Assembly: GCA_020137815.1 (NCBI GenBank)
Contig: CM035354.1
Coordinates: 186,001 to 250,000, forward strand
DNA: 64,000 nt
Direction of reading: 5' to 3'
Origin: Hormiphora californensis
Taxonomy: Eukaryota > Animalia > Ctenophora
Part shown: positions 1 to 64,000 of the stretch, piece by piece
Position numbering within the stretch: position 1 is the stretch's first letter
How the letters are laid out: each line of letters opens with the position of its first letter
The notes under the pieces: model-generated
Told to the model about the DNA's origin: nothing
The model's input: only the letters and a program-made list of their open reading frames with translations
The model's database searches: none
Position numbers and translations under genes: made by a program

Positions 1-3
1 CGT

Positions 4-143
4 GACGGACGGACGGACGGACGGACGGACGGACACTTTTAGTTAACTACACAATCTGCTGATTTCTAAACCCTGAATGATCTTTTTAGCACGTGCGTGC
101 TAAAAAGATCATCCCGGGTGATTGCCTTCGGCAATCACCCGGG
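4..143. mobile_element. (GGAC)n microsatellite followed by two adjacent perfect hairpins; possible end of a Helentron-associated (HINE/DINE-1-like) element
   Basis: (GACG)n at 4-33; 17-bp stem 77-93/96-112; 14-bp stem 113-126/130-143. (GTCY)n plus stem-loops is a DINE-1/HINE hallmark; the classification is inferred. Confidence 0.4.
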
Positions 144-259
144 CAGGGAAAAAATGTCTTCTTCTAACGTAATATGGTGTCTACTCGTGCGGGTACGACA
201 GGGATCTTAGTACTCCGAGCCCAATAACACACCCCTATCACACTTGACTCCCTTTTTAG

Positions 260-3200
260 GTATTCCTGCTGCTCTAAAGATCATGTTGCCCCATGCCGGG
301 CAAATAAACTCCAGGTCCAGGACGGGGAACAGCTGGAGTAAACTTACAACCCTCCATCGAGTGGTTGTAGAAAACACTCCGAGTCACAGGGAGTGTGTTA
401 AATTGTTAGCGGAGCATCGTCCTGCTGATCTTCTTGCAGTCGACAGGTTAGGAGGAAAGCTTGTGCCAATGAATCTCCAACCTCCCCTTACAATATTTTC
501 TGGCCTTTCTCTCCCCTCTTTCTCTTATGCCTCCCTCTTTGCAATCTATATGTCTCCTCTAACTACACCATATTGTTAGTGGTGATTCCGAAAGGATGAT
601 CCGGCACTATGCTGTCTCGCCTGTTCGGCGAGACTTGGCTGTGTGACTGTTTACAGTCCCAGATGAGCGGCCCAAACCAAACCAAACCATATTGTTACAG
701 GTTTGGTTGGACTCCTACCATGTACGCGGTGTTCAAGGACCATTGGGAGATGGTGGAAATTACACTCCGAGGACCGATGCAAACCAACTCCGAAACCCTG
801 TTCAAGTCAATTAAGAAAATTGCCGAGCAGATCGCTAAGGACGGGATGTAAGTACCAGTTTAGTAACAAAGAAGATAGAAGCACCAAACACTGAATGTAT
901 CTCCCAATCACCTAAAACTGCATGTATTGCATCTCCGCTCACTGAATCAGTTATTGTACTTGTCTTGTTCGAGTTTGAACAAAACAATATTGTACTTGTA
1001 TTCCAGGTGTGTATCAGACAAAGAGAAGAACAGGTCAATGATAGAGAAGCTGGTTGACTACATGGCCAGTCAAGAGGAGTTCCGTGACCTGCTAAACTCG
1101 GTCCTAAGTGAGGCATACCGGAATCTGACCACAAGATCAGCTCATGATAAGGAGCTGTGGGAGTGGTTCGTGGTACGATACCCCCGACTCTTTACACTCG
1201 GTAGGGAATGAACTCTTTTTTTTAATTACTTTGAACCATTTTGGACCATTTTGGACCGAGGGAGTCTGAACTAACATCTTCATTCAGATGTGCGCCTGGA
1301 GATCATGCGGAATAGAATCACTCCTACTCACAGCTGGAAGTCAGCTGACCTTAAAATCCGGAGGAATGCCTATCTGAGTGAACTGATGAAGGAGAAGGGA
1401 AAACTGGAGGGGGCTCACGTGGTTACTGTGTCATTTCTAGGGGAGGCTGGAGCGGGACTAGGTTAGTTGATCACACTAAGTACATGATCATACCATGACC
1501 AAATACACGATCAGTAATTACAACAAATACACGATCACAACAAATTCATGATTAGTATTACACGACAAAGAGTTCTGTGCCCCTCCTTTTGCAGCATATC
1601 CGAGCTTCCCTTCTGATCTTCATTTGTGAACCCCCCCCCCCCCTCAGGTGTAACGAAGGAGTTCTTCTCTCTGTTTGGAAGTACAGTTACCAACTCATAC
1701 CTCCACAACAACGAGAAGTGTGAGCGGTTGTTCACTGTGAACGAGCACGGGTTGGCAGTCTTTAGTTACCTGCCCGCTTTCTACCGGAAATCACAAGTCG
1801 AGAACAATATCAAGGAGTCAGACTTTAAAACTACACTGAATGATCTGCTGGACAAGTAAGTGTCGTTAAAAACATTCACTGAAACCTGAGGCTGCCGATC
1901 GTCCATTCAAATAACGGCCTCCATCACCTATGATAGTCGGACTAGTAGTCTATATCATACAGATACTTTGGTGACGAAGTTACCCCTCCCTTGCCGGTGC
2001 ACCAAACGAAGCGGCCTGTGTGTGAGGTGTCTTCGATACCAAACAGATACCATAATAGTATACTGCAGCAGTAGTAACCAGTGCTCTCTCATCTAGATAC
2101 TACGTGTCAGGCCAGATATTAGCCCACGCCCTCCTCTCTGGTCAAGTGGTTGGTCTCAACCTAGCTCCCTACATCATTAATATCCTCCTGGGAAACAGCA
2201 AGAACCCTCTCCGTGACTATAAGGAGACTGAGAAGGATGTGTATCAGGCCATTGACAAGCTGTCAAATGAGGTAATTTGCAGTAATATGTCGCATGCTAT
2301 TGAGCCTTTTTTCCAATTCCCGCGATCCGAATTTCAATCCACTTACTCCCTAGGGATAGGATATAGATTTAATTTTAATTTCATTTTGCAGGAAATGAAC
2401 GATTTGGAGACTCCACTTATAGTTGACATAGAACACCCCTTCACGGCCGGAAAAGTGGAACAGTTTCCCCTGGTATCAAAGTCGTCTGGACGGAATGAAA
2501 ATGATTTTGCTACCTCTGCCAAGGGGTAAGAAAAAAAAAATATATTTATTTAGGAAAACAGGATTGGAAACCCGGATTCCAATTTCCTTCTATCAACTCT
2601 CCTCCATCACCCATAACGTTTGACCCTCCCCAGATATCTAACATTGGTAGCCCGTGCCAAGCTATACACGCTATGCAAGGATGAGCTGGCAAACCTTAAG
2701 TCTGGATGGGATTCAGTGTTCTCCCGATTCAATACAAAGTTTCACCCCCGGGATCTACTGTCTGCCCATGAGATATGTCGAGCCCTGTGCGGTGTCAAGA
2801 CACTCAATGTGGAGGAGTGGGAGAGACACAGTGTGTTTTATGAGCAAGGAAATGAGGTAATTTCACATTCCCTTCTCAATTTATTAGCTAACATTTTAAT
2901 TTTCACAATTACAAAGACGTGTTTATCCCACTTTACCTAATTGGGGGGGGGACATGTTAATTTTGTTAACTTTGTTAATATTAACATCGAGAAAACAGGT
3001 GATTTATTAACAAAATTAACAAAAAGTTAACAAACGTTAACAAATGCCATTTATGCCATCTTAATCCCCTTTAGCACGTATTTTTAGTATTTAACACTTG
3101 TTCTGCGAGCAAAGTTGTTCATTCTGTACGATTTACATACCCCTACTACCTCTACTACGGCTTTTCTACAGCGATTTATTCCATTTTGTTAATGTTAATA

Positions 3201-4226
3201 AATACTAGCCAAACTAAACCGCAATTGAAGTCAAATGAGCCTAATCCACATTTTCGCACCCTAAAAACTAAATAAGACTCATGAATTTACCTTAAAACGA
3301 AAAATATCCCAAAAATCTATTTTTATAAAAAAACACAAGGATTTGTAGCGAAGCAAATTTTCAATCCTTGACCAAAAAATTGATTTTGGGAAAATTTTAT
3401 TTCTTTTTTCAACAGAAACGTTGTACATCATCTTATTAAGTTCAAAGAATCGATTACTAATTTAAAAATTACGTTTAAGTGAGATTTTATTCGCTAAATT
3501 GAAATATTTGTAACTTTTGGAATTTTATCGATTTTGAGCCAAAAAACCTGTATGTCGGACTTTGGTTATCGGAAAAGGCCTTGTTTGGGTATATACGTGT
3601 TAGATAATTCATTAAACTATAAAATTAAACCAGTTAAAGTCGTATTATCAACCAATAAGAACAGTCTTTTAGCATTTGTTAATTTTGTTAATTTTGTTAA
3701 TTAACGTTAATTAACAAAATCGAAAAAAGAGGTGATTTATTAACAATTAACATGTCCCCCCCCCCACCTAATTTTAACATCGCCTCCTTTTTCAGTATAC
3801 TGACTCTCCCGTCGTTGAATCACACCGTGATGTGTTCTGGCAGTGCGTCATTAGTCTGTCCGACGAGGACAAACTAAACTTGCTACAATTTGTTACCGGA
3901 CTTTGTGCCCTTCCCCCCGCTGGCTTTAACTACCTACCAGGAGGAGCGTAAGTGATGATTTTGGAGCAGATATGATCCAATGACTTCTTGTGTACATAGC
4001 CAGGCTCAAATCAAGGGGTTCTAATCTCACCACACTCAGCAACTATTAACCCCTCTCTTTCTTTAGGTTTACTGTTGAATTGGGACACCCAGACGACCAA
4101 AGACTGCCATCAGCCGGAACCTGTGCTAACACCCTTCGCCTTCCCCGATACTCAAGCCCCAAGATTCTAAAGGAGAAACTTCTCAAAGCTATCCGATTCG
4201 GGAAGGAGGGCTTTGCTTTTGTTTGA
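260..4226 (+). CDS. HECT-domain E3 ubiquitin ligase, multi-exon, 5' end outside window
   Basis: Spliced exons give V.FLGEAGAGLGVTKEFF, then FWQCVISLSDEDKLNLLQFVTG, then LPSAGTCANTLRLPRYSSPKILKEKLLKAIRFGKEGFAFV* (catalytic Cys, terminal Phe motif). Stop TGA at 4224-4226. Confidence 0.9.
1968..2042. mobile_element. Short TTGG...CCAA-terminated MITE
   Basis: Imperfect TIR TTGGTGACGAAG/CTTCGATACCAA, flanked by ACAGATAC(T/C) direct repeats. Related copies at 10216-10312 and 42955-43010. Confidence 0.6.
2943..3765. mobile_element. Non-autonomous TIR element (823 bp) in a HECT gene intron
   Basis: TIR G(9-10)ACATGTTAATT; perfect 8-bp TSD ACCTAATT (2935-2942, 3766-3773); many TTAAC/GTTAA subterminal motifs. 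Confidence 0.85.
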
Positions 4227-4973
4227 ATATCACCTCAGATATTCCAATTCTACCGTAATTGACTTCTTAGTTCATTATTGTACCAGATTAATCATTATTG
4301 ACTCTGTAAAGTGTAATAGACACTAAATTTTATTCCTTAATAATTGACTAAAGAAATATTGTGACTGTAAGGGTACTAAAACTGCATGTGATATGAGATA
4401 TTGTTCAGTGAAATTGTTGTTGCTCTTTATTAGATTTGGTTAGACCTTCTGTAACTAAACGTCTATTTATTTGGTCATATAAGCCACAAATAATGTTGGC
4501 AAAAGGATTCTGAGGCAGTTACGTCGTCTACAGCTGTACTGATGTGTTGATGATCTTATTCCATTGGGAAACTGAACTGCGCGCGCACCGTTTCCATGCT
4601 TCCCGCGCAAACATATTCAGAAGTGAGACCTCGCGCGTTACATGCAAACACGTAAAGGGAAGAATATTGCGGGAAACATTCCAAAAGTGCGAATGTGCTA
4701 GCGTTCCGTGTAAATGAATGTCTGTCTGTGTGAATAAATGACAGTCTTTGTTTAAGGATTCACAACTATTGTCAATATTTAGACAAACAAGATTAGACAA
4801 TTTGCACTCACAGCTTACAAAACAAAGACGACTACATTCCTTTGATTATTCTACTGGCTACTATTATAATTATTGTATTCTACTTTAAAATTTCATTTTA
4901 TTGTTCGGGGAACGGAGAGATAATCTACAAGTCTATATCATCGTGTCTCTATATCACTCAAGATATGATGTGT

Positions 4974-5705
4974 TTATCTATCGGCGAAAGCCTTCATCAT
5001 ATCGATGGGCATTGGGAAGAGAATGGTTGAGTTTCTCTCGGCGGCGATAGTGCTCAGGGTCTGGAGGTATCGGAGTTGAAGGGCAGCTGGGGAATCAGTG
5101 ATCACATCAGCAGCCTCCTTCAGGGCCTTCGAGGCATTCAGCTCACCCTCGGCAGCAATAACCTGGGAAGAAGTTTATTAATTTGTTTAATAATTTGTAG
5201 AAGGGAGGGGAGTTTATTAATTTAAGGAGAGAGTTACCCCACCCGACTGTAAATGTTCCACAAATCTTCTCCTATGTGTGGCGTGAAAAAGTGATAATTT
5301 TCTTTTCCGTTTTTCCTTATCCCCGCTAAACAATTGTGCAGGGTGCCTATCAACTTAGTACCCTTCACTATATTCCCTGTTTCTTTGTCCCACGACATTA
5401 TTTAGACGTCGGGGTCAGATGGGCAGGGATTGAAAAATAGCCAATAGGTTTTTTCGAACGTGTCACTAGTGACTAGTAGGTAACCAATAGGATTACCTAT
5501 TTTAATGTACAACCTTGGTAAGCAAGCTTTCGATAATAACTAATAACCAACACTCTGACCGAAGCAACAAGTTAGCTAATATTATAATAACCACACGTCG
5601 AGCTGTCAGTAGGCCCCCAAATTCCCCACAAATTGATCAACATGACCACACAAATTCTCGACCTCTCTCTATCTCTTCTCTCTATCTATCTAGGTATCTA
5701 TTTCA

Positions 5706-5762
<57 letters not shown>

Positions 5763-8700
5763 TTCCTTCACTCCTACTTCCACTGAGATATTACAAATTT
5801 CAGGTAACGCCAACAACTAATCACACGTCATTACTTATCATTAGAAAGATTCTCCCTTGTTTCATTTACCTTAGCCTTGGCGTCTCGGTGGGCCTCGGCT
5901 TCAGCGGCCATAGCTCGTTGAAGGTTCTGGGGCAGCCTCACGTCCTTCCTATCAGATAAACATAGTGTGGTTACCATGGAAATAATTACTGGTTTCTGTC
6001 ATGGTTACCAATTATGGTATAAGTAATGGTTTCTGTCATGGTTACCAGCTAAATATAAACAAAAGTAAGTACTGTCTTTCTGTAGAATGAGAGTAGGTTG
6101 TTGCGCTAATGATATAATATAATATAATATAATAGATTGCAATATAATATTAACGTTAGCACAACAATAACAGGTCACGTGTCAATCGATTGACACGTGA
6201 CTTGTTATGTGTCTATACAGTGTATAATACAGTGTAGACCAATAACAAGTCACGTGGTATACAGCGACTGTACTAATTTATGGTGATGTTGGGATGATAC
6301 ACTTGCATTTAAAGCCAACTTGCACAAACAAGTTCTGTGATTCACTTACACTTCAACTCTCTCCACAAGCACTCCCCATGGATCCGTGGCTTCGTCCAGG
6401 ATTTGCTGAAAAGGAGGAGCTTGGGTGAGAACATGATGATATAATTGTACAATTATGGTATCATGTTATTGAGAGTTGTCTTACAAAAGACTGCACTCTC
6501 TCCAAACCGGACCAAACGCCCGGTGAAGAGAGTTACTCTTGCAGCGTGTCCATGATGTTACACTCATGCCGGATGACAAATTCCCATCGCCCCTCTTTTC
6601 CACTGAAATATTCCATTCTAACCTTAGGCGGGTTATACCAGGCTACAAGGTTGTATTATCCAGTTACCAAGGTAACATGTAGTCACGTGACCCAACTAAT
6701 CATGAACTACATCGAGAGAGAAGGGTTTGATTTCCACCCTTGATTCTTGAAGGGTGATCAGGAGGGAGAGGGTGGTATGTGATCAGAGGGCGGTATGTGA
6801 TCAGTAGATTGGGGTCCGGTATCATCATGCGGCATCCCTGGAATCCACCCATTAAAAATATCAGGGGTATAAAATACCACCGGGGGGACTGGGATCAATA
6901 CCAAACATCAATATGATGATACTGTTGTTTCTATTGCCCTGCTTTGTAGACAGCTCCTACACAGCCAGAACTCTAGTTGATGACCTATCTCGGTGGAGGG
7001 AACCCTCACCAGCCCACCTCTCACCCGTCCTCTCCTCCACATATCTATCCAGCAGATCTCTCCTTCTTCCCTTCTCCTCAGCATCTCTCAGTAACGTGAC
7101 TGTGACATCTCAAGGGTTCATCTACCTAGGACCATACGAGGAGAATCCACACAGAGAAGGAGTGGTCCTGATAGCACCACTCATGGCGAACTATGTTCAC
7201 AACCCCAAGTACCCTCAGCAGATCTTCCTAGAGACGACAGAGATGGCATTGTACGTGACCTGGCGGGGGATGACTCTCTCCACCCTCTCCCCTAGACTGT
7301 CCTTCACTTTCCAGGCGCAGCTACATTCTGATGAGAGTGTTGTCCTCCTCTACAAACAGATCCCTGTGGGGTTGGAGGAACTGAGGATTGATGACCATCC
7401 TATACCAGTTATGTGTGGTGCCTCTTTGGTCACAAGAGGAAAAGAGATATTCAACTTTAAACCAGATAAATCCGAGATCCGGAGTGGAGTGACCGTCTTG
7501 GTGGTCGAAGAAACACCCCCTACAGCAGCCCAGCCAACTTCTACAACATCCTCAGATTCTCATAGTGAGGAAGTCGGGAAGGAGGAACTGTTTGGGGAAG
7601 ATGAACTGAAGGAGGATGAGAGGAAGAAGATTTTAGTGATGATGCTGTCTGTTGTGTGTTGTGCTCTATTTCTATTGGTCATTCTTGCTGGTCTCACCCT
7701 CAAGTTTGCAGGCCGTAATGAGTCACCACTAGAGGAGATGGAGATGCAAAAGTCTGGTGTGGAGATTGTTTGAATTGGATCTAGAAAGAAGACCTGAAGA
7801 TCTGCTGGAAGATGAATCATGATTGAATCTGTTATTTCGATTGGTATTGGTATTAAAATTGAGAAAGGGATTGCTTTACTTTGTCACCGTATCGATTATA
7901 ATTTTTATACCACTCCCCACCCCCCATATAACATCAGGAAGTGGCGATAGAACGGTCATTTGCATTATGAGACTATTCGATCTAACGGACGAATTATCGG
8001 AAATGTTTACGACGTTTCTATGGTGACAATACATAAACAGGAACTATTCGAACCTGCATAGATTGTGAGATTTCCTCTCTGTCAGCCAGAATTTCAGCCA
8101 GAGACTTAGTTCCCAGCATGTTCCTGAAAACAATAAATCAGTTTCTTATCGCAATTGGCTGATATTAGTACTATATATTGTATTCAGTATGTACTAGATT
8201 TTAGTACAAGATATTACTCTTATAGATGATTTAAAACCATTGATTTTGAAGGGGTAGAAATGAGTGGGATGAGTGATTTAATATTTTCCATGCAAGCTGA
8301 TTTGGTAACATAGACACCTGGCTGAGAATGTTGTGCATACTAAACTCTATTCTGGCTACTAGTGCTTGCAATGCTTGTGAGTTGGGGACTCTCACACCGC
8401 ATCACACCAGCTCACCACGTACAGTATATTTATTGAAGGAATGTGTAGAAGGTCTGTTTATTGTTCATACCAAGCAAGAGAATCTGAATAATTCAAGAAA
8501 AAGGGCCTTGTTCGACCCTCTCTCTCCCCCCACCCCCCGCATAACATATGGTGCAGTGTCTGATGTTGAGTGTGAGAGAGAGAACGAAAAAAAGAAAGAT
8601 GTACCATGTGTTCTGTATGTGTGAGAATAGTGAAGCAGTGAAAGCACACTTTGAGTCCTGAGACCACATCGAATACGTGTCTAGAGAGAAATTATCTGAC

Positions 8701-11078
8701 TGAATTCTGAAAAATGATTTGTACCACTAGCGGCTCAATTTGGATGCCACACAGTGTACCAATTGTAACGTCTGCCAAGTGCCAGGCACGTCCTAAACTG
8801 TGATGTATCTAACCCTCACATAGAGCGTGGTAACCCCCTCCCTTGCCAGCACGCGAAGGTCGGGGTTATTTCGTATTTAACCAAACATAGAACACGGTGT
8901 GAGCTACACAAGTCCTAAACTGAACACTGATGATATTTTGTTGTTCAGTACACGCGATATAATAAATTGGTAGTAGGTATAACTGCAGGGTGCAGCAGCA
9001 GTAAAAAATACGGACACCTGTCAGACAACATGAGATATTGCACACACCGTGTACACGTCACACACACACTTCTACACTGCTGCCGTAGAAGCCTGACGTT
9101 GGATAATTCACGAGGACTGCTTCCTAAGAAAGAGCTACTCATTGATGGAATTGACCCGTAAAATGGAGCTCATCGAAAGAGTTCTACGAACAGCTTTTCT
9201 GATATAAGTGTAGCTGTAGGAACACAAAGAAACTGCTAGTTCTTTGGAACTCTCTAGATGTAGTTCTCAGATTTCATTCTAGAGAGACAGAGAATGCAAG
9301 ATTAACATTGTTGTTCTTACATCACCAGTGAGTATGACCTCATCAGAGATTGTATGACCTCATTGTGTGTGGGTTGTAACATCTAAACCTGTTCTTATAG
9401 GGCCCGGGAAGCAAACCAAGGCTATTGATAAAACAATTAATTCCCAATTACCTAAGAGTGGTCTGGGCAAGTAGTTTGGTGGCCAGTTTGACGTTATCAA
9501 CATTGCAGACAGAAGAGACGGCATCCTGGATCCTGAAGTAAACAACAGCATCCACGGTAATAGTCACTGAATCTTTTGTCAAGATCTGAGAGAGAAGGGT
9601 GGAGTGAAATTATCATGAGTAGAGATTTCAGATTGCCAAAATCCAAAGTGAGAGAGAAAATTGTGGTTACTTGTCACTTGTGGGAACAGTAATTGAGGTG
9701 GCAGGCCTATAATTAGTTAATTACAATTAGTTAATTAATTAATACCTCCTGGGGTGGGACATCAAAAGAGATGGTCCTCATATCAACAACATGGATCTCA
9801 TCAGTACAGGGCAGGTAGGTAAAGAGGCCGGGTCCAGCAGCACCCCCCTTTGTGATACAACCCAACCGGAAGATAACCGCCTTTTCGTACTGCTGAACAA
9901 CCTGAGGGGAGAGATAGTTAGAGATAAAGATAGAGAGAAAGAGTTTGTTGAACAACATCAGGGGGAGAGAGATATTGATGGATCAGAGTAAGGGAGTTTG
10001 TTGAACAACCTGATAGGAGATAGATAGAGACAAAGAGTTTGTTGACCAGTTGCTATAATAGATACAGTCTGATACTGACATAATACAGACAGAAAATGGC
10101 CGGTACATTGTCTATTCAGATAATTTGGTCAAGTATCATTTAGCATTATTTACAGACGTTAATTATAACAAATGTGCTGTAATTTTTCAAACATTGACAG
10201 AATTGTGCCAAGGTCTTGGTAACGAAATTACCCCCTAACTAAGGTATCGCAGTAGACCAGTAGTAAGGCACGTTTTAGCGTGCCCGCAAGGTAGGGGTAA
10301 TTTCGTTACCAAGCCAAGGTCTTACACAGTTCAGAATTAGGTTAAAACTGAGTTTTAACCAATCCTAAAGAAAGATATCCTAGGTATTATTTATATTAGG
10401 GATACCGTAAGAACAACCAACACTCTCTCTCTCTCTCTTTTGTGTAAAAACGCTGTATAAAGTTGAGACTTGAGAGAGAACAGTACTTTTTGTTGAGGTG
10501 AACAACACAATATCATTTGCGTGTAAACACGCGGCACACTTCCGGCTTTCTCACAAGATCATAAGGGGTACTAAACAATGCACAATGAGGGGGAGATCGC
10601 AATATTTCACGCTCCTCCTCCTCTCACCTTCCCCTTATATACACATCTCCATACTCTTCTTTGCACCACACAGAAGGCACATATTGTTGCGTGTGAAAGT
10701 CATAATTTGAGGGCTAATTGATGTTCCCAGGGGGACGGTACGTGCTAAATTATTACAGCACTTCCACCAACTACATAACATAAAAGCTGCTGGGGGGACC
10801 TCTGTAACTCACCTTGATTACGAAGAATGGAGCGAGGGGAAACAAGATGACGCAAACCAGGATACTCAGGAAGATCAGGATGGATCCACAGACTCCTGGA
10901 CTTTGCTCTAAAAAACGTGGTTCTAAATACCGTCATAAAGAATAAAGGAGAGTTCAATGCAACTATAATAATATGATGTTGAATGATCAAATTTAGTAAA
11001 AAGGTTTCAATGACATTTACCCTCGTATTTCTGCTGTCCGGCAGTAACACGAACTCCTCCCTTTTCCGCGTCAACCAT
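4974..11078 (-). CDS. STOM: Stomatin / band-7 (SPFH) family membrane protein, 8 coding exons
   Basis: Approximate exons 11021-11078, 10813-10907 (hydrophobic hairpin), 9746-9901 ([14 protein letters not shown]...DVPPQE), 9452-9585 ([17 protein letters not shown]), 8053-8123, 6349-6405 ([18 protein letters not shown]), 5870-5948 ([19 protein letters not shown]), 4974-5162 (VIAAEGE...LQLRYLQTL...[11 protein letters not shown]). All junctions GT-AG and in frame. Confidence 0.93.
6868..6874 (+). promoter_or_regulatory. Candidate TATA box of the nested gene
   Basis: TATAAAA 45 bp upstream of the ATG at 6913. Confidence 0.5.
6913..7773 (+). CDS. Intronless PLXDC/TEM7-like single-pass membrane protein (NIDO-like domain, no PSI domain), nested antisense in a stomatin intron
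   Basis: Signal peptide; motifs [28 protein letters not shown]...YKQIPV match PLXDC1/2 as recalled; S/T- and E-rich stalk; C-terminal transmembrane helix. Confidence 0.82.
   Translation: MMILLFLLPCFVDSSYTARTLVDDLSRWREPSPAHLSPVLSSTYLSSRSLLLPFSSASLSNVTVTSQGFIYLGPYEENPHREGVVLIAPLMANYVHNPKYPQQIFLETTEMALYVTWRGMTLSTLSPRLSFTFQAQLHSDESVVLLYKQIPVGLEELRIDDHPIPVMCGASLVTRGKEIFNFKPDKSEIRSGVTVLVVEETPPTAAQPTSTTSSDSHSEEVGKEELFGEDELKEDERKKILVMMLSVVCCALFLLVILAGLTLKFAGRNESPLEEMEMQKSGVEIV
10216..10312. mobile_element. TTGG...CCAA MITE with 9-bp TSD
   Basis: TIR TTGGTAACGAAATTACCCC; TSD GCCAAGGTC at 10207-10215 and 10313-10321. Confidence 0.8.
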
Positions 11079-12073
11079 GGTATTTGTACTCCTAAGACAT
11101 CAAGTATGAGGAATTTAATTTAATAATTTCAAATGAATAATACCAATCAATAACAAAAACATGTCTGATCAGCAGAATGCACTCATACCCCGTAATAAGC
11201 TGTTCTTTCATTCGAGTTTACCCTATTAATAATATCATCATGTTATTGAAACTGAGCTATTGAAAAGTGTTATAAAAATACTATTTACAACTATGTATTA
11301 AACTGTGCTTTATTTTGCGAACCTTCCACGAAGTCCAACAACTGGAGCACTCATAACCTGATACTAAAAGCGTCAAATTTAAATCACAGGATCATGGAAA
11401 TGCAAAGCTGTTTTAATCAACTCAGTGGTAGACGTTAGATTTTTGAAATGTTCCACTGTTTCGCGATCGTGTCGAGCCTATGTCAGTCATACAAGTCTTA
11501 AGTCATACATTTTGGCACTTGTGCACCATCTCTCACACGGCACAATAAAGCCCCTATTTAGTGTTTGGCTAGTGGAACACACTATACAGTGATGATCGGG
11601 GTCCTAAATCAGTACCAAGCTATTGATTTCCCAATTCGTGGTCCTAGAAGGGTTACACACAAGGAACTAACTTGGACCTTCCCTAACAGCTACCGACCAC
11701 CAAACTAAATCAGAAATCGATGCCGCTGCAATTTGGGTGAATGAAAGCATGGCTCAAGTTTTCGTGTTGCTCTATTTTACATACTACAGTCCCCTGGTGG
11801 CCCGTGACTATAAAGAAGACGTGTGCCTTTGAAGGGGACTGAAACATTTGCCAGGTAAATTTGAATTTTTGATGTTTGAACTTTTTATTTGAGCTAGAAA
11901 ATAAAAAAGCCAGCAGCGCGAGCGCGCATTGTAAACTTATACGCTGCAAATAGTGCGCCGCGCAGTCATTTTGAAAAGTTGGGTCACTCACTCGGAACTG
12001 CAGTTTTTTTATCAGTCTTTTTTTTCGTCGGTGGTCTTTTTCGGTTCCTTTCTTTTTGGTTTAGTGGTCACTA

Positions 12074-12603
12074 TAAGGAACCATAATAAAGTTCAAGAGC
12101 CTCCAAGAGCACCCAAGAGCGCACCCGATCGAAGAGAGACCACACCTGAGAGCGTACCACACCCAAAAGAGACCACATCCAAGAGCGCACCACCTCCAGA
12201 AGACACCACTTCAAGAGCGCACCACATCAAAGAGAGCTCCCCATCCAGAAGATATACTCCATTTTTTTTCAACTGTTCACCCCCCAAAGTCGTGCGCGGA
12301 ATTGTTTTGCGCGTTTATCACATGTTAACGTGTAGCGCGTGCCACAAAAATTCTAAATTTCATTTTTTGGGTGAACAGTTGAAAAAAAATGGACTTTACC
12401 ACGCGCAGGGGACACCACACGCAGAAGATACCAGCGCGGCGTTGTATTTGCGCGTGCGGTCTCTTCTGCGCGTGGTGTCCCCTGCGCGCGGTATCTTCTG
12501 GATGGGGAGCTCTCTTTGATGTGGTGCGCTCTTGGAGTGGTGTCTTTTGGAGGTGGTGCGCTCTTGGATGGGGTGCGCTCTTGAACTTTATTATGGTTCC
12601 TTA
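12074..12603. mobile_element. Foldback-like MITE (~530 bp) between the divergent stomatin and AP1G1 genes
   Basis: 27-bp TIR TAAGGAACCATAATAAAGTTCAAGAGC; AAGAGCGCACC subterminal repeats mirrored on both arms; at most a TA duplication. Confidence 0.8.
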
Positions 12604-13226
12604 TTCTCCAACCAGTAGACGGTTAAACCCCCACCGGGACTACGTCCCTGTACCCTGCTTGTGGGGTGTTTCAACCTCTGACCGGGACGATCGCCCTGGA
12701 CGCACAAGGAACCACTGGGTCGGAGTTCTGTCCCTGGGTCGGTATGTGCTGCACACAATGGTGGCTATAAAATTGAATAGAAAGCAGTGGTTTTTGGTCT
12801 AAACTCCGATCTTAGTTCCTACACATATCACTGCTTCAGTAGAAATCTATTACTTACTTGGAACTTGCTGTTTTCCAGCAAAAACTAGTCCAGTAGTATG
12901 CTCATATGTAAATGGTATGGCTCCGATGATTCATCGGTGATGAACAAGGAACTAGACAATGACCGGGGTACAAAGTTTGTCAAACATCCTAAATACACAT
13001 TACACACACAGCTATGAACTTCGTTCAACCGTTTTAGAGAGTAGTAGAAGCCACTTTTACTTTCATGGTAAAAGTGATCCAACGGTCACCATGAGGCGCA
13101 TATCTTCAGGCATGGTCCTCTCGGTTCTGATTTCTCATTTCTAGGAATGCACTACGCCCAACCATTATTACCCCTTGATGATTGATCCCGTATTGAAACA
13201 TTTCAAAACAAGTAACATTCTTTAGA

Positions 13227-19140
<5,914 letters not shown>

Positions 19141-19663
19141 CTCCGGTGTGTATTATAGAGGGGATGGGTAGGATTAGAGAGAGATATTGAATGATTGATG
19201 GATTTATGACCGCTGCTGGGCAGCAAACACCTCTCGGACGACTTCACACGTTTACACGCACGAACACTCGTTTTCTCATTGAAAATCCGTGGGTTCCCTT
19301 AGTTCTTCTGTTACGTGCTGTGAGTCTCTATATATTACGTTTCAAGTGTTAGTATTATACAGGTGCTACTACTGTTCAATACATAATTATGTATAACCAA
19401 CTGTGTTATGTGAATGTGATTTCGACATGTTTCAATATCCCGAGTCTCACTTGGTTGACGCCGCGCACTCCAAATGCTTGCCGTACCTTGGTTTGCTACC
19501 ATCTCGCCCCGCCCACCAGTGCCAGAATGCTCACAGTGAGCGCCGCGCAGACAACGAAAACAGCCCAGTTGCTGGCCTCACAAACGTCAATAGCACATGA
19601 ATAAATTACACACACAAACAGGCTCCGGGTCCCGGGACTGTAAAAAAGTAGACACACGAACAC

Positions 19664-21017
19664 TCAATTCATTGTGTCTTTTCTCGATCTCTCAAAATAT
19701 GTGACATAACTTCCGGACATCTCTAAATCTTTTAATTTCGGCCCAAAACGTGAACTGTTCCTCAAAACCTTGTACAAACTAGAAAAGGGCCAAAACACAC
19801 ACAACCGATACACTGGTACGACCGTATAATGATACAGATCGTTCATAAACAGTCTACCTCGTGGTATTTCGTTGAGGGAGATCGTCCTTGAGTATGTCTC
19901 AGGAGGTGACGCTGCATCGACACCCCTCTCTTCCTCCCCCTGTAACTGTTTATATTGATCCTGGAGATGTGCTGTTATAGATCCAGGATCAGGCATGTAC
20001 AACCCAACCTCAAACACATGTAACCTCACCCCCTCAACCTCCAACTCTAACAGTGTTCCGGGTGGAGTACCGGGTGGAACATCCAACACCCTCCTCTCTC
20101 CAGTCAATAGTCTGAACATCCACCGACCCTCCCTGAACCAAGGTTGTGTAGTGGACATCAACCTTAGATTTGACATTGTCGTTAGCATCGTACCAATAGT
20201 TAGTAGCTTTGTGTATGTGTATGGTTATCAACATAGGAGACCCATCTATACCGGGACAATTCAACACTTGTCCATGCATGACACCCGGGGGTACCGATAC
20301 AGGGTGCCACTGAATTGACGTGACACGGCCCTTGCCCTGACAGTTGAAACACACCTCCGTTATCCGCCAACCCCTACCTCCACAGTCCCCACACCTATGA
20401 AACTTTGGGGCCTGTTTCACGATCTCATCAGGTAACATCCAGGCGAGATGACCCTCATTATCAACAGGAACCTCCCCGTTACCGTAACATCTCTCACATT
20501 CCACTCTCTGGTTAGGTGCAGCCCCCTCTGCAGTTCCCCACCCTTGACATTGAACACAGGATTGGTGGGTGTTGATCTCAATATACTTGGCGGCCCCCAA
20601 CACAGCCTCCATCATTGACACACCCATGATGTACTCACGGAGGTTGTCATTCTCGGCTGTGTACCCAAATCTAGAGGAGAACATCTCGTCAAAGTTCACC
20701 CCAAACGCTGATTTGAAGACAGATTCGGGGGATTCAGCGTGATATCCATCAGCCTTGTATACATGCTCCTCCTCCCCCAGATCTGCATCATATTCCTCTC
20801 TTAGTCTCCTGTCACTGAGAACTGTATAGGCGTTAGAAAGATCCTGGAATCGTTGTTTACTGTCCGTATCCGATCCAGCGACATCTGGATGGCACTTTTT
20901 GGCTGCAGCAAAGTAGGCAGCTTTGATTTCCTTAGGGGTAGCAGCTCGGGTCACACCAAGGGTGTCGTAGTGGGTGGAGAGGGATCTGGAGATGTGAATC
21001 AAGCGACGCAGTAACAT
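19664..21017 (-). CDS. Mitochondrial-type class A DnaJ (DNAJA3/Tid1-like), intronless CDS
   Basis: Arg-rich presequence MLLRRLIHISRS; J domain with HPD; four CxxCxGxG repeats; C-terminal VPPG motifs. One +1 frameshift near 20103 joins the two track ORFs. Confidence 0.85.
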
Positions 21018-21917
21018 AGGGACCTGGAGAGGGTGATAAGAAATAGGAATCAAGAAAGTTGGTAATTGGGGGGGGGGGGCAGGAGGATCCTTGTACGAAG
21101 GCAGAAAATACAACGTATTTTGTGGTATTTTAACATATGAAAAACGTACCGATCAAGTCTTATCTCTCTTCACTTAATTGATGTTATGTGCTCACTCAAG
21201 TCTCTGAATCTGCAGGTGAAACTAGTCACATTTTATTAACCTCTCTCTCTCTCATCACACGTTGGCATGACTTTGTTTGTCCCTCACACTGAAATACATC
21301 TCTCTTTCTGCCGGTTGTCGTCTCTCTCATTTTTGTATAACAGTTTCTTTCTCATTTGTATTTAAATCTAATTCAACTTTATACTTTACTACAAAAAGCA
21401 ACAGGAAACATCAATTTCTCCCATTCTCCGTGTGTGTAATATTGTATGAACATTGAACAACTCTGATCCTTAATTGCTGACCCCCTAGCTGTACATTAAC
21501 ATTGTAAACATATCTCACTCTGTTTCTCTCTCTCTATCTGTTTCTCTCTTTCTCTCTCTAGTCTCTCTCTCTTTCTCTCTCTAGTCTCTTTCTAGTCTCT
21601 CTCTCTTTCTCTCTCTAGTCTCTCACTCTCTCTCTTTCTCTCTCCACCCGGGGAGAATTTAAACTAAAACGCGATTATAAATCAGAGTTATTACAAATCC
21701 TAACTGTTCCCCAATTTCTCTCACACAGCAGAGAAAAAAAAGACAATTTTCTGGAATATAATATTGACCAAACTGACATCACAAAAAATCTGTCTCGTTT
21801 TGGGGGGAGCGAGTAAAATCAATGACAATGGACGCGTATATAATATAAGATCACAGGGGGGTGGATAACGGGCTTATTTAGTGACTCACACACATACTAA
21901 CATCACAGGGGGGTGGG

Positions 21918-22108
21918 AGGTGTGATATCACACCGCGCCCACAGGGAGGTGTGATATCACACCGCTCACACTGCACAGTGAGGTGTGATATCACACCGCT
22001 CCCACACACACAGTGAGGTGTGATATCACACCGCTCCCACACACAGTGAGGTGTGATATCACACCGCTCCCACACGCACAGTGAGGTGTGATATCACACC
22101 TCACCCAC
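21918..22108. repeat. Tandem array of ~29-37-bp units, each carrying the 16-bp palindrome GGTGTGATATCACACC
   Basis: Six palindrome copies between the CK1 gamma stop codon and the DnaJ start. Confidence 0.88.
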
Positions 22109-22348
22109 ACATAATATACACTCAACACTCAAGAAGCCCTCTGCAGCTGTAAAACGTTCCTTTTTTGTTTTCCATGAAAAATTGATAAAAAGTGCATCAT
22201 CCAACACAGTATCTCTAGTGTTCTCTCTCTCACTCTCTCTATCTCTCTCTCACTCCCTCGCGTGGATGTTACCCCTCATTACGTATATATATCACAACAT
22301 CATCATCAACATCTTAGTGAAATTTTCCCATTTTTGTGTGTCTGTACA

Positions 22349-29358
<7,010 letters not shown>

Positions 29359-29537
29359 TGCTATGTGGTATCTCTCTCTCTCTCTCTCACTCGTTACTCC
29401 ATAATACCCACTCGCGCCACCGCTACATCGCTAAATGGGGGAAAATTATTACATCAAATCACATTTAAAAAGAGGGTTTTAACTGAAAATACACTCAATT
29501 TAAACATCTGTTAGTAAAATTCATTAAAAACAAATTA

Positions 29538-32516
29538 TTACTCTTCATCACACATTTCCTCCCAGTTCTCTGCTACTTGTTTCGGATCCTGTAACACCAA
29601 ACTCTTCAACTCGGGTACCTCCTCCACAGCGGTACTCCTAGATCCCCCCGACACCGGTTTAGGGACAGGTTTGGAGCTCCCCACAAACGATCTCTTCACC
29701 AACATATACTGAGATAACTTCACCCCCGGGACTAGCGATTGGTAGTCAACCCTAATCTGAACATTCCTCTGGGGATCAGGATCAAAACTCTGGGTGGTGA
29801 TCTTGTAATGTTCCGCCAACTCGTGAACCAACCTCCTTTTGTCCTTGTTCATGGGCTTGAAATCATGGTAGATACAGCTAACCCTATTGAGGGAATCGGA
29901 TGTATCATTCCTCCGCTTATATTTGATGATCACTACCTCGAACTGTTCCTCAATCTCAATCACAAAGGACTTGTTAGAACGTGCCTGTTCCTTGAGGAAT
30001 TCACTGTAGTTTGGTGCCACAATGTTATCAACTGCAACATTAACCAACCCCAAACCCTCCGCCAACTTCCTATTTCTCTCCTCAACAAAACACGCCTCCT
30101 CACAGGGCACAGCTCCAGTTTTCATGTACTCAACAAGGTCAGCATGCAAAATGAACAGATTAGCACTCCGTAACTTTGTCATGAATTTCTTTGTATCTGA
30201 TGGGGCAAATGTAGCACCCTTGAAGCAGAGTATTGTAACCTTCCTCCTCTGACAGGGACATGTAACCGGCATCTTTGCGAAGCAAACAGTTTTGGGGCAC
30301 TCCGTACCCGGATGGCACTTTGCAGCACAGATGTGATCACACAGCTCCCTTTTTATTTTACAAGGTTTCTCACACTTGCCCGTGTCACAGGGGTCCTTGT
30401 GGCAGGGCCGTTCACACACATGCATGTCACAGGGTAGGGGCCGCTTGCAGGGCTCACCACAGGATATATCATTGAGATGACAAGGCACGTTATACCGGAC
30501 TTTGTGGCCTCCCATGCACAACTTGTTAACCAGTTGAACACACGGCGGGCAGGCGGGGTCGTAATGGCAGGTATGATCGAAGGGATGAGGGCATGAGTGT
30601 TCCCGTGTACAAGGTAGATCACACTTTGGAGGGGCAGTACCACATGCTATAGGTGGCTCTAACCGGGTCGCACCGCACGTGCAAAACACCTCACTAAAGT
30701 TGGACTCAAGACACGGCATACAATGTCCCTTGTGACAAAGGTCCTCACACTTGTGCTCTTGACACGAGAGGGTCTTCCCGCACGGGTACATGCACACATG
30801 GTTGTCCTCGAGACAGCACTCTATGGTACACCGATGTCGCCCACATGATTTCTTCTTGTAGCAGATCTTCCCACATCTGACACCCTCCGCAGGGATTTCA
30901 GAGCATGCAATGGATTGTGTGGTTATTTCACATCGACACGATACAACGGACTTGTCTTCACAGGAAGGACAGGGGCCCTCGTGACACAAAGACTGGCACA
31001 CATGGCCCGCCTCAGAGCCACATTCCAGGACTTTGCGGCAGATTTTCTTACACGTCGGAACTGGATCGAGACAGGAAGTCCTTGGGGTGGTCTGAAGTTT
31101 GTCTAATCGTGTCTTCCCACACGGACATGTAGTGGTGGATGTCACATCCGTGGGACATGGCGGACAGGGTCCACTGTGACAGGTGCGGTTACACGTGTGG
31201 TTACCGCACGACAGCAGTTGGTTGCAGGGTGTACCGCAACTCCAATAACCGACATGGGTGGATTTCTCACTTGACTTCTCCGTTCCACACACCAGACTTC
31301 TAACAGCACGGCCACAGTAACATGGTAACTCTCGTTGTACCTCACACGGTGCACATGTCCCGGGAGTGTGACATACCACGGTGCAGGTGTGAACCCCACA
31401 ATTGAGCGTCCTTCCACACACCCGATCACACCGGATAGCATCTTTTCGTTGAGAACACCTCACAGTGGATGACTGTACCCCACATTGACAGTGTGACGTC
31501 ACAAGGATAAGGCACTCGGGGCACTTTCCTGGGTGGCAGAACTGGGGGCAGGGATGTTTACAATTGGCTCTCACTCTGGAACACTTTTCTCCGCAGCTGT
31601 GGGGCAGGTTCAGGGGCGTGTACCTGGGGTTAATAACAGCTTCACAGAAACACACGTACCGCAGGGGAAGGTTAGCGGAGGGAACCTGACACGCCGGACA
31701 GGTCCAGTTGCGGGGAGTGTCCTCCCGGATTGGGACGGAGTCGTCATTCAGTTTAGCAGATGCCCACTGTCTCACACACGCCAGGTGGAAAATATTGTAA
31801 CATCGGAAACAAGAGTAAGTGGCACAAAATGCATTTATGTATTCGTAGCAAACCATGCATTCTGAGGTGTTGGACTCAATGTGACTACGCAATGATTCAG
31901 CTTGATCTTCGTAATCATAAATCCGTGGCACTTCTTTTCTAGGTTGCTTTGGTCGTGGCTTACCCCGACGGTTAGGTCTTCGATGCGAAACCTTTTCACC
32001 TGACCCATTTACTCCATTAGTGATTCCATTTTGATGCTCGGGACGGTGATTTGGCCCAGTTCCATTTTGATGCTCAGGACGGTGATGTAGTCCATTTTCA
32101 TTTTGATGCTCTGGACGGTGATGTGGAGGTCTATTTCCATTTTGATGCTCAGGACGGGGATGTTGCCTATTTCGATTTTGATGCTCGGGACGGCGTTTTG
32201 GCCCATTTTCATTGAAGTGCTCAGGTCGGCGATGTTGCCCATTGCCATTTTGATGCTCGGGACGGCGATGTTGCCCACTTTCACTTAGGTGCTCAGATCG
32301 GTGATGTTGCCCATTGCCATTTTGATGCTCGGGACGGCGATGTTGCCCACTTTCATTTTGATGCTCAGGACGGCGATGTTGCCTACTTTCAGTATTGCTC
32401 ACAGGACGTCGATACGTGTCACGATGGCCTCCACGATGCGGCCCAAGATCACGATATCGTCCTCTCTGGGGTCGGCGGTTTGACGATGAGTCATCTCCTC
32501 CACTGTTCTCTGACAT
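29538..32516 (-). CDS. NFX1: NFX1 / shuttle craft (RING/PHD, NF-X1 zinc fingers, R3H), single coding exon
   Basis: CMVC...CFRCYNIFHLACVRQWA...WTCPAC; repeated CGxHxCxxxCHxGPC fingers; R3H-like PMNKDKRRLVHELAEHY. Start placed at the first in-frame ATG (32516). Confidence 0.95.
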   Translation of the reverse strand: MSENSGGDDSSSNRRPQRGRYRDLGPHRGGHRDTYRRPVSNTESRQHRRPEHQNESGQHRRPEHQNGNGQHHRSEHLSESGQHRRPEHQNGNGQHRRPEHFNENGPKRRPEHQNRNRQHPRPEHQNGNRPPHHRPEHQNENGLHHRPEHQNGTGPNHRPEHQNGITNGVNGSGEKVSHRRPNRRGKPRPKQPRKEVPRIYDYEDQAESLRSHIESNTSECMVCYEYINAFCATYSCFRCYNIFHLACVRQWASAKLNDDSVPIREDTPRNWTCPACQVPSANLPLRYVCFCEAVINPRYTPLNLPHSCGEKCSRVRANCKHPCPQFCHPGKCPECLILVTSHCQCGVQSSTVRCSQRKDAIRCDRVCGRTLNCGVHTCTVVCHTPGTCAPCEVQRELPCYCGRAVRSLVCGTEKSSEKSTHVGYWSCGTPCNQLLSCGNHTCNRTCHSGPCPPCPTDVTSTTTCPCGKTRLDKLQTTPRTSCLDPVPTCKKICRKVLECGSEAGHVCQSLCHEGPCPSCEDKSVVSCRCEITTQSIACSEIPAEGVRCGKICYKKKSCGRHRCTIECCLEDNHVCMYPCGKTLSCQEHKCEDLCHKGHCMPCLESNFSEVFCTCGATRLEPPIACGTAPPKCDLPCTREHSCPHPFDHTCHYDPACPPCVQLVNKLCMGGHKVRYNVPCHLNDISCGEPCKRPLPCDMHVCERPCHKDPCDTGKCEKPCKIKRELCDHICAAKCHPGTECPKTVCFAKMPVTCPCQRRKVTILCFKGATFAPSDTKKFMTKLRSANLFILHADLVEYMKTGAVPCEEACFVEERNRKLAEGLGLVNVAVDNIVAPNYSEFLKEQARSNKSFVIEIEEQFEVVIIKYKRRNDTSDSLNRVSCIYHDFKPMNKDKRRLVHELAEHYKITTQSFDPDPQRNVQIRVDYQSLVPGVKLSQYMLVKRSFVGSSKPVPKPVSGGSRSTAVEEVPELKSLVLQDPKQVAENWEEMCDEE
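32030..32410 (-). repeat. 36-bp coding tandem repeat (~10 x HRRPEHQNGNGQ) in the NFX1 N-terminus
   Basis: Visible in both the DNA and the translation. Confidence 0.9.
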
Positions 32517-32829
32517 AAATTGTTTTTTAAGCCTTTCTAGAGAGTTTAAGTTATTAAAACAAGGCTTGGCAGCAGTAAATGATGATAGGTGAGGCCTCAC
32601 ATACACGTAAAGTTGTCTAAAAAACTAGGTATCCGAAACGCAAAAAAGGAAGCGAAAAAAGTGTGGGCCCCAAACGAGAAAATTTGAAATTTTTAAAGAT
32701 TTTAGAAATTGAAAAGCGCAGCGCGCACATTTTGCAGCGCATAATTGAATATTTTCGCGTGTTCTTTTTTCCTGTTTTAGCTTTTTTATTTGATTTTCAA
32801 AAATTTCGCGGTTGTTTTTAATTTTGTCT

Positions 32830-33282
32830 CCTCCAATCACAAATGATGAGGCACGTCTTGATGTCTCGGCTCGTGGTGTCTGGTCTAACTTATCAAAACT
32901 GTTCATTGATGTTCGCATCTTCAATTCTCGAGCCCCAACCAACAAATCATTGCCAGTCAACAAGGTTTTGAAGAAGCACGAGGACGAGAAGAAGCGTGCT
33001 TATGGAGAGCGTGTACTGCAGGTGGAGAAAAGCTCCTTCACACCAGCTGTTTTCTCTACCTCTGGAATCATGGGCGATGAGGCTGACAAACTTTACAAAC
33101 AAATTGCCCACCTACTCTCAAAAAAGACCAAACAGTCCTACCCCGATTGCATCCGGTATATCAGACAGAGACTATTTTTCTGCCTGTTAAAAACTCTTAT
33201 CATTAGTCTCCGGGGTCATCGTGGCCAGAGCCCGAAGAGTTTTAGTGATCGCAATGACATTAACATTTTATACATGATTTAA
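32830..33282 (+). mobile_element. 5'-truncated non-LTR retrotransposon fragment (CRE-like, restriction-like endonuclease C-terminus)
   Basis: ARLDVSARGVW...FIDVRIFN...HEDEKKRAYGERV..VEKSSFTPAVFSTSG..G...LRG.R matches recalled CRE-clade termini; no RT upstream. Confidence 0.8.
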
Positions 33283-33304
33283 TTTATTAAACCCAATTTA
33301 TGTA

Positions 33305-35045
33305 GGGGAGCCACAGGTAATATGGGAAATTTGGTAAAATGGGAAATCGGTGTTTTGAAAAGATTGGCCATGTTACAGGCTCATAAATAGTTAATAACTC
33401 TTATTAGTGATCTTAGATCAGTTCTGAAACCGTTTATAGCCTTGTTGGGAAGTGTTTAGATGGTACACTAGCACCCTCATCATCTTAAAATACGGAAAGT
33501 AAAAATTCAGGCCACTTTTTTCATTTGGTACACATGGCTCTGTTTCTTTGAGAAATTATCGATCGGCTTAGTTTATGAGCAAGATATTTATTAGCGATAC
33601 CTGAAGAGATCAGAGCATCAGAATGAACGTGTCTAATTATAATTAGCTAATTATAGAAACTCATGATTTTGGTATAATGGGATACTTTTATTTTACTGAA
33701 ATGGGATACCCCATTTTACCAAATTTTCACTATCCCATTTTTCCAAAACATGTTTTTGAAAAATGGGATACTGAAATTTTGGCAATTTAAACGGCCATTT
33801 TATGGTAGGCGGTAAATGTTAACCAGATCTGAGAGAAAACGTACGTGCAAAACCACGTTTTTGTCCATAACTCAGTCATTTCTTGACCAATTTGCAAAAT
33901 CTTGGGCGCGTTGGAAAGAGGACATTGAGCTCTTTCAAATGAGCCCAATAAAACTAAAATCGGCGCAAAATGCGCGGCGTCATGGCGCAAAATGCGCGTT
34001 TTCGCCACCACGCCGCGCAATTTGCGCCAATTTTCATTTTCTTGAGCTCATTTGAGAGATCTTAATGTCCTCTTTCCAATGAGTCAAAGATTTTGCAAAT
34101 TGGTCAAGAAATGGCTAAGTTATGGGCAAAAACGTGCGAAATTCTCACAGATCTGGTTAACATTTACCGCCTACCCCATTTTATACGCAAACTTCTCAGT
34201 TACGATTATTACTATAGCCTATTTTCGTTCATAACTCGAAAAAACTTCTATTCTATGGAAAAAATGCACAGAGTGACAACTGCAGAATACGACTACACAT
34301 GTGGATATAATTATTCAATTCTCATTAATCTAATCTTCTATTTTAGACACCAAAAGGTTTCTGGTATCCGTGTAGCTTTCTTAGTTTAGCAGTTACTAAA
34401 TATTATCCACATTTATGTGATAACGATCAAATCTTTGGTCCCCAATTCTTTAGCAAATTTTAGAGAATTTCTAAATTTTGGACCTGTCTGAAATTATATA
34501 CAGGTAGCACCCCGCTAGGAAATGAACATGTTCACACTTTTACCCCTCCTGTTGAACTTAGTAGTGTTAAATGAGGCTTTAGGGACCCGTTGGTGAAGAA
34601 GTTAGGTAGCTTGTTCCTAACTTTTCATGATTTCACGGCTTCCGGCTATTATAGGGCCTTCAGACCATTTACTAATTATAAACAAAACTTAAATACCATT
34701 ACAAACTAGTTTAATCCAAGCAAAGTGCAACTTAAAGTTACCATATTTTGAGGAAAATTAATTTTGATAAAATGGGATACCAATTTTTTGATAAAATGGG
34801 ATATCCCATTTTCGTTAAAAATGGGTATCCCGTTTCACCAAAATAAAATTCCACTGCAAATTTTCAAGGTAATATGGGATAGTGCCAGATCTCCGTTGTG
34901 GAGCATTCGTTGGGGTAATTTTGGTGGTAATGTGTTAGCCTGGTCCAAATAAGACACACCTATGAAGACGGCGTGACTTTATTGTCATCTGAAAAAAAAT
35001 TATGGCCAAAAGTTGTTAGGTATCCCATATTACCTGTGGCTCCCC
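33305..35045. mobile_element. Non-autonomous TA-flanked TIR element (~1.7 kb, Tc1/mariner-pogo-like)
   Basis: TIR GGGGAGCCACAGGTAATATGGGA at both ends, TA on each side; internal AAATGGGA repeats. Confidence 0.85.
33804..34175. mobile_element. 372-bp palindromic MITE nested inside the preceding element
   Basis: TIR GGTAGGCGGTAAATGTTAACCAGATCTG; perfect 9-bp TSD CCATTTTAT (Mutator- or Merlin-like). Confidence 0.9.
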
Positions 35046-35455
35046 TACAGATAAGATTGATTTCTATATCCATTTTACTAATTGAACCGGTACCCCGGCT
35101 TCCGCAAATTTTGTCTCCTTTCCTGCTCTGCTTCCGATACCCCTAACATGTTAAATTTACTTAAAACTTGATAGAGAGAGATCGCACCGCCTACGCTCGA
35201 ATTTAACCGAAGCTTTTTCAATCCTGACGGTCAGGACCTGACCGCTCACTGCGGACACCGATTACCGATCTGCCTCGATTCTGTATTATGCTTTTTAGAA
35301 AATATTTCGATCCGAGACCGAAAACGGGAAACGTTGAAATCTTGGTGTTTAGCCTGTCAGCAGACTGTGAGTCTCTAATTGGCTCGTAAACACAAGTTTC
35401 AGCAAGTTTCATAAAGATTAAATGGTTTTGTAGATGGTCTCTAAGGAGCACTAAA

Positions 35456-37574
35456 ATGTCAGCAAGATACCGAGCAGCGCTTGAAATAAACAACAAAACA
35501 TTAAAGTTTCTACCAAACAAACCAAAACGGAAAAAGCGCCGTCCCCGCTATGTTGAACCGGCGTAAGTTTCACAAAATATTCAAATTCATAGTTTGACAC
35601 CACTCCCATAAACGAACTATATTTTAGGCTTCTGAGATATCTCAAAGATTCTCTGACTGAGTGGGAGTTAAGAGGAGGTCCTCCAGAGACCCTTGTCGAC
35701 CAGATCTTACGCTCATTTGATAGAAAATACAACGATTTAAAGTTTGATGTTCCGCTCAAGGAAGATCCACCGAGAACAGTAACTGCTCGGGAGTGCCCAG
35801 AATTTGATTGGGCGAAAACAGTTGCACACACTTTACAGCAGGGAGAGAGAGAACATGTTTGTGTTTTACTTGTGCCAATGGTCATGAAGCCGAAGGAGAA
35901 AGAGGTCAGTGTGATCCTAAAACAGCTCGGTTGCACAATTTAATTTGAATTTTGAAGAAGAGGAATCATGATCATCAACTAAAAAGGATTAAAACATTTA
36001 GTTTTTCAACTTTATTTCAGGTCGTTGCCTCTCACATGTCTGGACACTTCCTGATACGTGACCAGCATTTCTCACATTCTGTGAATGCATCATGTGTGTT
36101 GAAACAGCTACACTGTCTCACAAAACTTGCAATCCCAGGAACACTAACCTTCAAATGTCAATCGTTTATTGAGGTAATATTTTATTGATATTGTCATTAT
36201 ATTTCCTTTGTAGGGCCCGATCAAAAATCGTTTATGTTGAGGTGTGACAGGGCTAGTGGCCACTAATGGCTTGCTTGTTGCCGCTAATTCATTTCAAGAT
36301 ATAATGGATGGATTATGATTCTTTGAGTCTCATACTGAATATGCGGTACCTTACTACTACCTACTTGTCAAGTCTGACAAAGTAACCATGGCAATACGTG
36401 TTTCAGATTATTGGTATAAACGGATTTACATTCCATCTCTACCCCGCTGTACCGCGGCAAACTAACCATTCAAATTCTAACTTCATTACTCTATCAACAC
36501 CAAACCGGTTCCAGCACCTCGGTGAAAAGGTTCAGTTTTTGTCAAAAACTTTTTAACGGTTAACATGAATGACAACGATTAAGTGAAAAACACCTCTCGA
36601 CTCTCGTCATGAATTAGAATATTATTATTATACGCTTGCAGTGAATATACCGTGTGTTTTTAATCGATGGCTAGATTTTACTATTAATCTAATCGCTATC
36701 TTCCCCCACCTAGGAACTGAGAGAGCAATGGCTGTGTCCAGGCGGGCGAGGCACCTGGTGCCCAGTCTCTCTATCCCTTCTGTCAGACCCCTCTAAGGTA
36801 TCCCATTTCACCGACTGTTACCATAGCAACCCCAGCTCCACATAACAGAACTCTCAACTCCCAATTCGATTTTAGGAACGTTTCGAGTCCTTTACGAATG
36901 GAGTGTTATTGCTGGCTGAGCTGCGGCTCACACACGCTCTCTCCCTGAGTTATGAAGATGTTCTAGCACTTGTTTCGACGGTCTGGAGAGATAGAGATAT
37001 GAATGGAGAGAATAATGTTCTTCCACTACATCATATATTCACACTATCTCTCCGACTTCTAACTCATGTTCTACAGAGGTTTGAAAACGCACTCCAATTA
37101 ATCAGTTTATCCGTGTTCTTCTGTCGTCTTGTTGACTAATCGATATACGAGTGCATATATCGTGGCCATTCAAGTTTCAATTGTCACACCAACATCTCTC
37201 TGGCGCACTTTTCTCCCTCGGATCACTGCGCGCGAAATCCGAACAGCTTTGTGACTGTGAAAAGCACACAATCCTCATATAATTGCGCGGCTCATTTCAA
37301 CCACCTGTTTTTCAGTTCGCGTGTGATTCGGAGAGGTGGCGAAGTGGCCTTGAGGAAGTTGGTATTTGGGAGATGTGAGAAATACGATGGCCGAGTACGT
37401 GATATCCTGAAGGTGTGTATGATGTTCAATAAAATGGAACTATGTGAGGAGTTTGAAGGGCTGTTGCCGCCCCCGAAGATGAACAGTTTTAGTGAAACAG
37501 GAATTGGAAGTGATAGTGATAATGAAAACGAAGAGGAAGAGATGCAAGAAGATGAAGATGTTATTTCTGATTAG
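35456..37574 (+). CDS. Multi-exon gene of unknown function (basic NLS-like N-terminus, acidic tail)
   Basis: About 7 GT-AG-bounded exons that join plausibly in frame: MSARYRAALE...KPKRKKRRPR; FDWAKTVAH; FTFHLYPAV; TWCPVSLSLL; ...EEEEMQEDEDVISD*. Confidence 0.65.
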
Positions 37575-37953
37575 TTGTCCCACTTTATAAGACATGCCTT
37601 ATCAATTTGTGAACAAAATATCAACAAAAACAAATAACATTTTAAAACAGTTCGTCAGTTCCCGCAATTTGCCCGTAAACTCTACGGAATTTATCGATCT
37701 CATTCTCACACACCGAATAATCAAACATTGGAGGCCAGGTATCCCTGGCCTGATCAGAATAGGCCTGACCCTTGGATTGACTCATCGATATACGCCGGAG
37801 CCATGCAAGTGATTCGTAACATTAAGACGTAAAAACACATAAAAACATGAACCCTCAGCTCCTATTAGTATTCATAATTCAAATCCTATTAGTATTCATA
37901 ATTCAAATTGTCATTCCAGACCAGCAGGCCCAGCTGGCACGGATTCACTCGAG

Positions 37954-39960
<2,007 letters not shown>

Positions 39961-40386
39961 CTATAATACATCCGTGTCACAATTTTGTTTTAGGGGCCTC
40001 GGGCAAGCCTATCCAATTCAGTAATATAGGATGGCTCATTATTGATTATGGGGCAAAAGGCCCCCAGTGTGGCTGCCACTATACTTTCTACTACTAATTA
40101 GGTCCAGGAATGACGTTCCCCAGTTAGGTACAACACGTCGGAAGCCCAATTACTACACAGTTCCGATGACCCAATTACCAGCTAGGTCTAGGATGAAATT
40201 GCACTCCATCCCAGTACATGGATCAATTAGCACCGGTCCAATTACATCACCCAGATCCTTTAGGGGTCTGATTACCGACATACCAGTTGGCAGACAGTCA
40301 TCAGCTGGAGTATAAATACCAAGATCAGTCACTTCAGAATTATCTACCACCACCACCAACAACTACAACAGCTAACAACTACAACA

Positions 40387-40725
40387 ATGTCTTCATCTAT
40401 CAACAACATCATTTGTACCAGACCCTCCTCTCCCACTTCCTCAACAACCTCTGACACCGACTCTTCCTGTGATACCCACCCCTTTGTGAGCTACGCAGTA
40501 CGTCTCGGATACACCCCTGATCTAGCTCAACACGCAGTGAACACCCTAGGAGAGGACGCTATTACCAACGATCTTCTTATCATGGTGATATCCCTGGCTC
40601 AGAGGACAACAGCACGAGAGGATGACCGGAGAAAGGTGCGACATTGGAGGCCACAGAACCGATGTTGGGGCTACCGGGAATCATCACTCTGTCAAGTATA
40701 CAATTCTGATGCTGCTTCACATTGA
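40387..40725 (+). CDS. Small intronless ORF with a Regnase/ZC3H12-type UBA-like domain
   Basis: FVSYAVRLGYTPDLAQHAVNTLGEDAITNDLL resembles the recalled Regnase N-terminal pattern F..KLGY....I..VL.KLG..A..N.VL; TATAAAT at 40311; CAA-rich leader. Confidence 0.6.
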   Translation: MSSSINNIICTRPSSPTSSTTSDTDSSCDTHPFVSYAVRLGYTPDLAQHAVNTLGEDAITNDLLIMVISLAQRTTAREDDRRKVRHWRPQNRCWGYRESSLCQVYNSDAASH

Positions 40726-40974
40726 ATACCGTACGTGTTCAATGATCCAGGAGTATGTAACTAACGATCAGCTGTTACCATGGTAACCTTGGATAAATGA
40801 CGATGTTTGTGACTCGACTTCCTAGATCCTGCACAGTGCACCATTCAGAATTAACATCTGTCGTGTGGCCAATGCACTTCATCCTACAGACAATGTAGTA
40901 TTACCCATGAGAAAGAGATTGAGCGAGCTATTTGTGTTGTATTATATTTGAATCCTATTATAGGAATTTACCTA

Positions 40975-43860
<2,886 letters not shown>

Positions 43861-44269
43861 TGGAAAGCGGTACAAATCAAACTGCAGCAACGGGGAGAGT
43901 GTTTTTTCTTCCTAAGAATCAGGTCATGCAAGATTGAGCAATCAAAAACCAAGAAACTTCCTCGTTTTTTAAGAAACTAAACAAGGAATTTCTTTCTGAA
44001 ATGCGTGATCATTTGAAAGTTTCTTACTAAACCGTAAAAGGATAGCACGGTATGGTAAGACGTTAAAAGGTAGATTTATAACAAGGATCGCAAGACGGCA
44101 AAGAAAAACTGAGACATTCCTCAGCCGGGTGCAATTATATTATAGCTGTGGACCCTAAAAAGGAATTGTACACCGTAAAGAGACGACGCGGAGTGCTGCG
44201 TGCAATCTGTCACGGCAGATTATGCCGACGTCAAGATATACAGAGTGCATTTGGTATGTGGCTGAGAGG

Positions 44270-44393
<124 letters not shown>

Positions 44394-44739
44394 TAGCAAA
44401 GAAGGCAGTTCAATCAGCGGGAAGAAGCTCTATCTCTACTCCCCCGTCTCCATAACTTGGTCAGACAATCATGGTTACTGCTACATGCTGCAATTGCTAT
44501 GTCCAAAGAAGGAGCAAAATTGAAGTTGCAGTAGAGATATTTCTCTCTCTGATCTCTGATCTCTCTATCTCTCTCAACCTCTCTCTCTGACCTCTCTGAT
44601 CTCTGATCTCTCTCTCTCTCTCTCGGTCCATTACACGCACCACTCCCGCATGGGGCCGTAAGGTCCCTGCTGGCTTGAGCCCTATCTGTTCTAGGCCCCC
44701 TCGATTAAATTTTTAAAACATTCTGGGGGGTTTAAAAGA

Positions 44740-44839
44740 NNNNNNNNNNNNNNNNNNNNNNNNNNNNNNNNNNNNNNNNNNNNNNNNNNNNNNNNNNNNN
44801 NNNNNNNNNNNNNNNNNNNNNNNNNNNNNNNNNNNNNNN
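44740..44839. other. Assembly gap
   Basis: 100 N. Confidence 1.
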
Positions 44840-46885
44840 CGTTTCAGAGATTCTCTGTCTCTGCTCGTCAAGATTCTATCGCTTCCACTGATTTGAGTAC
44901 ACAGGTATCGTGAATACTAAAACTGGTGGTGAAACATTGTAGCTACTCTTAAGATCCCCAGTTTGACTGGGATCCGAGTCACATCCCGAGAACAGGAGAC
45001 TAGAAGGCACGTACATTCTGGCATCCCTTTGAACCCCGTGTGTTATATATGGGCTGACCTTCTGAAGTTACCCCAAATTACCCCCCACAATGTTAACTCT
45101 GGATAATTACAATGTACCAGAAAAAATACAATGGAGATATTTGCCCAAGGGAGAGCCGGGTGATGGGGTTCAGGTTGCAATCTGAGTCAACAAAAGGGGA
45201 CAAACTAGAAAGTATAAAGGTAAGAGAGCGAGCTAGAGAGAGAGAGCGAAGAGAGAGAGAGAGATAGAGCTAAGATAGTGAGGAGCGAGAGGAGCGATAT
45301 ACGAGAACTATAGATATATCGCTATCGCGAGAGCGAAGATATAGAGAGAGATAGAGACTGCTAGACGCTACTCTCTAGATCAGCGGTGAGTAGATAATCG
45401 CGCGATAGCTCTAGCATAGATCGAGATATAGACCTATAGAATATATATCGAGATCTCTCTCTCATCTTCTTCTCTCTCCTCTTCTCTTCCTCTTATCTTC
45501 TTTCCTCTTCTTCTCTTCTCTTTCTCTTCTATCTCTCTCCCTTTTCATTTGTTTCCCCCCGTTTTTTTTTTTTTTTTGGTTGTTAAATACAGCAACTACA
45601 CCACCTTAACCTATTGCCTGTCTTAAAATACTGCCCGGAAAACCTATTAGCGATAGGGTAACAGATGAAAAGGATCCGAGACTTCAGCCAATCTGGAACC
45701 CTAAATGTTCGTACCACAGCTCTCTTTACCACGTTCTCTCTTTTTTCTCTCTATACCCCTCTCTATCTCTCTATCTCTCTAACATTTTAACTTTGCTTCA
45801 ATCACAAGCCTTCTAGGTATATTGGCTATCGTGAACCCCCCTCTTCATTCCCTATCTCTCTGTCTATCAGTACCTCTTTCAAATGAAGCAATGGTCTCTC
45901 TCTATCTCTCTATCTCTCTATCCCTCTCTCTATCTCTCTATCTCTCTATCTCCCTTACTCTCTCTCTCTCTCTCTCTCTCTCTATCGAAGAGAGAGAGAG
46001 CTCTCTCTCTCTCTTCGATAGCCAAAGTGGGGATAATCGATAAATATTGCCCCAGCTGCTTCAATAGCATTACGTTATTCACAATTCATATGGACACTCA
46101 CGTCATTGTTCAAGCCAAAACTAGACAGGTACAGCTGTAAACTAATATCGAGCCACCCCGCCCCATCCCTTGACCTGCTCATATATTTTACCCATTACAT
46201 TCCCACTCTGACGTGCAACACATGTCTTCCAAATCATCATCCAGCTCCATAAACGGACTGGCAACATACCAGCCGCATCTATATACACACACAGGATGTC
46301 TTCCAACATATATGCTCCGGCTGCCCCTCCCCATTTGCCCTATGAGGGATAGGCTGACCCTCCCCAGCACTTGAATTGTTCATACTCAACCCATCCCCGC
46401 TCTGTGAGAGATGTGCATTACACGGCCGCTTGTAGTGGGAATACGGTAATGGAAAACGGAGACACTGTATGAAGACGCGCAACCGTGGCCAATCGGCGCG
46501 TTAGTACGTGCTGACAAAAAGTACTTTTAACAGATTGTTGACAAAAGCCCTTGCGCGTTACGCAAATTCCGCGCAGATTACTGTATTTTGCATTACCGTA
46601 TTTTGACTGCAAGCAGCACTGTTACCAATCACTGCAAAAACTGTAATATCGATACTGTACGGACCCCCATATTGGTTGTTGAGCAACATCATACCGCCAT
46701 TTATGAACTATGCTGGCCCACATATTATAACGTCATAATTTAGATACGTTACAAGCTGATCCCCCATATTACGTCATAATTTAGATACCGTGACATAGAC
46801 ACCGTGTGCGACCAAGATTGAGTGTGCGGGGGTCGCGCCAGGTGTCTATATGTCACCAACTGACCCCCCATATTACGTCATTTAG

Positions 46886-47992
46886 AGACCTTGTGTACAA
46901 CGAGAAAGTCCTTCTTGAGAGGGGAATGATGGAGGTCCGATCTAAGATAACAATCCGTAAAGAAGCTAGCAACTGGACATTCACTATTTTCCTCGATAAA
47001 CCCGTCAAGTGGACGTCATTTCTGGAACTGTAAACTAATCTCCCACAACGAATACAATACCGTAAGTTCCACCCTCTACCTTTCAGGAGCCTGGATTTCA
47101 CCCAAAAGGACTGGGAAGATGGCAATATAAATCTGAGGGCGGTTGTTACTATTTCAAAAGAGGCAAATAACTGGACCTATACCATGTTCTTCACGAAGCC
47201 CGTGAATATTAAGACTTACTGGGGCTGCAAGGTCATCAGTTCTAATGAGTACAAGACAGTGAGTCAAATTGCATTTCTCCCCCGTACAACCATATATGGG
47301 CCCATTTAAACCTGGCGATGATTGCGTTTCTTCAAGTCATGTTACTGGTGGTAGTATATTGGCCATATATAACGACATTCACTTGCTGGACGGTTGCCCA
47401 TTTAATAGCATCCTTCTTCTTGCTTTACTAACTCATACTAAAAGGTTATCTATAAAGCTGTCTACTACTGCAGACTGCCATGCAGAGCTGATCATTTATC
47501 TGAGAGTGAGACAGTAACTCTGCAGTTAGTAATGGTAAATTTCTTGCCATGTCTCGACTTATAATAACCCTTCAAAATATATACGACCCATCATTTTAAC
47601 CTCCTCAAACTGCCTTTCTACTAAACTATATCAAGTACTGTCTGCCAAAAATTAAATTATCTTCAGATCTGGACCTTTGGACCGATGCCCTGGACTAAAC
47701 ACGTGAAGCCCGGCCAGAAGATCTCTCTGGGTTTCAATGGCAAGTTTGAGAACGACGGAGAGCGACCACAAACCGTCACCAAATCTTTCGTTGGTAAGCT
47801 ATATAAAATGGTGGTAAAATGATCCTGTCAGAGCATTGGCAGCTGCATATCCTATTCTCATTTCTCTCAAATAATAATTGCGCACGAGAACTGTGGTCAG
47901 AGCATTGGTCAGAGCATTGGCCTGGCAGATAATATCTCCTCCTATCCTTACACATTGTTTAATACGGATATTTGCTCTTTTCAGAGGCGTAA
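46886..47992 (+). CDS. 3' exons of a protein ending in a CBM2-like carbohydrate-binding domain; first two exons are paralogous
   Basis: Exons 46886-47061, 47087-47258, 47667-47793, 47985-47992. WEDG...NNWTYTMFF...YWGCKV...PWTKHVKPGQKISLGFNG fits the CBM2 Trp spacing. AATAAA at 48062. Confidence 0.6.
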
Positions 47993-48334
47993 ACGAGTGA
48001 ATGCCCTGCAGCACGCGAGGAAGAAATTGCACAGCCATTTGTTCCAATTCCGTATTTCAAGAATAAATTATTCAATAATAAGCTAATTACGTCGTAATAA
48101 CAATATTGTCTTTTTTCTAGAAAGTGGAGATTAAGTTAAAAAAGAATAAAAAATACACAGATCACAGCTGCTACCAAGCAAAGGTGCCTGGTGCACAATC
48201 ATCAGACGCAACAACGTGTACAACGCTATATCAGTTCACGCACCCTTATAATTACCCCACAAAATATGCCATCAAACTCTACCCTGATACATGAGTGTCT
48301 CATTCCCCCTCTCTTTCTCCTAGTTTCTCTCTCT

Positions 48335-48403
<69 letters not shown>

Positions 48404-48444
48404 TCTCTCTCTCTCTCCTTCTCTCTCTCTCCTTCTCTCTCTCT

Positions 48445-48475
<31 letters not shown>

Positions 48476-50583
48476 CTTCTCTCTAGCTTTCTCTCTCAAA
48501 TATGAAACAAAGTAGAATTCCCTATTGCTTTATAAAGCTGTCAATATATGAAACCACTCTAGCTCTCACAGGTATCTCAGCAGCTTCACTTTGAAGGGTT
48601 AGGTACTTATACTTTCATCACGTTTTTAATTGTTGACTCAACAACTCAACAATGTTGTGGGTTACTAAACAAGTTTTTAGAGCAACTCTGAGGAAGTCAT
48701 AGAAAGTGGATAACCAATCCTGGTTAGGAGAGTGGATATATTCGAGAGGGAGAGATGATGGGGAGATAGAGAGTGGTGAGTGCAGGTGGCATTCCCAACT
48801 AACTACAACCATGGGTAGAGCGTGGTGAGTGCGTGACCAATCACAACATATAATACTAGGTAACTAAATGTTACTTCCTCAGCTCACTAATAGGAATTAA
48901 ATATATTCGCTAAATACTTCCTCGATTTCTCAGACATATAATCATGCAACCAACAGATGCGCAGGTTTTTTAGTATCACTGCGCTGGCAAGCGCAGAGGT
49001 TGCCATCCCCCCAAAGTCCCACCAGAAACGCAGTTATACGTTTTATGGGTGTTTTGGCTGAAAACCCAAATTTCAGAAGGCTATTATAGTGTTCCTCAGG
49101 AACGTTCTACACGTTATCTCTAAGAAACAACTTAGTCAGGACACTCCAAATATTCAGGAAGGAATCATTGCCCAATATACCAAATGAAGATGATCAAAAA
49201 AATTTTTTGACAAAAAATATAACCTAAGCTGCAGACACCGCTAGAGAACCATAACCGGAGATGTGATTTGATTGAAAATATCCAGAGAAATGTATGAATG
49301 ATAAATCACGCACTATTTTCGTGTCGATACTCTCTCTTATTGTCACTATTTGAATTCACTGCAAGGTGGTATAATATGTGGTACCAGCTATAAGGAATTA
49401 CCAAAACCTATCCTATACGTGTAATTCTCACCTAGAATCTAGATAGGGCCGCCTGCTCCTGGGCAAAATATTATTAATTATAGTAAAGCACATGTATTAT
49501 GTACGTGTTTTCTAGGTGAATGATGCGACTCACCAACAGCTCTTTAATAGCCCTTACCGCTGGTCTTGATCACTACTGTTATAGTGTAACACGGATCTTA
49601 TTTGAAAGAAATAAGATTGAGAATGAGATCAGGGCCTGACGTATAATGTGATCCTTGCTGAGCGATTTTGGTATAGCAGCCCTCACGGCTCACCCTTGAT
49701 TGCAACATAAATGATAAACGAGGAAATATTATAAAAACTATATATTTGTCTTTCATGTTATACCAGGGGGGAGAATTTGTCAAAGTATTAAACGACACAG
49801 ACTGCTCGATTTCCTCAATTTGTCACAACGATCTCTCCTGTTTTTATTTCCTCGACTGAGGTCAAAATATATGTTACAACAAACCCGCCGCCCGCCAAGA
49901 CTGAGTGGTATATTATACCGAGGATCCTGGCCAGGCAGGTCCGAGCCTTGGTGACATAGACACCGTGCGCGACCAAGATTGAGCTCACACAGGTCGCGCC
50001 AGGTGTCTATATGTCACCAAGTCAGGCAGGTCAGAGCCTGCAACTGACCCGTTCACATACTAAACAACATGATATATAGTAGTGACGACATGTGTCATTA
50101 TCAAGGAACTCTCTAAGGAAGCAGCAACAAAATAAAAACTCCTTGACAAGTCCTTGACAACAACAAGAAACTAAAATACTGGATTTCCTTTACCAACATT
50201 TTTTAGTTATCCCATTCAGGGTGGCTCGATTGAACGTGACCCAGTAAAAACATATCAAGAACCTTAACATGCACTAACACGGGATTAATGAAAGCTTGAA
50301 ATTTCTCGACTACTGCATAACCAGTAGGGTGTGCTATTTCAAATTTTTTTCGACTAGGCCATTCAGTATCTAGCTAATGTGAAACTATGGAAAATTCTCT
50401 ATCACATCAGCAAAACAGAATCGGGATAGTGTTTGTCAGTTACGTTGGCATCGCGATTTAAAAAGTGTAGTTTCTAACCGAAAAATGGTAAATACAGGAA
50501 ATATGTGTGGTTTTCACCAGTTTTTGACATGTTCTTGATATCACCTTTTTATGGTCAGGATTGTGTTCAGCACCTCGAAACTG

Positions 50584-50893
50584 GGGATGGAATGGTAGTG
50601 ATGTGGTGCTGAACTGAGCTTCGCTCTTCTTGGCGCCATATCACTGCAAGCCCGATCAGTCAACCTCCGCGTCGGTCCATCCTGGAAACGTACTCCGCGT
50701 GTATGGTCCGGTTTTTTGCTCGGGGTTGGGTGGTCTTTGGCCTTGTTATGGGTGGTCGTGCTCCTGGTTCCGGCCGAGATGGGCTCTCTGTCTTGGCGGG
50801 GACTGGGGTCCGGTCGTCTTGGGCGGGGTCGGGGTCTTCCCTGTCCGTCGGGTGGGGGATCGGGCTGTGTGCGTGTTGTGCGGCTAATGACTG
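50584..50893 (+). ncRNA. HDV-like self-cleaving ribozyme with extended J1/2 and P4
   Basis: P1 GGGATGG 50584-90 / CCATCCT 50677-83 (G.U at position 1); P2 CAGTCA 50657-62 / TGACTG 50888-93; P3 ACC/GGT; P1.1 CC 50667-68 / GG 50684-85; P4 base CGTAC/GTGCG; J4/2 G-C(50884)-TAA. Confidence 0.85.
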
Positions 50894-51754
50894 CGGACGT
50901 GAGCTGCTATCTCCCATTAAGGGAGTAAATTAAACGCCAGAGAACTAGCCTCGCTCAATATTGGCACCGAGGGCCTCTGCCTTGTAGGCATGCCTGTTGA
51001 CCCGGCAGCTGTAGCCTTTAAGACAGCCCTTCAGTCCAACATACCATTGGTAGGACGGAGGTTACCTTCTCTCGCAAAAAATAGGGGTTATTCCCCTGGG
51101 GAACCTCTGCCCAAATTTTTGCCACATACTACCTTTGCAATATCTCGCAAATTAAAAATCAAATATTCCACTGCACGGACTACTATACTGCTGGAAAACC
51201 TACTACAGGCTACCCAAACTAAACCAAAGAAGTATTAGTTTTTTGATTCCGAAAATATGCCTAAATTCAAATTCCTCTCTCAGTCCTAGATGTCCTTGCA
51301 AACACAGCGAATAATATATATGTACTCCAATCTGCTTCAGATTGAGAGATAAGGATATGTGATCCGTAAAGCCTACTCACAGGAGGGCGCGAAGATACTT
51401 TTATAGAGCTAAATACATCACCCGAGTATCCGATAATGGATAAAGCAATGATCATCCTTATCGTAGTCCCGTAAATAGGAAGATGAACTAATCAAATAAC
51501 ACCACAAGCCACTACGCGATATCAACCACCGAGATTTGTAGTTTAAATTAAGGCCTAGCGGCCTCCTAATCGCATTAACAAATACACAAATAATGACAGG
51601 CTAGACAACCACTCGGCACATATCTCCCCCTATAGCAACCTACATGACTCTGTTTTCGTAAGCCCTGCAACAGTTGAGTACCACTTCTACTACTCCTCCT
51701 CGCACCAGTCCACATGGTACGCAAACCACTGTGTACCACCGCGAGTAACCCAGA

Positions 51755-51890
51755 CACAATTGGCACTCCGGCCGGTGACCTAGTCACAATTGGAACACCG
51801 CCAGTGATCCAGTCGCAATTGGAACCCCGCCAGTGACCCAGTCGCAATTGGCACCCCCGCCAGTGACCCAGTCACAATTGGCACCCCTGT
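51755..51890 (+). repeat. ~29-bp tandem repeat (GTCRCAATTGGMACCCCGCCAGTGACCCA), ~5 copies, inside retroposon A
   Basis: Direct observation. Confidence 0.85.
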
Positions 51891-52556
51891 CACACATGAC
51901 ACATTACACAAACTGTACTGCTTCGGCAGTGCATATACCAAACCTAACCTCGCATGGCAAAATGTAGCCTAAACAATTGCAATCCCCCCGCCAAAATCTA
52001 TGATCTGAAGAGTATTCACGAATACGAGGGGGAAATACTTATGGTGTTAATATGATCGATAAGAGCCCGTGACCACCGGGCAGGTCGAGGTCAACAGGAC
52101 CACCTACGGCCAGACATCTCTGGAGACATTAGAAAACGCAAAGTGCCGCCTCTGGAAGCTGATACTTAGCAAATGCTTGCCAGTGTGAATCGATTTAAAG
52201 CTACCGCTATTGGAAAATAGTCGCCGGACTCCCAGGCCGTAGGCAGATCTGTCATACTAAGGGTACCGACCCAAAGCCTGAGATGTGTAAGATACGTTGT
52301 CAGCGACACCGTAGTCCGCTACAGTGAACCATCGTTACATCGTATCCGGCAACCCACCTACTTCTACAGTTGCTTGCAACAGTAGTAACCAGAGACCAGT
52401 CACTCGGACAGGTAAATTCCGCCACTGTCCTTGTAATAGACGGGCGTCTACTTCCTTCGTATGCAATACCTTTCTCGCGGTGCCAAACAGGGCAGGGGGG
52501 AACTCAGCGGGCAGCAAGGAGGGGGGAGTAATGTGCCACTCTGCGATGCAGCGTGT

Positions 52557-54027
52557 GTGTGTGTGTGTGTGTTTTGCACCGCCCGTCATTCCTCCCACTT
52601 TACTGCCCCACAATGGTCGGCAGACAACCTATATTAATATCACTCTTCGCCACCGTCCCCCACACGTAGGGATAATGTTGATGTTGTTCCGGTTTGGGTC
52701 CTGGTATTTTGTCGAGCAAGCTCAACATTTCCCTCGAACCTTCGCCGGCATCACAAGAAGAGTATTTGATACAGTGAATCTAATATTAGACTGACATACC
52801 TATATTGTCAGGACAATGGATGGAATTTACCTGTCTCACAGACTGGTCTTTGGTTACTACTGCTCCAGGGAGCTGTAGAGGTAGGTGGGTTGCCGGATAT
52901 GACAATACCGTGGGTTCACCATCTAATCGGTGACGGCTGAAATATCTTATCACACCTCAGGTCTTTGGTCAAAACCGCTAGCAGTACTTATCAGCATGCA
53001 ACCTGGGGGTCCGGACAGCTAATTTCTTAGCAAGCACAGATAAGCATGAAAAACGCTTATGTAAACTTCTGGTGAGCATTTGGCAAATTATCAGCTCCCA
53101 GGGGTTGCACTATTGCGGGGTAATTACTTGCCATACGGCGGAGGTGGCCCTTTGTTATGGCCCAGACCTGCCCTACCTTAATCGTGGGTCCCTTATGATG
53201 TGGTTTTGTTGGAATTCCCCGGCCGTAGCGATTCTTGCCCTGTGGTTTGCTACTTCTTTCAGGTCGGGATGGTTGGGGATGGTTTAATCGAATAGGTTAC
53301 TTTTGGCTATTAGTTTGGAGAATTTTACCAAATCAAGTGTGTTGCTTGATCTGTTTGTTAGTGAGGAGGATTGTTCTAGATATATTGCAAAGGTAGTATG
53401 TGGCAAAAATTTGGGCAGAGGTTCCCCAGGGGAATAACCCCTATTTTTGCGAGAGAAGGTAACCTCCGTCCGACCAATATGGGATGTTGGACAGGAGGGC
53501 TGTTTTAAAGGCTACAGCTGCCGGGTGATTACAAATCATGGGTTGCCATAATTGAGGGAGGCTAGTTCTCTGGCGTAGAATTTACCCCCATAATTAAATG
53601 GGAGACAGCCGAAGGGTCATCAGGCATGCCTAGTAGGCAGAGGCCCTCGGTGATTACAAATCATGGGTTGCCATGTGTAACAAGGTTACTGGCTGGGGTG
53701 AGATTATCAGTTCAACCGGGATCCCCACTAAGACTCAGCCCGACGACCGACCGACAAACGATCGATCAACGACTGATATCAATCGTCAACCAACCGCTCA
53801 TCAATCGACCGCCGAACCAAATCCCAGCAGGGACCAGCCGCACTGCAAGAGCTCGGTGCCATAGTTGAGTTCGGCAAGGTCTCTGGCAAAGTTTACTCCC
53901 CAAGATTGGGGAGAGAGCCGGTGTGATTTGACCGTAATCACTGGACCATCAGCCAACCAGGTCCACGGCAACGGGACTGAGCTCGAAGAACTCAGCTGGC
54001 ACGAAGAACCTGAGTTCCCCCCGCTGA
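52557..54027 (-). mobile_element. Retroposon copy B (1471 bp), inverted, inserted in the 5' LTR
   Basis: 14-bp TSD GCGATGCAGCGTGT (52543-52556, 54028-54041); (TG)n at the left end; inverted homology to 50905-51150, 52230-52420 and 57870-57980. Confidence 0.88.
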
Positions 54028-54398
54028 GCGATGCAGCGTGTCACATAAGTATACCGCGTTAGTTAGGGAGATGTGAAAAACTCCCTATAGCGCAGTTCTC
54101 TTCTGACTTCTAGAGTTCTGTTCTAACCTCAACAACTGACAGTTCTCCTCTATCTCTGCTCATATTATTATACAGTAGCTTACAAGTGTTAAGTGTGATT
54201 TGAGAGTTCATGTGAGATAGACTTTTTACTTTGACCCAAAACAAAACCCCGTGCTTGAGTTACTGTGTACTTTGTCTCATGAACCATGTCTGACCACGTA
54301 CCGCCCCCCAATCCAACCCCTACAAATGGTGGCATCGGTGGGATGATTGATCAAAGCACTATAATACGGTCGAGATCGGAGAATCGAGATCTGAAACC

Positions 54399-55292
54399 GT
54401 GCCAGCTCCTAAGGATGCTGAGTCTGATAATGAGTTGTTGAATGAACTTCTAGCCGATCTTCCAGAAGAGAGAAAGGCCGCAATAATTGCCCTCATTGGA
54501 AATGGAATCCAGAACAGAGGTTCCCTAGTGAACTTTGAAACTGACCACGAACCTATTCCCCAAGTTGAAGATGATATGCTCCTAGCTAGAAGTGTTAGAA
54601 GACTTTCTCGATTTGATCCAAACTCCGTTACTATACGAAGGTTTATAATCATGTATGAAACATACTCTGCTGCTATGGGTCTGTCTGAAAAACAAAAGAT
54701 TGACTTGTTTGTTACTTACCTCGATGGAAAATTACAGGAAAAACTCCTGACCGCTACGTCATTGAATTCTGACAGCTGGGAAGACTACAAGAACTCCCTA
54801 ATTAAGTTCCTTGAGGACCACTCTCGTCGTAATGCAGTCACCGCCAGAATCCAGATTAAACGTGCTAAGCAGAAGGTGACAGAGACGGTATTCGAGTTCG
54901 CAGACCGACTACAGGAGCTCTCTATGATAGGCTACCCTGCTTCAAGTGAGTTGAATAACCTTGCGATCAAAGAAAAGGTTTTAAAAGATGCACTAGCATC
55001 AGGTGTTAGAGATGATGATATTGGAATTGAATTGATGGTGATGATTGAGACCTCTACGTATGACCAGCTTCTCCAGGAAGCCCTGAAATTAGAATTATCT
55101 ATATCTACCAGATCTGGATTTCATACAATTGGAGCTGCAGCAGTAATAACTGTAGGATACTCTGGTGACACAGACTACAGTCCTATTCCAGAAATAGAAA
55201 ACTACCCTGGATCTGGAGTTTCTCAGAACCCTGGAGATCCTACGTCAGACTCTGATGACGAATATATTCGAGAAATAATTGATATGGATTAG
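54399..55292 (+). CDS. Gag-like (capsid) ORF of the LTR element
   Basis: Directly after the PBS; WEDYKNSLIKF, KQKVTETVFEFADRLQEL, KDALASGVRD fit the retrotransposon gag pattern. No pol follows. Confidence 0.78.
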   Translation: MPAPKDAESDNELLNELLADLPEERKAAIIALIGNGIQNRGSLVNFETDHEPIPQVEDDMLLARSVRRLSRFDPNSVTIRRFIIMYETYSAAMGLSEKQKIDLFVTYLDGKLQEKLLTATSLNSDSWEDYKNSLIKFLEDHSRRNAVTARIQIKRAKQKVTETVFEFADRLQELSMIGYPASSELNNLAIKEKVLKDALASGVRDDDIGIELMVMIETSTYDQLLQEALKLELSISTRSGFHTIGAAAVITVGYSGDTDYSPIPEIENYPGSGVSQNPGDPTSDSDDEYIREIIDMD

Positions 55293-58200
55293 TATGATAC
55301 CATACCAACATGTCAACATGACACTATCGATGAAGTATGTAGTTTTGATGAATGATGACGTGATACACGTCTCTATCACTATCTGTACGTGTCTTTGAAC
55401 TTGTGTGTACAATGCAAAAGTTGCAGCTGTACCTACTGTGTAAATCTTGCCGAACCGTCAAATATAACTTATCTTGTACTCTCAAGTGACAAGTGAATGT
55501 GAACTTGTCAACAGAGTGTTACCTAGACAGTTGCCGAACCGGATCTCTGAACAGTAAAACTGTTTATAACTGTCCTTTTCCCTTGATCCATGGGACCTCT
55601 CGAAGTGATGCAGTGACGAGTGATAGTGCTAATCTATGATCTTGTGTCACTGGTGTTTGTTCCCTTCCTAAAATGTAAAGAATTTACACTTATAACGGCA
55701 CCTAGCTACCGAACCGGTATCGGATAATGTATAAGACTTGTAGGCAGGTATGGATGACTTGTGTTGTAATCGTTTATATCAAGTGGAAATGATTGGATCC
55801 TCAATCTATTTCTCAAGATAGAACCAAAAGTTCCCATTACTTATTGGTGAGTGTCTCACTCCCCTGTAAACATGTTTGTAAATGGCAGGGTTTACCAAGA
55901 TTGTGACTACACATTTGCTTGGTAAAGTGATGAGAAGTATACTTCTTGTGATGTTGCTGTTATCCGATTGTAGATATGCAGTAACACTGCAGGGTTTGTT
56001 GTGCTCTGTTAGTAGCTATAGAGCCACTGTCTATTTGAATCACTGTAGACCATGAAAATATTTGTTTGAGCAACCTGCTCAATTCTTGGCAATACTAGAT
56101 GCTGTTGTGGCTTTGTGACCTATGTTGTGGAACGGAGTCCCTCGAACTCTTAGTTTGTGCATCTATGGACTTTATTCAGCTGCAAAGCATTTACTTTAGA
56201 TGGGAAAATACGGCTGTAATTAAATACAGTTGTGTTTAGCTGCTACCCGCGTAGTATGCAGTTTTGCGGTGAATCTAGATGTATGACATCTTTTAGTTGT
56301 GTCCTACTGCTAAGAGAGCGGTATATATTAATATCTAGACACATTTGACTCAGAGAACCTCTGAGATGTGATTTGGGGGCCCCAGATCATTCCTTTGGAT
56401 CGTAGCTGTGCTGGAATTGCTACTGAATTTTTAGGATACCATCCTACTTGGACCACCTGAAATTTGGTGATGACGGCGGGATATGGCTAGACCAGCCATG
56501 TTTATCCCAGAATATTCGATACGATGAGTTGACAGATACTGTCAATAACATTGGTACTAAGTATGAACTTCTACGACACCTCGTGCTTGTTTCTGACGCC
56601 AGTCGAAACACGTGATAACGACTTTCTCAGAAAGTCTTTCTGCTTTCAACTCAGTTGAATGTTCTCAACACCTGATGGAAAATCTGTCGGTGTCAGAGAT
56701 GAGAAACTCTCTCAAAAAGTGTTGAAATGGATAAGTTCCTGTGAGGTGCAATGGACGGACAATAAAGAAGATATAAGAAGAGGAAACATTCCTGCGAGAT
56801 AAAATGACCGTGAAACACGATGACAACCCCGTTTTTGAAAAAATGGGTGGGACAGCTTCGAACAAGCTGCAAGGAACTTGCTGACACGTGAATCTAAATG
56901 AAGTTTTAGAAACGATGTAAACGAGTCACTGGCTGCTGAGGGACAGGCTAATAACTTTCTGAGGAGGGGAAGATGTGTAATGTCAACAAAATATGTATGA
57001 AATGGGTCAACGAAAAAAATGAATGAAACGAATTATGAAACGAATGAAACGAATTATGAATTATGAATGATATGAATGGATGATAATAAAGCTTAGGTAC
57101 GTACGAGCTGGTGTAGCTAATGTAGTGCACCAGTAGGGCGAGTCAGATGTGATTCCTTGGTGGTGTTGATCTTCTGGTGGCTGCTGAGACCCGCTACTCT
57201 AGGTGGTCACTGTGGATCATAAGCGGGCACTTCTTTGGACATCCAGATGACTTATCCCTTTGGATGAATGATGATGATAATAGCAAGATACAAGATCCCT
57301 CTCCTGATTAAGTACCCTTACGCTCCTGTCTCTCCAATGTTGAATGAACTGTAGCTGTAAAGTGATGTGTACTGACTACTGATTGTAGAAGGACTTTATG
57401 AATGATATTTATTAGACAATATTATTAGAGACAATGCAAGTTCCTGCCCCATGATTTACTTCTCTTGCAAGGAGGGGAAGTGTGTGCCACTCTGCGATGC
57501 AGCGTGTCACATAAGTATACCGCGTTAGTTAGGGAGATGTGAAAAACTCCCTATAGCGCAGTTCTCTTCTGACTTCTAGAGTTCTGTTCTAACCTCAACA
57601 ACTGACAGTTCTCCTCTATCTCTGCTCATATTACTATACAGTAGCTTACAAGTGTTAAGTGTGATTTGAGAGTTCATGTGAGATAGACTTTTTACTTTGA
57701 CCCAAAACAAAACCCCGTGCTTGAGTTACTGTGTACTTTGTCTCATGAACCATGTCTGACCACGTACCGCCCCCCAATCCAACCCCTACAGTAAGATCCC
57801 CTATCCCCTCTGCGCGGCCTGCTGGACGAACCCAGGCTCGACCTGGAGAACACCGACACGTGACCTTTTTGTGTGGGGACATGTGGCGAGAGGTGAATTC
57901 CTAGGGGCAGGCTGTCTCGTCTTACATGACAGCTAAGTGGGTCGGAATGTTGGGAGGTACTAAACACACACACACACACACACCTCGAAACTGACAGGAA
58001 TTGATATGCATCATTAAATGATGCTAAAGTTCATTTTTGACCTAAAAATGTTCATTTTTGACAAAAAATGTTCATTTTGGACATGTTCTTCAATTTTGAG
58101 AGCTTTTTCGTGAACGGGATCGTGTTCCGCAGGCCAAAATTAGTCGATTACAACCGAAATTTGCTTTCCACCAAGAAAAAACTAAAAAAAATTAAAATTC

Positions 58201-58610
58201 GTCCCCACGATTCTGCAAGTTGGTAAAATTAGCAAGAAAAAAAGGGAGAAAAATTTTTATTTTTGTTCATAAAGTGGATATCTGAAGGCTCAAACTGAAA
58301 GTAACAGTGGTATAAGTTGTCACGAGACGATTGATATGTGTGTTTTGTTCGAAATAACGCCCTAAAACAGACTTTTTGAAATGAATATGCCCATATATGG
58401 GCATAGCTCGTGCCAACGTAATTGGGCCATGGTGGAGCCAAAACTTTGTGATAAAATGTTTTAGAATGATCGTAGGAGCTCATTTAACCCGATACCAAGT
58501 GAAATTTTGAATTAAATTAGGCATTGGAAAAAATAGCACACCCATCAGCCATCATAACTACCCATAATAACTACCCATCATGTTCCCTAAACTAGTCGAG
58601 ATATCAAGCG

Positions 58611-58686
<76 letters not shown>

Positions 58687-59567
58687 CCCTCCCTTTCTCT
58701 CTCTCTCTCTCTCTCTCCCTCCCTTTCTCTCTCTCTCTCTCCCTCCCTTTCTCGATCTCCCTTTCTAGTTTCTGGTAGGAGACAATTCTAAGAAATTCAT
58801 TTCTTCTAGAACTGGTTGAACGATTAATTTAACAATTCTTGCAAAATTGTTATAATATTAATCGGTCAAGCATTATAACCAGTTCTTTCACAATGACAGA
58901 TTAGAAAATCTAATGAGGATTCTTAGAAAGCCACCCGCAGAGTGAAAAAATAGACATTGCAATTGAACGGGGTGAAGAACTGAAAGAGATAGAACAGGCC
59001 GGCAACACAGAGCTTGTTGAACTGCTGAAGTTTCTGTCAGTAGTCAGGCTGTCTCGTTTATTACAAAAAACCAATTTCCATGTTGGCAACCCTCTTCCCG
59101 ACAGGTGAAGGGTATACCGCGTAGGAATTGGGAAGCAATATCCACAAGCAACAGTAACTAAAGCATGGCAAACTATAATAACATGGCAAATGAAAAATCC
59201 GGAGACCAAAACGCACCTGACAAGTTCAACGACTCGGACTACCCGACTACAGGATTTCCCATGCTTTACTGCTCAGTCTGTCGTTCGGGCTTGCGTAAGC
59301 TCACACCGGGCCGAAAACCCGGTGTGAAAGCCGACAATCGAGTCTCGACAGACTGGGAACATGTAAAAATAGGACACACACTCGCAGTGTAGCAAAAAAA
59401 ATGTTACACACACACACACAAAATTTCGCGCCTAAATTTTTGGCACGCGCAAATCCATGGCGCGCGCGTCCAAGATTTACGTCCGCGCGCGCGACGTCGA
59501 GTAAAAAAATCTGCAAGTTAAAAATGGGCGCGATTATATTTAATCTGGGTGCCTTGCAGCGTGTTTA

Positions 59568-60141
59568 CAGGTGCGCGCTGCCAAAAAAGTACACCTAAAA
59601 CCACTTAGACCGACTTTTTTCAAACGGCTATAGCCGCGGAACCACATGGCCGATTTGAGTAAACTAAACGGTATCTGATAGAGAATCGATAGCCCTAACC
59701 GATAACCCCAAACGAAACCCTAACCCGACCCTAACAACAGCCCTAACCCGTCTCGACCGCCAAAATCGATGAATTGTTAGCAATGGAAGGCACCCAGATT
59801 TTAACGTTTTCCGTTAAAAATTTCTAACGCCCGCCCTTTTTTCCAAAAATCGGCCAGCGTTAAAATCTGGGTGTTTGCCCTGTTTGGAGTGTCAGCACTC
59901 ACGGTTTTTAGAGTTAGGGCTATAACAGTTGAAAAGTGCTGCCTTGTCCTGCGCTGCCAGCAGCGTTTGCCAAGGGCTACAGTAGGGTTAGGGTTAGCCG
60001 TCGCCCGTCAGGGCTGGGGGTTGGATTGGGGTTAGGGCTTGGCATTTCCTATTGGATAACCTTTGGATTAGCCAAAACGGTTTAGTGGTTTGGCGGTTAG
60101 AGCCGTTTTAGTGCAGGGTACTTTTTGGCAGCGTGCACCTG
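59568..60141. mobile_element. TA-flanked MITE (574 bp) carrying telomere-like CCCTAA/TTAGGG motifs
   Basis: TIR CAGGTGCRCGCTGCCAAAAA(A)GTAC, with TA on both sides. Confidence 0.82.
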
Positions 60142-60283
60142 TAAACAGATCATAACGGCGCCCGTGTGAACTTCTGCACTTCACACTGTGAAGTGCAGAA
60201 ATTGATGAGCGACTCAAATCAAAATGTGAATTTATCAGTCCAATTTCTTTCTGATGAATTCTAAAATTCATGTTTCATAGCAG

Positions 60284-61616
60284 ATGATCAGTTTTGAGGA
60301 GATATGTTCGCTTACAGATATCCGAGAGGCTGTTTCAGAGAAACACAAACTCACAGTCGGTGATCCCTCGATTAAGATCGTATCCTTCCAGTCGGAGTCC
60401 ATACTCTTCTGCTGCCTGATCGAGGGTACATCAGACGGGGCTATTCACACTATCTTTGGGAAGTTTAACATCTTTGACAAGACTACAGAGGATATCTATA
60501 CTCATCCAGATCCAATTGATGTCTTGGTCGCTTCCCTAAACCAAGATGCCAACTTGCTGAGTAAGGGGGCTTCCGGGGGCTTTCTTTTTACACCATTGAT
60601 TTGGTGTCATCTTGCTGTATTAGCAGTTATTAATTAATTAATTAATTAACTTTATTCTCTCAGTTTTTGCTCGAAGAACTTCCAGCAGGGGAGCAAGTTC
60701 CAAATCCTTTCTGGTGGACTTACTAAAAAATAAGTTATTCGATCTGAAAATTGAAAACACCGTCCATCAACAGCTAACAGTAAGTTTATCCGTAACTCAA
60801 GATCAGTTAATTAATCTCCGTTGTTTTACAGATCAGAACTTTTAGAATTCTTCAGACTTGCACATTTTCCTAGTTAAAATCTGTTTCAGTTTCTGCCCTG
60901 GAGGAATGCCAGAGAACGTGGCAAGCGGAAGGAGCATCTTGTATTCTTTGTTGAAAAACGACAACTTGGTGTCTTGCACATCTTCACCATTGAGAACGAT
61001 TCCGGGGTAGGATTGTAGCAGGAACCGACCGAATCAGGAAATACTGGTCCCTGATTGGCTGATAACCAGTCACGTGACCTAAATAACGAGTTCTGATTGG
61101 TTGTTTACTTGTTTCGGTCGGTTCCTGGATTGTAGTTATCTAGCAGATCTGTCATTGGTGGTCACTAGTTGAGAGTTGTTTTGCTGCCCTTCACGCAGGA
61201 GTTGTAACTGCGTCACTAGCATCCGACATTACACACTAATGACGATTGACGTCATTACACAATAATTTAGTTATACTCACTGGGAATGTAATATCTAATT
61301 GCTATCACAGTTGTTGGTAATGAAATTACCCATCAACGTGAGCGCCCGGAGGTAATATAGGGGTGACTTGGTAACCAATCACAATTGTATTCACTGATTA
61401 TGCGGCTAATAAACAATCAAACGATCCTTATTATTCTCCCCCAATCACAATTCATCAATTGTAACCATGGTAACAGCTTTCTTCCACACACAGGCCATGG
61501 AGGTGCAGCAGATGCAGAAGGAGTCCCTGGTTCAACACTACATCTGGTACCAACTGGATGTCCACTCTAAGAGACTCTACTACATCTACCTGCAACAACA
61601 GGAGATGTCAGGACGG
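60284..61616 (+). CDS. GSAP: Gamma-secretase-activating protein (GSAP/pigeon) homolog, 5' exons; continues beyond the window
   Basis: HTIFGKFNIFDKTTEDIYTH...VASLNQDANLL, EHLVFFVEKR and HYIWYQLDVHSKRLYYIYL parallel recalled GSAP segments (e.g. FVWAQWDMSEQRLYYIDL). Confidence 0.72.
61019..61127. mobile_element. 109-bp hAT-type MITE, copy 5
   Basis: TSD GATTGTAG (61011-61018, 61128-61135). Confidence 0.9.
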
Positions 61617-63860
61617 GTTAGTGGAGTGTGGAGGGACGGGTTAGTGGGGTATTGAGGGACGGGTTAGTGGGGTATTGAGGGACGGATTAGTGGGGTATTG
61701 AGGGACGGGTTAGTCCCTGGTTCAACACTACATCTGGTACCAACTGGATGTCCACTCTAAGAGACTCTACTACATCTACCTGCAACAACAGGAGATGTCA
61801 GGACGGGTTAGTGGAGTGTGGAGGGACGGGTTAGTGGGGTATTGAGGGACGGGTTAGTGGGGTATTGAGGGACGGGTTAGTGGGGTATTGAGGGACGGGT
61901 TAGTCCCTGGTTCAACACTACATCTGGTACCAACTGGATGTCCACTCTAAGAGACTCTACTACATCTACCTGCAACAACAGGAGATGTCAGGACGGGTTA
62001 GTGGAGTGTGGAGGGACGGGTTAGTGGGGTATTGAGGGACGGGTTAGTGGGGTATTGAGGGACGGATTAGTGGGGTATTGAGGGACGGGTTAGTCCCTGG
62101 TTCAACACTACATCTGGTACCAACTGGATGTCCACTCTAAGAGACTCTACTACATCTACCTGCAACAACAAGAGATGTCAGGACGGGTTAGTGGAGTGTG
62201 GAGGGACGGGTTAGTGGGGTATTGAGGGACGGGTTAGTGGGGTATTGAGGGACGGATTAGTGGGGTATTGAGGGACGGGTTAGTCCCTGGTTCAACACTA
62301 CATCTGGTACCAACTGGATGTCCACTCTAAGAGACTCTACTACATCTACCTGCAACAACAGGAGATGTCAGGACGGGTTAGTGGAGTGTGGAGGGACGGG
62401 TTAGTGGGGTATTGAGGGACGGGTTAGTGGGGTATTGAGGGACGGATTAGTGGGGTATTGAGGGACGGGTTAGTCCCTGGTTCAACACTACATCTGGTAC
62501 CAACTGGATGTCCACTCTAAGAGACTCTACTACATCTACCTGCAACAACAGGAGATGTCAGGACGGGTTAGTGGAGTGTGGAGGGACGGGTTAGTGGGGT
62601 ATTGAGGGACGGGTTAGTGGGGTATTGAGGGACGGATTAGTGGGGTATTGAGGGACGGGTTAGTCCCTGGTTCAACACTACATCTGGTACCAACTGGATG
62701 TCCACTCTAAGAGACTCTACTACATCTACCTGCAACAACAGGAGATGTCAGGACGGGTTAGTGGAGTATTGGAGAAGGAAGGAAGGGAGGGAAGGACGAG
62801 TTAGTGGAGTGTGGAGGGACGGGTTAGTGGGGTATAAAGGAAGGGAGGGATACCCACTCTAAGAGACTCTACTACATCTACCTGCAACAACAGGAGATGT
62901 CAGGACGGGTTAGTGGAGTGTGGAGGGACGGGTTAGTGGAGTGTGTAGGGACGGGTTAGTGGGGTATTGAGGAAGGAAGGAAGGGAGGGAAGGACGAGTT
63001 AGTGGAGTGTGGAGGGACGGGTTAGTGGGGTATAAAGGAAGGGAGGGATACCCACTCTAAGAGACTCTACTACATCTACCTGCAACAACAGGAGATGTCA
63101 GGACGGGTTAGTGGAGTGTGGAGGGGCGGGTTAGTGGAGTGTGTAGGGACGGGTTAGTGGGGTATTGAGGAAGGAAGGAAGGGAGGGAAGGACGAGTTAG
63201 TGGAGTGTGGAGGGACGGGTTAGTGGGGTATAAAGGAAGGGAGGGATACCCACTCTAAGAGACTCTACTACATCTACCTGCAACAACAGGAGATGTCAGG
63301 ACGGGTTAGTGGAGTATTGAGGAAGGAAGGAAGGGAGGGAAGGACGGGTTAGTGGGGTGTGGAGGGACGGGTTAGTGGGGTATAAAGGAAGGGAGGGATA
63401 CCCACTCTAAGAGACTCTACTACATCTACCTGCAACAACAGGAGATGTCAGGACGGGTTAGTGGAGTGTGGAGGGACGGGTTAGTGGAGTGTGTAGGGAC
63501 GGGTTAGTGGGGTATTGAGGGACGGATTAGTGGGGTATTGAGGGACGGATTAGTGGGGTATTGAGGGACGGGTTAGTCCCTGGTTCAACACTACATCTGG
63601 TACCAACTGGATGTCCACTCTAAGAGACTCTACTACATCTACCTGCAACAACAGGAGATGTCAGGACGGGTTAGTGGAGTGTGGAGGGGCGGGTTAGTGG
63701 AGTGTGTAGGGACGGGTTAGTGGGGTATTGAGGAAGGAAGGAAGGGAGGGAGGAGTTAGTGGAGTGTGGAGGAAGGGAGGGACGGGTTAGTGGAGTGTGG
63801 AGGAAGGGAGGGACGGGTTAGTGGGGTGTGGAGGAAGGGAGGGACGGATTAGTGGGACGA
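61524..63860 (+). repeat. Tandem array of the 3' part of a GSAP exon plus G-rich intronic 20-mers
   Basis: 190-bp units at 61524, 61714, 61904, 62094, 62284, 62474, 62664; four shorter variants; another full copy at 63577. Confidence 0.95.
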
Positions 63861-64000
63861 AGATAAGAGGGAATTGACATATTATCACATATTATCACTA
63901 GTTTAGCAATAGAATTGAGTGGTTAAGGGTACACCTGGCGTTTTTCATCATCGAGTGCCCAACCAAATGACTTCACCAGGGTTTAGGCCATACAAAATGG

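Follow-up and report, generated by a model that had tools for sequence, protein, structure and literature searches.

What is the sequence between positions 50584 and 50893 in this repeat-rich stretch of Hormiphora californensis DNA (64,000 nucleotides, 44% G+C; hereinafter, the window), by what machinery would it have been mobilized, and why does one of its arms contain so little adenine? The explanation that we consider fairly probable is that this sequence heads a 2.1-kb non-coding, CA-tailed ctenophore retroposon assembled from both ends of a LINE of the RTE type, that the head is a predicted HDV-like ribozyme, and that the P4 rod of this ribozyme has been edited by ADAR.

The 310-nt region 50584-50893 (+ strand) contains all helices and core bases of an HDV-type double pseudoknot, in nested order; its assignment as a predicted HDV-like ribozyme draws on a descriptor scan, folding, shuffles and the 5' ends of other copies. 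P1 (50584-50590/50677-50683, 7 bp) opens with the pair G50584.U50683, and a G.U opening pair in P1 is a trait of the HDV-like ribozyme family. P2 (50657-50662/50888-50893) consists of six pairs, all Watson-Crick, whereas P3 (50663-50665/50674-50676) has three and is capped by an L3 loop of 8 nt that starts with U-C-C and has a G as the sixth base, with U50666 and G50671 as the candidates for the L3 U.G pair. P1.1 joins the CC at 50667-68 with the GG at 50684-85, J1.1/4 is 3 nt long, all A, and the base helix of P4 (50689-93/50878-82) is followed by J4/2, G-C50884-U-A-A, which includes the predicted catalytic base C50884 and the constrained A. These are the features that characterize HDV-like ribozymes, namely five helices, nested order, the U.G pair in L3 and the catalytic C (PMC3774820), and the claim of a preliminary description of this DNA, that all parts of the double pseudoknot are present in order, holds for each of them. 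Two dimensions given there need adjustment. J1/2 is indeed 66 nt long, but the hairpin within it, described as having ~66 nt, spans only 53 nt (50595-50647, + strand; 22 pairs: 10 G-C, 7 A-U and 5 G.U); the ~185 nt said to be enclosed by P4 agree with the 184 nt inside its base helix, but these form a continuous rod rather than a loop.

The predicted cut is located immediately 5' of G50584, and this base is, as originally proposed, the first one past a 13-bp TSD (50571-50583, + strand) that has an exact twin at 57981-57993 (+). Between the TSD copies lie 7,397 bp, but subtraction of a nested LTR element leaves 2,134 bp for the element proper. The latter ends with a 3' region (57795-57963, +) followed by a CA tail (57964-57980, +) that continues into the CAC with which the TSD opens. 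The nested LTR element (52532-57790, +; 308-bp LTRs with one difference, 4-bp TSD GTAA) contains a weak gag-like ORF (54351-55292; PF03732, E=0.003) and no ORF of RT length, and is very young and probably non-autonomous; the polypurine tract of this element has a look-alike in the 14 bases that precede its 5' LTR. Inside that 5' LTR lies a second, sister CA-tailed element (52557-54027, - strand) with a 14-bp TSD (52543-52556/54028-54041). The main and sister elements are colinear in three blocks, with 82%, 70% and 66% identity, respectively: a 5'-UTR core (50906-51146, +), a second common block (52137-52438, +) that shows no sign of coding, and the 3' end. Both insertion sites in the window start with (A)CAC and so extend the tail, which fits pairing between the tail and the target. 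Pairing of the two ends of the element exceeds all 30 shuffles in one of the four tests (-37.4 vs -30.8, sd 2.5) and does not in the other three. CA-like sequence also occurs at 48651 and 59405, but neither spot is an end of the family. Within the main element, 51735-51887 (+) comprises five copies of a 29-bp unit. In the sister element, a predicted pairing connects the first 37 bases to 53590-53700, a segment that shares a 13-mer with 52495-52507 (+) in the main element.

Could the fold be a product of chance, or the whole arrangement an assembly chimera? A core descriptor that allows long J1/2 and P4, the check suggested in the preliminary description, matches once in the window, with both strands scanned, and does so at 50584. 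A looser descriptor has 87 matches among 1,476 sequences shuffled by dinucleotide (0.059 for each window), so that chance does not explain a match that coincides with the edge of the TSD. A skeptic could still point out that this amounts to matches in 6% of the shuffled windows and that 7.4 kb of sequence, other repeats included, separate the TSD copies, but every nested insertion has its own TSD, and the empty site together with the repeated exact 5' ends in independent sequencing runs (see below) refute this explanation, the probability of which we consider negligible. A search of Rfam yielded no ribozyme match up to E=10, only weak matches to microRNAs or snoRNAs; this silence is likely due to the insertions of 66 and 184 nt, and a match to an Rfam model is not what defines the fold. 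The core pattern has no matches in viral contigs and 10 matches in metagenome contigs, none of which have the full fold or are similar to the element, and these were dismissed as chance occurrences.

Additional copies of the element come from contigs of sequencing runs. Eleven listed runs, none recorded as RNA, contain part of the ribozyme, and the depth of a contig in these runs does not equal copy number. Two contigs of run X1 represent the empty site, joining 50583 directly to the letters after 57993. Among the 16 upstream loose ends listed, 10 are at 50584 (six in X9, three in X11 and one in X8, where X9 and X11 come from one sample), and the agreement of the flanks at these ends is only 0.49-0.59; X1 contributes two further contigs ending at 50584. 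The other six ends listed are at 50585 (1), 50586 (3), 50593 (1) and 50636 (1). Thus, the same exact 5' end recurs with other flanks and the empty target is observed; together with the longest stop-free sense stretch of 108 codons in the element and the lack of Pfam matches in five of its frames, this bears out the earlier view of a full-length, non-coding, multi-copy element. Copies that start at 50586 (50586-50663; runs X9, X11 and X5) have the same upstream letters in organisms A and C, and the one in X9/X11 (a 1,753-nt contig) has 6 nt inserted 3' of P2, and its P3 is broken; these copies may represent a fragment of the ribozyme that became fixed in a different context. Further downstream, loose ends at 51139-51143 delineate at least three subfamilies that have the 5'-UTR core in common and diverge just past it, and one of these may lead into an autonomous element. 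The target itself (about 50450-50583 and 57994 onward) is a high-depth repeat in organisms A, B and C.

The ribozyme family is common to at least two organisms. At least 13 substitutions are listed at a frequency of 1% or more in 50576-50716, of which 11 are in the J1/2 hairpin, one just 3' of it and one in P2. No change at or above 1% is listed in P3, in P1.1 or in the 3' strand of P1, except for gaps in one contig, and since changes near contig ends are unlisted, this invariance of the core pertains to the parts other than the 5' strand of P1. There is a single contig, in X5, that breaks P2 and has two gaps in L3/P3. With the core nearly invariant, no compensatory double change in P1-P3 appears among the changes listed. 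In the main stem of J1/2, three of the four listed changes keep the pair; the fourth, T50641C, yields A.C unless there is an unlisted change in the partner, and accounts for 17,149 of the 17,162 depth units in X9, being common in organism C. In the same organism, three joints skip 120, 160 and 181 nt of P4 without disturbing its base helix or J4/2; in the comparison that includes these joints, 40 of the 69 substitutions are listed.

Folding calculations are where the case for a functional ribozyme meets some resistance. The folding z-score of the ribozyme is -7.3, and a fold constrained to P1, P3 and P4 is 4 kcal/mol above the free minimum, with P2 and P1.1 left uncounted. That minimum pairs 50652-50656 with 50671-50675 (5 bp) in competition with P3, and when the flanks are included, the non-pseudoknot minimum loses P1. 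One could accordingly argue that the fold is a relic, with cleavage blocked by the P4 rod or by the competing 5-bp helix that replaces P3 and with copying from the element's own promoter, and it agrees with this argument that the sister element contains no HDV fold detectable by either descriptor. We regard such decay as quite improbable given that at least two organisms have this family, in which no pair of P1, P2, P3 or P1.1 and no core base is lost, that the 5' ends are exact, and that active R2 ribozymes have a highly variable P4 (PMC3774820). In R2 ribozymes, J1/2 ranges from 23 to more than 700 nt, but J1/4 has only 0-2 nt (PMC3774820). The present ribozyme is very probably active.

Which enzymatic machinery, then, would move this element? 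It does not appear to encode its own: searches of Pfam with 60 frames of the window (14 plus 46; low-complexity frames excluded) yielded no RT or endonuclease domain, and protein searches with two frames of the element found no RT-bearing partner; they yielded either nothing or a 121-aa frame that belongs to another copy and a tandem-repeat frame of a sponge, which lacks RT. The sponge frame, from Ephydatia muelleri (P0016, E=1e-9), is matched by a frame in 52137-52438 (+), which hints at an old non-coding module common to several phyla. The relevant precedent comes from the RTE clade, in which the 5'-UTRs contain a conserved domain, in two copies in some elements; the same domain is also reported in one Ingi and one R4 element (Kojima 2018, PMC5786205). 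According to the same source, RTE, Ingi, Vingi and R2 are the only clades known to yield ORF-less elements that retain both ends, and the retention of the 5' end is connected with the self-cleaving ribozymes of RTE, Ingi and R2. RTE elements terminate in simple repeats (PMC2887409). The ordered motifs of the RTE 5'-UTR (from the supplement to PMC5786205) match at 50925-50966 (+) and 53544-53585 (-), with 0.02 matches expected, a value to be read with the qualification that these are short ordered motifs only and that the pattern was picked after both sequences had been viewed. This RTE-type module is directly 3' of the ribozyme, in one copy in the main element and in two recognizable copies in the sister element. 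The alternative identities considered for the module were the hammerhead, twister and pistol ribozymes, the cores of which did not fit by eye, and Rfam yielded none of them.

Thus, the element combines a TSD and a microsatellite tail, no ORF for RT or endonuclease, and a 5'-UTR domain of the RTE type recognized at the level of motifs, the traits of bipartite RTE elements. Most likely, judging from these sequence features, it is a non-autonomous derivative of two ends of an RTE LINE, that is, an element of an already described kind. The RTE machinery itself is, with good probability, the driver. A LINE of another clade that has the same 5'-UTR module (Ingi/Vingi, R4 or yet another) is the alternative, and a rather unlikely one. 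It is made conceivable by the presence of the RTE-like domain in one Ingi and one R4 element, and by the match consisting of short ordered motifs with no alignment to a partner, but RTEs are where this domain typically occurs, in two copies in some of them, as in the sister element, and RTE is among the four clades that yield ORF-less two-ended elements (PMC5786205). R2 SIDEs are defined by insertion into 28S rDNA, and here, a search of 49500-58100 for rRNA yielded no match and the flanks differ among the copies.

A further feature of the ribozyme is the P4 rod (50689-50882, +). Of its 83 pairs, 39 are G-C, 38 G.U and only six A-U, and there are seven A in 194 nt (3.6%), compared with 29% in the rest of the main element. 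The sister element contains a rod as well (53722-53833, -; 54 uninterrupted pairs: 23 G.U, 19 G-C and 12 A-U), which is not homologous to P4; outside the rods, A makes up 29% of the main element and 27% of the sister element. The predicted energy of the P4 rod is -107 kcal/mol for the sense RNA, compared with -35 for the antisense RNA and -21 for the DNA. When the G.U pairs are reverted to A-U, the G+C content of the two rods becomes 47% and 38%, in the vicinity of the 44% of the window, whereas reversion to G-C gives 93% and 79%. P4 contains eight symmetric mismatches, all of them other than A.C, and the sister rod is free of mismatches; the decay of a DNA palindrome would produce A.C as often as G.T, so that the absence of A.C counts against such decay. 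Decay of CpG was rejected as the source of the G.U pairs (27/64 vs 32/63, no CpG signal). In three further long hairpins of the window, G.U accounts for 0-4 of the 40-58 pairs. An excess of G.U on one strand without A.C, and a loss of A that is limited to duplexes, are the marks by which A-to-I editing by ADAR can be recognized.

The sequence context of the remaining adenines provides additional, modest evidence. ADAR prefers U or A on the 5' side and avoids a 5' G in all metazoans examined, disfavors a 3' U in most of them, and edits mainly young repeats, in a ctenophore too (PMC9989829); the ctenophore Pleurobrachia bachei carries an ADAR2-like gene (PMC4323055). In the two rods, with the J1/2 hairpin left outside the pool, there are 83 purines opposite U, of which 19 are still A. 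These surviving A follow G in 14 of the 19 cases (null 9.2, sd 2.1, p=0.016) and are in the context G-A-U in nine (null 4.9, p=0.021), whereas for A after G in P4 alone, p=0.27, and a test restricted to unambiguous neighbors gives 6/22 vs 4/37 (p=0.15); the p-values of these four statistics are uncorrected. At diverged contig ends, A is seen by eye at the G.U sites 50697, 50705, 50711, 50723 and 50880 and at the G-C site 50699, a weak observation. No unedited source of either rod was found within the window when de-edited sequences were used.

Variation among the copies indicates that editing is not the whole story. Among the 15 changes listed in P4, seven keep a pair (five C/U and two A/G), two break one and six are at unpaired sites; with seven of the nine changes at paired sites keeping the pair, selection for pairing also appears to be at work. 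Five of the seven pair-keeping changes that separate subfamilies are C/U, a type that ADAR does not make, which counts against ADAR as the sole maker of the rod. It is therefore conceivable that the element is an active HDV-headed retroposon the rod of which arose without ADAR, through ordinary transitions combined with selection for RNA pairing, or through selection against a DNA palindrome; the large difference between the energies of the sense RNA and the DNA suits selection against DNA hairpins, and the context signal of ADAR is modest. We nevertheless consider this version of events unlikely, if less so than a non-RTE driver: selection for pairing alone would not replace A-U with the weaker G.U (6 vs 38, in a genome with 44% G+C), A is depleted in duplexes only, CpG is not enriched, and the other long hairpins of the window have few G.U pairs. 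The composition of the rods points to ADAR editing, fixed through reverse transcription, as the likely origin of the A-poor P4 rod, and the chance that ADAR plays the main role in it is, in our estimate, somewhat better than even. The broader proposition, in which ADAR in the germ line introduces heritable mutations into a family of ctenophore retroposons that is still active, appears evenly balanced. If so, it would have converted to G.U about 86% of the A-U pairs of P4 and two thirds of those in the unrelated sister rod, leaving the catalytic core intact, and the end state would be a long duplex in RNA that offers ADAR hardly anything more to edit and has ceased to be a palindrome in DNA.

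The life cycle that we envisage combines these elements with steps drawn from R2 SIDEs (PMC3414825) and from a review (PMC6765202). A host transcript would read through the element, and the ribozyme would fold and cut before G50584, as suggested by the biology of R2, L1Tc and RTE. An RTE protein supplied in trans would then nick the target and reverse-transcribe from the CA tail, leaving a TSD of 13-14 bp. P4, a peripheral arm that the fold tolerates, would at one time have turned into a long inverted repeat, and its long duplex would make a substrate for ADAR, with the short core helices spared. RT would read inosine as G, so that over rounds of mobilization, 38 of the 44 purines opposite U would have become G; selection on the pairing of the sense strand presumably acts as well because C/U wobble changes separate the subfamilies.

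Ribozyme-headed non-autonomous derivatives of LINEs (SIDEs, NARTc and two-ended RTEs) are a known arrangement. The closest counterparts are the bipartite ORF-less RTE LINEs, which likewise have a TSD, a microsatellite tail, a conserved 5'-UTR domain and no ORF but, in the examples considered, are about 0.2-0.6 kb in size, compared with the 2.1 kb here; the long G.U rods also set the present element apart, and no ctenophore is named among those examples (PMC5786205). R2 SIDEs and R2/R1 hybrid SIDEs are also non-autonomous and have an HDV-like head, which cleaves in vitro in their case and is predicted to do so here, but they are specific to rDNA and carry poly(A) or R1 tails, unlike this element with its CA tail and varied flanks (PMC3414825). 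L1TcRz, at position +1 of the trypanosome LINE L1Tc and its short partner NARTc, with a TSD of about 12 bp, is a compact HDV-like ribozyme of 77 nt, as opposed to the 310 nt in the present case, with insertions in J1/2 and P4 (PMC3383444, PMC3185411, PMC4035085, PMC6765202). The R2 ribozymes likewise have five helices, the U.G pair in L3 and the catalytic C, and tolerate a long J1/2 as well as variation in P4; they differ in the junction preceding P4, which has 0-2 nt as against 3 nt in J1.1/4 here, and an 83-pair wobble rod is not among the structures described for them in PMC3774820. For the editing, the parallel is with the avian retroviruses RAV and ALV, where ADAR-type A-to-G changes clustered in an inverted repeat were recovered after reverse transcription, as proposed here; those, however, are single viral variants with about 50% of the A changed, whereas here a multi-copy germ-line family would have about 86% (38/44) changed, in the arm of a ribozyme (PMC12925331). 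These avian cases were the only ones of editing fixed in DNA retrieved in our literature search (PMC12925331), and the search for a ribozyme-headed non-autonomous LINE in ctenophores, with Repbase and subscription journals outside its scope, retrieved none.

With this element, the known ribozyme-headed, ORF-less arrangement would extend to the ctenophores, which are one of the two groups that branched off first in the animal tree, and the natural variants of P4, from about 17 to 194 nt, are test material for the tolerance of the HDV fold to peripheral RNA. If the rod is a fossil of editing, a mobile ribozyme has acquired heritable changes by way of RNA editing, and the tree of the copies would allow such events to be dated and counted. 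If the notion of a germ-line ADAR mutator is true, such editing could be what allows elements to carry long inverted repeats.

Apart from these elements, the window contains several apparent host genes. A long uninterrupted ORF at 20034-21152 (-) encodes a DnaJ protein that is 96% identical to a Pleurobrachia bachei protein in EukProt, with the next relatives at 47-61%, which points to a ctenophore of the Pleurobrachia type as the host, and another such ORF, at 29538-32624 (-), encodes an NFX1-type protein. Exons of HECT, adaptin, kinase and LIM proteins are found elsewhere in the window. The region 61522-63733 is a G-rich 190-bp satellite with a 23-bp subunit, and the GC skew in the last 2 kb of the window is 0.49.
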